Shown: piece after piece, positions 1-64,000 of the stretch
Layout of the letters: each line of letters begins with the position of its first letter
Position numbering within the stretch: the stretch's first letter is position 1
IMG/VR virus record: IMGVR_UViG_3300017991_000012
Span: 1-64,000 of that record
Length of the DNA: 64,000 nucleotides
Origin: a virus
Strand: one strand, 5' to 3'
The notes under the pieces: generated by a model
What the model was told of the DNA's origin: nothing
Seen by the model: only the letters and a program-made list of their open reading frames with translations
The model's database searches: none
Position numbers and translations under genes: made by a program

Positions 1-115
1 CATAGTCCTGGTGATAGAATCTGAACTCCCAATCGAGCAGACCGAATTTCTTTCTGTAGTACAGCGCCCATTTCTTGAATTGCAAAAACTCCGACCTCGA
101 TGTGGTCTTCGCCAT
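1..115 (-). CDS. hypothetical protein, truncated by window edge
   Basis: Manual translation MAKTTSRSEFLQFKKWALYYRKKFGLLDWEFRFYHQDY, open to position 1; lies downstream of the promoter at 145-173. Confidence 0.6.
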   Translation of the reverse strand, partial: MAKTTSRSEFLQFKKWALYYRKKFGLLDWEFRFYHQDY

Positions 116-144
116 GCTCAGCCGCTTTGCAGCTACCCGCCTAC

Positions 145-173
145 AGTATGCGGCTGGCCTATGGCTTTGTCAA
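145..173 (-). promoter_or_regulatory. sigma70-type promoter
   Basis: TTGACA-17 bp-CATACT on the minus strand, just after a terminator. Confidence 0.6.
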
Positions 174-182
174 CCTTGGCCG

Positions 183-210
183 AAAAAAAGCCCGGCCTAC
201 AAGGCCGGGC
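183..210 (-). terminator. intrinsic terminator
   Basis: GCCCGGCC/GGCCGGGC stem followed by T7 on the minus strand. Confidence 0.85.
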
Positions 211-242
211 ACGGGGAAAGTGGAATGGCCATGGCAAGCCAC

Positions 243-704
243 TCACTCATTCTGTCTGTCGTTCAGCGCATAGTGATATGCACCTCGCTTCATCCCTCTG
301 CAAAAAGCCACCATTCGCTTTATGTTCTTCGATCCCACTGCGACAGTCTGCACCCGCTGCAGGCTGACAGCTGCCAGAATATCTGCCGGCACCCACTGCC
401 AGTCCTTCGGCACCAACGCTACGAGCTTACTCGTCAGCACCGTCCCAGTCAAGGCCGCGACCTGGCCGCCTTCCAGGAACTTGATCACCTTCTCGCACGT
501 CTGTTCAATCTGCTGCTTTCGCTTTTCTACCTTCGCCTGGTCGATGGCATCGAGCCATATCGTGGCCCCGATGTCGCCTGCGTCACGCAACGTGCTCCGC
601 TGCGCGTTCATACTCGGCTGGCGGCAGCCACACAGGCAGACAGCCATCAGCACCAGTACAGCGATCTTCCTCATCCTATCCCTCCTTTCCATTCCGATCA
701 CCAA
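243..704 (-). CDS. putative lipoprotein
   Basis: MRKIAVLVLMAVCLCGC signal peptide and lipobox; true start is probably the internal Met. Confidence 0.6.
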   Translation of the reverse strand: MVIGMERRDRMRKIAVLVLMAVCLCGCRQPSMNAQRSTLRDAGDIGATIWLDAIDQAKVEKRKQQIEQTCEKVIKFLEGGQVAALTGTVLTSKLVALVPKDWQWVPADILAAVSLQRVQTVAVGSKNIKRMVAFCRGMKRGAYHYALNDRQNE

Positions 705-827
705 GCGCCTTCCTGAGCGCTTTTGAACAACAAAACCACCATATGCTTGCGAATATCAAGCCTGCTAGAAATCCTAATGGAAACATGGCCCACCTCCTTT
801 CCATGCCTCCATTGTAGCCATCAGCAT

Positions 828-2270
828 CTAGCCCGTCATCCTCATTCTCAGCCTGGCCGGCGCCAAGCTCGCGTGGATGCTCGTCACCGGATCTACCAGG
901 TCGTCGTGTTCGTCAGGATCGTCGATCGTCTTTGCCTGCTCGACCCAGGTCTCTGCCAGTGGTATGTTCGCTATTTTCAAGCGTTTGGCTCCGCCGCAGG
1001 CTTTCAGCATCCTGTACAGCCTGCGTTCCTTCGGATCTTTAGGCGTGTACCTGTGGACATACACATCGTGCTGCTGCGTCTCGTCCAGCCAATCCTCGAT
1101 GTCAGCCGCCAGCTCCTCCTGGAAGCCGATGCTTTCCACCACATATCCCGTGATCTTGTCCTGGCCGATCCAGTCTTTCAGCGCATCCAGGTGATTCGGA
1201 ATCGCGATCTTCTCCCTGAACAGATCCAGAATGTGATACTCTTCCAGGTCTTCAGGGCCTCTGATGCCGACCATCGCAAACGCCGTGAAGTCCGCATCGT
1301 CTGTCAGGCTCTTCGCCAGGTCGATACCGACCCAGATTTCCTTGAACTGACCAATGTCGGCTCTCGTGAACGGGCTGAAGTCATGCAGCATCGCGTCCAG
1401 GAACGCCGCCAGCTGGCCTGCAGTCAGCGGCATGCCCATGAATTCCTGGTTGAAAAACGCCTCACCCATCTCCTCCCGGCGCTTGTGCAGCACCGCCGTA
1501 GGCTTATGCTCCTCCCACGTGCTCTGGTCGTGCGCGTCCAATGCCTTGAAGCTCTCGCCCCTGTTCTGCTTGATCCGCTTGGCCAGGATCATGTGCTGAT
1601 GAATTAGGTTGCCGATGCAGAAGAACACGCAGTCATTTGCCGCGCCGCCCATGAGCGCGGTATGGAACCACTGCCAGTTCTTCTCCCTGCGCTTTTCCGT
1701 CACCACGTCCTGGTAGTCCTCAAGGTCATCGCAGACAATCACCTGCGGTCTGAAGCCCATGCGCATCCAGCCACGTACGCGCCCTCGCAGGTGCGTGGCC
1801 CTGATGTGCACGCCGTTGTTGAATGCCAGATAGCCCTCGCGCCACGGACTTCCACGCAGATTCCCGTAGTGCTCCAGAATCAACTCGTTCTGCTCGAACT
1901 CGGTCTGGATTTCCTTCAGCCAATCGTTTGCAAGACCGAGCGTGTTGCAGCAGATGGTGATAAAGCGCCTTCCGTATTTCTCGACCTCGCACGTCCACAT
2001 CGTCGGCGCCACTACCGCAGCCAGCGTGCTCTTCGCCCATTCTCTCGGCCCGGCAACGTCCGCCGCCTCCATTGCACTCAGCTTGTCGTCGAGGTAGTAA
2101 TGGAGGCTGCTCTGCGTCTCGGTCGTGAACCGGTGCGGCATAAAGTATCTGCCCCACAGGAGAACGCTTTTCTTCGCGTCCTCCAGTTCCAGCAAGTCCA
2201 TCTGTTCTTCGGCTTGGACAAGCCGCGACAACTGCTCTTCGTCCACGTATGCCGGCTCCTGTACAACCAT
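828..2270 (-). CDS. terL: terminase large subunit
   Basis: Walker A-like GPREWAKST, Walker B VIVCDDLED, coupling motif IGN, nuclease motifs VGIDLA, DADFTA and HDDLVD. Confidence 0.93.
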   Translation of the reverse strand: MVVQEPAYVDEEQLSRLVQAEEQMDLLELEDAKKSVLLWGRYFMPHRFTTETQSSLHYYLDDKLSAMEAADVAGPREWAKSTLAAVVAPTMWTCEVEKYGRRFITICCNTLGLANDWLKEIQTEFEQNELILEHYGNLRGSPWREGYLAFNNGVHIRATHLRGRVRGWMRMGFRPQVIVCDDLEDYQDVVTEKRREKNWQWFHTALMGGAANDCVFFCIGNLIHQHMILAKRIKQNRGESFKALDAHDQSTWEEHKPTAVLHKRREEMGEAFFNQEFMGMPLTAGQLAAFLDAMLHDFSPFTRADIGQFKEIWVGIDLAKSLTDDADFTAFAMVGIRGPEDLEEYHILDLFREKIAIPNHLDALKDWIGQDKITGYVVESIGFQEELAADIEDWLDETQQHDVYVHRYTPKDPKERRLYRMLKACGGAKRLKIANIPLAETWVEQAKTIDDPDEHDDLVDPVTSIHASLAPARLRMRMTG

Positions 2271-2271
2271 C

Positions 2272-2433
2272 CTAGCCCCGTTTGCGTTTGCGCTTCAGAT
2301 AGGCCTTCCATTCGCTTTCGGCAATAGCCCGTCTTTGGCTGACAGGATATTCCTTCACCATCGTCGGGTTGCCCATGAACCTGCGGATGAACTCGCGCTT
2401 GCTCTCGCTCGATCTTGGTTTCGGTATTGGCAT
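2272..2433 (-). CDS. small basic phage protein (53 aa)
   Basis: Manual translation MPIPKPRSSESKREFIRRFMGNPTMVKEYPVSQRRAIAESEWKAYLKRKRKRG; good RBS; below the ORF-track cutoff. Confidence 0.7.
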   Translation of the reverse strand: MPIPKPRSSESKREFIRRFMGNPTMVKEYPVSQRRAIAESEWKAYLKRKRKRG

Positions 2434-2442
2434 CGCATCCTC

Positions 2443-2610
2443 CTATATAAGCCATTCGAGTGTGATCAGAGCCGCCGCGGACCCAGAGAATATCATCAGA
2501 TGTGTACCTGATACGTCCTTGTTTCGCCATAGCGCTTCGCTGATTTGGATGCCATAGAGAATAGTGCCCCACAGCGCCAGGCCCTTGAGAATGGCCAATG
2601 CGACTACCAT
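2443..2610 (-). CDS. small membrane protein (55 aa, 2 hydrophobic segments)
   Basis: Manual translation MVVALAILKGLALWGTILYGIQ...LMIFSGSAAALITLEWLI; AGGAGG RBS. Confidence 0.6.
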   Translation of the reverse strand: MVVALAILKGLALWGTILYGIQISEALWRNKDVSGTHLMIFSGSAAALITLEWLI

Positions 2611-2688
2611 TCCATCCCTCCTGTCAATAAAATGCCGGGAGTGGCCGGACGAGGACCACTCCCAGCAACCGCCTAAGCGGAGGACGTG

Positions 2689-3846
2689 TCATGCAGCTTG
2701 TGCGTTCGCGCAGCTGTCGCATTTCCTGCTTTCGCCCGTATGCTCGCCGCCGCAGATCGCGCAGTACTTCCGGCCCAGTTCCTTCGCCTGCTTCCTGCAG
2801 TCCTTGTCGCAGTGATCCTTGTGCCAGTTGTCCAGCTGCTTCCCGCACCACTGGCAGTATCGGATCGTCTCTCCCTTCTCCACATTATGCTTCTTCGGCC
2901 TGCTCTTCTCAACCTGTTTTTTCTCCACGGCCAGGACCTTCTTTGTCCGTCGTGCGCGGATGTCATCCATCGATGGCCATGTGTCCTTCACATTCACTGG
3001 CATGATCAGGTGCGACCACGGACCTTCCTTGATCCGCATCGGTGCGCCATCGGTCTTGATTTCCAGCACGGCCTCGACGTCGTAGATCTTCGATAGCGCT
3101 TCGCTCACGTACTTCCAGTTCAGCTTGACTGCCTTCGGTCTCGGCCTGCTCACCTCTGCCGTCAGGCCAATATCCACGTCCGTCTTCGGATCATCAGCGT
3201 CAAAGCTCGTGACGTACATCTTGCCCTTGTCGGCCTCGACGTTCACCGCATGCGTCTCGCTGCTGGCGATATTGCCCGCGACCTTCAGTGCCGCAATGGC
3301 CTCCTTCACCGCAAACTTGTAGCTGCCATCGTAGCTTTTCGGGACGATCGTCGTGTACCGTGGGAACTTGCCCTCTATGACGTCGATCATCTTCGGCTTG
3401 CCCTGATTGACTGTCACCGCTGCTCCGGTGCCGCTCACCTGTAGTTTGTGCTCGCACCTGCAGCTGTTGTCCGCTCCGCAGCTCTTGCACATGCCGTGCT
3501 CGTCCCAGCCTTCGTACTTTAGATGTTTCTCCATCTGTGCCAGGTCGGTGTCGATGTAGATCGCCACCATGTCGTCTTTCTTGACCTTGATCGACTTCAG
3601 CTGCTTGGCGTTACATACGACGTCCGCATGCGACACCTCGTCGCACTTGACGCTGTGCGGCTTGTGCACGGTGTACAGGCTCAGCCTGTGCGTGTCGGTC
3701 GCCACAAACTGCACCTTGCTCGGCGTGAGATGGATCAGAATACCCGCCAGCGGCCAACGACTTCTGCCCTTGCATGTCGCGAATTCGACTTTTTTTATCG
3801 CCTCCTTCCACACCTTTGCCTCCAACTCCACCATTGCCTTTGCCAT
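2689..3846 (-). CDS. dnaN: DNA polymerase III beta-clamp-like protein, N-terminally truncated, with Cys-rich insert and tail
   Basis: VATDTHRLS, IEGKFPRYTTIVP, LNWKYVSEAL and LIMPV match beta-clamp domain II/III motifs; start at MAKAMV behind GGAGG. Confidence 0.8.
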   Translation of the reverse strand: MAKAMVELEAKVWKEAIKKVEFATCKGRSRWPLAGILIHLTPSKVQFVATDTHRLSLYTVHKPHSVKCDEVSHADVVCNAKQLKSIKVKKDDMVAIYIDTDLAQMEKHLKYEGWDEHGMCKSCGADNSCRCEHKLQVSGTGAAVTVNQGKPKMIDVIEGKFPRYTTIVPKSYDGSYKFAVKEAIAALKVAGNIASSETHAVNVEADKGKMYVTSFDADDPKTDVDIGLTAEVSRPRPKAVKLNWKYVSEALSKIYDVEAVLEIKTDGAPMRIKEGPWSHLIMPVNVKDTWPSMDDIRARRTKKVLAVEKKQVEKSRPKKHNVEKGETIRYCQWCGKQLDNWHKDHCDKDCRKQAKELGRKYCAICGGEHTGESRKCDSCANAQAA

Positions 3847-3866
3847 GATCAGTCCTCCGCCTCCTC

Positions 3867-4475
3867 CTAGAACAACGTCCCGTTCTCGACGTAGAAGCCC
3901 CGCTGCTTCCACGACCAATGCTCGACTTCCAATCCTGCTTTCTCGAATCTCGCGCCAAGATCCTGCCACCGATGGCAATCTGGTGGCTCGCTCTCGCTGC
4001 ACATGATCGCCACCACGCCCTTGTCGCACATCTTCCTCACCTTCAGCACTCCTTCGAGCCTCTGAACCTCCGTCCACTCGTGCAGCCCTCCAAGCACTTT
4101 CCCCATCCACACGTACTCGATCTCGCCCAGCTCGATCGCATCCATCAGCGCTGGCCTGTTGAATTCCGGACGCCATCGGCTGTAGGGCCTGCTCCTCACA
4201 TCCACCAAGACCTTCACCTTGAACCTTTGCAGAATCCCCACCAGCTCTGCAAGCGGACGATTCCCGTACCCGATCGTCAGAATCTGCATCGTCTTCGTCC
4301 TTTCCTCATCGACCTCGATGCTCTCCAGATACTCCTCCGCACTCTCTCGCTCTCCCGGCGAGATTTCACGCTTCACTCTCAGTCTCGGTCCGTTCGACTT
4401 GCCTTCTTGCCAGGCTTTCCTGGCATGCATCGCTCTCTGCCATGCTTCGTATGGAAGCTTTATCTCGGTAGGCAT
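3867..4475 (-). CDS. DUF488 family protein with N-terminal extension
   Basis: TIGYGNR, VLVDVRSRPYSR..PEFNR, LGG, MCSE..P..CHR. Confidence 0.85.
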   Translation of the reverse strand: MPTEIKLPYEAWQRAMHARKAWQEGKSNGPRLRVKREISPGERESAEEYLESIEVDEERTKTMQILTIGYGNRPLAELVGILQRFKVKVLVDVRSRPYSRWRPEFNRPALMDAIELGEIEYVWMGKVLGGLHEWTEVQRLEGVLKVRKMCDKGVVAIMCSESEPPDCHRWQDLGARFEKAGLEVEHWSWKQRGFYVENGTLF

Positions 4476-4498
4476 CGCCTCTCCCTGTGGGTCCAAGA

Positions 4499-4537
4499 CG
4501 TATTGAGTATACCCCACACGTCTCACTTTGTCAAGTG
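4499..4537 (-). promoter_or_regulatory. early promoter with GTCTTGG leader
   Basis: CACTTGACA-17-TATACT-6-GTCTTGG. Confidence 0.85.
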
Positions 4538-4556
4538 GATTCGGAGCTTTTTCGTC

Positions 4557-5000
4557 TCAATCGCCTCGCTGTGCCTTGACGTAGTACCACTCCTTCCAGC
4601 ATGGGCTATCGTGGTGCGCGTTGTTGATCGCCAGCTCCTGTCCTCGCTTGTAAATCTTGAAGCTGCACTCGGTCTTGGGCAAGATCTCGCGCAAAAGTTC
4701 CTGGCCTTCGTGGCAGCCGTGGAAGACCTTCATCCCGCTTTGTCCTCTCCATCCGAAGTTATCCACACGCACGATCCAGCCGCCAGTGCTGCCTGCATCA
4801 ATGTCTTTCATAACCTCAGTCAGCTCGTCGCACAGGTACTCCCACTCGAATCTGATCAGATCCGGATCTTCGCACGCCTTCCTAAACGCCTCGTCGTCTG
4901 TCAGCGTCGGATCCTGCTCCTGCAAATACTCAGCCTGCTGCCTGGCGATCTCGCACGTGTCCCAGACCAGAATCGGCTTCTCTTCAGTTGCTGTCGTCAT
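4557..5000 (-). CDS. hypothetical protein
   Basis: ORF packed in the operon, protein-like composition. Confidence 0.65.
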   Translation of the reverse strand: MTTATEEKPILVWDTCEIARQQAEYLQEQDPTLTDDEAFRKACEDPDLIRFEWEYLCDELTEVMKDIDAGSTGGWIVRVDNFGWRGQSGMKVFHGCHEGQELLREILPKTECSFKIYKRGQELAINNAHHDSPCWKEWYYVKAQRGD

Positions 5001-5457
5001 CGTCTTTCCCCCAATGCTCGTCATGGATCTTGCTAGCCACCTGTTCCGCCTCCTGGAGCGTGTCGAATACACCAACCTCCAGCGGCTCTGTCGCGTTGCT
5101 CTCGTATTCGTCCTTGCCGTCGGTCACCGTGATTTTCTCGACCTCGACCCATACCTTGTATCGTGTCTCGATCTTCTCCTCTGGCTCTTCCGCAGTCTGC
5201 GCCACAACCGCCTGTGCCTTCCTGTACGCATCCTCCTCGCCTTCTGAAGGCACGATGCCGTACTTCATGTCGCTCTCGACCGTCTGTTCCATCAGGTAGA
5301 TCAATGCCTCAAGCAGCTCAGGCGCCACCCGAAACACTGGCGGTAGCTGATCGACGATCGCATGTGACAGGTTCGGCGCATCGTCCGGATCAACGCATGC
5401 GGTCTCGCATACCAGGATCTCTTGAATGCGCTCGCTCAATTCCGTTTGCGTGCTCAT
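4984..5457 (-). CDS. hypothetical acidic protein
   Basis: ORF with overlapping start/stop. Confidence 0.65.
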   Translation of the reverse strand: MSTQTELSERIQEILVCETACVDPDDAPNLSHAIVDQLPPVFRVAPELLEALIYLMEQTVESDMKYGIVPSEGEEDAYRKAQAVVAQTAEEPEEKIETRYKVWVEVEKITVTDGKDEYESNATEPLEVGVFDTLQEAEQVASKIHDEHWGKDDDDSN

Positions 5458-5714
5458 GCGTTGCCCCTTTCCTTCTTCTCCGTCTCTACGGCGTTTTTTG
5501 CCCTTCGGTGAATTGCCTCGACAAGATCTGCAGTATGCTGCAGATTGATCATCCGCAGCGTGGAGTTGATTGTCTTCATTTCCGCGAGTGCTTCAGCCGA
5601 TTCCGTTGGTGAACCTTGGGCGCGTTCTGCGCTCTGCATCAATCTCCACATGCGCCGACTGAATGCCTCAAGGCAATGGGCAGTGACCGCAAAGTGTTCC
5701 CGTTCGCTAATCAT
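5454..5714 (-). CDS. hypothetical protein
   Basis: ATGA overlaps with neighbours; AAGGAG RBS. Confidence 0.6.
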   Translation of the reverse strand: MISEREHFAVTAHCLEAFSRRMWRLMQSAERAQGSPTESAEALAEMKTINSTLRMINLQHTADLVEAIHRRAKNAVETEKKERGNA

Positions 5715-6013
5715 TGGCTGTGCTCCTTTCCTTCGGCTTTGGCGATAGCAGAGCGCGTTTCTTGCGCATACGCAGCCAGCTGCATAGCCAGCGCTTCCTG
5801 CTCCTTTGGCTCTATCCATCCTCCTGAGCAAAGTTGTTGGGCCGCTGCATCCATTACGGCTTGCGCATTCTTGCATGCCTCAAGCACTTCCGGCGCGGCC
5901 TCGATCAACCTCGATGCCTTTGTGGCATCGGCAAGCGACCGTCCGTTGTCGAGAGAGACCTTGCAGCCGAACGTCCCGCCAGCGTACTCGATCTCCATCG
6001 CCTTCATTTTCAT
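5711..6013 (-). CDS. hypothetical phage protein
   Basis: RLIEAAPEVLEAC...AIAKAEG, a common small phage protein motif. Confidence 0.7.
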   Translation of the reverse strand: MKMKAMEIEYAGGTFGCKVSLDNGRSLADATKASRLIEAAPEVLEACKNAQAVMDAAAQQLCSGGWIEPKEQEALAMQLAAYAQETRSAIAKAEGKEHSQ

Positions 6014-6022
6014 CTCGTCCTC

Positions 6023-6229
6023 CTAGTAATGCGGCATACCGTGCCGCTTGCACATGGCCTTGCGGCCCTTCAGATTATACGGCAGCTGTCTCGTCAGCTC
6101 CCGTCTGTCCACCGGGTACTCGCCGCGCTCTGGGTCAAGCACGATCGGCAGCTTGCATCGCAGCGATCGCACCCACGTCACCAATATCCAGTCTTTCTTG
6201 TCTCGCTTGAGCCAGTAGCGCAGATCCAT
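6023..6229 (-). CDS. hypothetical protein
   Basis: AGGAGG RBS. Confidence 0.6.
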   Translation of the reverse strand: MDLRYWLKRDKKDWILVTWVRSLRCKLPIVLDPERGEYPVDRRELTRQLPYNLKGRKAMCKRHGMPHY

Positions 6230-6239
6230 CGTTGTCCTC

Positions 6240-6671
6240 CTAGCCCCATTCTGCGGCTTCCACCTGAGGAAGCCTGCTCGTGATCCTGTGCGCCATCTCG
6301 TCTGACATCCGCTGCAACTGGCTGTACAGCGCCATCTGTGGTATGTTGCCCTCGCTGCATTGATAGATCAGACAGCGTAGCGCCTGGTACGCCTGGTGAA
6401 TCGTCGGGCTGGCCACCGCTTCATACTCGTATTCCTTGTCCTTGCCGTCCTCATCAACCGGACCAGGCACCTGGCCACTGTCGATGCAGTCAGGATAACG
6501 CTGCCTGATCGCTTCCCGGTTCAGGTTCCAGACACGGGTCCAGAACTGCTGCTGCTGCTCACGGTCCTGCATCTGTGGCCACGCCCGAAGTGGCTCACTG
6601 CCCCAGGCATTCCACAGCGCGAACGTCATCAGCTTGTCGATCGTGCTCTTGTCCACTACGTATGCGCTCAT
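6240..6671 (-). CDS. hypothetical protein
   Basis: MSAYVV...N...RYP...L.YQCSE pattern; strong RBS. Confidence 0.7.
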   Translation of the reverse strand: MSAYVVDKSTIDKLMTFALWNAWGSEPLRAWPQMQDREQQQQFWTRVWNLNREAIRQRYPDCIDSGQVPGPVDEDGKDKEYEYEAVASPTIHQAYQALRCLIYQCSEGNIPQMALYSQLQRMSDEMAHRITSRLPQVEAAEWG

Positions 6672-6684
6672 CTCGTCCTCCTCC

Positions 6685-6924
6685 CTACGCTCCTGGCGTG
6701 ATCATCTGGCTCCTGAGCACCATCGGCTTGACCACGATCGTCACGCCCGCCTCTGTCTCCAGCGTCCACTCGACTCGGTTCAGATCACAATGCCACGTTC
6801 TGCTCTTGTCCACGTTCACGCCTCGGTTGTTCGCCGCCGCCATGCCGCTCATCATCGCATGGTCCATCTTTTCGAACAGCCAGTGATCCTCCTGCACCTC
6901 GCTGTAGTAATGCAGCAAGTACAT
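6685..6924 (-). CDS. hypothetical protein
   Basis: Preceded by AGGAGGACGGACGATG. Confidence 0.65.
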   Translation of the reverse strand: MYLLHYYSEVQEDHWLFEKMDHAMMSGMAAANNRGVNVDKSRTWHCDLNRVEWTLETEAGVTIVVKPMVLRSQMITPGA

Positions 6925-6935
6925 CGTCCGTCCTC

Positions 6936-7214
6936 CTATCTAAGCCTGCCTTCTCCGAAGTTCTCGCCCTTCAGCGCCTGCGCCATCTGCGTCTCGCGCT
7001 TCATGATCTTATCCCACTCCTGATCGGCCTCGGCCAGCAGCTGCCTGCTCGGTAAACAGCAATGCTCGCTGTAAGCCAACACGTCCTCATCTGGAAATCC
7101 TCGCCCGCCACAGCAGGCGCACTCCTCGCCTTTGCGTTCTGCGTTGGTTCTCTCGTTCAGCTCGTACCTCAGCGCCTCGATCAGATCTCCGAACAGCCTC
7201 GTCTGCCTGTCCAT
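6936..7214 (-). CDS. hypothetical protein
   Basis: ORF packed in the operon. Confidence 0.6.
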   Translation of the reverse strand: MDRQTRLFGDLIEALRYELNERTNAERKGEECACCGGRGFPDEDVLAYSEHCCLPSRQLLAEADQEWDKIMKRETQMAQALKGENFGEGRLR

Positions 7215-7215
7215 C

Positions 7216-7479
7216 CTATTCCCTCCCGCTCTTGATGATCGTCTGTGCCATGACCTCGATCACCATGTCCCGAAGCTCTTCCGTCTGCGTCTCGTGGCTC
7301 AGCTCCTCGTCGTCCTCGTCTAGCTTGTCGAAGTACTCGGTCTCGACCCACACGTCCCAGCTCCCGCCTGCCGGGCAGAGAAGCACCTGCAGGTCCATGT
7401 ACGTCTCGCCATGCAGCGCTTCGCTGATCGCATCCGCCGCCGCTTGCGTAATCACGTTCGTCAGCTTGAATCCTGCCAT
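7216..7479 (-). CDS. hypothetical acidic protein
   Basis: Preceded by AGGAGGACGGACGATG. Confidence 0.65.
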   Translation of the reverse strand: MAGFKLTNVITQAAADAISEALHGETYMDLQVLLCPAGGSWDVWVETEYFDKLDEDDEELSHETQTEELRDMVIEVMAQTIIKSGRE

Positions 7480-7497
7480 CGTCCGTCCTCCTTTTTT

Positions 7498-7734
7498 CTA
7501 GCAGTTGTAAACGCCGTTGCCCTCACTGTCTTGCACCCACACAGAAATCTCTTCGCCGAAGTTGCTTGAGCGGCTTCCGTTCAGCCAACCATTTGCAAGC
7601 TCGGCCTCGTGGCTCTTCGCACGCTCAATCGCTTCAGCCTCGGTATCGAAAATCTCGCCGTCGTCAGTAACGCCGTCGACTGAGATCATCACAATGTACT
7701 CAAGGTCCTGCTTCTTCTCGTTGGCGTTGGTCAT
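7498..7734 (-). CDS. hypothetical protein, first gene of an early operon
   Basis: CAGGAG RBS within the conserved leader. Confidence 0.65.
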   Translation of the reverse strand: MTNANEKKQDLEYIVMISVDGVTDDGEIFDTEAEAIERAKSHEAELANGWLNGSRSSNFGEEISVWVQDSEGNGVYNC

Positions 7735-7760
7735 TTCGTGCTCCTGTGTTGTAACCAAGA

Positions 7761-7798
7761 CATATATACTATACCACACGGATTCGGTTTGTCAAGTG
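7761..7798 (-). promoter_or_regulatory. early promoter with GTCTTGG leader
   Basis: CACTTGACA-16-TATAGT (with TGn extension)-6-GTCTTGGT. Confidence 0.85.
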
Positions 7799-7824
7799 AA
7801 TTTGCCGGGAAATTGTTTTTTCAC

Positions 7825-7853
7825 AAAAAAAAGACCTGGCTTTCGCCAGGCCT
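7825..7853 (-). terminator. intrinsic terminator
   Basis: CCTGGC-GAAA-GCCAGG followed by a T run. Confidence 0.85.
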
Positions 7854-7876
7854 CTAGGCAGGTTTGGCTTTGAGGT

Positions 7877-8647
7877 TTACGTCTCGGCTTCGACTTTCGC
7901 TTTCACCGTCTCGTAGTATTTCTTGACGATTTCGACCATCCTGACCAGGATAGCGCTGATCGACCGGATGTCGTCTACCTTCTTCACCGTCCGCATGATC
8001 TCCTTGAACTTCGCGAAGTGCTGATACTCTACCACGTCCACGGTCCTGGCATCGCGGCTGATCAGCTCCAGCACCTGATTGTAGTCCTCCATTTGGTTCT
8101 GCAGGAACGTCATGTTCAGAACCTCGAATTCGATCGGCAAGCAGATCTCCTCGCTCCTGACGTGGCTGAACTCGAAATTGAGATCTGCCAGCACGCCGGT
8201 CGCGATCTTCGCCTCCACATCCTTGATGCTGTCGTAGATCTCCTTCAGAATCTGCTGATCGTCCTCGCCGTTCAGCGCGTTGTGCGCCAGCTGCTTGCTC
8301 TTGATCTGGTCTTCAGTCAGCTCCTCTGGCAGCACCATCACGTACAGCTCCGTCACGTTCGCCATCCTCGCAGCCCTTACCCTGTGGTGGCCGCTGATGA
8401 TCGGAAATTGCAGATTGCCCGCCGGGTTCAGTTGCTTTGTGCATAGCGGCATGCTCTCCAGCCTATTGTCCGTTGCGATATTCGCCTGCAGTCTTTTGAA
8501 CCGCTCAGCGCTCATCACCCTCGCATTGCGCTCCTGCTCTCGCGTCAGGTCTACGTGCACTTTCCAGATCTCAATTCCTGTATCGAGCGTTATCGCCAAC
8601 TGCGGATCTGGCCTGTCAACCGGCTTGCTCGGTTTCTGCTCTGGCAT
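7877..8647 (-). CDS. ParB/Srx-like N-terminal domain protein
   Basis: NARVM, IISGHHRVRAA, QLAHNAL.G.DD. Confidence 0.85.
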   Translation of the reverse strand: MPEQKPSKPVDRPDPQLAITLDTGIEIWKVHVDLTREQERNARVMSAERFKRLQANIATDNRLESMPLCTKQLNPAGNLQFPIISGHHRVRAARMANVTELYVMVLPEELTEDQIKSKQLAHNALNGEDDQQILKEIYDSIKDVEAKIATGVLADLNFEFSHVRSEEICLPIEFEVLNMTFLQNQMEDYNQVLELISRDARTVDVVEYQHFAKFKEIMRTVKKVDDIRSISAILVRMVEIVKKYYETVKAKVEAET

Positions 8648-10064
8648 TTTCCCTCTCCTGAAGCTCTCGCAGGAACAGCTGCACGCAGTCCGCATACGTC
8701 CTGTCGTAGAACTTGCACTCGTACATGATTTTGTACAGCCCGTTTTTCATCTTCTCGCGCTTGACCACGTCAAGCAGCCCGTTGTTCAGCTTCACCTTCC
8801 TGTACCTGCTCAGGCACGTCGTCCTGAAGCCCTGGATCTCGAAAATCCTGTTCGTCTTCAGCGCGTGCCGCATGATCTGACCTTTCAGGAACTCCTGGCA
8901 CGTTATGGCCATCATCAACAGCCGGTTCGCCGTCGGGTACTTCTTCATCGGCGCATTAAACCCATAGGTCTCGAACACGTACTCGCTTCCTTCCTCCATG
9001 CGGCGGAGGTGGCCTGTGTGCAAGCCAACGATTCCGAAGATCTGTCCGTCTATGAGCATCACGAAATAATGCTCTGCCAACGTCGCGCCCAGCTTGTGCG
9101 CCCACAGATCGCGGTAGTAGCTCGCAACGTTGTGGTCCACACCTTTGCCGATGAAACTCACCTTGCTGTCTGGCCGAATCTCGTAATCCTCCGAGATGAT
9201 CGGAAGTGGCAGTCTTTCGCTTTCCTTCCACGGCCTCTGCCATGCGATCCCGTCGAATTCCGGTGCGTCCTTCAGCACCTCCGGCTTGGTTATCATGCAG
9301 TAGCTGTAGCTCACCGGGCTGAACTGCAGGCCCCAGAACAAATCCTCTTCTGGCAGATCGTCCTTCAGGTTGTACCTCGCCCATATGTACGTCGCCGGAC
9401 TTTTCTTGCTCTCCAAGTATAGATTCCCGAACTCGTCGTCGAAATCCATCTCCGGCGCCGTGAAGCCCCACGTCAGCTCCGGCTCGAAGTCGAACATCTT
9501 GGTATAGCCTTTGCGATACGCAGGCGGATGTACCAGCACCAGCGTTCGTTCGTCGTACTCGGCCCTCACCACATCGCGGATGTCCGCCATCTCGTACTTC
9601 ATCCCGCCAAGTTTTTCCTTCTGTTCCTCAAGTTGCGTGCATAGGCTCGCCAGGCACATATCTCGCTTGTCTATAAAATACTGCCTGTACTGGGTGAGGT
9701 ACATCTTGTTTGATTTCAGTTGACGCACGCGCATCAGCCATAGCAGGTAGGCTGCTTTTGCTACTTCTCGCTTGAATTTCCTGTATGCTAACTCGTGCTC
9801 TTCGTCCAGCTTGATCGGAAGCTCGTCGATCGGCCTTCCTGCGTACCAGCACCCAAGCACGGCACTGAACACGCTGATGTCGCTGCACTCCGCCTGCTTC
9901 GGATCAAAGCCCGCCGCGATCGCACCTCGTACCAGACAGAACTGTCCCGCGCATGGCACAATCAACCTGTCGTACCTATGCTTGATCTTCGCCATCAGCG
10001 ACGTAAGCATATCTCGCTCAGGCTGAGGATTCACACCCTGGAATATCTTGCCCATCGGATTCAT
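8616..10064 (-). CDS. putative DNA adenine methyltransferase-like / DNA modification protein
   Basis: SAM-binding-like LIVPCAGQF and SDIS; HPPAY at the DPPY position; extra C-terminal domain; adjacent to ParB. Confidence 0.6.
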   Translation of the reverse strand: MNPMGKIFQGVNPQPERDMLTSLMAKIKHRYDRLIVPCAGQFCLVRGAIAAGFDPKQAECSDISVFSAVLGCWYAGRPIDELPIKLDEEHELAYRKFKREVAKAAYLLWLMRVRQLKSNKMYLTQYRQYFIDKRDMCLASLCTQLEEQKEKLGGMKYEMADIRDVVRAEYDERTLVLVHPPAYRKGYTKMFDFEPELTWGFTAPEMDFDDEFGNLYLESKKSPATYIWARYNLKDDLPEEDLFWGLQFSPVSYSYCMITKPEVLKDAPEFDGIAWQRPWKESERLPLPIISEDYEIRPDSKVSFIGKGVDHNVASYYRDLWAHKLGATLAEHYFVMLIDGQIFGIVGLHTGHLRRMEEGSEYVFETYGFNAPMKKYPTANRLLMMAITCQEFLKGQIMRHALKTNRIFEIQGFRTTCLSRYRKVKLNNGLLDVVKREKMKNGLYKIMYECKFYDRTYADCVQLFLRELQERENARAETEQAG

Positions 10065-10069
10065 AGGTT

Positions 10070-10144
10070 TGGTTGCGGGTGCAGGAGTCGAACCATGCGT
10101 CTTCCGGCGCAGAACCGGGTATTCTACCGTTGAACTATCCCGCA
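10070..10144 (-). tRNA. tRNA-Gln(CTG), atypical or degenerate
   Basis: TGCGGGA TA GTTC AACGGTA GAAT A CCCGG TTCTGCG CCGGA AGAC GCATGG TTCGACT CCTGC ACCCGCA A CCA; cloverleaf with encoded CCA. Confidence 0.8.
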
Positions 10145-10752
10145 GTATCCTTTCTTTTCTTCGCCCGTTCGTTCAGTTCAAGCAGTCGTTTGTCGAACTC
10201 TTCCTGCGTGACCTTCTTGTCTCTCTCAGCCTGCTCGTCCACGAACTTGATCGGAACCTTGTTCTCCACCTCCGGCACCAGGCCCACGGTCTTGTACAGC
10301 TCGCTCTTGAACCTCACGATGCCCGTGCGCGTCTGCAGAATCTGAATGCGCCTGCCGCTCATCTCCATCGACGCTTCGCCACCAAGCATCATCTGGTACT
10401 CGCGTCTGAGCTGCATGTCTATGCCTTCGAGTGCCAGTATCTGATCTTCAACCAGCTGCCCTGGATTGCCGATGTTCAGATACCTTCGCATCCACTCGTG
10501 GCGCCTGTGCCAGTCCCTCCTTACTGTGTTCGCCAGCCTCTGCAGCGTTTTCGAATACTCCTGCGCTTGTTCCCTCTCTTCTGGTGGATTTCCAAGTTCG
10601 ACCTTCGCCACCTGCAGCGCTGCATCAGTAGCTGTCAGGCCCATGCCTTCAACGAGACGTACCATTGCGAAACGCCGATTTCGCAGGTAGTCATCTTCTT
10701 CGTCTCTAAGGTCGTTTGGATCAAGCGGTTCGATTTCGGCAAGTTCGCCCAT
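10135..10752 (-). CDS. hypothetical helical protein, possible terminase small subunit
   Basis: Helical with a C-terminal beta-like tail; context next to ParB/MTase; no decisive motif. Confidence 0.35.
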   Translation of the reverse strand: MGELAEIEPLDPNDLRDEEDDYLRNRRFAMVRLVEGMGLTATDAALQVAKVELGNPPEEREQAQEYSKTLQRLANTVRRDWHRRHEWMRRYLNIGNPGQLVEDQILALEGIDMQLRREYQMMLGGEASMEMSGRRIQILQTRTGIVRFKSELYKTVGLVPEVENKVPIKFVDEQAERDKKVTQEEFDKRLLELNERAKKRKDTAG

Positions 10753-10804
10753 GACATATTTGCCGCTTTCTGTCTCAAGAGATGTTGTCGATTATGGAAA
10801 TCAA

Positions 10805-11329
10805 CTAGACCTCTTTCAACATCTTTTTCGCCCGGCCGATCGCCTCGAAGCCCTCTCCGATCGTGATCGTCTTTCGCTTGTTCTTGGTCCTGTGTGCCTC
10901 GTACTCACCGGCCTCCTTCGGATCCATCTTGACAATCCTCTTCGCCAGCCTCCTACTGATGCCCCGCGGCCGTTCGATCCTGCTCGCGTCGATCCCGGCC
11001 ATCCTGATGCTCTTCTGCATCCGCTCCTGGATCCTCTCCTTGCGCTCTGCCAGCAGCATCCGCCTTCCCTCTTCGATCAAGCTCATCAGCATGTCGAAGA
11101 CATCGTCCTTCGTATCGTCAAAAGGACGATCTTTGTCGCTGGCATTGAACCTGTGCTTCGGCGGGAGTCGCACCCCGATGGCTTCGAAAAAACACCTGAT
11201 CCCAAACTCTCTGACTTTCTGCTTTGCCGCCCCCCACGACTCCCCGCCGGATTTCGTCTGTCCCAAGCATCCCCCCCTTTGCCGCGCCAGTAGAAAGCTA
11301 CACGGCTTGGGGGCATGTTGCAAGCACAT
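10805..11329 (-). CDS. hypothetical basic protein (start uncertain)
   Basis: ORF fills the gap between genes. Confidence 0.45.
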   Translation of the reverse strand: MCLQHAPKPCSFLLARQRGGCLGQTKSGGESWGAAKQKVREFGIRCFFEAIGVRLPPKHRFNASDKDRPFDDTKDDVFDMLMSLIEEGRRMLLAERKERIQERMQKSIRMAGIDASRIERPRGISRRLAKRIVKMDPKEAGEYEAHRTKNKRKTITIGEGFEAIGRAKKMLKEV

Positions 11330-11353
11330 TCTCCGATCGAAGTTGCAAGTGGT

Positions 11354-11797
11354 TTATTCGACGTCAGTTTTTGCGAGACAACGCGCACGCCTGGCTTCTG
11401 GGAAATCCCACAATCCGAGCTGGCCCTTGTACTCAATCTGGTTCCTGTACACCACCGGTTTCTTGAAGTACCATCCCACAAGACCATGCTCGTGCCATGT
11501 GCTGCGCCTGGGCTTCCGCTGGCTGATGCAGTCGTACATCTCGACCTCGCCCAGCATACAGCCCATGGGGAACATGCCAAGCCTGAGAGCGAAATCGTAC
11601 CTGGTCCTAAGCATCTCATACGCTTCGCTGTCAAAGCTCTGGCTCGCGTGAATGCACAGCAGTCCGCGGTGCTTGGTTTTCCACCGCCTGTTCTCGACAT
11701 CTTTCCAGACGTGAACGCCCGTGTGCCTGTCCAGTGCACCGTGGATGATCAGCTGCCCCCAAGGCTGCTTCACGCTCAAGGCTTTAGGCATTGGCAT
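11354..11797 (-). CDS. ASCH domain protein
   Basis: KALSVKQPW, KDVENR.W.T.HRG.L.IHAS, KGQLGLW. Confidence 0.9.
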   Translation of the reverse strand: MPMPKALSVKQPWGQLIIHGALDRHTGVHVWKDVENRRWKTKHRGLLCIHASQSFDSEAYEMLRTRYDFALRLGMFPMGCMLGEVEMYDCISQRKPRRSTWHEHGLVGWYFKKPVVYRNQIEYKGQLGLWDFPEARRARCLAKTDVE

Positions 11798-12006
11798 TTC
11801 TCCTTCTTCTCGATCACATTGCCGGTCTTGACCGCCTTGGTCCTGATCACCGTTCCCTTGTGCAGGGTCAGGATCGTGCTCTCGCCAGTCTCGATCAGCT
11901 CGGCCTTGACCGTCACCTGCTGCTCTATCCTGAATGCCTTGTCACGTTCTGTTACACTCGCGCTGCATCCTGCGCATAACACGAGCGCTATCAGTAACTT
12001 ACGCAT
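11776..12006 (-). CDS. small lipoprotein
   Basis: MRKLLIALVLCAGC lipobox. Confidence 0.65.
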   Translation of the reverse strand: MRKLLIALVLCAGCSASVTERDKAFRIEQQVTVKAELIETGESTILTLHKGTVIRTKAVKTGNVIEKKEKCQCLKP

Positions 12007-12007
12007 G

Positions 12008-12418
12008 CTATCCTCCTATCCATCCTATCGGACACTCTCCATATGCCTTTCTCATCAGCGCTATCGTCTCCTCGTGCGTTAAAGGGTTTCTTGTCCTGAT
12101 TCCGTAATCGCATGGCAGCGACTGACTTACGCCATACAGCCGGCAGATAAGCGGCCTTCTCTCGTACACCGGGCATCCGCCGCTGCAGACATATGCGCTG
12201 CATCCGCGCTTGATCGTCGTTCTCCTGATCTTGATCGGCAATCCTTGCTCGTCCAACCATGTCTGCATCGCATGCCGATGCGCTTCTCTGCAGCACAGGT
12301 CGCAGCCCTCGACACAGTCTGCCTCCGGTATCCTGCTGATGATTCTGTACCAGGCCTTGTGTGCTCTGGCAAGCTCGATACCTTTCCACTTCCGCAGCTT
12401 TTTCTCCGTGTAGCTCAT
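12008..12418 (-). CDS. YkgJ-like cysteine cluster protein
   Basis: CVEGCDLCC and GCPVYERRPLICRLYG. Confidence 0.85.
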   Translation of the reverse strand: MSYTEKKLRKWKGIELARAHKAWYRIISRIPEADCVEGCDLCCREAHRHAMQTWLDEQGLPIKIRRTTIKRGCSAYVCSGGCPVYERRPLICRLYGVSQSLPCDYGIRTRNPLTHEETIALMRKAYGECPIGWIGG

Positions 12419-12423
12419 CGCTC

Positions 12424-12816
12424 CTATTCCAGCTCTGGCTCATCATGGAAATAGTCGCAGTCGCTCTCGAACTCCTGCTCCATCTTTGTTACAATCTCGT
12501 CTTTTGCGCGTCTCATTTCCTTGTCTAGCGTCCTGTCTAGCTCTTCCGCGGCTTTCTCGCCAGCCCTCCTCGCGATGAACTCCTCCATCTGCTTCCGCTC
12601 CTCCGGGTCCTGGGCATCAAGCCAGATCTGGTCCACTGTGCGCTTCAACTCCTTGCACGGCCCGCACAGCAAGTTGCTCCGCTGCCAGTCCTTGCCAAAT
12701 GCATGCCCGATCTCCTGCAGTATCACATCATGGGCCTTGACCTCAACCGGCTCTGCCTCGCGCTGGAAGCAGCTCCTGCAGCTGAAGCCTTTAAGAACGA
12801 CAATGGGCTGGCTCAT
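12424..12816 (-). CDS. hypothetical Zn-binding protein
   Basis: Two CxxC pairs. Confidence 0.55.
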   Translation of the reverse strand: MSQPIVVLKGFSCRSCFQREAEPVEVKAHDVILQEIGHAFGKDWQRSNLLCGPCKELKRTVDQIWLDAQDPEERKQMEEFIARRAGEKAAEELDRTLDKEMRRAKDEIVTKMEQEFESDCDYFHDEPELE

Positions 12817-13051
12817 GGCGCTTCTCCTTTGTGGTCTTTGTCACTTCGGCCTCTATCAGCGTATCTCCGATCCGGACCTCCAGCCTGGGCTTGCGCCAGC
12901 TCATGGTCACGTTGCAGCAGCGCGTGCACGCTATCACGGTCTGGATGATCCTGACCATCAGCTCCTTGGCAAAGATCGTGTTCCGCTGCTCGGTCAGCCG
13001 GTTGCGCTTGCCACAGGCCGCGCACTGGCCGTATTCAGTCAGCGTCATCAT
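12791..13051 (-). CDS. hypothetical Zn-ribbon protein
   Basis: CAAC...CTRC; GGAGG RBS. Confidence 0.55.
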   Translation of the reverse strand: MMTLTEYGQCAACGKRNRLTEQRNTIFAKELMVRIIQTVIACTRCCNVTMSWRKPRLEVRIGDTLIEAEVTKTTKEKRHEPAHCRS

Positions 13052-13058
13052 TCCTCCT

Positions 13059-13331
13059 TTATGGCCCTACAAGGCAGTCGTGAGAACTGGCAAGCATACC
13101 GCATTTGGAACAGGTCACAGACCAGCCGTTTTCAAGATCCACTGCCGGCCCGTCCCATTTGTGATCACAGTCCTTTTTGTAATGCAGCCGTATGCATTCC
13201 ATTATCGGCAACGCACACCTGGTCCTATCACAAGTATATCCGCAGTTGCACCTGCATGGATCGACGTCTTTGAATCTCTCGTGAAGCTGCTCAAGCGTTA
13301 TCATCGGACTGCGATCTTCTCTGAGCATCAA
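13059..13331 (-). CDS. Cys-rich hypothetical protein
   Basis: CDHKWDGP...TCSKCG. Confidence 0.55.
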   Translation of the reverse strand: MMLREDRSPMITLEQLHERFKDVDPCRCNCGYTCDRTRCALPIMECIRLHYKKDCDHKWDGPAVDLENGWSVTCSKCGMLASSHDCLVGP

Positions 13332-13381
13332 TCGCCTTTCTCTTCTTCCGCTTACGCCTTCCGAGAATGCTCACTTGCGGG

Positions 13382-13627
13382 TTATCTGGCGTTGTGCGCA
13401 ATCAGTTCGCAGCCCTCGACGTGACAGAAGTCGTCAATGCGACAGTCGAAGCAGACGGTGAAGTTCGGGCAATGGTTCTCCACGATTTCGTAGACCTCGT
13501 TGCCGAAGCGGTCGCGCAGTGCATTCAGCACGGCCGTCAACATGCGGCTGTTGCCGTGGCCGACGACGGGGCAGTGGTTGCAGTCGCCATCGCACAACAA
13601 CGCATGATCCATCATTCGCCTTTCCAT
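13382..13627 (-). CDS. Cys-rich hypothetical protein
   Basis: CDGDCNHC, CFDC..DDFCH..GC. Confidence 0.6.
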   Translation of the reverse strand: MERRMMDHALLCDGDCNHCPVVGHGNSRMLTAVLNALRDRFGNEVYEIVENHCPNFTVCFDCRIDDFCHVEGCELIAHNAR

Positions 13628-14136
13628 CTACGCAGCCGCTCGTTCCAGAACCGATACGGGAACACTGAGTATATATGTGCCTTCACCGCCTCAGCAACAT
13701 TTTTCTTATGCAGGCGCTTGGCTTGTCGTACTTGGTGCATCAGCAGTGTCTGGTTCTCGTTATTCACCTCATAGATCCCTGCGAAATCCGGCACTTCACC
13801 TGGCTCGACCATGCCCTTCGGAAGGATGTAGCTGAACTCAATCGGACCACGCTCATCACCGGCTGCCAACATCTCCATCTTCGATCCCGTGTTTTCCTTG
13901 CGCCATTTGTGGCCTCTATGCCTGTACTCCCAGTCTGTCTTGTTCCAGTCATTCTTCAGATCGGCCTTGGTCAGCTTGATCTCATACTCGTGTGCGCAAT
14001 CTGCCTTGGTTATCCCAAGCAGATCACACTCGAACCACCTGACCGGCGTGTAGTTCGGGATGAGGATCTTGTACCTGTGGCTGTGCAGCCTGTAGAAGCA
14101 CATCTGCACATCAAACTCTGTCAGCCGGACTCCCAC
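13612..14136 (-). CDS. PD-(D/E)xK nuclease-like protein (MmcB-like)
   Basis: ECDLLGIT...EYEIKLTKADL.ND and VP.FAGIY. Confidence 0.75.
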   Translation of the reverse strand: MGVRLTEFDVQMCFYRLHSHRYKILIPNYTPVRWFECDLLGITKADCAHEYEIKLTKADLKNDWNKTDWEYRHRGHKWRKENTGSKMEMLAAGDERGPIEFSYILPKGMVEPGEVPDFAGIYEVNNENQTLLMHQVRQAKRLHKKNVAEAVKAHIYSVFPYRFWNERLRRWKGE

Positions 14137-14291
14137 CGTTACCCACCTGATTCAAGATGCACACGCTCGCCCGTAGCGGATACCCTGTCGAGTGATCCTT
14201 GCCCAGCAGCTTATTGAACAGCCTGCACGTCCACTGCCCGCTGTACCACACGTGCTCGCACGCGCCTGAGGCGCTGTAGCAGTGTTCGCGA

Positions 14292-14927
14292 TCACCCATC
14301 TTTCCCAGCTCTATCTTTACCTGCATCGTCTTTCCTCTCATAGCTCTCGTACTTCAGATTGCCCTTCCAGGTCATGCGCTTGTAGTCGAAGCTGATCTGG
14401 CCTGGCTCGCACACCATCTCTGCCTCGTCCGCGCTCATCCTGCTCTTGAGCTTCTTCGTCCCAGGCCATAGCTCGAACAGTACGGGCTTGGTGAACAGCA
14501 CGATCCCATCGCCCTCGGTCTCAATCCTGTCGGCTTTCAGATACTGAATCAGAACCCCGTCCTCGAAATCAGGCGCCTGTACGCTCGTTGCATGGAACCG
14601 CTCGCGCATGACCATCGACCTGCGTTCGCGCTTCATCTCCAGGCACACGTCATCCACGCCCTTCTTCGACGCGTACAGGCCAAGGAAGAACCCGCTGAGG
14701 ATCCCGCTGGCCAGAACGATCGCATAGAACACGACTCTGGCGTAGATGCTCATCCGATGTCCGTCCACCATATATTGCCCGCCAACTGTCCAATCTTCAG
14801 CCTTCTGCGGCTCAGTCTCCAGGCGCACGTAACCAGGCTGCGGTAGTGGCGACTTAACAGAATCGAACACCACCTGGTCGTCCTGCCCTGGCGGGCCTGG
14901 TCGATCGCTTCCTGAACCGTCTGGCAT
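14292..14927 (-). CDS. membrane-anchored hypothetical protein
   Basis: One hydrophobic segment VVFYAIVLASGILSGFFLGLY. Confidence 0.55.
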   Translation of the reverse strand: MPDGSGSDRPGPPGQDDQVVFDSVKSPLPQPGYVRLETEPQKAEDWTVGGQYMVDGHRMSIYARVVFYAIVLASGILSGFFLGLYASKKGVDDVCLEMKRERRSMVMRERFHATSVQAPDFEDGVLIQYLKADRIETEGDGIVLFTKPVLFELWPGTKKLKSRMSADEAEMVCEPGQISFDYKRMTWKGNLKYESYERKDDAGKDRAGKDG

Positions 14928-14928
14928 T

Positions 14929-15240
14929 CTACGATGCCTCCTTCTTCAGCCGGGCACTCGCCTTGCGTTCCTTGGCGATCTTCTTCATCGCCCGCATTGC
15001 CTGCGTGTACTCCATGTACTCGCCCTGGACCTGGAGCACAGGCAGAGGAATGTGGTCTGTGGCTATGCTTTCGCAAAAGGCTACCAGCTCCCTGCTTCCG
15101 TTTTCGCGCCAGCCCTCGTGATGGTCGTAGCGATCGGCCAGCTGAACGAACTCGTACTCGAAGCCCATCTCGCTCGCATGCTTCTTCGCGTTCTCGCACT
15201 TCTCGCATCCATCGGCTCCAAAGATCTGGACAGTCATCAT
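14929..15240 (-). CDS. glutaredoxin-like protein
   Basis: VQIFGADGCEKC and cis-Pro-like LPVL. Confidence 0.75.
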   Translation of the reverse strand: MMTVQIFGADGCEKCENAKKHASEMGFEYEFVQLADRYDHHEGWRENGSRELVAFCESIATDHIPLPVLQVQGEYMEYTQAMRAMKKIAKERKASARLKKEAS

Positions 15241-15396
15241 TATCTACTTTCCGTGTCTGGGTTTCAAACCATCCTCTCAGCCTTCCGTTTTGCCTTCTTC
15301 TCACGCCATAGCCTGGTCCGCATATCGACCATCCTGCCGCTGAACAACTCCCGGCGCTCTGCCTGTACCTCATTCCGAAAGCGCTCGTAGTCGCGC

Positions 15397-15822
15397 TCAG
15401 TCCAGTCCTTCTCCGCCTTCATCGTACTCCTCCCGCGCTTTCATCCTGCGTTCAAGATCACACGTGCACGGCCCGAAGCCGCTGCGTTTGTAGCTCTCGC
15501 ACCACTTTAGGTGATACGGTAGGTCAAGCTCGGTCTCGCCTATCTTCTGCCCCTTGTGCGTTCGGAACCTGGCCATCAGCGGATCACCACGATGTACGCG
15601 GTCGTGGCACTCAGGACAGAGACCTACGCCTACAAGCAAATACCACTCAGGGCCGGCCTCTTCGATCTCCTTCAGACTCAGCTGACTCTTCGGCTTCTTG
15701 TGATGCGGCACTGGAAAGCCGTCTGGGCCGAATCGGAAACCACAGCCGCCAGCACAGCGCCATCCCTGACGCTCCCATATCTCACGAGCCTGCGACTGGG
15801 TAAAGTTTTTGCTGACTTTCAT
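15397..15822 (-). CDS. HNH endonuclease
   Basis: RCAGGCG, HHKKPKS, LCPECHDRVH. Confidence 0.8.
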   Translation of the reverse strand: MKVSKNFTQSQAREIWERQGWRCAGGCGFRFGPDGFPVPHHKKPKSQLSLKEIEEAGPEWYLLVGVGLCPECHDRVHRGDPLMARFRTHKGQKIGETELDLPYHLKWCESYKRSGFGPCTCDLERRMKAREEYDEGGEGLD

Positions 15823-16151
15823 TCGTTTGATATCGTAGCCGTCCTGTTGCCTGCTTTCTCTATCTCATTGTGCAGATCAGCAAGCCCGACCTCAATCGCT
15901 TTCTCGCTGCTGGCCATGACCACCGTCGGATACAATTGGCACACGCTTTTCAGCTCCTGGCAGTTGACCGTGCCCAGGTGCGCCTGACCTGCAAGTGCGA
16001 TCTCTCGCATCTCACGCATGCTCTCGAACATCGCAACCGGCACCAGCACATACCGGTTCGGATACAAGTGCATGCTCTTCAGCTTCTCCACCAAGTCCTT
16101 CTTCGCCCCGCCTATGCTACCCACCTGCTGCTCTTCGTTTTCTGTCACCAT
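15819..16151 (-). CDS. hypothetical protein
   Basis: GAGGAG RBS; ATGA overlap. Confidence 0.55.
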   Translation of the reverse strand: MVTENEEQQVGSIGGAKKDLVEKLKSMHLYPNRYVLVPVAMFESMREMREIALAGQAHLGTVNCQELKSVCQLYPTVVMASSEKAIEVGLADLHNEIEKAGNRTATISNE

Positions 16152-16927
16152 CGTCGTCTCCTCATTTCGCTGAACATTCTCCCCGCACCTCGTACTTATG
16201 AAAGCCCCGTTTGCAATGGATGCACATCACGCATTGGTTGCCAGGAAACTCAGGATGCTCCACGCATGGACCGTGCGGCTTCTTCGCAGGCTTGCCCATG
16301 AATGAAAACGGAACTGAGCCGCCGCGCTCGTGCAGTTCATTCTCTATTTTCAGCCGCTTGTTCTCTGCACGCAATTCACGCAGCTCGCGCTCCTGATCCG
16401 TTTCGTGCATCATCTCAAGAAATTCGTGGCTCATCAGCTCCTTCTCATTTGTGTAAAAAGTCATCTGCCCGCCTGATCTCAATCTTGTTCTCGTGTCGGT
16501 TCTCGCACACGACAGTGCCTGGTCCGCTGCCTACTAGGATGTGTCCACAGCTGTTGCTGTGGCCCATCATGCAACAGAACTTGAACCGCATCTCATACTC
16601 GGTCAGGAAGCCCCGGTATTCGCCATTGACATAGATCTTGTATCGCATTGACACTCCTATTCTCAAACCCAACACTGTCATCTACCAGGGCACCATATTG
16701 GCAGTGCTCGTCCAACAACGCCCAGGTCTCCGTGCATCTGATAGTCGAACATCGACGTGAACTTCTCAGGACACGCAACCTGCCCATGCGCCCAAACTCC
16801 TTTCTTCGATCCATACCAGTAGTCCCAGACTCCTGGGCATGCATATTCTTCACGCCTTGCGCCATGCCGCTGGATGCAGCGGAAGCACTGGCGTCTGTTC
16901 TTCAGTCGTTTGGTGCTCATAGTCGCC

Positions 16928-17218
16928 TCAGTCCGTCGTATCGACAGTCCGGTATCCCATGCGTCCGTCCATTTCGATCCTGGCGCAGATTTCATCGAGA
17001 AGCTGTCGCGTGGTCGCGCATCCAAGGTTTGGTTGTGTTCCTGTATCGATTCTCGCATTCCACGACCGCATTGCTGATTCTGGTCGGAGGAAATCCTGCG
17101 TCATCGCACAACATTGGATCGCCATGCATTCAACCGCATGTACAACGCGCTCACTCACGACTCTCTCTACCACGTGCGCTTCGTTCCCGCAAAACGGGCA
17201 TGGCTTCAGTTCTTCCAT
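16928..17218 (-). CDS. Lar-family (restriction alleviation-like) Zn-ribbon protein
   Basis: ELKPCPFCG...V.C...C...A...WN.R. Confidence 0.8.
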   Translation of the reverse strand: MEELKPCPFCGNEAHVVERVVSERVVHAVECMAIQCCAMTQDFLRPESAMRSWNARIDTGTQPNLGCATTRQLLDEICARIEMDGRMGYRTVDTTD

Positions 17219-17438
17219 CGTCGTCTCTCCTCCATCTTCTCCGTCATCTGCTCCATGCAATTCTCGTCCTCATCCACGTGCGAGATGGCCGTCACCAGCT
17301 TGCAGCTGAAGTCGGCCGGTACGTCCATGCTCGACAGCCGTACCTCCGTGGCGTCGAACACAACCACACGCCCGCCGCTCGCGTACAGCCTGACCTCGGC
17401 TCGCTTGATGCCGTCAACTGGTCTCATGCGTTCGTCCT

Positions 17439-18098
17439 TTACGCCTTATACGACTGCTGCTCCGCAACCTTGAAGTCAATCACCCAAACCCACGGGTTCC
17501 TATTCCACTCGTAGCCACGCTTGGCGTTGATAGAATCCCAAAGCAACCTGAAATGCTCAATTGGATCATACCACTCGCCATCATTCGGCTCAGCGTAATC
17601 CACGCCTTCAGCCAAAGCATCCTTTGTTGAAATGCGCTGCACTCGCTCAACTCGGATTCCCTTCACCTTCAAGTCAAGACGACTAGCCCAACGCGGCATA
17701 TGAATAGATGGACGCTTGCGCCAGAATGGTCGATACGCCTGCCCCGGCCTTGCATCTTCACTCCCAAGCTCACATGTCGCGGCATACTTGACTTTCTTTG
17801 TCCCGCTCCAGGTGGCATCCTCGTCATCTGCACCATCCCAGGGCGGCATGGAATACCGACCAAGCTGATACCACGTTTCGCGCACCCACAACTGGTCAAA
17901 TTCCCACGGGCAGTTCACATCAAAGTCCAGACATTGCCAACACGGCTTGCCATTTGCTCGCTCTATCTCGTTCAGCAACTTCCATATGGCTGGCTTGCAC
18001 ACACGCCGCGTTTGCGTCTTGACCCCATCCAGAATCGCCCGCACCATCGAGCCAGAGAACAGAATGGGTTTTTCGTCTACAGCCTTCGCCTCATCCAT
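17439..18098 (-). CDS. phage ASCH/PUA-like protein
   Basis: PILFSGSMVRAILDG.KTQTRR, LWVRETW, PSIHMPRWASR, NPWVWVI.F. Confidence 0.9.
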   Translation of the reverse strand: MDEAKAVDEKPILFSGSMVRAILDGVKTQTRRVCKPAIWKLLNEIERANGKPCWQCLDFDVNCPWEFDQLWVRETWYQLGRYSMPPWDGADDEDATWSGTKKVKYAATCELGSEDARPGQAYRPFWRKRPSIHMPRWASRLDLKVKGIRVERVQRISTKDALAEGVDYAEPNDGEWYDPIEHFRLLWDSINAKRGYEWNRNPWVWVIDFKVAEQQSYKA

Positions 18099-18337
18099 TC
18101 GCTTATCCCCTCACGCCTTTTCGGAATAGTCGATCAAAAGCCCAAATCAAAACACTCAATAGCAAGCCTCAAAGCCTTTTCTGCTTGCGCCTTTGCCCCT
18201 CGTCCGTAGAAATTTATCTCGCCACGGTAGGCTTCTAAGATGCGCTGGCCTAGCGGGGTCAACGCTTGGACGAAATAGCATGTCGATTCGCCTCTTACCT
18301 GTTCACGCTGCACATGTAGATCATTCATGCTATTCGC

Positions 18338-18655
18338 TTATCCCCTCTTTTCAGAATACTCCATGCCCTCAATCTTTTCCTCTAGTTCATTGATCTGATC
18401 CTGTAGCCGCTGCGTAAACTCATCCGCATCTTTTCGGTATCGCTCAAATTCATTAACGTTGTCCGCAAGCGCGTGGCTCAGCTTTTGGCATTCTTCTGCC
18501 AGCCGCTCATTCTCTGCGCCTAATTTTTCGGCCAAAGCGTGATCTTGTTCATGTAAAAACTTTTCGCGTTCCAATTGTTCAAAAACATCTGACTTCTCTG
18601 CGCGAAGCTGCCGCCTTTCTTCGTCTAATCTTTCATCTGTTGTAGGTGTCATCAT
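18338..18655 (-). CDS. coiled-coil hypothetical protein
   Basis: Heptad-rich ORF. Confidence 0.55.
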   Translation of the reverse strand: MMTPTTDERLDEERRQLRAEKSDVFEQLEREKFLHEQDHALAEKLGAENERLAEECQKLSHALADNVNEFERYRKDADEFTQRLQDQINELEEKIEGMEYSEKRG

Positions 18656-18663
18656 TCGCCTTT

Positions 18664-19092
18664 CTATTCTGGATGCTTGGCGCGGTAGGCAGCGATAGCT
18701 TTAGACACCTTCGTAAACGTCATCAGTCCATCTCGGTATTCTTCTGCGGCCCGTATTACTTCTTCCGCGTCTGCTTTCAGCCGCTCATTCTCTGCGCGAA
18801 GCTGGTCATATGCTTCCATTAACGCAGGCCCATTGACGCCACACCTTGGGCATAGTGCCGTATCGTCTGGTCTGAACTGTCCATTTTCAATTCCCATACC
18901 ATACGCCTTTTCGGAATGCTCGCGAATATACTTGCACACTCGCGCCTCAAACTGCGGTTCGGCCACGCGCAACTGTTGGATGCTTTCAACTGCGTCCTTC
19001 CTGTAACGAAATACTGTTGCCCGATGACACCACTTCCCGTTAAGGCGTTGTTCAACTACCCACACATACGGCCTTGCAAACGAGTTAACCAT
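18664..19092 (-). CDS. hypothetical protein
   Basis: ORF packed in the operon. Confidence 0.55.
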   Translation of the reverse strand: MVNSFARPYVWVVEQRLNGKWCHRATVFRYRKDAVESIQQLRVAEPQFEARVCKYIREHSEKAYGMGIENGQFRPDDTALCPRCGVNGPALMEAYDQLRAENERLKADAEEVIRAAEEYRDGLMTFTKVSKAIAAYRAKHPE

Positions 19093-19513
19093 TCGTCTTT
19101 CCCCTCTTCTCCGAATACTCTGGCTCTACAACCTTCGATGCCGCAAACCTCAATTCCTTAGGCGGCACCAACACCTCGCACCGATCAAAATGCACATTGC
19201 CGAGAATCGTTATCTCTCCACAGCAACTCGCATCAAAATGCGCAGATGACATTATGGTCAAACTGGCAGCGCAAATCTTCTCCTGGTTCACCGTGACGTG
19301 ATGGCAGAGCACAACATCATCATGCGGCCCTGGCACAGATCGCCGATCCCATGTACACGCATCGCTCCACAGGCCGGACTTGCGCGATGTGAATACCTTG
19401 CCGCCATGCGTAGGCGCTGCCGTGATCTGGCTCGGTATGTACTGCCAGCCCTTCGGCATGAATAGCGCCACGGCAGAAAGGCTCGCGCCCTTCAGAAAGG
19501 TTCGCCTCAGCAT
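19085..19513 (-). CDS. twin-arginine-signal protein with G8-like N-terminal fragment
   Basis: MLRRTFLKGA; SGLWSD..TW....VP...DDV...H.VTV. Confidence 0.6.
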   Translation of the reverse strand: MLRRTFLKGASLSAVALFMPKGWQYIPSQITAAPTHGGKVFTSRKSGLWSDACTWDRRSVPGPHDDVVLCHHVTVNQEKICAASLTIMSSAHFDASCCGEITILGNVHFDRCEVLVPPKELRFAASKVVEPEYSEKRGKTNG

Positions 19514-19815
19514 TGCTTACCCTCCAGCAGTGCCTTTCGCTTATCGATCCTCTCCTTGCAGCCGTTGCACACCCGCCCCACGCACAGCATCGGACGCCTG
19601 CCGCCTGCCAGCATCCGCTGGACCTGGTCACCGCGGAAGCGTGTCTTCTGCTCATACCACGGGCTGCTCTTCTTCTTCGGCACGCGCTTCTCGCAGACCA
19701 TGCAGACGACGGTCTTCTTGCCCTTCCTCTCTAGCTTCTGGCGCTCGTACCGACGCACGCGCTCGTAGTACAGCTTGCGCTTCTGGCGCTCGGTCAACGG
19801 CTTGTCGCTATCCAT
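19507..19815 (-). CDS. basic Zn-finger hypothetical protein
   Basis: CMVC...CNGC. Confidence 0.55.
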   Translation of the reverse strand: MDSDKPLTERQKRKLYYERVRRYERQKLERKGKKTVVCMVCEKRVPKKKSSPWYEQKTRFRGDQVQRMLAGGRRPMLCVGRVCNGCKERIDKRKALLEGKQC

Positions 19816-19816
19816 C

Positions 19817-20341
19817 TTATTTCTCCCTGGCTCCCCTCGCCCTCTGCATCAAGACGTTTTTGACCGCAAAGTCTGCTAAAGAAATCGCGTCACTCATATC
19901 GCCCCCACGGTCTTTGGCCGCCCATTTCGTATACTCCGGCCACAAGTGCGGCGCGATCAGCTTGCGCTCTTCCTTGCCCGTGCCGCGTGTCCACTCATTC
20001 ACGCCCACGCAGTCAACTGTATACCCATCCCAGATCGTGTAGCAGTGCCACCAGATCGCGCCCACGGCCATGCCATAGATACTCATGCCGCTGACCTTCT
20101 GTCTGTTCAGCCTGCCGTGGATCTTACCCTCCGGTATCTCAATCACGATCCTCTCCGGCAGTCTGGCTCGTACGATCTCACCTACCTTGCCGCACATGAT
20201 TTCGATCCTGGCCAACGGCGGCAGACTTGCCTTCGGAATGATCAACCCGGCATCGACGATGTCAATGCCTTCGGCCCAGGCCCAGCCAGTTCTGAGACTG
20301 CTTGGATCAAGCGCGAGGATCTTCATCCAGCTCCCTTTCAA
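19817..20341 (-). CDS. RuvC-like Holliday junction resolvase
   Basis: ILALDPSSLRTGWA, IVIE, DMSDAI. Confidence 0.85.
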   Translation of the reverse strand: MKGSWMKILALDPSSLRTGWAWAEGIDIVDAGLIIPKASLPPLARIEIMCGKVGEIVRARLPERIVIEIPEGKIHGRLNRQKVSGMSIYGMAVGAIWWHCYTIWDGYTVDCVGVNEWTRGTGKEERKLIAPHLWPEYTKWAAKDRGGDMSDAISLADFAVKNVLMQRARGAREK

Positions 20342-20660
20342 TGCGATATATCATGTCATCAATCTCTTGCCGCAGCTTCCCGCATACGTGTTTGTTCGCT
20401 GGCGACCCGCTTTCTGTCCATGCGCCTGAAACGAATTCGTCGACAGCCCGCTTCAGGTTCATGAACTTCTCGCCAGGAAAGTACACCTGCTCTGCTCCAG
20501 CCTCTGCGAAATTTTCATTCAGCAGACCGTTGCTCGTGCGGAAGTCCGACATTCCGGACGCCAGCTCGATCGAAAGCTCCGAAATGCCTGATAGTGCACT
20601 TCGCATGCGCCTCAGTTGTTCTTTCCTGTCTTTGAGCAGCAACCTCTCAATGTAGTTCAT
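20307..20660 (-). CDS. hypothetical protein
   Basis: ORF packed in the operon. Confidence 0.5.
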   Translation of the reverse strand: MNYIERLLLKDRKEQLRRMRSALSGISELSIELASGMSDFRTSNGLLNENFAEAGAEQVYFPGEKFMNLKRAVDEFVSGAWTESGSPANKHVCGKLRQEIDDMIYRIERELDEDPRA

Positions 20661-20869
20661 GTCTCTTCTCTTTCATCTGGATGGTCTCGATCTTCCGATC
20701 CAGATCCATGCAGGATCCGGACACGCACAGCAAAACGCTGGCCTTGCATTCCGGACACTCGTACTGATCGCCAGGATACACATGCGCCTCACCCCACCTG
20801 GCACCCAGGCCGTTCTTGATGCACTTCATCTCCACCTGGCATAGTGCGCAACAGATCATCAGATTTCTC

Positions 20870-21226
20870 CTACTCTTGGGTCGCGATCGATTCCCAGTAC
20901 CGGATGTGCTTGCCGGTGCTCTTCGCATATTCGATCTCTCGCTTGGTCGAATATCCGACATAGCCACCGACATTCAAAACCAGGATTTCATCAGCCATGT
21001 CGATCTTGCGCAGGTGTAAGACATCCAATCTGATCTTGTCATCGTCCGTGTGCTCGATGCCATTGTGGTGCAGCCATCGCCCGTGAGATCCTACGCTCAG
21101 CACGATATTGCCGGCCTTGGTCTCTTCATAGTTGGCCATGTCGTACGCTTCATCAAACCTGGTCGATCCACATAGGCAAACGACCTTTGGCCTGCCACTG
21201 AATATCATGAAAGTATCGTCGCCCAT
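20870..21226 (-). CDS. nucleoside-deoxyribosyltransferase-fold (DUF4406-like) protein
   Basis: VCLCGSTRF, LHLRKIDMADEILVLNVGGYVG.ST.REI.YA. Confidence 0.8.
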   Translation of the reverse strand: MGDDTFMIFSGRPKVVCLCGSTRFDEAYDMANYEETKAGNIVLSVGSHGRWLHHNGIEHTDDDKIRLDVLHLRKIDMADEILVLNVGGYVGYSTKREIEYAKSTGKHIRYWESIATQE

Positions 21227-21611
21227 TATCTATCCTCCAAAACAAACTTCGCGTGGTTCGCCATATCCTTGATCGCTGCCTTCAGCCTGGCTACGTCCTC
21301 ATCCCGCGCCTTCAACTCCAGGCCAACGCGGTTCAGCATAGGTCGCCGCTGCCAGTCGGCGATGAACATCTTGACCTGGTGAATTTCACACGACTGGTTG
21401 CTGCATCTCACGCGCCCGACATCCACTCGCTCTGCCGCATGGTCACAGAACGGACAGGCTAGGACTTGCTCAATATTCGGCATCACAGATCCTCCACATG
21501 AATCGCCACCGTGCAGCAGGACAAACAGCTCTGTCATCACCCAGTATGCCCGGCTTGACTTGCTGCTTTCCTCGTATAGCTCGGTGAGCAAATCGCATTT
21601 CCGACAGGTAG

Positions 21612-21806
21612 TCACAGATCCTCCACTCCGTCCTTGAACCCCATGAGCCACGCCTTCCGGAAACCCCAGCCGCCGGCCTTGCGCTTGTACTGGCAGTCAG
21701 CTGTTCCCTTGCCGGTCATCGCAGCATCGTATCCTTTCAGGTATCCAGCCTGGTGCGCCTTGCTCGTGATCTTGTCCACGCCCTTGAGAAACATGCGCCT
21801 GGTCAT
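21612..21806 (-). CDS. ribosome modulation factor (Rmf)-like protein
   Basis: KGYDAAMTGK....CQY...AWLMGF.DG resembles the Rmf pattern RGY.AG..G....CPY...W..GW. Confidence 0.65.
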   Translation of the reverse strand: MTRRMFLKGVDKITSKAHQAGYLKGYDAAMTGKGTADCQYKRKAGGWGFRKAWLMGFKDGVEDL

Positions 21807-22417
21807 TTCATGCGCCTATCAACGTCAGGCAGCTTGATCTTCTGAAAAGACGCCAGCCTGGACGCTATCCGCGGCTGCCATCGATGGATCCGGTCCAGTC
21901 CCATCTCGGTCGTCACGATCGTCTCGCGCATACGGTTTATCCGGTTACTGAGGATCAGGTAGAAGGTGCTTACCGAATAGTCGCTGCGCTTCTCGGCGCC
22001 GAGATCGTCCAGCAGCAGCAGCGGAACCTTTGAGTATCGATCGACCACCTGCATTTCGCTTGTCTCTGACTTGGCGTCGAACGACGACCGGATCCTTAGC
22101 ATCAACTCCGGCACCGAGATCCAAAGCCACTCCTGGTCCTTGATGCGATCGACGAGTATGGCTGTGGCCAGGTGCGTCTTTCCAATTCCAGTCGGCCCGC
22201 TCAAAAAGAATCCGCCCTTGTTCCAGTCCACCTTGATGCCGTCGAAATCAGCCAGCCTTGCCTGCCTGTACCTTTCCGGGATCCCTCTCAGGTCTGGGAT
22301 GGACTTCTTGATCTGGTTCGACGTTGGCGAACTTATCTGGACGTTCTGCAGCACTCTGCGTGCCAGCTCGTTGATTGGACGAGCCTCTTTCTCCGCTGTC
22401 ATTATCTGGACCTCCAT
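21803..22417 (-). CDS. DnaC/IstB-like helicase loader ATPase
   Basis: GIPERY, GPTGIGKT, LLLLDDLGAE, RIASRL. Confidence 0.9.
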   Translation of the reverse strand: MEVQIMTAEKEARPINELARRVLQNVQISSPTSNQIKKSIPDLRGIPERYRQARLADFDGIKVDWNKGGFFLSGPTGIGKTHLATAILVDRIKDQEWLWISVPELMLRIRSSFDAKSETSEMQVVDRYSKVPLLLLDDLGAEKRSDYSVSTFYLILSNRINRMRETIVTTEMGLDRIHRWQPRIASRLASFQKIKLPDVDRRMK

Positions 22418-23075
22418 TCTTCATGTACCGCTGCAGCGTGCTATTCATCCAAGACATCGGGTTGTTTGGTTTGCGCCTCTCAGTGTTTGCCAGCGCCTCG
22501 TAGATCCAGTCTTCTGGATACATCTTCAGCCAGTTTCTCAGGTTCACCAGGCAGTCGCCAAGTACTCTGAAAGCATGCTGCTGTAGATCTTTCGATATAT
22601 GAATTTGAGACTCCGACTCGTCCTCTCCCTCCTCTCCTTCCACTCCTTTCCCTCCCTCCCTCTTAGGCGCTACCTCAGGTTCTTGCGGTATACACGCGGT
22701 ATCCTCCAAGTGCCTATCAGATGGATACTGGATGCGCACCCATCCAACTTCTTCGCTGGCGCAAACTTCCAGAGTATCGACTATCGTTTTCTCTGAAAAC
22801 CTTGTCATCATCGCGATCTCTTCTGGTGTCCACGCGGTACCATCTGGGTATCCGTCATGTGTCATCCAGCCGTCCCTCGGCTGCTCTTGACGAGAACACA
22901 GGAGAACCATCGCGCACCAAGCACCGTACATAGCTTCACCGCTTGGCTTCGACAGCAGCTTGCAGTAGCCAAGACCATTCTGCTTGTTTGGAACGCTACA
23001 CCAACTCTTCCTTGCGATCGTCCGAGACTTCGCATTCTCAAAGTGCTTACCCCAGTTGACGATCTGATATTTCAT
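22248..23075 (-). CDS. phage replication initiator
   Basis: N-terminal wHTH-like region, low-complexity linker, DnaD-like C-terminus; directly upstream of the loader. Confidence 0.7.
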   Translation of the reverse strand: MKYQIVNWGKHFENAKSRTIARKSWCSVPNKQNGLGYCKLLSKPSGEAMYGAWCAMVLLCSRQEQPRDGWMTHDGYPDGTAWTPEEIAMMTRFSEKTIVDTLEVCASEEVGWVRIQYPSDRHLEDTACIPQEPEVAPKREGGKGVEGEEGEDESESQIHISKDLQQHAFRVLGDCLVNLRNWLKMYPEDWIYEALANTERRKPNNPMSWMNSTLQRYMKNGGPDNDSGERGSSNQRAGTQSAAERPDKFANVEPDQEVHPRPERDPGKVQAGKAG

Positions 23076-23560
23076 TTTTGTTCCTCGACTTCCATGATGC
23101 GCTGCCCGTGGTCCCTGCAGCTGTCGGTCCATTCTCTTGCGACATCCATCATCATGCTTTTCATCGCGCTCATCTGATCAAGGTGACTCCGTATGGAAAA
23201 GAGAAGAGGAACCCATCGATCCAAGTCACAAGATCCTCGCGCCCCCACAATATCATCCTTGACGAAAAACGCGAATTCATGCATGGCTTCGTCGTTGAAA
23301 ATGCATCCGAGTGCTTTCATCACATATTGCAGGTCATCGTCACCGTGATGTTTGCCGTGGCACTGGCTACACAGACAAACCAGATCGTTCACCGTTTCCG
23401 TTCCCCATTCCTTTGGGTAACGGCGATGATGAACGTGCTTTGCCTTCCCTCCACACAGCACACACTCGCCGTTATCCATCGCCAACCGTTGCGCCCTGAT
23501 CGTCTTCCACTTGTCGCTCTGCAGGTACTTCTGATAAGCGGCTTTTCCGTTCTTGGACAT
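23072..23560 (-). CDS. HNH endonuclease
   Basis: YL.S..W...R...D...CVLCG, HVHHRRY, LVCLCSQCHGKHH. Confidence 0.85.
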   Translation of the reverse strand: MSKNGKAAYQKYLQSDKWKTIRAQRLAMDNGECVLCGGKAKHVHHRRYPKEWGTETVNDLVCLCSQCHGKHHGDDDLQYVMKALGCIFNDEAMHEFAFFVKDDIVGARGSCDLDRWVPLLFSIRSHLDQMSAMKSMMMDVAREWTDSCRDHGQRIMEVEEQK

Positions 23561-23573
23561 GCCGATCTCCGCC

Positions 23574-23680
23574 AAAAGGCCCTCCCCAGCTGGACGGACC
23601 AACAGAGGATGCTGGTAGGAAGCTGGGTCAGGCCAGGAATAAGTCCGGTTGAATCCTTCCTCTGTTTTTTCCGTCCAGGT
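23574..23680 (-). promoter_or_regulatory. structured 5' leader (long inverted repeat, possible attenuator)
   Basis: CTGGACGGA..AACAGAGGA (23590-23609) is inverted at 23658-23678. Confidence 0.55.
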
Positions 23681-23683
23681 TCA

Positions 23684-23714
23684 ACTATACTCGGAAGCGC
23701 TCGTTTGTCAAGTG
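23684..23714 (-). promoter_or_regulatory. promoter of the replication operon
   Basis: CACTTGACA-16-TATAGT. Confidence 0.8.
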
Positions 23715-24055
23715 CCCAACTCTGTTTTCCACTCAAAAATCGTAGAAATCGGAATCTTGATCCCGTGCACGCGCTCCATCTCGATCGCAGTCTGCTCCAG
23801 TGTCCTGCTTTCCAGCATCCGTAGTGCCTCGTCCATCACCCGATCCATATATCTTGCGCTGTCACGTGCGCCCGGCACTCCGGCATTGAAGTACTTGCGA
23901 CACAGCCTGCAGTAGTGCTTGCTGTATCTAACCCTCCATGTTGTGTGCTGCAGGTCTTTCAGCGTGCGTCTGCCAACGCTGTGTTTTTTGCATGATGCCC
24001 CACATCTCGGACAGTCCGCGTACTTCTTCACCGCGTCGTGTTCTTTTATCTTCAT
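23708..24055 (-). CDS. Zn-finger plus HTH protein resembling an ISL3 transposase N-terminus
   Basis: CPRCG...RRTLKDL...VR...YCRLCRKYF followed by an HTH-like end; no DDE domain. Confidence 0.6.
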   Translation of the reverse strand: MKIKEHDAVKKYADCPRCGASCKKHSVGRRTLKDLQHTTWRVRYSKHYCRLCRKYFNAGVPGARDSARYMDRVMDEALRMLESRTLEQTAIEMERVHGIKIPISTIFEWKTELGT

Positions 24056-25020
24056 CAGCAGACCTTCTTCAGCTGGTTCTCCTCGGCGTACTTCACAAGT
24101 TGTGCAATCGCTTCTTCCTTGGTGTCGACAGGCGGCATGGCCGCCTTGTCGTACAGCTCATTTCCTGCGTTCTCACCCTTGCTTGTGTAACTGCAGAACT
24201 TGCTCCCAGTCTGACCATCGCTGACAAAGATCTGCCGGCCAAGTCCGTCCTCGTAGACCGGCCCTCGATCCTCACCGGAAGCGTTGGGAAGCTCTGTCTT
24301 ATCTCCATCTTGATCGCCTCCAGTATCTTCATCATCGGATGCACTGGCATCGCCGCTCTCGTCCACCTGCTCGCCCTCCTCGTTCTCCTTGAAGGGCAGC
24401 TCCTTCTGGCGATCGGCATCAGTGAACGGCCTGCTGCTGATAATCTCGCCCGTGTCAAGGCGCACCTGCTGCACTTCTTCCGCTTCCCAGTTCTTCCTCT
24501 CTTCCACGTCGACATACTTCAGCACCTTTCCGATCTGAATCTCATTGTCGATCTTCTCGCGCCTGGCCATGAGTGCGCTGATCTCGGCCTCCAACGTCTT
24601 CTTCTCGGCCTTCAGCTGATCCTCGACCACTTTCAGATGCTCGGTCTTCTCACGCATCTCGGCCGTCAGCCCAGCGGCTTCCATCGCCTTCTCCCTGACC
24701 TCGGCATCCGTCATGTCGAACCGGAACTGGCGCCTGTTCTTGCCCAGGACTTCAACCTTCAACTTCGCGCAAGCGCAAGGGCTGGTGCTACATACGCCGC
24801 AGACAACGCATTTGCAGAAGCTGATTCCATTACCGCAGCCCACGCAGACCTCTTCATCTCCGCTCGCTTCTCCTTCTGCTTCTGCCGCTCCTTCTTCAGC
24901 CGCTTCTTCCTGTGTTTGCTGTTCACGATCATGCTCCTCTGCCATCTCCGCTTTTGCTCGCTCGTCCTCTGCGGCCAGCGCATCTGCCTTTGCCGCGGCC
25001 TGTTCCTGTTCTTCGTTCAT
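24055..25020 (-). CDS. acidic coiled-coil hypothetical protein
   Basis: Cys cluster, coiled coil, RLDTGE...RP.T..DRQ.ELPF. Confidence 0.65.
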   Translation of the reverse strand: MNEEQEQAAAKADALAAEDERAKAEMAEEHDREQQTQEEAAEEGAAEAEGEASGDEEVCVGCGNGISFCKCVVCGVCSTSPCACAKLKVEVLGKNRRQFRFDMTDAEVREKAMEAAGLTAEMREKTEHLKVVEDQLKAEKKTLEAEISALMARREKIDNEIQIGKVLKYVDVEERKNWEAEEVQQVRLDTGEIISSRPFTDADRQKELPFKENEEGEQVDESGDASASDDEDTGGDQDGDKTELPNASGEDRGPVYEDGLGRQIFVSDGQTGSKFCSYTSKGENAGNELYDKAAMPPVDTKEEAIAQLVKYAEENQLKKVC

Positions 25021-25153
25021 CAGCTCTCCCTCCAAGATCAAAAGCAACCTGGTCCTCTATGGCTCAGGTCTCGACCTGGCCAACGCCCGTAAACGAACGC
25101 GGCTGTAACCGCGCTCAAGATACTCCTCCACAATTTCCTCTGCCGTTCGCATC

Positions 25154-25774
25154 TCAGTCTCCAAACAGATACCCGAACATCTTGCAGTCCTTCTGTACCC
25201 ACGGCCACAGTGCTTCGAATATCTCGGCGTCGTAATACTCACGGTACGGACGCACGTTTCCAAGATCGTCCCTGCGGCTTGCGCTGACATTCAGGCACGG
25301 CAGCTGCGGCAGATTGTCCAGCTCCATCAGCCTGTACCAGCCGTCGCGCAGATCCTCGAACTTCAACACCGTGTCCATGATCAGCTTGCCGTCGTTATCG
25401 CACAGCCAGCGCCATTGCTGGAACCAGAACAGCATCCACGGCTTGCCATGCCTGATCTCGCCGACGCATTCGCAGCTGACAAAGATCTTCCAGATCCAGT
25501 CGCGGAAGCTCAGGTCCTCATCGCGATCGCGCTTGATACTTCCGTCCTTGGCCTCGTGCTGCCAGGTGTACAAGCTCACGATCCGGTCCCATGGGTTCCT
25601 GACTACAGCCAGCTTCTTGTAGCCGGCCCAGCGTACGGGATCGGCCTTCTGCAGCTCAAGTGCCGTATAGTGCCATTCGGCATGGCCCATCGGCCAGAGC
25701 GCCTTGCAGATACTGAAGCCCGCGCACTTGGGAATGTGCACATGCGCTATGCGGTACTGGTCGCTGAAGCCCAT
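25154..25774 (-). CDS. sulfotransferase family 2 protein
   Basis: 5'-PSB HIPKCAG and 3'-PB VVRNPWDRIVSLY; KFEDL; D...FGY.F. Confidence 0.9.
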   Translation of the reverse strand: MGFSDQYRIAHVHIPKCAGFSICKALWPMGHAEWHYTALELQKADPVRWAGYKKLAVVRNPWDRIVSLYTWQHEAKDGSIKRDRDEDLSFRDWIWKIFVSCECVGEIRHGKPWMLFWFQQWRWLCDNDGKLIMDTVLKFEDLRDGWYRLMELDNLPQLPCLNVSASRRDDLGNVRPYREYYDAEIFEALWPWVQKDCKMFGYLFGD

Positions 25775-25967
25775 CAGTCTACCTCCTCGCGAGGCCAGCC
25801 ATAGCTGCCTCGATCTCCAGGCTCGATCAGCTCCACACTCTCTACCTTGATCACGCCAGGCCGCCGCTCGGCGATCTCCCTAGCCTCGACCTCGTGCAAA
25901 GCATGCACTTCGATCGTCTCATCCACGGCCTTCAGGACCGTGACCAGGTACGGTACGTTTGCGCCCA

Positions 25968-26267
25968 TCAGTTTTCCTCCGCGTATTTCTTGCGCCAGGC
26001 GTCAATGGCCTTGTGCGCCATCCTCGCATATACTGGATGCACTTCGTTTGGACCATCCGTGATCTCAAGGCTGGCTTCAAGCGCCTCTACCAGATCCCGC
26101 GCCTCATCCCGCACACACTGCCTGATCGCCGCCACGCCTGCGGCCTTGATCTCTGCTGCCGTCATCTTGAATACAGGCACTCTGTCTGACATGATGGCGT
26201 GCATCGCCGCGTCCATGCGCCTCTGCTGCAGGTAGGCGAAAACGTCAAACGCTTCTTCTGGTGTCAT
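25968..26267 (-). CDS. hypothetical protein
   Basis: RBS and packing with neighbours. Confidence 0.55.
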   Translation of the reverse strand: MTPEEAFDVFAYLQQRRMDAAMHAIMSDRVPVFKMTAAEIKAAGVAAIRQCVRDEARDLVEALEASLEITDGPNEVHPVYARMAHKAIDAWRKKYAEEN

Positions 26268-26683
26268 CAGCTCTCCTTAGGTGGACTGATCTTAAACCTG
26301 CAGCCAAGTTTCAGATCCGGATGCGGCATGTAGATCGTGAACGACCACTCGTCTTTGAGCATTCCCAAGTGCGTCTCCGGATCACGGATGCAGCACTCTG
26401 GCACGTCCAGGATCTCAGACAGGATCGCCTTCAGCTTCTCAGGATGCCCTGGCTGCTTATCCCATCTGGCCAGCGTCCGGTTCACGCTTTCAAGCAGCTT
26501 CGCCTTGTACTCGGCCATGCCCTCCGGCGTGTCGTACAGCTCGATCCGGATCATCAGCTGCTCGCCGCACGACCAGCACTTGAACTTGAACGGACGGCCG
26601 TCGATCGCCTTCAGCCAGAATACCTCGCGGCATTTCCAGCAGCGGCGTCTGACATCGTGTACCTTGATCTCGTGCTCGATCAT
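26267..26683 (-). CDS. Zn-ribbon hypothetical protein
   Basis: CWKC...CWSC. Confidence 0.55.
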   Translation of the reverse strand: MIEHEIKVHDVRRRCWKCREVFWLKAIDGRPFKFKCWSCGEQLMIRIELYDTPEGMAEYKAKLLESVNRTLARWDKQPGHPEKLKAILSEILDVPECCIRDPETHLGMLKDEWSFTIYMPHPDLKLGCRFKISPPKES

Positions 26684-26915
26684 CTTTTCTTCCTGAACCT
26701 GTCGGATGCTGGGCAGTCCGCGAAGTGAGAAATGAACGCCTGGCTCACGGGGAACTTCTTGTGCTCGCCGTTCGGCTTCTTGTTCTTGGTCAGCACCCAC
26801 CAGATGTCGGCACCGCAACCACGGCACTGACTGCGGTCTCCGATCTGATCCAACAGCTTCGCCATCCGCTCTTCCAGATCAACCAGTTCCTGCTTCGGTA
26901 CGAATTCGCCTGCCA

Positions 26916-27278
26916 TCATTTCTCCTCGTCTGATTGCCAACTCGTTCCGCCTATGCAGATCGCTCCAGGATCTTCTCGCCATTCTACGATGGTTTGATTG
27001 AATACATTCTCGTCGCGTTCAGTCCACGTTCCTTTGGCCTTTTCGTATGCGCGAATCAGCCTGTACACCTCCAGGTAGTACGGTTCGTCACAGGCCACGA
27101 CAATGAACGGCTTGCCTTTTTTCAGCAGCTTTCCTGCCCTGCTATCAAGAAGGAACTCCATCTCTGCCACTCGCTTCTGTTCCTCGCGGCGAATCTGTGC
27201 TTGGATCTGCCGCTCCTCGCGGCGAATCTGTGCTTGGATCTGCCGCGCCTTTTGTGCCTTCGTCAGCTTCTTTGTCAT
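26916..27278 (-). CDS. hypothetical protein with 11-aa duplication
   Basis: RQIQAQIRREE present twice. Confidence 0.6.
   Translation of the reverse strand: MTKKLTKAQKARQIQAQIRREERQIQAQIRREEQKRVAEMEFLLDSRAGKLLKKGKPFIVVACDEPYYLEVYRLIRAYEKAKGTWTERDENVFNQTIVEWREDPGAICIGGTSWQSDEEK
27181..27246. repeat. perfect 33-bp tandem duplication
   Basis: TCCTCGCGGCGAATCTGTGCTTGGATCTGCCGC x2. Confidence 0.95.
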
Positions 27279-27293
27279 CAGAACATCTCCTTC

Positions 27294-27581
27294 TCAAGGT
27301 CTTCGATAACCGCCAGCCTTTGCCGAGAACAGGTTCTTCATCGAACTCCATAGAAGATCCCTGAACTCATACCAGGTCAGGAATGTCTTGGCATTACCCT
27401 TTCCCTTCTTGCCTAGCCACTTTCCGTCGCTCCTGACACGGTATCTGGCAGCCATATCCCTATGGAGACCATAACGCCAGCGTTCTATGAAGTCAGTAGC
27501 GCGGAACAGCTCAACTTTGTGCGTTCTCTTGCCAGGAATCTTGAGCAAGAACGTCATCACCGGCTTTCGCTTCTCTCCCAT
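27294..27581 (-). CDS. hypothetical basic protein
   Basis: ORF with protein-like composition. Confidence 0.5.
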   Translation of the reverse strand: MGEKRKPVMTFLLKIPGKRTHKVELFRATDFIERWRYGLHRDMAARYRVRSDGKWLGKKGKGNAKTFLTWYEFRDLLWSSMKNLFSAKAGGYRRP

Positions 27582-27791
27582 TGTAAACCCTTTACAAGAT
27601 CACGGATAGCGATCGCCTCCGAGGCCCGGATCCACCGCGAGGCCACGGCGACAGCCTCGGCGCAACGAGAGCTGCTCATGAACCAGTCGTGACAAGTACT
27701 AGTTTTTTGTGCTCGGAAATCACAGCAATCTTTCCTCGCAAGTCGTTCGCCGTCAACGAATCTTCCCGGCAGCCGTCGAGACGCTACGCAA

Positions 27792-28307
27792 TCAGAACAG
27801 CCTTCCTTCTACCTTCCGCGGCGCCATGCCCATCATCTCCTCGTAGTCGTACTTCTCGCCCAGCGCCTGGCGGATCGACAGCGGCTCGCCCTCAGAGAAG
27901 CCCAGGCAGTGCTTGTTGTAGACGAACGCATACTTCTCGATCGTGATCTTGCCCTCGACGAACTCCCGGCCCTTCTGCGTGATACGCCAGTCGCCGCTGC
28001 CGACCTTCTTGCCGCCGACCAGATCAAACCGCTGTTCGATCAAATCCCAATAGCGGCTCTTGGCAAAGTCGCCCGCGCCTCTGGTGATCTGCAAGATCCG
28101 GTCGCTGCTCGCAACGTGCAGCCAGCCGATTCCTTCCTCATCGACCTTGTACATCTCGACCAGGAACTTGGCCATCGTCCGGTTGAACTTGCGTCGGTAT
28201 ACTTTCACGTTCTGCTTGCAAACGCAGCATATGCATCCATCTGGTTCACGTGCCTTCTCGCGGAGGATCTTCCTCGCCTCCGCGACTGTCATCAGATCCC
28301 AGTTCAT
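27792..28307 (-). CDS. winged-helix-like hypothetical protein
   Basis: C.CC.Q..K.Y.RK, RYW.LIE, G.WRIT..G.EF. Confidence 0.65.
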   Translation of the reverse strand: MNWDLMTVAEARKILREKAREPDGCICCVCKQNVKVYRRKFNRTMAKFLVEMYKVDEEGIGWLHVASSDRILQITRGAGDFAKSRYWDLIEQRFDLVGGKKVGSGDWRITQKGREFVEGKITIEKYAFVYNKHCLGFSEGEPLSIRQALGEKYDYEEMMGMAPRKVEGRLF

Positions 28308-28505
28308 CTCCCTGCCTCCATAGCCTCCGAATGAAGTTGATGATCATGGTCAAAAAAAGCACCGGCCACAACACCCCCGTGATTATGGCCAGCGCGTCCT
28401 GTCTGAACTTGTGCTCCTGGCACAGATCCTCGTCGCCTACAATCGCTCCTTGAGCTACGTGGATCATCCAGGCTGCTATCAGCAGATAGGCCACAACTAC
28501 CAGGC

Positions 28506-29522
28506 TCATTTCGCCGTCGCAGCCTCCTTCTCGTCGATCAGATTCAGGTACGTCGTGTAAACCGTTGACGCAGCAGCACTATCGCCAGGATGTAGCTCGT
28601 CCCAGCTATCAAATCCGCACCTGTTCAGCGCCTCGATCACCATATCCGCGTTGTTCCTGCCGGCCTTTACCAGCCGCTGATAGGCCTCAGAAGGCTCCTG
28701 TGTGGCCTCGAACAGCGTGCCGTTGGATTCGGTATCCTCAGCCGCTTTCTTTGCAGTAGCGTCCTCTGGTGCGCCTCCTGTGGGCTTCTGGAAGGTATCC
28801 GGTCCCTTCGGTTGCGTGCCGCTGTCTGGCAACTGTGTCGTTTCGACAATCCTGGCCTCTCCCAGGTCCTCGATCTCACCATCCTGCTGTGGCATTCTGC
28901 CGTTGGTCACGATCTCCAGGATCTCGGCGCCCATCTTGCGCTTGGCCTTGGCTCTCACCGCGTCCGGACCCATCCTGCGGTTGACTACGATCTGGAACGT
29001 GCGCTCTACCTTGCGCATCTCGCCATTGAATGAGAACTTGGCCCTGACCTGGACCGTCGCCTCGCGCTCGCCCGTGATCTTGTACGGCAAGACCTCCATC
29101 TCGTACGCGTCCATCTTCGGCAAGCGCTTCAGCTGGCTCTTCACCCCGTTCTTCGTCTTATACAGCTGCCCGCTGATGATATTGAAGTGGTTGCCGCAGA
29201 TCGGCAAGCCCTGCATCGTGGCATCGATCAACACGTGCTTGACCACCGGCCACGGATACCCGCCCTCGTCGTCCTTGTCTGTCTTGAACCCCAGCGTGTG
29301 ACCCTGCAGCCACATCACCGCATCCTTGATCTGAGGCGTGTCAATCAGCTCCGTCAGGGCCTTGATCGCCTCGCCCGTGCGTTGCATGTCGCTGAACGCG
29401 CCCACCAGATCCTCGCTAACCAAGCCGTTCAAGTAGTTCTCGCTGATCTCGGTCGCGATCTTGTCCAGCTCCATCAGCCGCTGCTCTCGCGTCATTACCT
29501 CCTGCTTTTCCTTTTTGGCCAT
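28506..29522 (-). CDS. putative single-strand annealing recombinase
   Basis: Follows the exonuclease gene; GL......F.II.G.LY pattern and acidic C-terminal tail. Confidence 0.5.
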   Translation of the reverse strand: MAKKEKQEVMTREQRLMELDKIATEISENYLNGLVSEDLVGAFSDMQRTGEAIKALTELIDTPQIKDAVMWLQGHTLGFKTDKDDEGGYPWPVVKHVLIDATMQGLPICGNHFNIISGQLYKTKNGVKSQLKRLPKMDAYEMEVLPYKITGEREATVQVRAKFSFNGEMRKVERTFQIVVNRRMGPDAVRAKAKRKMGAEILEIVTNGRMPQQDGEIEDLGEARIVETTQLPDSGTQPKGPDTFQKPTGGAPEDATAKKAAEDTESNGTLFEATQEPSEAYQRLVKAGRNNADMVIEALNRCGFDSWDELHPGDSAAASTVYTTYLNLIDEKEAATAK

Positions 29523-29569
29523 CGTTGGCTCCTCCCTACACAAAAAAAGTCCTCTTGCCGGATATTGTG

Positions 29570-29601
29570 AGTCTATCAGATGTCCTTCTCTTTGTCAAGT
29601 G
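29570..29601 (-). promoter_or_regulatory. promoter
   Basis: CACTTGACA-17-TAGACT. Confidence 0.75.
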
Positions 29602-29608
29602 ATTTCGT

Positions 29609-30571
29609 CTACTCCCAGACCAATTCTCTCCTCACCAGCGTTTCGTCCACCTCCTTCTGCGCATCCTCGCATTGTCCAGGCCAACAGATCGGCTCGAACG
29701 GACACGGCTCGTTGTACATCCCCTGGCATGCGGTCGGGTTCTTCGGCCACTCGCCCGCTTCTTCGTACGATCTGAACAGCCTCACGGCCTGGACGATGAT
29801 CTCGAAGATGTAGTCGAATCGGATCGGTCTGAACCTGACCTCACCCGCGTCCTTGGCCACGCCCTTGACCGTCAGCAGCTTCGGCAGCTGAAAGCAGCCG
29901 ATGTCGTTCACATCATCCCCGCCCAACGCAGCCCACAGATATCGGTAGAACGACAGCTGCGTGTTGTACATCGTCATCTTGGCCTTGTTCGCATCTGCCT
30001 TGCCGGTCTTGATATCGCGCAGGCACAGATGCTCATCCTCGGCCCTGACCAGCAGATCCATCCTGCCTCTCATGCAGAAATTCAGATCGGCTATCTCCTG
30101 TTCGGAAATCTCCAGCCTCTCCGGGTTCGGATTCTGCGGATCGGCCTTGAGCCTGAATTCGCACTCGATCACGCTCTCAGACGGATACCGCTTCTCCTGC
30201 CAGACCTCCATCTGCGCCTGTGCTATCCTCGGCAGCCTGTCCTTCTCCTTCTCCGGCACCTCGACCGGCTCCTGCTCGCCTGTCGCAGGATCGATCGTCG
30301 CCTCCGTCTCCACCATCTGCCTTACCTCAGCCACCGCCAGCGCCGGATCCACATCGCCTTCGGCCGGCACCTTGTTCCCGTCCTTGTCCCTCTTGCTGTA
30401 CGGTCTTTCAGCATGCTTGTGGATGATCGATCCGAACGGGAAATAATGCGGCGTCTTGCGCTTGCGCCAGCCGTCCGCGTACAGCTTGCATTTCATCGGG
30501 CACTCGTGTACGTTCATCACACGGACTCCGCTCCCTCCAGTAGGACTCACATACAGCTTCTTCAACTCCAT
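29609..30571 (-). CDS. PD-(D/E)xK Cas4/RecB-like exonuclease
   Basis: CP, FGSIIH, GRMDLL, DIKTG, QL.FY, C-terminal Cys cluster. Confidence 0.85.
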   Translation of the reverse strand: MELKKLYVSPTGGSGVRVMNVHECPMKCKLYADGWRKRKTPHYFPFGSIIHKHAERPYSKRDKDGNKVPAEGDVDPALAVAEVRQMVETEATIDPATGEQEPVEVPEKEKDRLPRIAQAQMEVWQEKRYPSESVIECEFRLKADPQNPNPERLEISEQEIADLNFCMRGRMDLLVRAEDEHLCLRDIKTGKADANKAKMTMYNTQLSFYRYLWAALGGDDVNDIGCFQLPKLLTVKGVAKDAGEVRFRPIRFDYIFEIIVQAVRLFRSYEEAGEWPKNPTACQGMYNEPCPFEPICWPGQCEDAQKEVDETLVRRELVWE

Positions 30572-30598
30572 CCGATTCTCCTTGAGAAATCATGAGAC

Positions 30599-30649
30599 AA
30601 AAAAAGGGCAGGTCTGATCAAGATGTTCGCCCGGTTGCCAGACCTGCCC
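30599..30649 (-). terminator. intrinsic terminator with long loop
   Basis: GGGCAGGTCTG/CAGACCTGCCC stem followed by T7. Confidence 0.75.
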
Positions 30650-30654
30650 AGCGG

Positions 30655-30855
30655 CTACCCCTCCACACCGCCCTTCGGTGGAGGACCCTTTTCTTCCGCG
30701 ATCAATACCAGCCTGCTCTTGCTTCCGCTGTCGCTGAACTCCTGCTCCAGCTTGGCCGATGCAATCGGCACGGCCTTGCCCCCGACAAGGACAAACATCT
30801 CAAGCCCGCCCGTCTCCTTGCCCCTTGCCAACGTTTTCAGCTGCTTGACCTGCAT
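30655..30855 (-). CDS. hypothetical protein
   Basis: GGAGG RBS; MQVKQL start. Confidence 0.55.
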   Translation of the reverse strand: MQVKQLKTLARGKETGGLEMFVLVGGKAVPIASAKLEQEFSDSGSKSRLVLIAEEKGPPPKGGVEG

Positions 30856-31130
30856 TTTGCCCTCCATTCTTTGACGACATTGAAAAGCTCGATTCCCATA
30901 CCAGCCTGGCACCCTCTTCTCGCCAGCCTCTTTGTCGCAAACACTGCGAACGCCTGCGGTACGAAATGCCTCACGCTCCGCAGTTCGCCAACCTCGATAC
31001 TGCGTACGACACCTGCCATGATGCCACTCACCAGCCAGTCGCTCATCGCCTGCCGGCTCACGCCAAGCATGCTGGAGAATTGGGACAGGCTGATGCAGTC
31101 CTGGCCTTCGATCTGTCGTGGATTTGTCAT
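30837..31130 (-). CDS. HTH DNA-binding protein (excisionase/Cro-like), probably leaderless
   Basis: ISLSQFSSMLGVSRQAMSDWL..G; ATG lies 7 nt after the -10 box. Confidence 0.7.
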   Translation of the reverse strand: MTNPRQIEGQDCISLSQFSSMLGVSRQAMSDWLVSGIMAGVVRSIEVGELRSVRHFVPQAFAVFATKRLARRGCQAGMGIELFNVVKEWRAKCRSSS

Positions 31131-31137
31131 GAACACT

Positions 31138-31169
31138 ACCATACACCCCTGGTCCCCGTTTGTCAAGTG
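31138..31169 (-). promoter_or_regulatory. promoter
   Basis: CACTTGACA-17-TATGGT. Confidence 0.75.
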
Positions 31170-31521
31170 AGTTGTGTTGACAAAGTCGGCCTCAACATAT
31201 CGTCCCTGACCAAACCACTGCTGAAAGCGCCAGTCCATTACCCTTCGTGGCACACCTGCCGCGCCTGGTCCATCCAAGGCTCTGCAAAGCATCCTCATCC
31301 CGCCTGGCGCATCCCGTCGTGTCATACTATTCCACTGCGGGCCATGTCGCACTTAGCCACTGCGGATCACACCTGGCCTACCCAATCAAACAGCATCACC
31401 CCACTTCTTTCCTCGGTGGCATCTTTTCTCCTTTGCCGGAAAACAAAACAATCGAGTAGTACCACAGTCACCGCTCAATTCATTGGCCCTCCTTCCGAAC
31501 GATGTTGCTACTCGTTCACAC

Positions 31522-31654
31522 AAAAAAGCCGGAGATGGTCTTGGTCACTCAGGAGACCCGCTATGTGTAGCAGGTTTTGATATGACTTCCGACCCTCGCG
31601 GGTTACGGCATCTCCGGCAAGATTCTCAGCGCTTCCTCCTGATCAGTGCAAGAC
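31522..31654 (-). ncRNA. putative antisense regulatory small RNA (C4/CI-like architecture)
   Basis: Own promoter; 10-bp closing stem followed by U6; two internal hairpins; loop complementary to early leaders. Confidence 0.75.
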
Positions 31655-31692
31655 AACACTATTCTACTCCGCAGTCTCCACTTTGTCAAGTG
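31654..31692 (-). promoter_or_regulatory. promoter of the small RNA
   Basis: CACTTGACA-17-TAGAAT-6-GTCTTG. Confidence 0.85.
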
Positions 31693-31696
31693 AAAT

Positions 31697-31963
31697 TCAC
31701 GCTAGATCGTAGAAAGTCGAAACCCCGACCTTGAACACCGCGCACAGTCCAGCCAGCACATCGCCACGCGGCTGAACCCGCCTGCCGTTCAGTAACTCGC
31801 GGATCACGTACGGCCCGCACATAACGCCCCTCATCCCCAGCTCCTTCGCCAGGTCATACGCATCCAGCTTGTGTCTGCGCATCAGCGCCTCCAGCTTCTG
31901 CCGCTTGAACGGCGTCACCTGCGCCATGCGCTTCATCGTGCCCTTTGTCGATTTCTTTGCCAT
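31697..31963 (-). CDS. XRE-family HTH regulator
   Basis: L..LM....L...DLAKELG...I..L.NG...P....L..L...F.V....F. Confidence 0.75.
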   Translation of the reverse strand: MAKKSTKGTMKRMAQVTPFKRQKLEALMRRHKLDAYDLAKELGMRGVMCGPYVIRELLNGRRVQPRGDVLAGLCAVFKVGVSTFYDLA

Positions 31964-32036
31964 CGTCACTCCTCGCCTGCCGGTCCATACCATATCCAAT
32001 CGGACCTGTCCTAGTCACTCCTTGACCCGCCTGCCG

Positions 32037-32324
32037 TTACTCTCTCTTCGACTTGCCGATCTCGATGTTCACGCCCTGTCTGGCTCTGATGCTTGTGGCG
32101 ATCATCGACTCATCGGCTTCTGTCGAGAACGCCGGGCAGTCGCCTTCCATCCACAGCGGATCAAACGACTGCGGAAAAGCGAACTGGCCCTGTACCTTTC
32201 CTCGTGCCGTGCTCTTTGGCATCTGGTGCTCGCTCTTGTCCCAGTCGTAGACACACGTGATGTTGATGTCGTTCTCGATCTCACGCCTGTACGCACACCT
32301 CGGACACTTCGGGTTCTCCTGCAT
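32037..32324 (-). CDS. Cys-containing hypothetical protein
   Basis: C.RC.YRR.I, F.FP..FDP.W...C. Confidence 0.6.
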   Translation of the reverse strand: MQENPKCPRCAYRREIENDINITCVYDWDKSEHQMPKSTARGKVQGQFAFPQSFDPLWMEGDCPAFSTEADESMIATSIRARQGVNIEIGKSKRE

Positions 32325-32335
32325 CTGGTGCCTTT

Positions 32336-33370
32336 CTAGTCGTTCACCGCCCTCAAGATCAGCTCGTACTCGCGATCGTCCAATGCGAATTCAGACACCT
32401 GCTCCTTTCCAAACAGCTTGCAGACCATGTCCCAGTTGTGCCCGCCTTTGCCAGGCCTCATCGACAGTCCACGGCTTTGTTCCTCCTTCAGCTTCCGTTC
32501 GGCCTCGATCCTGGCCTGCTTCTCTGCCACGGCCTTGGCCTCAGCCTCTTCCTTGGCCCTGGTCTCTGCCTCTGCCTTTCGACGTTCCTCGGCCTGCTTC
32601 TGCTCTAGCAACTCACGCTCAGCCGCTTCCTTCGCCTTGCGTTCGGCCTCGATCTTCGCCTCAGCCTCTTGGCGAATCTTGCGCTCAGCCTCCTCTTTCG
32701 CCCTGCGCTCGGCTTCGATCTTGGCCTCTGCCTCTTCCCTGGCCTTGCGCTCCTGCTCCAGCTTCTCCCGCGCAGCCGCAAGCTCAGCCTGCTCCTTCTC
32801 GCGATCGAAGACTCTCACCAGCGCCCGGCCGATCTTCTGTACCGCCTGCGCCTTGATCGCCTCCGCATGCTCGGTAAATTCCGCAAAGTGCTCCTTCGTC
32901 ACCTCTCTGGCGGTTACCTCTTCCAGCACCTGGCGGATCTGCTCCGACTTCATATCCTCCAGATCCAACGCCGCGTCGTTCATCTCCTGGATCCTGGCCT
33001 TGATTCCTTCGACTCGCTCGCGTTCGATCCGCTCCTTTTCCGCCTTCTCAGCAGCCTTCCTGTCATCCACCTCCTTCTTCGTCGCCTTCAGCGGCTGCTC
33101 GATCGACAGCAGCTCGGCCGTGATCCTCTTGGCCTCTGCATCAACTCTGCGGCCCCACTCCAGCGCATCGGCCTTCAGCGCCTTGCGCATCTTCTCCACG
33201 CCCGTCCTGAGCGTCACGACCTCGCCAATCGCCTTGCGCACGTGATCGTAGCCCTCCCTGTCGCTGATCGTCAGGCCCGTGTACCGCTCCTTCAGATCCG
33301 CGATCGTCGCGTCCGTCACATCGTACTTCACAACTGCCGTCATCTTCTCGCCCGTTACCTCACTCATCAT
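32336..33370 (-). CDS. long coiled-coil phage protein
   Basis: E/K/A/R-rich heptads and internal EAEAKIEAER repeats. Confidence 0.75.
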   Translation of the reverse strand: MMSEVTGEKMTAVVKYDVTDATIADLKERYTGLTISDREGYDHVRKAIGEVVTLRTGVEKMRKALKADALEWGRRVDAEAKRITAELLSIEQPLKATKKEVDDRKAAEKAEKERIERERVEGIKARIQEMNDAALDLEDMKSEQIRQVLEEVTAREVTKEHFAEFTEHAEAIKAQAVQKIGRALVRVFDREKEQAELAAAREKLEQERKAREEAEAKIEAERRAKEEAERKIRQEAEAKIEAERKAKEAAERELLEQKQAEERRKAEAETRAKEEAEAKAVAEKQARIEAERKLKEEQSRGLSMRPGKGGHNWDMVCKLFGKEQVSEFALDDREYELILRAVND

Positions 33371-33487
33371 CTCCTCCTTTGCCGAAGGCTTGGGGCGCGG
33401 CCCGGATTTCATCGCTACGGGACCGGCTGGTTACGGCGATTGCTCTATCCGTACGGCGCCCGAACGCCGCCGCGCCCTTGGCCAAAT

Positions 33488-34537
33488 CTATGCCTGGACC
33501 TCCTCGGCCGTCGCCAGCCTCTCGATCGTTCGCTGGTTCGCATACAGCAGTTGGCCACCCAACTTCTCCAGCTCATACCTGTTCTCAGCCTTCTCTTCCT
33601 TCTGGGCCGCGTTCGTCACGGCATTGACCATGCCGTAGAGGCTCAGTTCGCTCTCGGCACCAAAGGCGATGAACAGGTTGTCCTTCTGCGCCTCGCTCAG
33701 TTTGTACTCGCGCACGAGGTTGTTGAGGAACACCCCCGCGTCCGGTATCTGGAAGTTGCCGCTCTGCTCGATCTTCTTCGCGATCTCGCCAAAGCTCTCG
33801 AACAGGCCCTTGACCGCCTGCTGCAGCGCGTTGTACAGATTCGCATCATCGCTGAGCGTGCCGCTGCCCATGTGGTATGCCTTCACCGCCTGCTGCTCGA
33901 TCACAAGCCCGTTGCTGCATACCTGACGGTAGATCCTGGGCAGCACCTGCGTGCTGCTGTGGCCGGTCTCGCTATTCTTCAGCAGCATGCCGCCAAAGAA
34001 ATCGTCGCCAACACGCATCCGGCCTTTCAGTTCATTGAACCTGCAGCTGACGAACATCTGTCGCTCTGTCAGATCCGCTCGCTCAAACACCAGGCCCTTG
34101 TCCTGGTGTCGATCCAGTTCGGCGCCGACGCAGTTGATCACGTCCAGGTTGTCGATCACGCGATAGCGATCGCTCAACAGCGCCCTGGCCTTGTCATCCA
34201 TCGTTCGCAGCAAGTACTTCTTCTCCGGCTGCGCCGCGAACAGCGTATTGCACGTCGTCTGCCACAGATCCGGATGGTCGCCCAAGATCCTGTTGTAGAA
34301 CTTGCGCGGAACATCAAGCCTGTCGGCTATCTGCTCGTGGCAGCCATCTCCGATCTCGTTCAAGATCGTCCCGCCATTCCACTCGTTCACTACTTTTCCG
34401 TCCTTGACCTCCTCTCCTCGCGCAAATGAGATGCACGGCCCGTCCGAAGCATCCCTGACCATCATGCCGCTGGCCTTGTAGTCCACTTTCAACTCGTGTT
34501 GCCTCTGCAATTCACAAATCAGCCCTTGGAAATCCAT
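33488..34537 (-). CDS. DUF932-family protein
   Basis: RALLSDRY..IDN, NSETG.SS, R.VCSNGL, YG.VNAVT..AQ. Confidence 0.85.
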   Translation of the reverse strand: MDFQGLICELQRQHELKVDYKASGMMVRDASDGPCISFARGEEVKDGKVVNEWNGGTILNEIGDGCHEQIADRLDVPRKFYNRILGDHPDLWQTTCNTLFAAQPEKKYLLRTMDDKARALLSDRYRVIDNLDVINCVGAELDRHQDKGLVFERADLTERQMFVSCRFNELKGRMRVGDDFFGGMLLKNSETGHSSTQVLPRIYRQVCSNGLVIEQQAVKAYHMGSGTLSDDANLYNALQQAVKGLFESFGEIAKKIEQSGNFQIPDAGVFLNNLVREYKLSEAQKDNLFIAFGAESELSLYGMVNAVTNAAQKEEKAENRYELEKLGGQLLYANQRTIERLATAEEVQA

Positions 34538-34778
34538 GGCTTCCTCCTCCTGACTTTGCGTAATGTTCACGCGACCAAGACTTTCTGGGCATCTCCCTCG
34601 GATACCCTCACAATCTTCATGTGCTCGCGGCAGATGTGCCTGCGAATCGCCCGTTCGCCGCCAAGACGTACGGCCTGCGTCAGGTCCTGTTTGCACACCT
34701 CACAGCGTACTGTGATCGTGCTCATGTTCGGCCCACCAACCTCGACGCTGATCATCATCACTCCTCCGATCTGGTTGA

Positions 34779-34810
34779 ATCCTACCCCACCGCCTCCGGT
34801 TTGTCAAGTG
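34779..34810 (-). promoter_or_regulatory. promoter
   Basis: CACTTGACA-17-TAGGAT. Confidence 0.75.
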
Positions 34811-34835
34811 AAATTCGCCTCGTTTTGCGCGGAAT

Positions 34836-35105
34836 TTACGGTCCCGCTGGCCCAGCCCTGTATCCTATACTGTACACCTGCACGCTCTCCGTTCCTTCGC
34901 GCACAACTCTAAGCTCAACCGCAGCATAGAATTCCACCGCCGCCTTGTACAGATCCAGCCTGTCCTTCGCCACGCACCTGTTGATCGGCGCCTTCCAATC
35001 CTCCGGATCGCAGATCTCGTCAAACGCGCTCTGCAGCTCCACCAGGTCGAATCCCTTGTACGTGCCGGTCGTCATGATATCCAGCACCGTCTCTGCGCTG
35101 TTCAT
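34836..35105 (-). CDS. hypothetical protein
   Basis: AGGAGGAGG RBS; AF....P.DWK.PI...GY.AG. Confidence 0.65.
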   Translation of the reverse strand: MNSAETVLDIMTTGTYKGFDLVELQSAFDEICDPEDWKAPINRCVAKDRLDLYKAAVEFYAAVELRVVREGTESVQVYSIGYRAGPAGP

Positions 35106-35476
35106 CGTCCTCCTCCTACCAGGTCCGGGAACCGCTCCGCGAACCAATCCTTGTACGGCTTCTGATTCTGTGCGATCGCCATCTCGATGCACAGATCGCC
35201 GTCGGCGTTCTTCCAGAACTCGTCGGCCTCGTACTTCGTCGCGCCGCAGAAAAACAGTACCTCTGCCTCTGGGTCCATGTCCTCGATCATCTTCTGCAGC
35301 TGTCCGATGTTCATCACTCGTCCTCCTTCACACACGATTTTCGCCTCCGGATAAGCAGCGTTCGCCTCTGCCAACGATTCGAACTCTGCCTCCACGTCTT
35401 CAAACATGCATATCGTTCCGCACCTGTCGATGTACAGCTTCTCGTCTCGCACATCGCGAATCACGAAATACGTCAT
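35102..35476 (-). CDS. hypothetical protein
   Basis: ATGA overlaps with neighbours. Confidence 0.55.
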   Translation of the reverse strand: MTYFVIRDVRDEKLYIDRCGTICMFEDVEAEFESLAEANAAYPEAKIVCEGGRVMNIGQLQKMIEDMDPEAEVLFFCGATKYEADEFWKNADGDLCIEMAIAQNQKPYKDWFAERFPDLVGGGR

Positions 35477-35826
35477 TTCTCGTCCTCCGCCAGCTTGGCT
35501 CGAATCGCCTCATCGTACGCTCTGGCCTGGAACCCTCTGCCCAGGCACCCACGGGCCTCTGCGCCTACCACGCTGCATAGCGCACCAAGCACATCCAGGC
35601 CATAGACGCCCATGCACTTCCAGATGATCTGGCCGTCGTTACCGAACAGCGTGCCCTTGGCCGATCCGTCAGATTCGACCACGTGCGCCACCTTCTTCAC
35701 CGCCTCCTTCGGCCAGATTCGAAGAAACGCCTCTGGCTTCCAGACCGTGTGACCATCACCCTTGATCAGATCACACGCTGCCAAGATCTCGTCCCTCGTC
35801 AGCTTCTCCAACGGGTTACTCATCAC
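35473..35826 (-). CDS. hypothetical protein
   Basis: ATGA overlaps; RBS. Confidence 0.6.
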   Translation of the reverse strand: MMSNPLEKLTRDEILAACDLIKGDGHTVWKPEAFLRIWPKEAVKKVAHVVESDGSAKGTLFGNDGQIIWKCMGVYGLDVLGALCSVVGAEARGCLGRGFQARAYDEAIRAKLAEDEK

Positions 35827-36029
35827 TCGTCCTCCTTCACAAGATCACTCGGCCTTACCCAGCGCTCGGCCTGATCTCCAGGCCCGAACTCGACTATCCA
35901 CTTCTCCCAGCCTTCGTAATGCGGAAACTCGTGCGTCGACAGCTTCTTGACCAATTTCGCCTGGCCTTCCAGCACGTCCTTGCCTCTGCAGTTCTGGTTC
36001 CAGATCTGGAACAGATCGCCCTTCTTCAT
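35823..36029 (-). CDS. small SH3-like hypothetical protein
   Basis: MKKGD start; RBS. Confidence 0.55.
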   Translation of the reverse strand: MKKGDLFQIWNQNCRGKDVLEGQAKLVKKLSTHEFPHYEGWEKWIVEFGPGDQAERWVRPSDLVKEDE

Positions 36030-36240
36030 CGTCTACCCTCCAAACGTCTCCCGCAACACGTCGACCGCGGCTTGCTTGCACACACACTCTTTCACCAATC
36101 CGCGGTTCGGTCCCAGCGCTCGGTAGGCCGTCTCCTTCGTGGCCCAGCCTCGCACTCCGTCTGCGCTGATCTGCGTGTACTCGAACTCCTCCACGTATCC
36201 GATCAGCTTGCCGTTCTCTCTCACGACCATCCTCGTCCTC

Positions 36241-36489
36241 CTATACAAGGTTATGCCCACGAACCGGATCATGCGCGTCCCGCTCGTACTCGGCCTCGTC
36301 AACCATCCAGTCATTTGCCGCCTGGAACCACTCTTGGTACAAGAACTCTCGCTCCTTGGTCGTGACCTCGACCTCGTTGCCATCCTCGTCCTGGATCGAA
36401 TCGATCTCAGGCTCGTCGTCCCACGTGCCGAACACCCACAGTTCTGTTCCGTCTGGCATCTCAATTTGCGTGTCGAATTTGCGGCTCAT
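36241..36489 (-). CDS. highly acidic small protein, first gene of an early operon
   Basis: D/E-rich; AGGAG RBS in the conserved leader. Confidence 0.65.
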   Translation of the reverse strand: MSRKFDTQIEMPDGTELWVFGTWDDEPEIDSIQDEDGNEVEVTTKEREFLYQEWFQAANDWMVDEAEYERDAHDPVRGHNLV

Positions 36490-36510
36490 AGCTTCTCCTT
36501 TTAACCAAGA

Positions 36511-36548
36511 CATATGGAGTATACCACACATGCCTGGTTTGTCAAGTG
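36511..36548 (-). promoter_or_regulatory. early promoter with GTCTTGG leader
   Basis: CACTTGACA-16-TATACT-6-GTCTTGGT. Confidence 0.85.
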
Positions 36549-36574
36549 AAAAAGCGTTTTTTTCGTCTTTCGTC

Positions 36575-37009
36575 CTACAGAATCCCCTCCTCCTGCATCG
36601 ACAGATAGCCGTCGCCTACGATCACGCTGTCCAGTAACCTGATCCCCAGCAGCTCCGCGCACTCCTTCAGCCGCTTGATCAATACTCGATCCTCGTGGCT
36701 CGGCGTCGTGTCGCCACTCGGATGATTATGCACGAACGCGATCGCAGCCGCTCCGTCAACAATCGCCGGTCTGAATACCTCTCGTGGATGCACGAGACTC
36801 GCGGTCAGCGTTCCCAGGCTCACCAGGTGCTTGTCGATCAGCCGGTTCTTCTGGTTCAGCGTCACGACCAGGAACGCCTCCTGGCCCAGCTTTGCCGCGT
36901 CTTTCACGGCCTTCACCAGGTCCCTGGCGTTCTTCACGTACGGTCCCTCGGTCTCGCGCACCTGCATCAGCTTCGCGTTCAAGCTCACTCCGAAGTAGCC
37001 TGCGCTCAT
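36575..37009 (-). CDS. radC: RadC-like JAB domain protein
   Basis: E.F....LN.KN, GTL..SLVHPREVF, HNHPSGD..PS.ED. Confidence 0.92.
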   Translation of the reverse strand: MSAGYFGVSLNAKLMQVRETEGPYVKNARDLVKAVKDAAKLGQEAFLVVTLNQKNRLIDKHLVSLGTLTASLVHPREVFRPAIVDGAAAIAFVHNHPSGDTTPSHEDRVLIKRLKECAELLGIRLLDSVIVGDGYLSMQEEGIL

Positions 37010-37021
37010 CGTCCGTCCTCC

Positions 37022-37246
37022 TCACACGCGGATTGCGTCCAGTCCCAGCTCGTCAATCAGCGCACAATAGGCCTGGTACAGATCCTGGCTCGTGAAGCTC
37101 AGGCTCTTGTCCTGCGCTCCGAACCAGCAGTACAGGTACGAATGCACGATCGCCAGCTTGCCGGAATCAGCCAACACGTAGTAGTGATCGTCCCGTCGCG
37201 CCTTCTTCGCCAACTCCTTGATCTGCTCCTTGTTTGGTCCTGCCAT
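37022..37246 (-). CDS. hypothetical protein
   Basis: AGGAGGAAGGACGATG start. Confidence 0.6.
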   Translation of the reverse strand: MAGPNKEQIKELAKKARRDDHYYVLADSGKLAIVHSYLYCWFGAQDKSLSFTSQDLYQAYCALIDELGLDAIRV

Positions 37247-37257
37247 CGTCCTTCCTC

Positions 37258-37452
37258 CTATGCAACCGCGGCTGTGGTGATCACCAGCCGACCGTCCCTG
37301 ACCGCCTTCTCCAAGTGCTTGCACCACTTGGCGTCACGCCGGCTGAACTTCCAAGCCGGGCACGTGCAGTACACCACGTCGTCTGCTCCGCGCCTGATCT
37401 CGTACTTCTTGCCGGCCTTGCTCGCGCTTTCGACCTCGAATAGTACTGTCAT
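37258..37452 (-). CDS. SWIM zinc-finger protein
   Basis: YCTCPAW...CKHL. Confidence 0.8.
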   Translation of the reverse strand: MTVLFEVESASKAGKKYEIRRGADDVVYCTCPAWKFSRRDAKWCKHLEKAVRDGRLVITTAAVA

Positions 37453-37463
37453 CGTCCGTCCTC

Positions 37464-37655
37464 CTAGATCAGCCCGCAGATCTGACCCATGTATACGTTG
37501 TAGGCACAGACCTCGTCGTCCGTCATCTCGGCCAAGACACTCATCTCGGCCTCTTCGTACTTATCCCACGTGCTCTCATCGTCATCATCCCAGCCACGCC
37601 TTCTGGCCTCGTCGAGCACGATCCTTCTGGTCTCTTGTCCGCTGATGCTCTTCAT
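37464..37655 (-). CDS. hypothetical protein
   Basis: AGGAGGACGGACGATG start. Confidence 0.6.
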   Translation of the reverse strand: MKSISGQETRRIVLDEARRRGWDDDDESTWDKYEEAEMSVLAEMTDDEVCAYNVYMGQICGLI

Positions 37656-37666
37656 CGTCCGTCCTC

Positions 37667-38041
37667 CTATGCGTTGTCAATCGCTCGCGCCAGCCCAATA
37701 ACCTCTTGTTCAATCTCGTAGTGCCTGATCTTCTCGGCGCCCTTGCCAACCACGTTCTTGCACGAAAAGCAGTATGTTTCTCCCTCAATGCACTGTTGCA
37801 CCCAATGCGCTATCTCGTGTGCGATCGTTAGGTACGACGCTCCAATCTTCACCCTGATGATGTGCTCTGCGAGCAGGTTGTCCTTCGTGAAGCCCTTGGC
37901 TATGTATTCGCCTTCTGCTCCGCGCACGCCACCGACCTCGATGGTTGGGTCGTTCTCGTCCGCTATGCCATAGAACCTTCTTGCGCGTTCGGCCCAGGCC
38001 TCTATTTTGAAGGCTTTGATTTCCTTTTTTCCACTCTTCAT
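37667..38041 (-). CDS. HExxH zincin-like protein, first gene after the array
   Basis: TIAHEIAHWVQ. Confidence 0.7.
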   Translation of the reverse strand: MKSGKKEIKAFKIEAWAERARRFYGIADENDPTIEVGGVRGAEGEYIAKGFTKDNLLAEHIIRVKIGASYLTIAHEIAHWVQQCIEGETYCFSCKNVVGKGAEKIRHYEIEQEVIGLARAIDNA

Positions 38042-38068
38042 GTCGCTCTCCTGAGTAGTGAACCAAGA

Positions 38069-38106
38069 CAATAGTAGTATACACCACAGGCCACGTTTGT
38101 CAAGTG
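38069..38106 (-). promoter_or_regulatory. early promoter with GTCTTGG leader and upstream A-tracts
   Basis: CACTTGACA-16-TATACT-6-GTCTTGGT. Confidence 0.85.
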
Positions 38107-38153
38107 GATTTGTATTTATTTTGCTGTTTTTTCGTCGAGTTATTTTTGTGGAT

Positions 38154-38819
38154 TTTTGCCTGGAAAACTAATCGCTCTGAGGTGCGCTGGTTTTGCCTGC
38201 AAGTACTCGGTCTCGAAAGCGTACAGCTGTTGCCTGCAAAAGCAGCGTGTCGGATCGTGCGTGGTTTTGCCTGCGAAGCGGTGACCTCGCGTCGCGCCAT
38301 GTTTTTTCTGGAAAAGCTGCGTCTCGTTTCGAATTGGATTTTGCCTGGGAAGTGCTCGTCTCCTTTCGTCGTGAGTTTTCCCTGCAAAATCTATCGCTCG
38401 GATCGTATCACGTTTTACCTGGGAAAGTTTGGTCTCGAATCGCGACGGTTTTTGCCTGAAAATCGGATCGCTCGCTTCGTCACAGGTTTTGCCTGCAAAG
38501 CGTGTTCGTCTGTGCGTCACGTGTTTTTCCTGAAAAAGCTATCACTCGTTTCGGCGCAGGTTTTTCCTGGAAAAGTTCGACGTCAGATCGTGACGTTTTT
38601 TGCCTGAAAAAGCTGCCGCTCCATGCGTCGCAGTTTTTGCCTGAAAAAGCCGTGCGTCGAAGCACGTCAGGTTTTGCCTGGAAATTGTCCTGCTCGCTTC
38701 GTCACAGGTTTTGCAGCCTAGATCAGGCGCTCGGCGGGAGTCGTGTTTTGCCTGCGAAAGCTGCGCGTCACAGACGCGCCAGGTTTGCCTGCGAAGTGAC
38801 GTGCTCTCAGAGCATGGTG
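38154..38819. repeat. 18-unit degenerate array with exact 37-bp period
   Basis: TTTTGCCTGNRAA core at 38154+37n (n=0-17); invariant TC at unit positions 23-24. Confidence 0.95.
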
Positions 38820-38828
38820 CTGTTGCAG

Positions 38829-38870
38829 AATAAAAATGGAGGCCTATCGCCGGGCGAACGATAGGCCTCC
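38829..38870 (-). terminator. terminator ending the late operon
   Basis: GGAGGCCTATCG/CGATAGGCCTCC 12-bp stem followed by a T-rich tail. Confidence 0.8.
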
Positions 38871-38905
38871 GGTGGGTAGCCGCTGGGCTGGCGGCTGGTA
38901 TGGAA

Positions 38906-39256
38906 TTACGGATCGCCCGGCGGATCCTCTTCCAGGACCTTGTTCTTGTTCGCTCTCGCCAGTCGATACAGCTTGCGGAAGGCAGCCGGGCTTAGGACGT
39001 AGAACTTGTCCAGGTCCTTCAGCTGCACCTCGGCCTGGTTGTAGTCGAAGATCTTGCCCTCACGGATCTGGTACGGCACCATGTCTGCCGGCACCACGTT
39101 GTTCGCATGCGCCGGATTTCTGAACGGATTGCCGCAGCCATAAAAACCGAACAGCAGCGCCACGATCATCAATGCAGTCAGCATTTTGATGACAATGCCA
39201 TCGGCAAGCCTGTTGCGGTTCTCATTCATCTGCTCACCTACTTTCTCTTCGGGCAT
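38906..39256 (-). CDS. lipoprotein, possible o-spanin-like
   Basis: Hydrophobic signal ending FYGC; at the end of the late operon; start uncertain. Confidence 0.5.
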   Translation of the reverse strand: MPEEKVGEQMNENRNRLADGIVIKMLTALMIVALLFGFYGCGNPFRNPAHANNVVPADMVPYQIREGKIFDYNQAEVQLKDLDKFYVLSPAAFRKLYRLARANKNKVLEEDPPGDP

Positions 39257-39363
39257 TTCTGTCCCGCAGCCCGCCTTCGTCCGACTCCCCCCTTCTTTCC
39301 CTGGTAGCTCCCCTTGTACGGCCCAGTGCCGTCACGCACGCCACGTGCTGTCTTACCCATCAT
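39238..39363 (-). CDS. small basic Gly-rich protein
   Basis: RDGTGP...G.GRR motif, DUF5320-like. Confidence 0.5.
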   Translation of the reverse strand: MMGKTARGVRDGTGPYKGSYQGKKGGVGRRRAAGQKCPKRK

Positions 39364-39586
39364 CGACTCCTCTCGTTTCTGGCCGTGGATCATCCAGCTC
39401 ATCCACCAGCCTGCCCATTTCTTTGAGGTCGCCATCCAGTATGGCGTCATCCATCGAGTCCAGATCCTCGGTCAACGCATCGTCCGCTGCCATGTTCCGC
39501 TTGTCGCGCCTGACCTCCCGGCGCCAGCCGATGAACTCCGTGGCCGCAGCCAGCAAGCCGCCCAGCATTTTCAGGATGGTCATCAT
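39353..39586 (-). CDS. membrane-anchored small protein
   Basis: N-terminal hydrophobic helix then a charged tail. Confidence 0.55.
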   Translation of the reverse strand: MMTILKMLGGLLAAATEFIGWRREVRRDKRNMAADDALTEDLDSMDDAILDGDLKEMGRLVDELDDPRPETRGVDDG

Positions 39587-39595
39587 ATCGGTCTC

Positions 39596-39877
39596 CTAGA
39601 TCAGCGGCGGAGTTGCATCTATATCTGCGCCGCCGTACAACAGTCGGTTTGACATGATGAAAACGGCATAGATCGCTGCTAGATGCTTGGCACGCGCCTC
39701 CGTCACTTCTCCGTCAGCAACCTTCTTATCAAGATCATCGTTTCTGTAGCACAGCATTCTGCCGTCGAATATGAAACTCTCGTGCTCCTGCAGCGAGTGT
39801 CCGAATGCTTTATTCAACCGTTCGAGATGCCCAGGCGCCTCTTCGACAGTAGAACTCGTCAGTCCGAATTTGATCAC
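39596..39877 (-). CDS. hypothetical protein
   Basis: GTGA overlap with the fibre gene. Confidence 0.55.
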   Translation of the reverse strand: MIKFGLTSSTVEEAPGHLERLNKAFGHSLQEHESFIFDGRMLCYRNDDLDKKVADGEVTEARAKHLAAIYAVFIMSNRLLYGGADIDATPPLI

Positions 39878-42036
39878 AGCACGTTCTCCCTGTACGCGAA
39901 CTGGCCAAGCGGATTATCAGGATCGGTGAACGCATACGGCACGGTCAGCGTCAGATACGGCCCTCTGGTGCTTCCCTGCCTGGCGCAGATCGCGACGTAA
40001 ACCTGCTGCTCCTGCGTGAACGGATAATCGTATTCACGCGGCGTCTCGGCCAGGACCGTCGCCGTCGGCTCGCCGCTGGTATTGACCGGACTCGTGGTGC
40101 TGATCCAGATCGCGAAGTCATCCGGCAGCAAGGTCCCGAACTGCTCTCGCCACACCCAGTACAGGACTGTCCTGCTTATCGTCTGGTCATAGGCCGGGCT
40201 GCACCATTCCAATGCCGGAGGCCTGCTGCCCTCGACTTCGACAATTCCACCAGGGCTTCCCTCGATATGCACCCTCAGCGTCTGGCCCTGCAGCCAGTCC
40301 TGCCACTGATAGCCGGCCAGCCAAAAGCGCAGATCATACGTGCCTGGCGCGAGATTGATTCCGCTCAGCTCCAACGGACTCGCGCCGGCATCGATAAACC
40401 CCAGGTCGGTCACGGCCCCGGTCGCGACATTCACGGCCTCACATGTGTAGCCTGCTTTGGTCCACACCGGACTGTCGGCATCCAGCTGTACGCGCTTCAG
40501 GCCATAGACCCTGTACTCTGGCGTGAACTGCAGACGCTTAAGCGTTCTGACATTAAACAGCTGGTCTTTTGCCAGTCTGCTTCGATTGCGGCTGACTATC
40601 CTTGCGTCAAGCTGCAATCTTGCTGCACCGCGGCCGTCTAGCGTTGCATCAAAACCAAGCCGCCTTGAGTACAGCAAACTCTTGAAATCCGGCGAGAAGT
40701 CCAGTCTGGCCATCGCCCTCGTATCGAGCACCGGATCGAATGCCAGGCGCTTGCTGTAGCTCACCGAGTACGGTGCCGTCGGCGGCGTGAAGTTGCTGGT
40801 CCACCTGGCCACGTCGCTGTATCTGAACTCGTCGACGTTGCCGTTCCAGTATCCGGCATTGCTTTCGCGCCTGGCCCCGATCTTTAATGTGTCATCAGAA
40901 ATGCTCGTGCTGTCACTGCCGGTCGTGGCCTGCGCCACGCCATCGATGTACAGCGTACAGGTCCCGCTGGCTCTGACTGCAGCCATGTGATGCCAGGCAT
41001 CGTCGTCAACAGCACTGTCGCTTGTCGCCCTCTGCGCACCTCCGACATAGAAGTCCAGTTTGCCATTCGAGGAATCGATGAGTATCTTTGCATTGTTCCC
41101 GCCATGATCAAACAGCCTTCTGCTGTAGCCGCCCTGCGTGCTTCTGGTGGCGGTCTTGAACCAGCAGTCGATCGTGAAGTCGCTCGTGCCGACTCCGAAG
41201 TCGCCGTTACTGAACACGGCCGCAAACACCGAACTCCCATTCAGATTAAGGCTTGAAGTCCATTTCTTTGTAGTAACATCGAAAGCGCTATCATCGCGCA
41301 AATTGATGCCGTGCGGACTCAGTTCAGCCGTTGCATTACAGTGCCAGAGGAAAACGGTATTCGCATCCGATTCATATTCCGCTGTTGCTGGCGTGAATCC
41401 GCTTGTCCATCGCGCCGTATTGCTGATTCTGTATTCGTCAAGATGCCCGTCTACATATTGGCTTGGGCTTGCCTTGCCTGAGCATGCGAATGTAACTTCG
41501 GACGATGCGTTGAAAAGACTGTCTGATCCTATCGATCCCGTTCCCTTCGCAACCCCATCATGGAAGAATCTTATCGTGCTTCCATCTCGCACAACCGACA
41601 TATGATACCAAGTATCGACGGATATAGTCAAACCATCCGAATACATCTGCGTTACGGTTCCCGATCCCCCATCCGTCGAATAAGTGAATTGCAGCTTATA
41701 CGTTCCGGAATCATTGTAGAATCGAAATCCGAATGATCGCTGATTTGTTCCTGTCTCATACTTGGCGATCAGTGAAACGTTGCTTCCGCTTCCCGGAAGA
41801 CTTGTGAATCGAACCCAACATTCAAGCGTGAAATCTCCGCTTCCGAAGTCGAAATCAGAATGATCCGCGACCCATGCGAATTCGTTAGAGGCCGGATCGT
41901 AACTTGTCTCTCCGAACTTCTTGACGTCCTTGTCAAACTTGTTGGTGTTCTGTTCGAAGTTAAGCGTATGGCCGGTGTTGCCCACGTCGCCATAGAAGTG
42001 CAGCACAGTCAGCGCATTGGCATCGATGCCAGGCAT
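39874..42036 (-). CDS. tail fibre / receptor-binding protein with two LamG domains
   Basis: Two copies of FG..DFT..CW, W.H...VR, G..DE.R.S..ARWTS.FTP. Confidence 0.85.
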   Translation of the reverse strand: MPGIDANALTVLHFYGDVGNTGHTLNFEQNTNKFDKDVKKFGETSYDPASNEFAWVADHSDFDFGSGDFTLECWVRFTSLPGSGSNVSLIAKYETGTNQRSFGFRFYNDSGTYKLQFTYSTDGGSGTVTQMYSDGLTISVDTWYHMSVVRDGSTIRFFHDGVAKGTGSIGSDSLFNASSEVTFACSGKASPSQYVDGHLDEYRISNTARWTSGFTPATAEYESDANTVFLWHCNATAELSPHGINLRDDSAFDVTTKKWTSSLNLNGSSVFAAVFSNGDFGVGTSDFTIDCWFKTATRSTQGGYSRRLFDHGGNNAKILIDSSNGKLDFYVGGAQRATSDSAVDDDAWHHMAAVRASGTCTLYIDGVAQATTGSDSTSISDDTLKIGARRESNAGYWNGNVDEFRYSDVARWTSNFTPPTAPYSVSYSKRLAFDPVLDTRAMARLDFSPDFKSLLYSRRLGFDATLDGRGAARLQLDARIVSRNRSRLAKDQLFNVRTLKRLQFTPEYRVYGLKRVQLDADSPVWTKAGYTCEAVNVATGAVTDLGFIDAGASPLELSGINLAPGTYDLRFWLAGYQWQDWLQGQTLRVHIEGSPGGIVEVEGSRPPALEWCSPAYDQTISRTVLYWVWREQFGTLLPDDFAIWISTTSPVNTSGEPTATVLAETPREYDYPFTQEQQVYVAICARQGSTRGPYLTLTVPYAFTDPDNPLGQFAYRENVL

Positions 42037-42039
42037 TCG

Positions 42040-43365
42040 CTACTCCGTGTCTACTTCAAAGTCCACATACATTCTGGCCAGCGCACTGGTCACCGGCTTC
42101 TGTCCTGCGGGAATGTAAAACCGCTCCCACACACAGTATACGTCTGATGCCGCCAGGTTGCCGATGCTCAGCGCATCGGTCGTGTTCATCGGCGTCGTAA
42201 ATGTCACGCCGCTCGGCGCCGTGCTTTCGGTAGCCGGATCCTCGAACAGCTGCAGGTCCGGGCTGCCCATGTTCAGCGGCGCGTCCAGGCCAATATCCAT
42301 CCACGGGCATGGAATGATATTGTCGCCTGCATTCCAGGCCGCAGCCGTGTACCCACGCATTCCGCCTGCTGGGTTCATCACGCTGTATTCGTTGCCGCTC
42401 TTGTTGTAGCAGTACCTGATGTCTTGCACCGTACCAGCGCCATCGATCTTCGCAATCCAACCGCTGTCCGGCCAGTTCGTGGCGTCCGTCACCTCCAACG
42501 TATCTGCACCCGTCCCGATTCCGCCAGGACTACCGCTTGCCACGGTGCTGGCAACCGCGCCGTCGTCAGCATACGGATTCGGCAGGTAGCACTTGAGATC
42601 GTACAGGCTGCCACTTGCATGAACGTTGATCAGGCCAACTGGCCTGTAGATCGTGATCCCGCTCTCGGCCTCGGTGCCGGTTATCGGGCTGACGAACACG
42701 CCCAATGGCCTGGTCAGAACAATCGTGTCGCTCTGATCGCTGCCAGGGAAGGCACTGGCGTTGCGCTTCATCACGCAGTACTTGCTGGTGTTCGACTGTC
42801 CGGTGCCGCCGCCGACAAGCGTGAACTCCTCGTCCGTACTCAGGTTCGTTATGTCTACTCGCGCACCCTCGGTGCCGCCAGGTGGCGTCCATGTAGCTTC
42901 GATCGTGGCCGGACTACCTGAGCCGACATAGATCTTCAGCGTTCCGCTGCCTTCGTCGTTGATCATGTTGATGTTGATGAACTCGATGCCGGTGCAGTTC
43001 GTCGGCGTCAGATCCCAATCGTTCGGCACCATGCCGGGAATGCGCTGGTCGCCGATGAACTTGCCGCCGCGTAAGAGCGTGAACTTATCGCCGGCCACCA
43101 CATCATTCGGCAACGCATCATCTACCGTGATCGTGGTCGTGCCGTCTGTGTAGCTGTTGACCCAGCTCCATTGATTGGCGTCTGCATTGTCGCCAACGTC
43201 CCAGCGCATGAGACCGCCTTCCATGTTGGTCTTGCCGCTGAGCGCAGCGCAGATAGCCGTCCTCGCACTTCCACCGCTGCACGTGTATTGCGTTGGTGTG
43301 CCGCCGCTTTCGGTCAGGTCCTTGTCCAGGTAGCGGAGCACAAGGTCAGATACTGTCGCTCCCAT
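42040..43365 (-). CDS. minor tail structural protein
   Basis: G/S/T-rich beta-type sequence in the tail module. Confidence 0.7.
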   Translation of the reverse strand: MGATVSDLVLRYLDKDLTESGGTPTQYTCSGGSARTAICAALSGKTNMEGGLMRWDVGDNADANQWSWVNSYTDGTTTITVDDALPNDVVAGDKFTLLRGGKFIGDQRIPGMVPNDWDLTPTNCTGIEFININMINDEGSGTLKIYVGSGSPATIEATWTPPGGTEGARVDITNLSTDEEFTLVGGGTGQSNTSKYCVMKRNASAFPGSDQSDTIVLTRPLGVFVSPITGTEAESGITIYRPVGLINVHASGSLYDLKCYLPNPYADDGAVASTVASGSPGGIGTGADTLEVTDATNWPDSGWIAKIDGAGTVQDIRYCYNKSGNEYSVMNPAGGMRGYTAAAWNAGDNIIPCPWMDIGLDAPLNMGSPDLQLFEDPATESTAPSGVTFTTPMNTTDALSIGNLAASDVYCVWERFYIPAGQKPVTSALARMYVDFEVDTE

Positions 43366-43375
43366 TTTCTTCTCC

Positions 43376-43948
43376 TTACGTTGTCAACGTCAGCTTCAGG
43401 CTCGCACCGTCAAGCTCCATAACCGCATTCGCTACCAGGCTTGGAAGCCCGGTCAGCAGCCTCGGCCATGGATCCTTGGTGCTTTGCGCCCCACTATCCT
43501 TCCTGGCCTCGACCTTGAACCAGTAATAGATGCCGCCCCATCTCTCGACATCTCTTCCCATGATCCTGCTGTAGTACGTCGTCAGCGGCTCGTTCTCGAC
43601 CGTCAGCAGCCTGGTGTACACTGTCTCGCCGGCCTGGCGATAGTAGATCCTGTACCTGTCTGCGTCCGAGACCGGCGCCCAGTAGATGAACGGCTTATCT
43701 TCATGCGGATCCTCAACTGCCTCGACGGTCACGCCGCTATCGACCTCATGCAGTTCTATGTGCGTTACGTCATCACCGGCAATAGGCACGTCCATTGTCT
43801 TGCTCGTGCTCGTGTGCGTAACCGGCCCGGCATAGTAAGTGCCATCGATGAACACCCACGCCAGCTTGTCCACATCGCCAGTCCAGGCAATCCGGATCAA
43901 GCTCGCGCTGATGTACGTGTACGTGATATTGCTTCGCAGGATTCTCAC
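43376..43948 (-). CDS. FN3-like virion protein
   Basis: W.PV..A..YRIYY...Y.FKVEA. Confidence 0.6.
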   Translation of the reverse strand: MRILRSNITYTYISASLIRIAWTGDVDKLAWVFIDGTYYAGPVTHTSTSKTMDVPIAGDDVTHIELHEVDSGVTVEAVEDPHEDKPFIYWAPVSDADRYRIYYRQAGETVYTRLLTVENEPLTTYYSRIMGRDVERWGGIYYWFKVEARKDSGAQSTKDPWPRLLTGLPSLVANAVMELDGASLKLTLTT

Positions 43949-44310
43949 TTCTGCTTTCTCTTTTCCGCCAGCACGGCCGCAAGTCGTTTTGCTTCCGCGA
44001 CCATTGCCTTGTTCGGGTTCTTGCCAAGGAACTCCTTGCTCAGCTCGATGAAGCGTTTGCAGAACAGATCCATCTTATGGCAGGCCCTGGCATGGGCCGG
44101 GTCCTTCTTGCCCTTACCGTAATTATCCGGCACCGTCTTTTCAACCCAGCTGAATGACTGCAGCGCATACGGCAGGAACTTCGCAAAGCGCTTCTTGGTC
44201 TTGTCGCATGCGAACGCCTGCAGCAGTGCCTTGAGAATCAGAATCAGGCACAGCAGAATCACCGCGCCAGCGCTCAGTCCTTCCGGCGTCAGTAGTTGTT
44301 CAAATTCCAT
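43945..44310 (-). CDS. holin-like membrane protein
   Basis: N-terminal TM helix and basic C-terminus. Confidence 0.45.
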   Translation of the reverse strand: MEFEQLLTPEGLSAGAVILLCLILILKALLQAFACDKTKKRFAKFLPYALQSFSWVEKTVPDNYGKGKKDPAHARACHKMDLFCKRFIELSKEFLGKNPNKAMVAEAKRLAAVLAEKRKQK

Positions 44311-44320
44311 CTCGTTCTCC

Positions 44321-45868
44321 TTAGCTTGGCGTGTAACCTTCCCACGGCCACCAATGCGGAATGTTCGACTGATAGACAAATGGGCATGCGATATCAGCAT
44401 GAAAATACCAGCTGCTGCCATCGCCGTTCTTGTCCCACATGCGAGCGTCAACCCCTGCTGGCAAATCTGGACGGACCTGAATGATGCGGTCCATCTGGTC
44501 TGCAAACAGCGTGCGTTTGTTTCCAGTCATTCCGCTGTTTGTCCATTTCACAGTCCAGCTCAAGCCAGCATCATCGCTGTATTGTAGCTGCGCGGAATTC
44601 GATGCATTATATACGGAAATCCACACCCTGTCCTTCAGGGCAAGCGGTCCACCGATCCATCCGTATGAGCCCCAGTCACTTGTCTTGTCTGCGATACTAC
44701 TGTTTGTGACGAAGTATCTCCCGGCAGCACCACCGACTACGGCTGTCGTCCTCAGATAGGCATATACAGTGCTATCCGCCTGCGGCCAATGTGATTTCCA
44801 TTGAATGATACGAACTCCTGTTTGCGTTGTCGGATTGCCATCTTCATCCTCGTCAGCTTCGCCGATTGTAGTCAGCGACCAGCTGCTGCCGCCATTGCTG
44901 CTCTGCAGAATGCCGTAGATAAGTTTGTCAAGATCGGTTCCCGCATTTGATCCATGCCACCATAGCGTCACGCCTGCCGTTAACACCTGTCCGCTTTTGC
45001 TCACGCCCCAACCATGGATGTTGTACCTTTCATTTTGTCCATAGTCACCATACCAGTCCGGCCTATTACTGCTCAGCTCAGACAAGATCGCACTGTGAGC
45101 CAGGCTCGTCCACGTCCCATCAGGCGTATCTGCGCTTATGATGTCGACGGAGTAATTGCAGTTCGCTCCGTAATCGCTTGAATAGTATCTGACCAGCACG
45201 CTTGCATAGTACTTCAGATCAGACCCTCGCATATCCACGCCACAGTAGTCAGAGATTGTTCCATAGAAGTACGTGTTGTACCCTGATTCAGGCAGTCCGC
45301 TTATGCTGTGTTCCGTCCAGGTCTGCCCCTTATCGCTTGTGAACCTCACGCTTGGATGCGTGCTCAGGTAGTCATATAGCGTAGGGGTCTCATCGAAAGG
45401 ACTGCTTCCAACAAGACAGAAATTTGCGGCCGAGTCACTTACACCATCAGACCATGGCGTGCTGTTTCCTATCTTGTTCGTTCCTCCATTGCTTCTTCTT
45501 AAATCGTCAATGCAGTTGTACAGCGTTCCAGGGTGACTCGACAGATCATTTATCACAAAGTCATAATTAGGCGCCCAATTGACTCTGAACGGCGCCTTGT
45601 CGATCGGATAGGTCTCTGTCGGAATCACTTTGGCCTCGACAATGTACTGACTGTCTGCTTCGGTCGCATCTAAAAATACATTCATGAATCCAAGCAGATC
45701 GGACTCTTCAACCTTGACAGCGATTCCTTTTGTCCCTCCATATCCTATGGCTGGATAGAGCCTGTACAGCGTTGTCACGTCCCCGACCTTGACCGGGATC
45801 GCAAGATCGTCCTCGATCAGCGTCGGCAGCCGCACAGTATTTTCCCAGTCGGTATAATATCCCATCAC
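44321..45868 (-). CDS. tail protein with BNR/Asp-box repeats (sialidase-like propeller)
   Basis: TSDKGQTW, SSNGGSSW, YSDDAGLSW. Confidence 0.75.
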   Translation of the reverse strand: MMGYYTDWENTVRLPTLIEDDLAIPVKVGDVTTLYRLYPAIGYGGTKGIAVKVEESDLLGFMNVFLDATEADSQYIVEAKVIPTETYPIDKAPFRVNWAPNYDFVINDLSSHPGTLYNCIDDLRRSNGGTNKIGNSTPWSDGVSDSAANFCLVGSSPFDETPTLYDYLSTHPSVRFTSDKGQTWTEHSISGLPESGYNTYFYGTISDYCGVDMRGSDLKYYASVLVRYYSSDYGANCNYSVDIISADTPDGTWTSLAHSAILSELSSNRPDWYGDYGQNERYNIHGWGVSKSGQVLTAGVTLWWHGSNAGTDLDKLIYGILQSSNGGSSWSLTTIGEADEDEDGNPTTQTGVRIIQWKSHWPQADSTVYAYLRTTAVVGGAAGRYFVTNSSIADKTSDWGSYGWIGGPLALKDRVWISVYNASNSAQLQYSDDAGLSWTVKWTNSGMTGNKRTLFADQMDRIIQVRPDLPAGVDARMWDKNGDGSSWYFHADIACPFVYQSNIPHWWPWEGYTPS

Positions 45869-48330
45869 GTGACTCTCACGAATTGAACCAGGTCGCCACT
45901 TGCAGTTCCATCGGCTTTTGATTTGTATGCATAGACATACTGGCTCGTCGTGTAGCTGATCACATACAGTTGCGGAACTCCGCCTCCGGCCGTCCGGATG
46001 ATCATCGCAATGTGATCACTGTCCTTATCCGTTCCCATGTACGCGAGAACTGTGAAGCCAGTCTTGTCCTTGACGTACAGGTCCTCACCATCTTCGGTTC
46101 CGACCGTATCTCCAGGCTCGACCGCTGCGCTTACCTTGGCAATGAACGGATCATAGCTAAAGTCCAGCATTCCAGGCTGGCTGTCCTCGTCCGCGCTTCC
46201 TATGCCTTGATATGGAACATTGAACGCAAGTTCGCTGTTGTCCTCGTTCGGCTTCCTGGCCTGGACAACACCGTCTTTGACTCCACTGCTTTCCGCGCTC
46301 GTATCCACGACAAGTGGCTTGCCGCCAGTGATAACAGAGTTCTTCTCGGAAGCCTGGCTCAGTTGTGCCGTCACTCCCTGCTCGGCCTGTGCGCTTGTCT
46401 TGCGATCCTCGCCGCTGCTCATGGCCGTGCTCGCGCCAGCGCCTGTGCCTTTCTTGTTGTCGCTGTTCAGGCTCGCCGGCTTGCTGATGTTCTGGTTCCA
46501 CTGATTATCCTGCGCACCGAAATGGTGGCTTTCCATCGTCACCTCAACCGTGTGATCGGTCAGGACCTTTGCCAGATCGATGCTCTTCACCGCGCCGTCT
46601 GCCACGCCCACGTTCCATCCCAGCCAGAACGGCAATCGCCTCGTCCAGCTCGTCTGCATCCATTCGAAGCTGCCGCTGACCTTCGCCCGACAGTAGAAGT
46701 CGCGGTACATCTGCGCCAGGACTTCCATGTCCTCCGTATCGTCCCAGATCAGCGCCTCTTCGCCGTCTTCATTCAATCCGTAATACTTCACGTAATTGAC
46801 GAAGATTTCCTTCGTGCCAGTACCTTTTCCGTCCTTGGCCTCCAGCTCATACTCAAGCTCACTTGTGATCGCAGGATATGTCACGCGGAGAACATCGTCG
46901 CTGTCAGTCGGATCTGCGCTGCCGCCTTTTTCGTGGCCAATCTCCCGATACAGCGTCAGCTTGTAGTTGCGCCTTGTGCGGTTTGGCTCGATCACCTGCC
47001 TGACAGCCATCGGCTGCTTGGTCCAGAATACGCAGTACTGATCGTCGTCGATCTCGACGTTCGTGAACTTGCTGGCCTCGCCGTAGTCTACGATCACGTT
47101 CTGCGTCTTGGTCTGGCCTTCGTTATCCGGGTCGGGCACGGTCTCCAGCTTCGGCCTCAGAACTTTCGTGGCGTCAATGTAGTGCGGCGTGCTATTATCG
47201 ACCTCCTTGTCTTCATCCCATTCCGTGTTGTACGCACGCTGATGAAAGTCGGCTCGGTAGAACTCATACGCCGGCCCGCGGATGACCAGCACCTTCCCCA
47301 TGTCGCCAATGATGTCGACCTTGCCATCGTCGTTCAGCTCGATGTCATCCGGATCATCGTCGGTCGTATCGCGCTCGCCGATCTTGCGCAGCAGGTGCGG
47401 GAAGATCCTGTACTGCAGTTTGTACTTCGCATACCGCTCGGCCTGCGTCTGGGGATCGTACGCAACTCCCGGATCTTCGTTATCGATCAACCCCGGCCTT
47501 TTGTCCAGCCCAAGGTCCGCAGACGGATAGTCGCCTGCATCGACGTCAGTCTGGCGCACGACCTGTCGCCAGATCTTTTCCGGACTCTCAGTACGTTCGT
47601 GCACCTCGCCCCAGGCCTTGATCTTGACCTTGTTGTATTTCTGACTGCTGTCGGTCGTGATCTGCACGCTCTTGTTATCGGCATAGCCTCTGAAGTCTAC
47701 CTCGAAAGTCGTGTTGCTGAACTCGGCTGCATTCAGGATCTTGATCACCTTGTCACCGCTGTTGCTCACATGCCCGTAGAATACCAGCGCCGGGTTGAAC
47801 GCCAGGACCTCGCGCACGACCTGCAGCTGGTTCTTGCCGCCCGGCTTGTAGTTCGGAGGCTGGAATTCGTACGGATACTTGCCTTCGACCTGGTTCAGCT
47901 CATCCCAGTCAAACGTGAAGTCAGCATCCGCGAACTCGCGCTCCAGAATCTGCCTGATGTTTCGCTTCTGCGTGCTCTTGTCGATGACATTCGCCGCCGG
48001 CACGTTGTAGGCATCAATCTGCCGATCGTGATTCTCTCGCTCAAGCTCGTGCAGGAAGTCGTATGCGGTGTACGTCACCTGCTCGCCGCCAAGATTTTCC
48101 GGAATGATGTAGATCTTGCCCCTGAATGTGCGCTTGCATACCGTGCATTCGATCTCTTCCTCCAGCTCGAACATGTGCGGATTGTCTTCAACCTGTCCCT
48201 CTTCGTCCAGTAGCGTTCCGTCAAACGTGTCGTACGCCGCCTGGAAGGTGAAGACCGCCTTCTGGTTATAGGTCCAGCGCATGGTCTGGATCGTGATATG
48301 GTTCGCGCTCGGATAGATTCTTGTCGCCAT
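45865..48330 (-). CDS. tail tip / baseplate hub protein
   Basis: 821 aa; second gene after the tape measure. Confidence 0.65.
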   Translation of the reverse strand: MATRIYPSANHITIQTMRWTYNQKAVFTFQAAYDTFDGTLLDEEGQVEDNPHMFELEEEIECTVCKRTFRGKIYIIPENLGGEQVTYTAYDFLHELERENHDRQIDAYNVPAANVIDKSTQKRNIRQILEREFADADFTFDWDELNQVEGKYPYEFQPPNYKPGGKNQLQVVREVLAFNPALVFYGHVSNSGDKVIKILNAAEFSNTTFEVDFRGYADNKSVQITTDSSQKYNKVKIKAWGEVHERTESPEKIWRQVVRQTDVDAGDYPSADLGLDKRPGLIDNEDPGVAYDPQTQAERYAKYKLQYRIFPHLLRKIGERDTTDDDPDDIELNDDGKVDIIGDMGKVLVIRGPAYEFYRADFHQRAYNTEWDEDKEVDNSTPHYIDATKVLRPKLETVPDPDNEGQTKTQNVIVDYGEASKFTNVEIDDDQYCVFWTKQPMAVRQVIEPNRTRRNYKLTLYREIGHEKGGSADPTDSDDVLRVTYPAITSELEYELEAKDGKGTGTKEIFVNYVKYYGLNEDGEEALIWDDTEDMEVLAQMYRDFYCRAKVSGSFEWMQTSWTRRLPFWLGWNVGVADGAVKSIDLAKVLTDHTVEVTMESHHFGAQDNQWNQNISKPASLNSDNKKGTGAGASTAMSSGEDRKTSAQAEQGVTAQLSQASEKNSVITGGKPLVVDTSAESSGVKDGVVQARKPNEDNSELAFNVPYQGIGSADEDSQPGMLDFSYDPFIAKVSAAVEPGDTVGTEDGEDLYVKDKTGFTVLAYMGTDKDSDHIAMIIRTAGGGVPQLYVISYTTSQYVYAYKSKADGTASGDLVQFVRVT

Positions 48331-48707
48331 CAGGTCAGTGCCTTCACAAACGTCACCGTCGCCATAGCGCTTTTCCCATCCCCACCGACATTGACATCTA
48401 TCGACTCAGGATAGACCGTCGTCAGCGTATCGGTCTCGGTCGTCAAGTTCCCCTGGCTTCCGTTGGGCACGATGTACTTGCGTCCGAAATTCGTGGTCTT
48501 GACCACCATCGGCCTGAAGCGCAAGTTGGTCAGCAGGTTCTCTATCTGCGCCTCGTACCCGCCCCTGCTCGGTTTGGCCAGGATCAAGTCTATCGACCAC
48601 CGTCTCAGGCCATCGCTATCAATCGGATTCGCGAAGCCCTTCTGGTCCACATGTCCGATGTTCACCTGGCTGCCGCCGATCCTTTGCCACTTGACTGTAT
48701 GCGCCAT
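48330..48707 (-). CDS. distal tail protein candidate
   Basis: Synteny, directly after the tape measure. Confidence 0.5.
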   Translation of the reverse strand: MAHTVKWQRIGGSQVNIGHVDQKGFANPIDSDGLRRWSIDLILAKPSRGGYEAQIENLLTNLRFRPMVVKTTNFGRKYIVPNGSQGNLTTETDTLTTVYPESIDVNVGGDGKSAMATVTFVKALT

Positions 48708-48716
48708 TGCCGCTCC

Positions 48717-51515
48717 CTACTGGCTCCGAGTCTCCGTTGCGATAGTCTCAACCGTGTTGCTCAGATTGCCTACGTCTCCCTTCAGCCTCGTAACGTATTC
48801 GCGCATCTGATTCATTCCTTCTACATTCAGCTGCGCTACCTGGCTTGTCAGATCAATGGCCTCGATCGTTGTCCTTACTACGTCGGCTTCTGCGGCAGTC
48901 GGACCTGCAGGTGAAACTGCACCAGACGCACGTACGTATGCTGCGGTTTTTTCTGCCTCTGCCTGCGCTTCCCCAGCTTTTGCCGCGCTTACTCCAGCCT
49001 GCACCACACGTGCAGCAGCTTGTGTCGCAGCCGGAACCGCTGTTCCGGCCTGTACTGCCTTCGCCTGATCTTCCGTCAATTTCGGAAATGCGAAGCCTGC
49101 GCCCACTTGCTTCAGTCCTCCACGCGCCGTGACTAGAGTCTTTTCCAATTCCTTCGCAGGACACACTTCTTTAAGGGCATTCGCCATCACTCTAGTCGTC
49201 GCTTCGGCTTTTTTGAAGTCCTTATCTACCTGCTTGCCGCCAGCAGTGAGATTCTTTTTCGACTTATCGGTTGCTTTTGCAGCTTCCTCAGCCTGGCGCC
49301 GCTGTTCTTTTGACGCATCCAGTGCCGCCTGGTACTGGCCCTTGGCAAGATTCGTCTCTGCCTCGATCTCACGCAACCGCGCCAGATGTTCAGCCCTTCT
49401 GCCTGTGCCACCTTCTGTGCCGCGTAGTGCGGCGATCGTAGCAACCCGTTCTTTTTCCAGCCGATCCAGCGTGTCCTTGTGCTCTGCCGCTCGTGCCTGC
49501 TGCCTGGCCACAGCTTCCTTTTCGATCGCATCCAGCCTGGCTTGCTTGTCTGATTCAAGAAATCTCTGGCTCTGCTCCTGCGCAGACCTCAGCTTCTGTA
49601 GGTCACGCTGGTACTCATCGGTGTCAATCAGATGCAGCGCATATTGAACATCGAGGAATTCTTCCTGAATTCCCTGCCAGATATTCAGAATGAACTTGGC
49701 CACCGCACCCATCGCCCTCTCCCATATGCTCTGGAAGCTGGCCGCGATGTCGATCCATACGTCTTCTACCGAATTGCCCACATCCTGCCAGATGCCAAGG
49801 AAGGATGCCTTCAAATCTATCAGCAGCCCCGCAACATCCTCCACGGCAGTTCTGAACAGCTCAGAGCACTGAAAGGTGAAGATCTCCCACTGGCTTTTCA
49901 GGTAAGCAATGGCCTTGGCCCAGACCAGCCTCAGGCCGCTTGTGGCCACCTGAAACGCCAGTTCCAAATCGCCGGCAACAAACGCATCTGCAATCCCTCC
50001 AAACGCCTCCTTGATCGCGTCACCCATGGTCTTGAACGCACCGCTGACGGTATCGGTTACAGCAGGAATCCTTGCCAGCAGCGTGCCCGCCGCCACCAGG
50101 CCCGCGACCATGATCCCAAGCGGACTGATGACAAGCGCGATCGCGCCTCCAATCGCTGCAATCGCTGTCGAGAATCCGCTTAGTGCCACGCCAAGGACAA
50201 AGAGCGTTGTCCCGACGCCGACCAGTGCAGCTCCAAGAGCACCGACTGCGGTCACGATAATTCCGATGCTTTTCGCCGCACCTTCGTTCTCTTTGACCCA
50301 CTTCTCGATTCCGGTCAGAAACTGATTTATTTGCTTCACGCCTGGCGCAAGCATCTCTCCCATAGCCAGGCTTATCCTGTCAATGATGTTGCCGACCTTC
50401 TGCATCGCAAGCTGAACCTGCGGGCCGAACATCTCGTCCATGATCTTCGCCATCTCTTCTGCAGTTTTGATTCCATCCTCTCTTGCCTTGATAAGTGACT
50501 TCTCTCCGCTTGTCACCGCATCCAACTGCGTACGCAGGATGTCGAATACCTTTCTTCCTTTGACGCCAAACAACTCGGTCAGCAGAATCAGCTCTGCCTG
50601 ATCGCCTTTAGCGCCGGCATAACCTTCTCTTGCGGCTTTTACAGCCTTCTCAACCTCACCAATCAGAGCCGGCATTTCTTTGATCCTGCCACCTTCGCCA
50701 ACAAACGTCAGACCTGCAAAGGCCTTGTTCGTCTTTGCCAGCTGTTTGAATTTCTTTTCGACATTACCTGCCTGCAAGTCGAGAGTACGCAGCGCAGTAC
50801 CAGCTTCAGCTCCGCCGATCTGCTGTCCAAGCACGCCAGCGATTGCAATGACTTCCTCAAACCTTCTTCCTACTCCAAACGCCGTCGCTCCGGCGTTTTC
50901 CCAAAAAGCCTGGATCTTCGGACCATCCAGCTTGAACTGCTTTACTCCCTGCGCGATGACGCCAGCAAACTGATCGCCGAATTCCTGCGCATCTATGCCG
51001 CGTCCAAAGGTAGCCTGAACCGTAGTATAGAGATCTGCGATCTGGTCAGAGCTTGCCTTTGTCGCCTTGGCCACGGTCGCGCTCATCTTTGCCAGGTCGG
51101 CGACCGCAGTCGAGCTTAGGTCTGACATTGCCGATCTGATCGAATACGCGCCGTCGATGATCTCTTTCGCGCCAACACCGGCAAAGGTGCTGCTCATTTC
51201 CAACGCCGCTTCTTGAATTTCTTTCGCCGCCGCTCTCGCGCCTTCCTGTCCAAGATCTATGTACAGGCTTTTCAGCTGTCCCAGACTGCGCTGTATATCG
51301 AAGCTGCTCCTGGCTACCAGCGTTGCCGCGCCAGCCATTGCTCCGCCGATCAGGCCAATGCTTCTTCCAATCTGCTTCAGCGAGTTCGCCGCAGCCGTCA
51401 TCCGCCGCGTCATTCCGGTCGTGAATTGCTTTGCAGCATTGGACACCGTTCGCATGGCATTCAATGCCGGTGCTGGATTCAGCGTGATTTCGCCCGCAAG
51501 ACTTTCTTCAGTCAT
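48717..51515 (-). CDS. tail tape measure protein (TP901-like)
   Basis: Ala/Gly-rich helical 932 aa; GAEAGTALR; central hydrophobic stretch. Confidence 0.93.
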   Translation of the reverse strand: MTEESLAGEITLNPAPALNAMRTVSNAAKQFTTGMTRRMTAAANSLKQIGRSIGLIGGAMAGAATLVARSSFDIQRSLGQLKSLYIDLGQEGARAAAKEIQEAALEMSSTFAGVGAKEIIDGAYSIRSAMSDLSSTAVADLAKMSATVAKATKASSDQIADLYTTVQATFGRGIDAQEFGDQFAGVIAQGVKQFKLDGPKIQAFWENAGATAFGVGRRFEEVIAIAGVLGQQIGGAEAGTALRTLDLQAGNVEKKFKQLAKTNKAFAGLTFVGEGGRIKEMPALIGEVEKAVKAAREGYAGAKGDQAELILLTELFGVKGRKVFDILRTQLDAVTSGEKSLIKAREDGIKTAEEMAKIMDEMFGPQVQLAMQKVGNIIDRISLAMGEMLAPGVKQINQFLTGIEKWVKENEGAAKSIGIIVTAVGALGAALVGVGTTLFVLGVALSGFSTAIAAIGGAIALVISPLGIMVAGLVAAGTLLARIPAVTDTVSGAFKTMGDAIKEAFGGIADAFVAGDLELAFQVATSGLRLVWAKAIAYLKSQWEIFTFQCSELFRTAVEDVAGLLIDLKASFLGIWQDVGNSVEDVWIDIAASFQSIWERAMGAVAKFILNIWQGIQEEFLDVQYALHLIDTDEYQRDLQKLRSAQEQSQRFLESDKQARLDAIEKEAVARQQARAAEHKDTLDRLEKERVATIAALRGTEGGTGRRAEHLARLREIEAETNLAKGQYQAALDASKEQRRQAEEAAKATDKSKKNLTAGGKQVDKDFKKAEATTRVMANALKEVCPAKELEKTLVTARGGLKQVGAGFAFPKLTEDQAKAVQAGTAVPAATQAAARVVQAGVSAAKAGEAQAEAEKTAAYVRASGAVSPAGPTAAEADVVRTTIEAIDLTSQVAQLNVEGMNQMREYVTRLKGDVGNLSNTVETIATETRSQ

Positions 51516-51516
51516 C

Positions 51517-51852
51517 TTACCTCCTGTTGATCAAGCTCGCGAACCGCATGACCTTATCTTCCGGATCGTCAGCCGACCATCTGTGCTCGCCGGTCTCCGC
51601 GCCACGCTTACTTCCCTTGCGAGCCTTCTTCATGGCCTTGATCGTCATGTACCTGTCCCAGTTGATTTCGTGCAGCAGCGAGACAAGTGTGCCAAGGCGC
51701 ATCCAGCTGATCTCTTCTACTGACCAGCTGTATTCTTTGCAGAAGGTGTGGCAGAATCTTGACCATTCGATTCCTTCGTCTTCGTCTTCGACGGGTTCTT
51801 GTCCTCCGTCGGCCCATCCGCCACCACCAGTCCCACTGCTTTGATAAAACCC
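51517..51852 (-). CDS. tail assembly chaperone, frameshifted C-terminal (gpT-like) part
   Basis: -1 frame ORF with YSWSVEEISWM overlapping the chaperone end. Confidence 0.7.
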   Translation of the reverse strand, partial: GFYQSSGTGGGGWADGGQEPVEDEDEGIEWSRFCHTFCKEYSWSVEEISWMRLGTLVSLLHEINWDRYMTIKAMKKARKGSKRGAETGEHRWSADDPEDKVMRFASLINRR

Positions 51853-52253
51853 CGCAGCTGTTCCGGCGTGGCCTCCACCTGGAAGCACGCCATGAGCATC
51901 GCCAGGTATCGACGCAGCAGGTTGGGCTTCATCACATCCATCAGTTCGGATCGTACGCTGTTCAGCCTCTTGTTGAGCACCTTCGGATCCATGTACGTCT
52001 GTTGCGCTTCCTTCGAATCGTGCTGGATTACCAGCGCCGCCAGTATCCGCTGGACCTCGGCGAACTTGATGTCCGGAAATCCACCGTCTTTTGTTGCTTG
52101 CTCCATCTCCGTGCTCATCGTCAAGAAGCTCTTTCCCGTGACGTGCTCGACGTACATGATGCCGCGCATGGTGATTGGCGACACGTACAGCTCCACGTCT
52201 TCAGCTATGGGGATTTTCTCGTTGCCCAGAAACTCACACAGCCGCTTGTCCAT
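51717..52253 (-). CDS. tail assembly chaperone (gpG-like)
   Basis: Lies between the major tail and tape measure genes. Confidence 0.75.
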   Translation of the reverse strand: MDKRLCEFLGNEKIPIAEDVELYVSPITMRGIMYVEHVTGKSFLTMSTEMEQATKDGGFPDIKFAEVQRILAALVIQHDSKEAQQTYMDPKVLNKRLNSVRSELMDVMKPNLLRRYLAMLMACFQVEATPEQLRGFIKAVGLVVADGPTEDKNPSKTKTKESNGQDSATPSAKNTAGQ

Positions 52254-52349
52254 GGCTACCCTTTCTTACAACTCCGCCCGGTAGGCCTCAGGGCAGGAGG
52301 CACGCACCCCCTGCCCCGGCCTTATTTGCTACGCTTGTCGCGTTTGGCA

Positions 52350-52889
52350 TCACGTCCAAGCACTGACCTCGATCTTGATCTTGCCAAACTCATTGCCGCT
52401 GTTCGCCGTGTACTCAAGCGCCGTGACCTCGATGTCGGTATCGCTGAAGTCATCGTTCGGGATTTCAGCGTCACCAGTCGGAGACACGCGGCCTTTCCAC
52501 ACGAACGCATGCCAGTACTTCCCGTCAGGCCGCTCGTGCTCCAGCCCGACCGTGTAGTACTTGAACACCAGCGAAGAGCCAATGTTCACATCACCATCGG
52601 CAGTAGCCGGCTCGTCCACCTGCAGCAGCACCGACAGGTTCTTCTGCGTCTTCTCGCCGACCGAACACCGCAGGCCGAATTCCTTCGTGATGATCCGCTC
52701 CTCAATGATGTTCGCGCCTTCCTTGTACTGGATGGTCTCGATGTTGATCGTCACCGCCGCACCACGGGCAGGACCAAGATCGCGACCGCCATTGGCCGTT
52801 GTCGGCGCAGCAACTGCGGTCACCGGAGACCCGCTCAGCTCTGCAACCCACATTCGGCACTTCCCAACAAACATACTTTCTGTTCCCAT
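52350..52889 (-). CDS. major tail (tube) protein
   Basis: DLG...G, beta-rich 179 aa; synteny. Confidence 0.8.
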   Translation of the reverse strand: MGTESMFVGKCRMWVAELSGSPVTAVAAPTTANGGRDLGPARGAAVTINIETIQYKEGANIIEERIITKEFGLRCSVGEKTQKNLSVLLQVDEPATADGDVNIGSSLVFKYYTVGLEHERPDGKYWHAFVWKGRVSPTGDAEIPNDDFSDTDIEVTALEYTANSGNEFGKIKIEVSAWT

Positions 52890-52900
52890 AACTCTCTCCT

Positions 52901-53296
52901 TTATCTTGCTGCGAGCAGCCTGTAGTCAAGATGAACCGCGAACTCCGTGTCGCTGTCCACCGAAATCCTGTTCACCAACCTCATCAGGTACGTCACTCCA
53001 TCGTCGGCAGAAGGCTTCTGTCCTCTAAGCGCGTCGTAGACCAAATCCGCCACCTGCTCTGCCTCCAGCGAAGTCGCCCTGCTGAATGCGCTGATCTGCA
53101 GCCGGTCGTCATTGATGTCTTTGCTGTCCAGCTCATAGTCGAGCGTCTGAATTCCCTGGCTGATCATCACCCGCGGATAGGTCCTCAGCCTGGTATTGTT
53201 CCCCGCACGGTTGACGATGGCCTTCGCAGGCACGACAGCCGTCAGCGCCACGTCAGCTTTCAGAATCACGAGCGTGCCTTCGATCGTGTGCAGCAT
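52901..53296 (-). CDS. tail terminator / completion protein
   Basis: YP.V.I, LQISAFS, A...AD.V..AL. Confidence 0.75.
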   Translation of the reverse strand: MLHTIEGTLVILKADVALTAVVPAKAIVNRAGNNTRLRTYPRVMISQGIQTLDYELDSKDINDDRLQISAFSRATSLEAEQVADLVYDALRGQKPSADDGVTYLMRLVNRISVDSDTEFAVHLDYRLLAAR

Positions 53297-53679
53297 TACT
53301 CGATCCTCCGCACGCGACTACGCGCCCATGGTGCCTCGATCCTGATCGCCTCGCGCAGGAACGGCCTGCCAGGCACCTCGCTCGTACCGAACTCTACGTA
53401 CGCCGCGTATTCCTTGCCCAGCAGAATGACCATCGTAAAATAGGCCAGCCTCGTGGCGTCCACGCGCACGCTCTGGCGCAGATGGCCATGATCGACAGGT
53501 GCCTTGCCTTCTCTCCATCCACCGGTATCGACTCCCATTCTGGTAATACCGCTGTATCCTTCGCGTACCCTTGCCGCGATGTCGTCCGCGGCCTCCAGCA
53601 GCATTGCCATGTACGCCCTCTGGCGCCTGGCCCAGAAGTCTGTCATCTGCCTATCCAGGTTGTTTCGCATCTTGGCCAT
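53296..53679 (-). CDS. HK97 gp10-like tail-component protein
   Basis: APVD.G.LR.S, YAAYVEFGT, RPFLR.A. Confidence 0.9.
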   Translation of the reverse strand: MAKMRNNLDRQMTDFWARRQRAYMAMLLEAADDIAARVREGYSGITRMGVDTGGWREGKAPVDHGHLRQSVRVDATRLAYFTMVILLGKEYAAYVEFGTSEVPGRPFLREAIRIEAPWARSRVRRIE

Positions 53680-54371
53680 CAGCTCTGCCTGTCTCCAGCA
53701 GCCATCAAAAACCAATGCCATCTTGTCTCGGCTGCTTCGAAAATCGGCAAGCACTCCGTCACTCTATATCGCATGCTGTTGATCGTGATCTCATCCGGAT
53801 ACGGTGCGCTCAGCTGGTACAGGGTCTTGAACACCGCATCCACGTACTCGACTCTACCCTGATTTCCAGCACGTCTGAGGCTGACGTTCTGCGTGTCCAA
53901 CAATCCGCTCACCTCAATATAGGTCTCGACGAACTCCTCTTCTCCTACGTCATTGAAGCTAGGCGGACTCGCGCTTTCCAGCAATGTCACCGCAGCCAGG
54001 TCTCGTCCAAGAACGCCGCCATAGATATACCTCGTTCCGCTGGCAGTGACCTTGAACCATGCCAGGCCCACTGCCGTCTCGCTGTTCTTTGTGCTGGTGA
54101 CAATCCCCCAGTAGGTTCCGTTTGACAGCGCCGCATCCAGCGAGACGTTCTTCGTGATACTGGTCTCTGAACTGTATTCCTCCGTCGCGGTATTGAATGA
54201 CTTGAATGTATTCGTGCTGCCGCTTTCGCAATCGGTCAGCAGTACAGTTGCGCCAGTTCCGTCCTTCTGGTCCGTGACCATAAATACGGGCGTGCTGATG
54301 CCAGATGGCGATCCGCTTTCTTCTGTTACTGGACCGAAGCCAGTCAGCATGCCATATGATGCGCTCATCAT
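53679..54371 (-). CDS. virion protein, possible head closure with N-terminal extension
   Basis: Synteny; beta-rich C-terminus. Confidence 0.5.
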   Translation of the reverse strand: MMSASYGMLTGFGPVTEESGSPSGISTPVFMVTDQKDGTGATVLLTDCESGSTNTFKSFNTATEEYSSETSITKNVSLDAALSNGTYWGIVTSTKNSETAVGLAWFKVTASGTRYIYGGVLGRDLAAVTLLESASPPSFNDVGEEEFVETYIEVSGLLDTQNVSLRRAGNQGRVEYVDAVFKTLYQLSAPYPDEITINSMRYRVTECLPIFEAAETRWHWFLMAAGDRQS

Positions 54372-55429
54372 GGTCCTCTGTAGCCGCCAATCCTATGCGT
54401 CTCGGCCGTCACATTGCTTCCATCTGGCTGCGTCAGATCTTTTCTGAACAGCTCCACATCCGTTCCGCGTTCGTAATACACAGCCTGCCATGGTGTCTGC
54501 GTTCTATCCACGGCAATATCCATCTCCGTCCGTTTCTGGATTGTGGTCTGATTCGCGGCCGTCGCGTAGGAGGCAGCTACCAATGTCCTTGCCTCCATCT
54601 CGGCATTTGTCGGCCCGTCGTACGTATTCAAAGCTGACGAGCACTGCGCCAGCACATCTGCGGAGGATACGTTGTTCAATGCCGCGATCAGCCCAGGAAC
54701 AGTCGTTCCCGTGTCCTCAAGAATGGCCGCGACATTCGTTCCAACCGTGCCTGCCACAACCGCAGAATTGACCGCACTTGCGATCGCTGCCAGCGTTGCA
54801 GTCGCATCTCCCTCATTGATCAGGAACTCTTCAACCTTGGCCGAAATCGCAGCGAGCAACGCCGTGGCATCACCCTCGTCCAGCATCATCGCTTCCAGCT
54901 TTGTTCCAATGGCCGTGAGCGCCGTGTTGTTCGGCGCATTGACCAAGTCCATCTGTGCGCCTGCAGCTGCCGCCGTCTTGGCCGCGTCGTAGTCGCTGTG
55001 CAGCGTGATTGACCCGTCGGATAGGGATGCTTCTAGCGCTGCCGTGGCCGCAAGAGCCGCGCTATTCGTGCCGCGCATGTATCGGTTCTCAATGGAGAAT
55101 GAACCTATCCACGCATTGACGGTCTGCCCGTTAATCGTCACGCCTTCGATTCGGACAGCATAATTTGATCCAGTAACCCAAAAATCGGCAACTGTATCAT
55201 CAGAGGTATCAATTACGACTAGGTGATTCCCGGTAATGCCATCATAATCAATAGACACAGTTACTCCGGCTGCGTTATTTCTCTGCGTCAAACCGCCATC
55301 TTTATGGATGTGAACGTCCGTATTTGCGAAATCCGTAATCGTACAGGATGCACCATCAGAATCGAAGGTGTTAAATGGGACTTCGATTGTGTCATTTTCG
55401 TTTATGTTGCCAAGATATGGAACTGGCAT
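54368..55429 (-). CDS. virion-associated fibre/decoration-like protein
   Basis: Ig-like N-terminus and Ala-rich helical stalk. Confidence 0.55.
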   Translation of the reverse strand: MPVPYLGNINENDTIEVPFNTFDSDGASCTITDFANTDVHIHKDGGLTQRNNAAGVTVSIDYDGITGNHLVVIDTSDDTVADFWVTGSNYAVRIEGVTINGQTVNAWIGSFSIENRYMRGTNSAALAATAALEASLSDGSITLHSDYDAAKTAAAAGAQMDLVNAPNNTALTAIGTKLEAMMLDEGDATALLAAISAKVEEFLINEGDATATLAAIASAVNSAVVAGTVGTNVAAILEDTGTTVPGLIAALNNVSSADVLAQCSSALNTYDGPTNAEMEARTLVAASYATAANQTTIQKRTEMDIAVDRTQTPWQAVYYERGTDVELFRKDLTQPDGSNVTAETHRIGGYRGP

Positions 55430-55444
55430 CGTCTTGCTCCTGTC

Positions 55445-56599
55445 CTATCCAAATGGCCCAACTAATGGACCAGATCCGCCGCCGGTATCTATTAGGTTGC
55501 TGCCTTCTACCGCGCCGATACTCGGCGTGGTTGCGTGGCGTGGCTTGCCAAAGTAATCGTAATCACAGCTTGCGTCCATGCCCGCGTGGTACAGGCTGCT
55601 GTCTTCGGTGATCCCGAAAATGGGATAGTAGTTGCCGTTCGCGTTATCGCGGTGCCAGGACAAATCGTCGCGCGTCTGACTTGGCAAATTACCAGATCCG
55701 GTCGACCAGTTGCCGTTAGTGCAAGACGTATCATCGGCTGCGTTGTTGTAGCCGGTTGCGTTGCCGTGATTGACCCAGGCGTCGCTGCCGCCGCTGAAAG
55801 CTACGCAGTTCCTGAACGTCGCAGTTTCGTTTCCCACGTTGATGTTTTGCGGGTTCGCCCTGGCAAAGGTGCAGTGATCGAATTGCGCATTTGCTCCGCC
55901 GTCAACCCGTAGGTTGTAGCTCTTCGTGTTGCACAAAACCGTGTTGCGAACCGTGAGTGATCCGGTCGTGTTTACATACAGGCAGTAATTCCCGCCCTGG
56001 AAGTAACACATATCCACAACAAGCGTCCCGTTGGAGAAGGTGAGTTGTGTCGGCGCCCCAGCGTCATTTGTGCCGACAATACCCACGCCTTTGATTTCCA
56101 AACTGGCGCCGTCAAGATCGCCACGGCAGTCCACCATACCGTATGAATCATCCTGCATGGTGACGTCCATGGCCATGCCGTACAAATTGCACTTCGGGCC
56201 GGCGTCCGCGCCGATGTCGTTCATTTTCTCGTTTAGCCAATCGGTTGACCGGCTCTGGTCTGAATACCACAGCAAAATGCTATCGCCTGCGCTGCATCCT
56301 GCTTTCGCCAACGTCGGCGTGTTGTACTGATAGATTGTACTCTGGCGTTGGGGCGTGCATTCGTCGTCCGTGCTCCAGCCGCTGGCGTCGGATACCGTAA
56401 TCTCGAAAGACCCGTCCGACTGCTCGCCGCCGATGGCTGTAATCTGCTGGCTGGACGAATCGGTCACGTTGGCGACATAATCGCCAACCTCGAAAAGCTC
56501 CTCCCAGACACCGCGCCGCCAATCGCCCTCGGCCCAGGAAATCACGTTCCCGGTTACCGTGACGGCTGCTGGGTTGCCTGCGATACGGTCGTCTGCCAT
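55445..56599 (-). CDS. right-handed beta-helix (pectin-lyase-like) protein
   Basis: Repeated V.N.V, F.HCTF, F.NCV turns; D.FG.PR....SIGA.E C-terminal motif. Confidence 0.7.
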   Translation of the reverse strand: MADDRIAGNPAAVTVTGNVISWAEGDWRRGVWEELFEVGDYVANVTDSSSQQITAIGGEQSDGSFEITVSDASGWSTDDECTPQRQSTIYQYNTPTLAKAGCSAGDSILLWYSDQSRSTDWLNEKMNDIGADAGPKCNLYGMAMDVTMQDDSYGMVDCRGDLDGASLEIKGVGIVGTNDAGAPTQLTFSNGTLVVDMCYFQGGNYCLYVNTTGSLTVRNTVLCNTKSYNLRVDGGANAQFDHCTFARANPQNINVGNETATFRNCVAFSGGSDAWVNHGNATGYNNAADDTSCTNGNWSTGSGNLPSQTRDDLSWHRDNANGNYYPIFGITEDSSLYHAGMDASCDYDYFGKPRHATTPSIGAVEGSNLIDTGGGSGPLVGPFG

Positions 56600-56602
56600 T
56601 GT

Positions 56603-56893
56603 TTACGGTTCCAGTTGTTCCTGAATCAGTCCGCGCCTGCGGGCTTCTTTTTCCAGTGCGGCCTCGCCCACGTCCTGCAGGTCAAGCGCTTCCGTGTCCG
56701 TGACCAGGGCGCGGTTGATTGCGCTGGCCTGCACAACGTAGCGCCCCACATGGACCTGACGGTCGTCCTCTTCCGGCTGCAGGTCCTCGGTCGTGACGAT
56801 CTCGAAATCTGCAAGGACGCCCGGCATCCACTTGATACCGTGCGGCTTGGCTTGGATGAATTTGCCGTCCCGAAAGCAGGCGTCGTATTTCAT
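56603..56893 (-). CDS. hypothetical protein
   Basis: ORF with RBS. Confidence 0.55.
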   Translation of the reverse strand: MKYDACFRDGKFIQAKPHGIKWMPGVLADFEIVTTEDLQPEEDDRQVHVGRYVVQASAINRALVTDTEALDLQDVGEAALEKEARRRGLIQEQLEP

Positions 56894-56927
56894 GCCTCGC
56901 CTTTCATCTTCCCTGCCTTGCGAATCG

Positions 56928-57401
56928 CTATGCCATTGCCACGTTTCCATTCAAGGCCAGGTTGCCCATGATCTCACGGATCTTCTTCGGCCTGTTCGAG
57001 TTGAACCAGAAGTCCAGAGTCCCGGTGTCATTTGCCGCCTTCTCCCGCTGTTCCTCTTCGCGCACGTAGAAAAAGAACGGCACGTTCGACAGCTCGCTGT
57101 GGATCCACTCGCGAAAGCTCCGTGCGCCGTTGCCGACGGTGCTCATTTCGACCAGGATGCAGCTGACGTCCTTCGGATCTGTTACCTGCAAGTACTTCAT
57201 CGCATCGGCCATACCGGGAAAGCTCATTACGCGCCGGCCGGCACTCAGGACCACGACTTGTAGAAAATCACGAAATTCCTGATTGCTGTCTATAATCAGG
57301 AAAATCCCACTCGGCCTTGCCGCGATTCTCAGCGTCCTGCTCGTCTTGATGTAGGCCTGTGCCGCATCCATTTCCCTCTGCTGCATCTCTTTGAGATTCA
57401 T
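56928..57401 (-). CDS. degenerate response-regulator receiver-like protein
   Basis: FLIIDSN..FR..L, A..YL, CILVEMS...NG, NVPFFFY. Confidence 0.6.
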   Translation of the reverse strand: MNLKEMQQREMDAAQAYIKTSRTLRIAARPSGIFLIIDSNQEFRDFLQVVVLSAGRRVMSFPGMADAMKYLQVTDPKDVSCILVEMSTVGNGARSFREWIHSELSNVPFFFYVREEEQREKAANDTGTLDFWFNSNRPKKIREIMGNLALNGNVAMA

Positions 57402-57676
57402 GGTCGGCCTGTCCTTTCGCAAATCTCTACAGCCTTCTCTACCCTCGTCAGAAGCGGCTCGACCCGCTGCTGTATATCGAGATTCGATTGCTGCAATTTG
57501 AGGTTTTCGCTCAGGATGTCGATGAACTGATTGTGCCTGTTTTCCAGCAGATTCGACACGTCCTTCATGTATTGCTTCTTGTCGCGCCAAAGCCAGTAGA
57601 TTACCAACATGAGAATTGCAGACAGCCCCCATCCGCCGTTTGAAGCCAGGAAATCAGTCAAGGTCTGCAGGTCCAT
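57398..57676 (-). CDS. BhlA/UviB-like holin-like protein
   Basis: G..G.SA..MLVIYWLW TM helix followed by a coiled coil. Confidence 0.6.
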   Translation of the reverse strand: MDLQTLTDFLASNGGWGLSAILMLVIYWLWRDKKQYMKDVSNLLENRHNQFIDILSENLKLQQSNLDIQQRVEPLLTRVEKAVEICERTGRP

Positions 57677-57735
57677 GGTGTCTCCTTCGCTATAGCCGTA
57701 TTGTATTTTTCACCAGGACCGTTTTCAACAAGCAC

Positions 57736-58308
57736 TTACCAGAACCATTCCCGGCTGTAGTGATGATAGACGTACAACCCGTCCAGTCTGAGCATTTTGA
57801 AGCCGTGGTTGCGGATCCGCACATGATAGTCGTTATCCACACCCAGGAAGCCATCCTTGAACCCGCCGACCTTGCGCCAGACCATCTTATTCGTCAGCAT
57901 GAAGAACCCGCTGCCCAGATCCTTCCCCATATCCGTGATGTCCGTCACCTGCACGCCGTTCTCGTCCCACAGCTTCTTCGCGAACTGCCGGTGTTCTTCG
58001 ATGTCATTCGACTCAGGCGCATCCGGATGCTTCTGCTCTGTGCGTCCGATCCTATTCGTCCAGCACGTTATCCATCCAGCCTCGTTGCCATGGAACCTTA
58101 TTGCGTCCAGGCAGATCTCGTACCAATTCGGATTGCAGAGAAATACATCCTGATCCAGGAACAGCACCCAATCGTCTGCGTTCTCCATGTATCGATTGTA
58201 TGCCTGGCCGACCTCGCCTCCAGGCTCGTATGGGATGTTGGTGTCGATGAACAGACCGTCGTCTATCTTGTGCTCGGCCAGCTTCTGCAGGTTGTCTTTG
58301 TGGTTCAT
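57736..58308 (-). CDS. glycosyltransferase (GT2-like)
   Basis: AYN, WVLFLDQD, W.KVGGF..GF.G.D.DY..R, VYH. Confidence 0.88.
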   Translation of the reverse strand: MNHKDNLQKLAEHKIDDGLFIDTNIPYEPGGEVGQAYNRYMENADDWVLFLDQDVFLCNPNWYEICLDAIRFHGNEAGWITCWTNRIGRTEQKHPDAPESNDIEEHRQFAKKLWDENGVQVTDITDMGKDLGSGFFMLTNKMVWRKVGGFKDGFLGVDNDYHVRIRNHGFKMLRLDGLYVYHHYSREWFW

Positions 58309-58913
58309 AGTATCCTCGCTTTGATTTCGAATTCACCAGCCAGCGGCGGTAGAAACTCACCATCTTGCTTCGGCCCATTCGCCGGATCGTGGAACACGGT
58401 ATCGATCGGCGCATCCTCGAATACGACCTCCGCATGTGCTGTGTTCATGATCGGCTTCAGCTTGCTGATTTCGACCTTGTGCTGAACCCCGCTCTTTTTC
58501 ATCGCACGCAGTACGTCATCGACCAATACCGGCGCCGTGTGTCCGGTCCATTTCGTCCAGGCGAACCGCAGCCCGAACTCCACCAGCCGCAGCTCGTCAT
58601 CGCTGAAGTTCGGTATCCTGATCCAGACCATGTTCGTCGACGCACGCATCATGTTCTCGACAATCTGTCTTGCGTCATCGACGCTCGGAACATGCTCCAG
58701 AAAATGGAACGCCAGGTACGTGCTGGCTTCGATCAGATCCGTCTGTCCATCCACCGGGCAGCAGAGAAAATGATAGCCCTTGTGCTGAATGGTCTGCTCG
58801 TACTCACGCTTGCAGTCTATTGCCAGACAGGCCTCAGGCGAGTAGCCAAACTGCTTGCACGCCATATCCATCGCGTTGCCGTTTTTGCATCCAAGATCCA
58901 CTGCGCTCAGCAT
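58305..58913 (-). CDS. class I SAM methyltransferase
   Basis: VDLGCKNG, HFLEHVP. Confidence 0.8.
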   Translation of the reverse strand: MLSAVDLGCKNGNAMDMACKQFGYSPEACLAIDCKREYEQTIQHKGYHFLCCPVDGQTDLIEASTYLAFHFLEHVPSVDDARQIVENMMRASTNMVWIRIPNFSDDELRLVEFGLRFAWTKWTGHTAPVLVDDVLRAMKKSGVQHKVEISKLKPIMNTAHAEVVFEDAPIDTVFHDPANGPKQDGEFLPPLAGEFEIKARIL

Positions 58914-59485
58914 TGCACGACCTCCGGATTGACAATCACCTCATCGTGTCCAAAGTCTGCGAGACCGAATCTCGCATCCTGCTTACCCTTCCACGCGATC
59001 ACGCCAAGACTGATTGGTTCTACATCCGTTGGATAGCCGTGCTCGAACACCTCGACCTTGAACCACGGCTGAATCTCCATCAGATTCCTGAGCTTGGTCG
59101 CGTCGTACAGCGCCTTGTGTAGCTGCTGATCTGAGTAGCGCATGTGCTTCTTGGCCAGCCCGTGCGTGGCCAGGAATACGTTCTGTAGTGGCATCATGCC
59201 GCCGAGATATAGCGCTGCCACGTGCTTGAAGTTCGGAATTCCGGCAAGCACCAGTCTCCCACACGCGCCCAGAGCCTGATAGCAGCTGCCGACAAAACCA
59301 ACGGCTTTGCTGTCCGTCAGGTGTTCCAGGAAAGCATAGCCGAAGATCGCGCTCGCACTGCCCTTCTGTACAAATCCCAGCACATCACTGCAGTCAGCCA
59401 CCAGATCAGCTGCGTCGGTCGGTCTGATGTCGACGTTCATAAAGCCAGCAATCGGCCTGTTTCCGCATCCGACGTTGATCTTCAT
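58907..59485 (-). CDS. class I SAM methyltransferase
   Basis: KINVGCG...GFMNVDI, FLEHL. Confidence 0.85.
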   Translation of the reverse strand: MKINVGCGNRPIAGFMNVDIRPTDAADLVADCSDVLGFVQKGSASAIFGYAFLEHLTDSKAVGFVGSCYQALGACGRLVLAGIPNFKHVAALYLGGMMPLQNVFLATHGLAKKHMRYSDQQLHKALYDATKLRNLMEIQPWFKVEVFEHGYPTDVEPISLGVIAWKGKQDARFGLADFGHDEVIVNPEVVQC

Positions 59486-60183
59486 CCTTGCTCTCCGAAC
59501 ATGTTGACCAGCTTCAGCTTATCCCAATCCATATTGGGATCGCGGAACATGCCCCGGCTTTTGAATCCTGCGTAGCCGTCCCACATGCTGCCGCAGTCGA
59601 TCATCGTGATCTTGTCACCAATCAGCGGCCACAGCCTGTGCTGCAGGACATTGGTCATCATGCTGCTGCTGAACAGGATCACCTCGCACCACTTGCACGC
59701 ATCCAGTACTCGCTTGAACACGCCATCGACCTTCTTGAAGCAGTCGACCTTCGGCACGTCAATCAGCTGCTCGAACTCCAGGCTGCTGGTTCCAAGATGC
59801 ATCGGCCCGACCACGAGCACGCGCTTGGTTTTCAGCGCCTTGACGAACGGCCACAGCCTGCCCTTGATATTCGCCTTATGCAGGCAGTCGCTGTCGTACC
59901 ACGCCCTGTCGATCTTGTTCACTGCAAGGTAATCCATCAGTGCAACATTCAGATCCTTCACGGCCTTGCGCTGCATGCCCCAGATCACGCCATCGTCGCT
60001 GCATACAGCCTCTTCAAGCGCCAGCTTCAACTCCGGCATGTACTGGTGGCCATCACAGTTCTTTCCGCCGTATCCAAGAATGCACCGCCACTCGCCGTCT
60101 CCGTACCGGACAAACGTAAACGGCTTCCCTTTCTCCAGCTTTTTCACCAGCTCCAGCACATTCAAACTGTTCACCTGTACCAT
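59482..60183 (-). CDS. GT-D fold (DUF1792-like) glycosyltransferase
   Basis: FVRYGDGE, VLVVGP, IDCGS.WD. Confidence 0.82.
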   Translation of the reverse strand: MVQVNSLNVLELVKKLEKGKPFTFVRYGDGEWRCILGYGGKNCDGHQYMPELKLALEEAVCSDDGVIWGMQRKAVKDLNVALMDYLAVNKIDRAWYDSDCLHKANIKGRLWPFVKALKTKRVLVVGPMHLGTSSLEFEQLIDVPKVDCFKKVDGVFKRVLDACKWCEVILFSSSMMTNVLQHRLWPLIGDKITMIDCGSMWDGYAGFKSRGMFRDPNMDWDKLKLVNMFGEQG

Positions 60184-60185
60184 CG

Positions 60186-60689
60186 TCAGTCCTTTTTATA
60201 CCAAGGCTTGAACGCCAGCATCTTTTCAATTTCTGGAAATTGACCAGTGAACATCTGGCAGCGATCATCCAGTGAGTAGAAAGCTGGTGGTTTCGCACGC
60301 GGGAATTGGATCTTGTCCACGATCAGCCTTGCAGCATACCGAACCTCATCCGTCCACTGATCGGCAAAGGCCGTCTCGGCGATGATGCTACGCCACCACT
60401 CTGGCGTCTCGTCGTATTCACACGCATAGTCGCAGTACCACTTGAGCAACCAGGTCCTCATGGCCCAGCGCCCAAACAAGAACTTGCTTCTGCTGCTATA
60501 GATCGCTGGCTGCACATATGGCGATCTTGCAAGCATAGCAAGCCATTCGAGTGCGCCAGCAACCGGAATATCTGGTATCGTCCGCGGTCCCTGCCATCCG
60601 CTGGTGTAGCTATGGATCACGCCGTCGAAGTCAATGCAAATGATCGGCGTGAACTTGGGCACCTCCTGTCCTTTGTTTTCGTTCACCAT
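60186..60689 (-). CDS. HAD-family phosphatase-like protein
   Basis: ICIDFDGVIH, KPPA...LDDR. Confidence 0.85.
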   Translation of the reverse strand: MVNENKGQEVPKFTPIICIDFDGVIHSYTSGWQGPRTIPDIPVAGALEWLAMLARSPYVQPAIYSSRSKFLFGRWAMRTWLLKWYCDYACEYDETPEWWRSIIAETAFADQWTDEVRYAARLIVDKIQFPRAKPPAFYSLDDRCQMFTGQFPEIEKMLAFKPWYKKD

Positions 60690-60701
60690 CGCCCGGCCTC
60701 C

Positions 60702-61544
60702 TCAGTCCTCGATCAGTATGTCCAAGATGTTTGCACGCTCCTCAATCTTGATAGCGTCCACGACCTCAAGCGTGTCGCAGCTGATCTTGAATATCGCAAT
60801 CTGCCTGGGCCAACTACGCTCGTTGCGCTTCCCCCTGTGGCTCCCCCCAACATAGAAATGGTCCTTGTACTCGACCAGTCCGCGAAGGTATCGTCCCTCC
60901 AGATCTATCTTGCGATATACCTCACCTGTATCCCTCTTCTGACACACCATTTGACCAGTTCCACTGCTGAGCGAAAACATATCGTTTCCGCGCACAAGAA
61001 CGTTATGCCCGCGATCTCCAACGTCGCGATATATTCGCCAGATCTTGATCTCTCCAGCAAGCAGTCTTGGTAAATCGAGTACGGCAATGAAGCTCGGCCC
61101 GTGGTTGTGGCAGTACACATACAGCCCTTCCTCCCAAATGCACATGCTGTTGATGTGGTTCACGTCCTGTGCTTTGCCGCCTGGAATTCCGAAGTCGATC
61201 TTGATCTTCTCGTGCTTTCCATTCTGAACGTCGGTCAACACAATCTCATTGCTGACGCTGGCGGTAGTCAGAATGTACGGCCCATAGCTGATGATCTGGT
61301 GCGCTCCCTGGCAGGCAGCTATCGTCAACTTGTTGCACAGCGCCATGGTCTTGTCCAGGAACAGCAGCAGCGTCGGGTCTTCCGGATTCTCACCCTGGCG
61401 CTTGGCAAATACGTACATCCCCTCGTACCTGGCAATGCCATAGATGCAATCTTCATTCGGCACCTGGCCTTTGTCGATCACAAAGTCTCGATCGTCCTCG
61501 CGAACATAGCAGTCAGTCAGCGTGCTGTACAACAGTCTCATCAT
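60702..61544 (-). CDS. beta-propeller protein (DUF4915-like)
   Basis: HQI, D.NHINS, HN, YLRGL. Confidence 0.65.
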   Translation of the reverse strand: MMRLLYSTLTDCYVREDDRDFVIDKGQVPNEDCIYGIARYEGMYVFAKRQGENPEDPTLLLFLDKTMALCNKLTIAACQGAHQIISYGPYILTTASVSNEIVLTDVQNGKHEKIKIDFGIPGGKAQDVNHINSMCIWEEGLYVYCHNHGPSFIAVLDLPRLLAGEIKIWRIYRDVGDRGHNVLVRGNDMFSLSSGTGQMVCQKRDTGEVYRKIDLEGRYLRGLVEYKDHFYVGGSHRGKRNERSWPRQIAIFKISCDTLEVVDAIKIEERANILDILIED

Positions 61545-62091
61545 CGGCCTTCCATATCATCCAGCTTGGATTCGTCCACCCGCGTACAGGATCTTCCGTC
61601 ACGTGAAAGCAGTCATGCAGGCCGTGCCTGTCTACAAACTCATTAACGGCCTGGATCACGCCGCACGTGCCCTTGACTTTGTAGTCATGGCCGGCGAGTA
61701 TGCCGCCTTTCTTCACCAGTGGCCAGTACAGCGCAATGTCCTTCTTGATGCCATCGTACCTGTGATCGGCATCGATGTAGATGAAGTCAAACGACAGGCT
61801 TTCAAACTCCATCCACGCCTGGTCGCTCCTGGCCTTGATCAACCGCGCATGCGTTGTCTCTTTCATCTTGGCAATTACATCGCAGCACATCTTCCACCTC
61901 TCGTCTCCGCTGCTGTAATGCAGGTCTTCGAAGATGTCGATTCCGATCAGTTCATCAGCCTCAGCCGCGCCAAGCAACGCCAGGCCCTCGCCCTTCCATA
62001 CCCCGACTTCCATCAACCTGCCATTCAATCCGGCCTCGCGCAGTAACTGCGGAATGTCCTTCCGATACTTGCAGGCCTTCATCAACTGCAC
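61513..62091 (-). CDS. class I SAM methyltransferase (Methyltransf_24-like)
   Basis: EVGVWKG, DFIYIDADH.Y, GGILAGHDY; start uncertain (frame open to 62190). Confidence 0.9.
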   Translation of the reverse strand: MQLMKACKYRKDIPQLLREAGLNGRLMEVGVWKGEGLALLGAAEADELIGIDIFEDLHYSSGDERWKMCCDVIAKMKETTHARLIKARSDQAWMEFESLSFDFIYIDADHRYDGIKKDIALYWPLVKKGGILAGHDYKVKGTCGVIQAVNEFVDRHGLHDCFHVTEDPVRGWTNPSWMIWKADDETVVQHAD

Positions 62092-62747
62092 TACTCGCGG
62101 CTGCCCCTCATCGGTCTTGGCGCGACGATCGACTTCGGCAGCTTTCTCCTGCTGTGCCATACTTTGATCCTTCCATGCCAATACTGCCATTTGTCCCTGA
62201 AATTCCAGCTCGCAGGCAGGACGAACGGATTGAACTCCATCTCGAATATCGCCCTCGACAGGTGCGGCTGGTCATTGGTCTCGCCACCAACGTGCTCCTC
62301 GCACAGTTCCTTCCATCTATTGAACACGCACTCGCTGTACTTGTGGTCGAAGAAGATCACGCCCGTATTGTACTGAATCCAGTCCTGGTGATCCTGCCAT
62401 CCAGGCACGCTCGCCAGGTCATAGAACGGTGCGATCGTCAGCGCCATCCCATGCAGTTCGGCCATTTTGAATCCGAAGCACAGTTCGTCACAGACAATCG
62501 TGTCGCTGTCGAGAAAGCACGTCAGATCAAACGGCGCCAGTCGGTAGATGTTGCTTGCCTTGTTCAGATGCACGCGCTGGCGATCGATCATCGTATAATG
62601 CACGACATCGAATTCCGGCCAGCTCACTTCCTCATCAGTCAGCAGCACCGTCTGGTAGCCGTATTTCTTCGCGCTTGCCGCCGATCGCCTGGCCTCAGCC
62701 AGCGACTTCTCGCCCCAGGCGTTGTAGACTATTCCTCTTGTGGGCAT
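62091..62747 (-). CDS. glycosyltransferase (GT-A, GT8-like)
   Basis: FLDSDT, YNTGVIFF, DQP.L, WN. Confidence 0.85.
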   Translation of the reverse strand: MPTRGIVYNAWGEKSLAEARRSAASAKKYGYQTVLLTDEEVSWPEFDVVHYTMIDRQRVHLNKASNIYRLAPFDLTCFLDSDTIVCDELCFGFKMAELHGMALTIAPFYDLASVPGWQDHQDWIQYNTGVIFFDHKYSECVFNRWKELCEEHVGGETNDQPHLSRAIFEMEFNPFVLPASWNFRDKWQYWHGRIKVWHSRRKLPKSIVAPRPMRGSRE

Positions 62748-63508
62748 AGATGTACCTCGCTCACATGCAAGCGCTTCAGCTCATCGCGCCTGGCCGCGTA
62801 CGTATTCAAATCAAGCCTGCGCCGTTCAAGGTACAGCGCCTGCGCCCGTTCTTCCGTCAGATGGTCCTTGAACGTCACCGCCCTATGGCTGTCGACAAAG
62901 ACGTTCAGCATCGGCGCCCGCTCAAAGCAGGCCATGCGCGTGACCTGGTCTTTGAACATCCGCATTCCAGCGACCTCGATCTGGTTCGGCGTCCTGGCCA
63001 TCGGGCAGTGGTTCAGGACCTGGATGATCGTGCTCATGCGATAGACCGTGCTGCTTACCTCCCAGCAGTACCCCCAGCTGTGACGATGGTCGAACAGGCT
63101 TGGGTTGTAACGGATGATCCCGCTCTCGTTTTCGAGTACCTGGCCGCGGATGCCGTTCTGCAGCCGGAGGCTGAAGCCAAAGGTCTCATGCTCTTTGATG
63201 CAGCTGCGCACGACCCATTCGTCCACATCCCGCGTGCACAGGTTATCGTCCACAGACAGAATCCCGACATCGCCATTGATATGCGCCCAGGTGCGCACGT
63301 GGTCGACAAGACTCTTGACCGGCTGGTCCCGGTCCTGATCGATGAATAGTGCCTGCTTGTACTTCTGCTCCAGCTCCCGGTAGCTGTCCACGTATTCGTC
63401 CGATGCCGAATACAGGACCATGACGTCAAACGGCTGCCCTCTCAGGCTCTCCAGGTAATTCCAAACCCAAAACGGACGGTTCTTGCTGAACATCAGCATC
63501 GGTATCAT
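62729..63508 (-). CDS. glycosyltransferase-like protein (GT-A)
   Basis: FSKNRP...LESL, VDDN. Confidence 0.65.
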   Translation of the reverse strand: MIPMLMFSKNRPFWVWNYLESLRGQPFDVMVLYSASDEYVDSYRELEQKYKQALFIDQDRDQPVKSLVDHVRTWAHINGDVGILSVDDNLCTRDVDEWVVRSCIKEHETFGFSLRLQNGIRGQVLENESGIIRYNPSLFDHRHSWGYCWEVSSTVYRMSTIIQVLNHCPMARTPNQIEVAGMRMFKDQVTRMACFERAPMLNVFVDSHRAVTFKDHLTEERAQALYLERRRLDLNTYAARRDELKRLHVSEVHLCPQEE

Positions 63509-64000
63509 CTGACAGCCCTCACGCCTATCGTCGGATACTGGTGCTCGATACCTTCCCATTTGTCGATCTGGCTGAAGCCAATCGCCTTCAGCACTTCTTC
63601 CATCATCTCGAACGTCCAGCCCCACTTGTGCACCGAGTATTGATCGCGTCCGCTGCAGTAGACATAGCGCATCGCCAGTTCATCCTTGCCTTCCTCAATC
63701 ATCTTTGCGCTTGCCAGCACGTCCGGAAAGTCCAGAAGCAGCTGCCCCTTCTCGATCAGGTTCTCCCAGCAGCGCTTCAGGATGTCGATCGCCTCGTGCC
63801 TGAAGAAATGCTCGATGCCCTGAACCATGACAATCTGCTCGTACGGTCCATCCTCGGTCGGGAAGAACAGCCTCAGATCCATCGGTCGATCCACAAGTCT
63901 CAGCTGACGCATCGGCACGTTGCCGAACTCGAACTTGTAGTAATTGCCTAGCGTGGTCTTCATCTGCTCCACCAGTTCCGGATTGTGACATGCGTACTTT
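63505..64000 (-). CDS. class I SAM methyltransferase, 5' truncated by window edge
   Basis: IEHF, L...G.L.L.FPD, HKWGWT; frame is open to the edge. Confidence 0.75.
   Translation of the reverse strand, partial: KYACHNPELVEQMKTTLGNYYKFEFGNVPMRQLRLVDRPMDLRLFFPTEDGPYEQIVMVQGIEHFFRHEAIDILKRCWENLIEKGQLLLDFPDVLASAKMIEEGKDELAMRYVYCSGRDQYSVHKWGWTFEMMEEVLKAIGFSQIDKWEGIEHQYPTIGVRAVR

Follow-up and report, generated by a model that had tools for sequence, protein, structure and literature searches.

A candidate trans-acting antisense RNA complementary to the leaders of dispersed operons in an uncultured sediment phage

Introduction

Phage antisense RNAs such as c4, CI, sar and OOP act, to our knowledge, on one nearby target each. 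Satellite phage P4 has CI, a small RNA that confers immunity by pairing with a site present twice in phage transcripts. Multi-target sRNAs of the Hfq class, such as GcvB and RybB, have a promoter of their own, a U-tailed intrinsic terminator and an accessible seed for a motif near the Shine-Dalgarno (SD) sequence. The details of the c4 RNA of phages P1 and P7 are reportedly to be found in the work of Citron and Schuster from 1990.

In P1 and P7, the structured loops of c4 RNA pair around the ribosome-binding site (RBS) of a bipartite target and block translation (PMC12197685). In phage T4, RegB cuts early mRNAs in GGAG SD sequences, ending the early period (PMC3014915). In Cluster K mycobacteriophages, a conserved leader motif that includes the SD sequence, the start-associated sequence (SAS), stands ahead of 13-19 genes; its role is ill-defined, and whether its binder is an RNA or a protein has been left open (PMC3203893, PMC11373665).

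Here we analyse a short non-coding unit in the non-structural half of a phage genome. By analogy, its closest mechanistic relatives are c4 RNA and P4 CI RNA, and on the basis of the sequence we give even chances to a variant of the c4/CI kind, i.e., a phage antisense RNA that would act in trans and shut off a leader-defined set of early genes. If this is true, one small RNA controls leader-marked phage operons across 34 kb post-transcriptionally; given the single nearby targets of the antisense RNAs named above, early-gene shut-off would here have found a solution in RNA. Four rival readings, discussed below, keep real weight: an RNA that folds on itself, a module at the 3' end of long transcripts, an operator in the DNA and a leader of the PR' type.

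Genome context

The virus record IMGVR_UViG_3300017991_000012 is complete, with 80,107 bp and direct terminal repeats of 123 bp; its bases 1-64000 form the window, i.e., the whole stretch of 64,000 nucleotides that was analysed. The phage of ~80 kb is uncultured and originates from marine sediment. The minus strand holds every credible gene. The structural half (~39-80 kb) comprises portal, protease, major capsid and lectin-domain tail proteins, and the non-structural half (0.2-38 kb) DUF932, a PD-(D/E)XK nuclease, a DnaC-like loader, a clamp-like protein, a Dam-like methylase and many small ORFs. No tyrosine integrase, serine recombinase or resolvase domain was found in the complete 80-kb genome, and ParB_N gave only a sub-threshold match. 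Pieces identical to the phage occur on contigs from three further sediment or seawater studies; the pieces listed show no differences, so that they offer no usable natural variants.

The RNA unit is flanked by two genes for helix-turn-helix (HTH) proteins, the first of the following features:

31700-31960: HTH_26 gene
30840-31130: YdaS/Cro-like HTH gene
31661..31692, minus strand: promoter of the RNA, with an 11-bp CACTTGACAAA box as in eight other minus-strand promoters
31522..31654, minus strand: predicted non-coding transcript of 133 nt (nt k = position 31655-k), from fold, ORF and Rfam searches
31619..31654, minus strand: 5' tail, nt 1-36, leader-like (GTCTTG-CACT-GAT-CAGGAGG), mostly single-stranded and weakly structured, holding the palindrome CTGATCAG
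31609..31618, minus strand: 5' arm of the closing/terminator stem, GCCGGAGATG (10 bp), nt 37-46
31589..31608, minus strand: inner hairpin 1 of the fold, nt 47-66
31544..31586, minus strand: inner hairpin 2, nt 69-111; the middle of the anti-leader takes part in the helix at its base
31538..31556, minus strand: anti-leader, nt 99-117, UCUCCUGAGUGACCAAGAC, adjoining the 3' arm of the closing stem
31522..31537, minus strand: 3' arm of the closing stem, CATCTCCGGC (31528-31537, nt 118-127), and U6 (31522-31527), intrinsic-terminator-like

An HTH gene ends 8 nt ahead of the -35 box of the unit. Beyond the unit follows a stretch of 350 nt without genes, with two mini-ORFs in it, the structure of which is not significant (z -0.97).

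Anatomy and predicted fold of the RNA

An earlier note on this DNA had described a promoter-driven unit of ~130 nt without credible ORF, closed by a 10-bp stem with U6 and containing two inner hairpins, and all these parts are present. The promoter has a -35 box TTGACA (31684-31689), a 17-bp spacer and a -10 box TAGAAT (31661-31666), i.e., near or full consensus, and the family to which it belongs is sigma-70-like. The +1 position is G31654, 7 nt past the -10 box, and the transcript would start GTCTTGC. Inside the 133 nt there is no ORF; the sole ORF, of 28 aa, begins within the promoter. The minimum free energy (MFE) of the fold is -49.8 kcal/mol (z = -2.68 versus shuffles), and the predicted body consists of the closing stem enclosing the two hairpins in a three-way junction.

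The 71 nt between the arms of the closing stem are atypical of a terminator, the other strong terminators of the phage being compact hairpins. T runs of at least six are rare, the minus strand having only nine across the 80 kb, several of them behind strong hairpins: those at 30605, 28358, 7832 and 189 sit after strong compact hairpins and resemble real terminators, as does T5 at 38836. The stem-U6 at 31522-31537 is therefore very probably a terminator despite the enclosed span. Since the minus strand has no terminator-like site between 38069 and 31527, the transcripts from the promoters P38106, P36548 and P34810 probably end at this stem-U6 as well.

Rfam holds no family for the RNA, as judged by searches of the window at gathering scores and of 31350-31800 at E<=10. 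The C4 family (RF01695; gathering score 45 bits) has no match anywhere in the 80-kb genome at E<=10. The search for C4- or CI-like families recommended in the earlier note thus came back empty at that threshold, and the comparison with immunity RNAs drawn there finds no support in the complete genome, in which no integrase, resolvase or Rfam C4 match was found.

Promoter family and leaders

The CACTTGACAAA box occurs at nine minus-strand sites, all in the non-structural half, and is followed after 16-17 bp by a -10-like hexamer. In four of these promoters the hexamer is TATACT or TATAGT, and a variable 6-bp discriminator leads to GTCTTGG at +1 = 38069, 36511, 7761 and 4499. These leader-bearing promoters have the strongest -10 boxes in the family and head blocks of small ORFs; the remaining four members besides that of the RNA (34810, 31169, 29601 and 23714) lack the leader, begin with unrelated sequence and have weaker -10 boxes. 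All four target leaders share an invariant GTCTTGG, which is GTCTTGC at the start of the RNA itself, and the adjoining spacers and the 6-bp discriminators vary. As four promoters with the same box do without GTCTTGG, the constraint on the motif must stem from something other than recognition of the promoter. The leaders, from +1 to the SD sequence, are as follows:

38047..38069, minus strand: target leader 1; ATG 38041, 124-aa ORF
36494..36511, minus strand: target leader 2; ATG 36489, 82-aa ORF
7741..7761, minus strand: target leader 3; ATG 7734, 78-aa ORF
4480..4499, minus strand: leader 4, a weak candidate (GTCTTGGA...); ATG 4475, DUF488 protein

All four leaders begin as had been claimed, with a first block (block 1) that opens with GTCTTGG, and block 2 is the SD sequence in each, the ATG being 5-8 nt further on. 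The first genes of the targeted operons have no family assignment.

Complementarity to the leaders

The 19-mer at 31538-31556 is, as noted earlier, the exact complement of GTCTTGGTCACTCAGGAGA. With the 38069 leader all 19 of its nucleotides pair, leaving two bulges on the leader side; the pairing comprises 8 + 6 bp with the 36511 leader, 8 + 3 + 5 bp with the 7761 leader and 7 + 3 + 3 + 3 bp with the 4499 leader. Duplex energies, computed for a 30-nt piece of the RNA around the anti-leader, are (in kcal/mol):

38069 leader: -33.0
7761 leader: -29.1
36511 leader: -28.3
4499 leader: -25.0
the RNA's own 5' end: -25.6
four leader-free promoter starts of the family: -11 to -15.5

The significance of the match was assessed with 400 dinucleotide shuffles of the RNA, the four leaders having been fixed beforehand by promoter geometry. 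Averaged over the four leaders, the duplex energy is -30.3 kcal/mol for the RNA, as against -19.0 +/- 1.7 kcal/mol for the shuffles, none of which (0/400) reaches -30.3. Individually, the 38069, 36511 and 7761 leaders are significant, with z values of -4.7, -6.7 and -4.8, and the 4499 leader is not significant versus the 400 shuffled RNAs (z -1.0). When the anti-leader is compared with 154 candidate translation start regions, the four leaders take ranks 1, 3, 5 and 8. The match extends exactly to +1 at one side and to the SD sequence at the other, without flanking homology. The leader complementarity is real and non-random.

The earlier note had expected the four leaders to rank top genome-wide, and here the outcome is less favourable. 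The scan was IntaRNA-like: it used 7-bp seeds, summed the energies of hybrid and opening and folded each leader as part of a transcript from +1. With accessibility included, the 38069, 36511 and 7761 leaders, as a set, score -12.9, -12.3 and -11.5 kcal/mol, and these three good leaders are ranks 2-4 genome-wide for the 3' part of the RNA. For the whole RNA, the accessibility-weighted ranks drop to ~12-17, with the 4499 leader 76th; about ten coding-region sites outscore the leaders, every one of them paired with the unstructured 5' tail. The best site of the 5' tail, 19173-19208 (-40.7 kcal/mol), is taken as chance and not as a target, shuffled tails reaching -40.4. Raw duplex scans with the whole RNA are uninformative, being dominated by long loose duplexes. 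A partner of -33 kcal/mol somewhere in this GC-rich genome is found for 10 of 25 shuffled segments, so that the evidence is positional (5' ends plus SD sequences, in one promoter class) rather than energetic. The 16-nt RBS cassette AGGAGGACGGACGATG has no complementarity to the RNA.

A further site ahead of the DUF932 gene

Three of the leaders contain GTCTTGGT, which has five coding-strand copies; the other two are at 4211 and 34581. The copy at 4211 sits within the DUF488 gene itself and was left out of the target set. The copy at 34581 belongs to a site of two blocks:

34546..34581, minus strand: internal bipartite site, not a transcript start; GTCTTGGTC ends a 63-aa ORF, followed after 17 nt by TCAGGAGG

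The second block, TCAGGAGG, is the SD sequence of the DUF932 gene, whose start (ATG 34537) is confirmed by alignment of homologues; the 63-aa ORF upstream is Cys-rich and has the site in its last codons. Both blocks can pair with nt 99-117 of the RNA (hybrid energy -27.8 kcal/mol). There is no promoter ahead of this site, and a fifth bipartite copy without one implies that the motif is not merely part of a promoter. Thus the bipartite motif is tied to translation starts and not to transcription starts, which favours a role at the level of RNA. Of the candidate targets, the 34581 site alone belongs to a transcript with possible read-through into the RNA unit; most others are 5-27 kb away in separate units.

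Accessibility of the anti-leader

The anti-leader had been called an unpaired 19-nt segment, which holds only for CAAGAC and CUCC. In the predicted ensemble, CAAGAC (nt 112-117) is unpaired with P 0.98 and CUCC (nt 100-103) with P ~0.9 per base. The middle 8 nt, UGAGUGAC, pair with GUCAU.UCA and form the base of hairpin 2; all 19 nt are free at once with P = 8e-6, and opening the segment would cost 7.2 kcal/mol. Two free seeds beside a helix that can breathe would still suit an antisense RNA.

The 5' tail can itself pair with the anti-leader in cis, involving 16 of the 19 nt in a duplex of -20.4 kcal/mol. As the segment is inside the closing stem, this pairing would create a pseudoknot that stacks on it; a nested fold that gives up the terminator stem instead comes out 8.6 kcal/mol worse. 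The MFE with both segments opened is -40.1 kcal/mol, and adding the cis duplex gives a rough sum comparable to the nested MFE of -49.8 kcal/mol. Given the strength of the cis duplex and a feasible-looking pseudoknot, the primary transcript may be self-masked by its own 5' tail. The pairing with the 5' end had been put forward as autoregulation; for an RNA without an ORF that could be repressed the term is meaningless, and the pairing is better read as intramolecular masking.

Proposed mode of action

From the anatomy of the locus and the specificity of the complementarity we infer synthesis of the RNA, pairing in vivo and repression in the following manner: Host RNA polymerase would start at G31654 and stop at the stem-U6 (31522-31537), yielding an RNA of ~133 nt with a three-way-junction body; the same sequence would also be present as the 3' end of upstream transcripts. 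The junction patches CAAGAC and CUCC may nucleate pairing, CAAGAC at positions +1 to +6 of the target mRNA and CUCC at its SD sequence, from where the helix would spread across nt 99-117. Since the anti-leader adjoins the closing stem, the +1 base of the target could stack on that helix, which would explain why the complementarity starts at +1. Targets would be the mRNAs starting GUCUUGG at +1, which come from three operons (38069, 36511 and 7761) and perhaps a fourth (4499); a fifth candidate is the DUF932 gene, by way of the internal GUCUUGGUC...UCAGGAGG site ahead of it. With the 5' end and the SD sequence covered, 30S binding to the first cistron would be blocked, and expression of the operon as a whole should fall by way of mRNA decay or polarity. 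With the accumulation of the RNA, the leader-marked subset of the early genes that depend on host polymerase would be shut off, plausibly in a threshold-type manner.

How far this reaches bears on the idea of one RNA acting on dispersed operons as a master switch for early genes. A stand-alone non-coding unit and complementarity specific to the leaders (-25 to -33 kcal/mol, versus -11 to -15.5 for the leader-free starts) are the parts of this idea that find support. The master switch is an overstatement: four promoters of the family lack the leader, and the 4499 leader pairs at chance level. The sigma-70-like promoters make the RNA and the leaders tractable in E. coli.

An extended version of the mechanism, which we hold with little confidence, is a 5'-end-reading riboregulator in two forms. 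Besides the free RNA, which would recognize the GUCUUG start via helix stacking, the shared 3' end of the P38106 and P36548 transcripts would pair with their own 5' leaders, cyclising or cross-linking early mRNAs and timing the translational shut-off.

Alternative explanations

The strong cis pairing invites the view of a self-contained structured RNA, in which the segment pairs with its own leader-like 5' end as a pseudoknot on the closing stem and serves stability, processing or protein binding, the match to the leaders being a by-product of the common leader of five promoters. This is unlikely, with an appreciable chance nevertheless: the 16 of 19 nt pair in cis without concentration penalty, the energy of the opened fold plus cis duplex is comparable to that of the nested fold, and the 38069 leader, the own leader and the inverted copy resemble variants of each other. 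The fit of the anti-leader points the other way, however. It complements the other leaders better than the own 5' end (8/8 versus 6/8 bases in block 1), matching the GGT of their block 1 and not the own GAT in its place, and selection for a cis helix would predict the opposite. The conservation of GTCTTGG elsewhere and the promoter-less 34581 site are also left unexplained. The element could instead be a shared 3'-end module, which would mainly provide the long P38106, P36548 and P34810 transcripts with a terminator and 3' UTR and whose inverted copy is a functionless relic of an inverted duplication or pairs 5' and 3' ends within long mRNAs. Upstream transcripts should indeed enter the element, given the terminator-free minus strand from 38069 to 31527, and the HTH gene stops just 8 nt short of the -35 box. 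For an element that is merely read through, however, a full-consensus family promoter with a proper +1 directly ahead is hard to explain, and a match bounded exactly by +1 and the SD sequence, without flanking homology, indicates selection rather than a relic; we consider such a module doubtful, its chance being small.

At the level of DNA, GTCTTGG(T) at +1 could be an operator for a phage or host protein, for example one of the flanking HTH proteins, the copy in the RNA then being an inverted operator. HTH genes on either side (HTH_26 and YdaS/Cro-like) speak for it, and the genome of mycobacteriophage L5 has asymmetric operator-like sites scattered through it. Only 7-9 bp are conserved, however, without dyad; block 2 is the SD sequence, the spacing of the blocks from 4 to 17 nt suits looped RNA pairing and not a rigid protein site, and the inverted copy carries the two blocks together with the CACT spacer found in the 38069 leader, so an operator has a slender chance. 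Slimmer still is that of an arrangement of the lambda PR' type, in which a constitutive promoter gives a short terminated leader RNA, the downstream genes need an antiterminator and any trans activity is secondary, as for StxS. The locus resembles it in its layout, in which a strong promoter is followed by a short non-coding RNA, a terminator and then the gene-less 350 nt with their two mini-ORFs. The next genes, however, have a family promoter of their own, P31169, the Q-type antiterminator domains (PF06530 and PF03589) are absent from the genome and the structural genes are transcriptionally upstream of the RNA unit, not downstream. Both the Q-type antiterminator and the downstream late genes dependent on read-through that mark lambda PR'-6S and StxS are thus missing here.

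Search for relatives

The phage stands apart from the genomes in the databases searched, with no close relative above ~30% protein identity in IMG/VR or among 50,697 phage records. By blastn, the locus has no match among these 50,697 records, and IMG/VR has none for the portal, for the DUF932 protein alone or for the exact anti-leader 18-mer; with the DUF932 alignment as query, IMG/VR yields only loci of <=31% identity. The promoter-plus-leader pattern gives 7 single matches in IMG/VR, the chance expectation and without homology, and 58 single matches in JGI metagenomes, also about chance, where the only related one (L042) is the same phage. The stem pattern has no match in GTDB genomes. Cultured phages reach <=29% protein identity. 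Logan contigs hold one relative each of the DUF932 protein (P0002, 54% identity) and of the portal protein (P0122, 50% identity).

Comparison with known systems

Like the c4 RNA of P1/P7, the RNA is predicted to be a small structured phage RNA that presents short complementary patches on a stem-loop scaffold to a bipartite target including the RBS; the exposed patches are CAAGAC and CUCC, and the target consists of a 5' block and the SD sequence. Unlike c4, it leaves RF01695 unmatched in the genome by sequence or structure at E<=10. c4 lies in the same operon as its target, controls one antirepressor gene and belongs to a temperate plasmid-prophage, whereas the RNA described here has its own promoter, three to five predicted targets dispersed up to 27 kb away, and the phage shows no integrase or resolvase. 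P4 CI RNA is processed from the very transcript that it controls, by premature termination; the predicted targets here are the 5' ends and SD sequences of separate operons. Processing from the operon of the target, typical of the c4/CI class, is thus replaced by an own promoter and terminator.

In the latter respect the unit is similar to sRNAs of the GcvB/RybB type, with an independent promoter and a U-tailed stem, the 71 nt enclosed being unusual. As for trans-encoded sRNAs, complementarity at translation starts is beyond chance (0/400 shuffles), with the qualification that the genome-wide energy ranking is not decisive. Unlike that of GcvB and RybB, the predicted regulon is within the phage's own genome and leader-marked from +1, and the seed is situated in a multiloop beside the terminator stem, not at the 5' end. 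The proposed logic, an early product inactivating a class of early mRNAs at the SD sequence, is that of T4 RegB; RegB is a protein nuclease, whereas the proposed agent here is an RNA, the recognition of which would reach to the 5' end of the mRNA.

The SAS of Cluster K adjoin start codons and not +1, and they are unrelated in sequence to this phage. Adephagia has a single inverted SAS copy, found in a non-coding gap of 432 bp between genes 92 and 93, where it sits in the 10-nt loop, CCUCCUAUCC, of a hairpin of great stability at about 58,660-58,712 of the record (z = -6.0 for the fold of this anti-SAS region). The region is kept in 131 phage records, and in 8 aligned regions seven predicted pairs stay paired through two-sided changes. 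The loop is altered in DarthP and unrelated in SirPhilip, both of which keep the same SAS consensus. As conservation without covariation, the Cluster K anti-SAS is a lead and not support for the reading given here. Most Cluster K genomes examined have one hairpin loop with an inverted copy, and a positive test of the leader reading would in turn suggest a concrete hypothesis for the SAS.

RBS cassettes and the small-RNA tail

A 16-nt RBS cassette, AGGAGGACGGACGATG, is present in five identical copies, all of them confined to two leader-class operons (those with GTCTTGG at +1, the candidate small-RNA targets):

6922-6937: RBS cassette, gene junction
7477-7492: RBS cassette, gene junction
37007-37022: RBS cassette, gene junction
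37450-37465: RBS cassette, gene junction
37653-37668: RBS cassette, gene junction

These cassettes have no complementarity to the small RNA, the 5' tail of which contains a degenerate copy of the cassette, AGGAGGAAGCGCTG. The palindrome CTGATCAG is also located in this tail (+9 to +16; 31639-31646). Across the whole genome, GATC is over-represented 2.4-fold (761 observed versus 313 expected), and the phage gene at 8619-10064 codes for a Dam-like methylase fused with a GNAT-like domain.

Neighboring promoters and a putative operator

Directly past the small-RNA terminator, 350 nt of the minus strand are devoid of genes (31170-31521); folding of this stretch is not significant (z against shuffles, -0.97). 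Two mini-ORFs within it are each preceded by a strong Shine-Dalgarno sequence, and the promoter P31169 follows:

31475-31483, minus strand: mini-ORF, ATG-AAT-TGA
31396-31422, minus strand: mini-ORF of eight codons
31116-31169, minus strand: P31169 region

The predicted start of P31169 is at, or adjoins, the ATG at 31130, with which a minus-strand gene for a 98-aa protein with a YdaS/Cro-like HTH begins; the mRNA of this HTH gene is probably leaderless. The discriminator of P31169, AGTGTT, is identical in the small-RNA promoter.

The first gene behind P34810, another promoter of the same minus-strand family, has no annotatable family:

34567-34758, minus strand: 63-aa ORF

Its CxxC...CxxH spacing is zinc-ribbon-like, and a copy of GTCTTGGTC lies within its last codons. 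AGGATTCAACC occurs in exactly two copies on the minus strand, one overlapping the -10 box of P34810 (34773-34783) and the other ~25 nt downstream of the start of the family member P23714 (23647-23657). AGGATTCAACC may be an operator; as many near-matches were found in 3 of 100 shuffles.

A hairpin with an inverted SAS copy in Cluster K mycobacteriophages

Adephagia carries just one inverted copy of the start-associated sequence (SAS), the shared leader motif of these phages. This copy lies within the loop of a very stable, conserved hairpin in the non-coding gap between genes 92 and 93 (region at about 58,560-58,740 of the record, folding with z -6.0). A total of 131 phage records retain the region; across the eight that were aligned, seven predicted pairs preserve pairing despite two-sided changes. 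DarthP has a changed loop, and SirPhilip lacks this loop.

Terminators, repeat array and tRNA

Five compact, strong, likely terminators on the minus strand (38836, 30605, 28358, 7832 and 189) partition the non-structural half, leaving only a small number of long units. Immediately after T7832 comes the promoter P7798, and T189 is positioned just ahead of the terminal repeat. A reported array of 18 repeats of 37 bp (38153-38818) is flanked by the late-operon terminator (38836) on one side and by the first leader-class promoter (38106) on the other. The sole tRNA in the window is a tRNA-Gln (CTG) at 10070-10144 on the minus strand.

Follow-up and report, generated by a model that had tools for sequence, protein, structure and literature searches.

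A non-coding array of 18 direct 37-bp units (38154..38819, 666 bp) in the genome of an uncultured phage is, judged from its sequence, a real and selected element that acts at the DNA level and is made up of phased predicted binding sites. We tentatively read this array as an iteron-type replication origin, at a confidence somewhat short of even, in which a phage protein would bind the units and replication would begin beside them. The main rivals of this reading are a packaging or terminus element and a regulatory block, while the neutral, centromere and guide-RNA readings are minor.

Genome context of the array

The phage comes from marine sediment and its 80-kb genome is represented by virus record IMGVR_UViG_3300017991_000012 (80,107 bp). 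The window, that is, the whole stretch of DNA presented for analysis, is the first 64 kb of that record. Since the two ends of the record share a 123-bp overlap, the assembly is circular. Gene prediction over the whole 80-kb record with a self-trained codon model gave ~102 genes, every one on the minus strand, and the array region was the sole large non-coding stretch of the genome. Read in the direction of transcription, the gene order starts at a sigma-70-type promoter (38076-38103) and proceeds through early genes that include RadC, DUF932, a PD-(D/E)XK exonuclease, a DnaC-like loader and a RuvC-like resolvase. These are followed by a ParB_N-like protein and a Dam-like/GNAT enzyme, then a beta-clamp-like protein and then TerL (828-2270). 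The portal, a Mu F/SPP1 gp7-like protein, a protease and the major head protein are encoded across the record ends, after which the late part continues with large glycan and tail proteins, a Laminin_G tail-fibre-like protein, three small ORFs and the terminator at 38838-38870. The family nearest to TerL was phrog_38, which is Mu-like; the best TerL relative among 5.8 billion proteins had 67% identity, and the lineage had no match among GenBank phages.

The two genes next to the array encode small proteins. The first early gene (37667..38071, minus strand) encodes 134 aa without any family match; its Atlas model resembled an SprT-like/zincin fold (TM 0.6-0.66), and the protein is too small to be a Nop domain. 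The last late gene (38906..39256, minus strand) encodes 116 aa; an N-terminal hydrophobic segment precedes a conserved Cys in a lipobox-like context (YGCGNP). This protein is probably of the lysis or spanin type and lipoprotein-like, and it had a single distant homologue among 1.8 billion representative proteins.

The DnaC/IstB-like helicase loader is encoded at 21803..22417 (minus strand), and a 294-aa ORF lies directly upstream of it (22248..23132, minus strand). The 294-aa protein was likened to replisome organizers by protein-language-model features alone; profile searches gave no initiator family match for it, and its single-sequence structure model had a pLDDT of 37 and was unusable. We consider it a candidate origin-binding replisome organizer. 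A search inside and beside its gene revealed no iteron cluster. A 495-aa protein with a match to the central domain of the DNA polymerase III beta subunit is encoded at 2689-4176 (minus strand), just upstream of TerL and downstream of one of the CACTTGACAAA promoters described below. No polymerase was found among ~60 proteins scanned, and the phage encodes no HU/IHF gene; by eye, the units of the array do not match the IHF consensus. A small terminase subunit was not recognisable in the genome, and the ORF at 10135-10752, put forward as its candidate in the first-pass annotation, had no family match. Elsewhere, the HNH region of a 176-aa protein (23072-23602, minus strand) matched the NCBIfam IscB model at 33 bits against a cut-off of 175, a domain-level likeness only. 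We also noted a tandem repeat of 33 bp x 2.1 at 27181-27250 (97% match), at about which an independent Logan assembly of the same phage breaks rather than at the array.

Anatomy of the 37-bp units

When the sequence was laid out at 37 bp, the 18 units began at 38154+37n in perfect register with zero indels, as had been described earlier. The column profile of the units was TTTTGCCTGcAAAAgcTgtggCTCGgaTCGtcaCaGG. Positions 1-13 form the core, TTTTGCCTGnRAA, which is followed by secondary conserved islands, namely (C/G)TC at 22-24, CG at 29-30, C34 and G37, while ~15 columns are near-random. The sequence TTTTGCCTG was exact in 10 of the 18 units and had at most one mismatch in 16; RAA at positions 11-13 was also found in 16 units, and (C/G)TC at 22-24 in all 18. 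The earlier counts of TC at 23-24 (18/18) and CG at 29-30 (12/18) were exact. Five columns (T3, T4, A12, T23 and C24) held the same base in every unit and, with these invariant columns included, about 9-11 columns were identical in at least 17 of the 18 units. The remaining islands were less strict, with counts out of 18 of 13 for C22, 13 for C29, 14 for G30, 14 for C34 and 13 for G37.

The 80-kb genome contained 10 copies of TTTTGCCTG, all within the array, on one strand and in register, against ~0.6 expected in 160 kb (both strands), which excludes chance. An nhmmer profile built from the units recovered 18 of 18 (E<=0.17) and found nothing better than E=0.9 elsewhere in the genome. TRF listed the array only at periods of 74 and 148 because the units are too diverged to score at 37. 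The ORFs that cross the array scored negative for coding and 37 is not a multiple of 3, in agreement with its description as non-coding. A putative decayed 19th unit, TTTTGCTG, was found at 38119-38126 with a core one base short, and the array is degenerate at both edges.

A spacing of 37 bp corresponds to ~3.5 helical turns, so that adjacent sites lie on opposite faces of the helix. Curvature modelled with our own script was locally ~2x that of the flanks with a normal end-to-end distance; the modelled profile, which is to be taken as qualitative only, is consistent with bends on alternating faces. Strict spacing combined with loose sequence had been taken to suggest a protein scaffold. The phased scaffold is indeed what these features point to, while the binding of a protein to it is what we infer.

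The sequence TTTGC-CT-GCAAA within the core was a perfect inverted repeat in just 2 of the 18 units, and a KorB/ParB-like palindromic core was therefore dropped. In the loosest columns the plus strand of the array had G at 0.34 and C at 0.22, compared with C at 0.33 and G at 0.23 for the plus strand of the genome. The loosest columns are thus G-rich on a strand that is C-rich genome-wide, and the strand bias of the array is inverted relative to every gene.

Constraint on the array and its occurrence elsewhere

Conservation was strongly uneven among the columns (chi-square 111, permutation P<5e-5). The 15 loosest columns had a pairwise identity of 0.30, compared with 0.265 expected from composition, and the array as a whole carried ~217 mismatches to the consensus and 0 indels. 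The loosest columns are thus near saturation while the spacing is constant, which we read as selection on both motif and phase; the uneven columns and zero indels together fit purifying selection on motif and spacing. Some units were more alike than others: units 8 and 14 agreed at 19 of 24 positions of the variable part, and units 6 and 10 as well as 7 and 11 at 16 of 24. Higher-order structure at 74/148 bp was weak in both TRF and lag analysis. The duplicate pairs and the 74/148-bp order suggest that the array grew by duplication and later diverged without indels. Divergence by ~217 substitutions without an indel in turn suggests that the core motif and the phase were conserved and the linkers were free to change.

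The array was 100% identical in contigs of three further metagenome runs from separate studies, two of sediment and one of seawater. The phage therefore recurs, while these copies add no comparative depth. Two independent assemblies continued unbroken through the array. DNA searches with the array and its flanks gave no match in 50,697 phage records or in 72,556 plasmids (PLSDB), and motif-pair scans of IMG/VR, JGI metagenomes and GTDB genomes returned only chance matches or unrelated perfect 37-bp repeats; these collections yielded no syntenic relative either. The first early protein, the last late protein, an 821-aa tail protein and TerL had no homologues in IMG/VR, metagenomes or genomes; the sole homologues were on Logan contigs, P0002 (54%, 21 kb) and P0008 (39%, 12.8 kb).

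Flanking terminator, promoter and AT-rich stretch

The array had been placed between the terminator of the late operon and the first early promoter, and both elements were confirmed. The intrinsic terminator (38838-38870, minus strand) is strong and has a 14-bp stem, a 5-nt loop and a ATTTTTATT tail, and it has no T-run in the plus-strand sense. On the other side, the sigma-70-type promoter TTGACA-N16-TATACT occupies 38076-38103 on the minus strand. Its extended -35 element, CACTTGACAAA, occurred as nine exact copies in 4527-38106, all on the minus strand, compared with 0.8 expected by chance. These nine promoters define the early/middle transcription units, and the copy at 38096-38106, the first of the nine, adjoins the array.

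Between this promoter and the array lies a 47-bp AT-rich stretch (38107..38153), which touches unit 0 and includes the possible decayed unit. Among all 40-bp windows of the genome, the one starting at 38108 was the richest in AT (78% AT, genome mean 44%), and among all 100-bp windows the least stable was 38056-38155. The stretch overlaps DNA upstream of the promoter. We propose that it may function as a DNA-unwinding element.

Strand composition changes at the array

We determined the strand composition around the genome. Detrended cumulative GC skew was lowest at 37.8 kb and highest at 74.0 kb. For GC3 skew, the best two-domain split separated 37,464-74,255 from the rest (LLR 44.2, permutation P=0.0025), with a coding-strand skew of 0.05 inside this region and 0.20 in the rest, giving domains of 36.8 and 43.2 kb even though all genes are on one strand. 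Independently, AT3 skew gave 38,906-74,255 (P=0.05). The plus strand was relatively G-richer to the right of the array, and the polarity of the skew is that expected of an origin at the array with a terminus ~36 kb away on an 80-kb circle. Although late, the head and terminase genes (74.3-80 and 0-4.3 kb) carried the 'early' skew (0.17-0.18), and a split by position therefore performed better than a split into early and late genes (LLR 44.2 vs 30.0). A sawtooth model with one discontinuity at 37-40 kb was nearly as good as the two-domain model (LLR 34-39), which keeps a genome-end (linear) or unidirectional-replication reading alive. Alternatively, the skew domains could result from the tail and glycan modules having a mosaic ancestry. 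The second breakpoint shared by GC3 and AT3, 74,255, lies beyond the window in the gap between the gene for the major head protein and the one that follows, and is a candidate terminus or module boundary.

The array as a possible replication origin

Among the four functions listed in the first-pass annotation, only the origin gained independent support. Our reading of the array as an origin draws on three independent features, namely the AT-rich flank, the breaks in strand composition and the gene set with its type of replication module. In this model the non-coding array would work as DNA, presenting 18 same-orientation sites, each with the core TTTTGCCTGnRAA and a CTC...CG island, and would serve as the theta-replication origin of the phage. 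The iterons would be coated by an initiator or replisome organizer of the phage. Melting of the 47-bp AT-rich stretch beside them would follow, and the DnaC-like loader would bring the host helicase, upon which forks would depart bidirectionally.

Several features expected of an origin were present. In the array, direct repeats that share one orientation and a conserved core are clustered, and they occur nowhere else in the genome; repeats that are direct, on one strand and at a single locus are iteron-like and unlike a dispersed operator. The adjacent AT-rich stretch and a strand-composition switch with the polarity of an origin were present as well. The gene set comprises the DnaC-like loader with the organizer-like ORF upstream, the beta-clamp-like protein, the RuvC-like resolvase and the PD-(D/E)XK exonuclease, and these annotations fit a phage that would recruit the host replisome through an organizer and a loader. 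It also speaks for the array that the search in and beside the gene of the putative organizer gave no iteron cluster. Other features were absent. No initiator was picked out by any profile, no cluster of DnaA boxes was found at the array, and phasing on a single face (about 11 or 22 bp) was lacking, the period being exactly 37 bp. Known iterons measure 17-22 bp and are phased on a single helix face, at ~11 or 22 bp. A period of 37 bp, alternating faces and 18 copies are atypical for iterons.

Initiator-bound repeats beside an AT-rich element are found at SPP1 oriL and oriR, which are bound by gp38, at lambda ori, which is bound by O, and at the oriV iterons of plasmids. The array differs from these iteron origins in having 18 copies rather than 3-9 and a period of 37 bp (3.5 turns) rather than ~19-23 bp. 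Furthermore, its unit is bipartite with near-random linkers, and it has no sequence similarity to any known origin. [quoted passage not shown] Transcription of the SPP1 genome normally uses a single strand, and oriR is situated in an intergenic region that ranks among its longest (PMC6316719). Like the array, oriR is thus found in a long gap at a distance from the replication genes, and the coding strand of SPP1 is the heavy strand (PMC6316719). SPP1 also has a loader, a resolvase and an exonuclease (PMC6316719), and both the replication module and the head module of the present phage resemble those of SPP1.

Packaging and regulatory alternatives

An element for packaging, genome ends or DNA entry is an unlikely but serious alternative. 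The array would then lie at or beside the physical ends or the concatemer junction of a genome that is read one way. Its role there would be to bind terminase or proteins for ejection, or to make DNA entry pause ahead of the first host promoter. Comparable elements are the short-repeat arrays beside the T7 terminal repeat and the injection-stop region of T5. The position of the array exactly at the junction of late end and early start agrees with this proposal, and so does the sawtooth skew model, which places its one discontinuity at 37-40 kb and is almost the equal of the two-domain split. In T7, the SRL and SRR short-repeat arrays flank the terminal repeat, and the array resembles them as non-coding repeats that come after the late genes and before the first promoters for host RNA polymerase in a one-direction genome; the terminase and head genes here are, however, not T7-like. 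Instead, the Mu-like TerL (phrog_38), together with the portal and the Mu F/SPP1 gp7-like head protein, points to packaging by the headful mechanism. In this mechanism pac is normally near the terminase genes, and here those genes are ~35 kb from the array. Moreover, both independent assemblies pass through the array, the Logan contig breaks instead at the 33-bp repeat near 27.2 kb, and the 123-bp end repeat of the record is at window position 1, away from the array. The Mu/SPP1-like terminase and head module together with the continuous assemblies make fixed ends at the array less likely.

We regard as similarly unlikely a regulatory or insulating block, in which a DNA-binding protein of the phage or the host would coat the 666 bp and either shield the first early promoter from late read-through on circular or concatemeric DNA, or switch that promoter on and off. 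The array has a terminator on one side and, on the same strand, a consensus promoter on the other, as such a block would, and terminator-like hairpins were present in units 9, 11, 12, 13, 16 and 17, on the late-operon side. Against this, the other eight CACTTGACAAA promoters lack such an array, two thirds of the units have no hairpin and folding was no better than that of shuffled sequences (mean z -0.17). A regulatory block also leaves the skew breakpoints unexplained.

Neutral minisatellite and centromere alternatives

It is quite improbable that the array is a neutral or decaying minisatellite without function. The weak 74/148-bp order with a few clearly duplicated units (8/14, 6/10 and 7/11), the degenerate edges on both sides and the failure to find a homologous array in any of the databases searched are what decay might leave. 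Neutral decay does not agree with a pattern in which about 9-11 columns hold one base in no fewer than 17 of the 18 units and ~15 are random-like. Nor does it agree with 0 indels where 10-20 would be expected for ~217 substitutions at an assumed indel:substitution ratio of 1:10 to 1:20, or with an array that was 100% identical in the three further metagenome runs.

The possibility of a plasmid-type centromere, in which a sopC-like array bound by the ParB-like protein of the phage would segregate a plasmid prophage, appears very slight. The layout recalls F sopC, which consists of 12 direct 43-bp repeats, each with a SopB site (PMC3177203). Both are long, perfectly phased arrays of direct repeats; each sopC unit has one ParB-family binding motif (PMC3177203), and each unit here has a predicted site. 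A 272-aa protein with a ParB_N-like domain and a GHHRVRA motif (phrog_7405) is indeed encoded at 7877-8695 (minus strand), with a Pfam match below the cut-off. The sopC units differ in being near-identical, in containing a 16-bp inverted repeat and in lying beside sopAB. In contrast, the linkers here are saturated, the core is asymmetric, with an inverted repeat in only 2 of 18 units, and a partition NTPase is absent: no ParA (PF13614, PF01656), ParM (PF06406) or tubulin/TubZ (PF00091) was found in the genome. The genome also shows no integrase or other sign of a temperate lifestyle. The ParB_N-like gene, 30 kb from the array, lies directly downstream of the gene for a 482-aa protein that combines a phage Dam-like with a phage GNAT-like domain (both genes within 7877-10064, minus strand), and from their sequences the two look like a DNA-modification pair rather than a partition protein. 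The proposal of a centromere for the ParB protein was thus not borne out.

Guide-RNA alternatives

The remote prospect of a new dual-segment guide or recognition array, working as RNA or DNA, would treat the near-random segments of fixed length as programmable information; its effector would be unrelated to Nop/Tas or Cas and would be among the orphan proteins of the phage. Slimmer still is the chance of a TIGR-like dual-spacer array, or another processed RNA array serving an unrecognised effector, in which each unit would be divided into a 13-nt 'edge' block, an 8-nt spacer, a 9-nt 'loop' block and a 7-nt spacer. TIGR arrays have two alternating 8-12-nt repeats with box D (UG) at the start and box C (CCA) at the end, spacers of ~9 nt, an adjacent Nop-domain Tas, 36-nt RNAs and usually a terminator at the end, and TIGR systems are known in phages (PMC12045711; bioRxiv 10.64898/2026.09.09.750476). 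The unit of 37 is close to the 36-nt tigRNA unit (PMC12045711), conserved and near-random blocks alternate, two of each per unit, the near-random ones being short and constant in length, and a phage would be a known kind of carrier. The block sizes are 13/8/9/7 nt compared with 8-12/9/8-12/9 in TIGR, alike in shape and at or beyond the TIGR ranges in size.

The two defining features of a TIGR system, the Nop-domain Tas and box C/D, were tested and both were absent, and the TIGR alternative was rejected. No Nop domain (PF01798) was found in a six-frame translation of the 80-kb genome at E<=1, and no Cas-like match among ~60 proteins, in agreement with the earlier remark that neither effector was visible. 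The unexplained proteins that were tested had no Tas-like match in Pfam, PHROGs, NCBIfam or PDB sequences; given the wide sequence divergence of Tas, this absence is strong rather than absolute evidence. The genes that neighbor the array encode just 63-134 aa, without a family match. As for box C (CCA) and box D (UG), the pattern CCA-N8-12-TG occurred in the 18 units twice on the plus strand and four times on the minus strand, never as two conserved columns per unit, and no conserved column triplet was CCA on either strand. No promoter-like site faces the array on either strand, and the minus-strand terminator precedes the array rather than following it. Hairpins were found in 6 of the 18 units with a per-unit folding no better than that of shuffles, fixed-register covariation was absent from the units and no Rfam family matched the array. 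Finally, the variable segments had no excess of matches in the phage's own genome and no targets in 50,697 phage records. A CRISPR array was rejected since the conserved block is only 13 nt, where repeats should be 23-55 nt with spacers of comparable length, and ~60 proteins gave no Cas-like match. The array is a useful negative example for finders of TIGR and CRISPR arrays: a unit of ~36 nt, dual blocks and an exact period are insufficient to call a guide array without box C/D and a Tas gene.

Implications of an origin at the array

The array is of interest chiefly because of its geometry and the orphan lineage in which it occurs. If it is an origin, it would mark the start of replication in a nearly unsampled phage lineage. 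It would also be an unusual one, with 18 iterons at a 3.5-turn spacing, an arrangement that predicts a zigzag nucleoprotein rather than wrapping on a single face.
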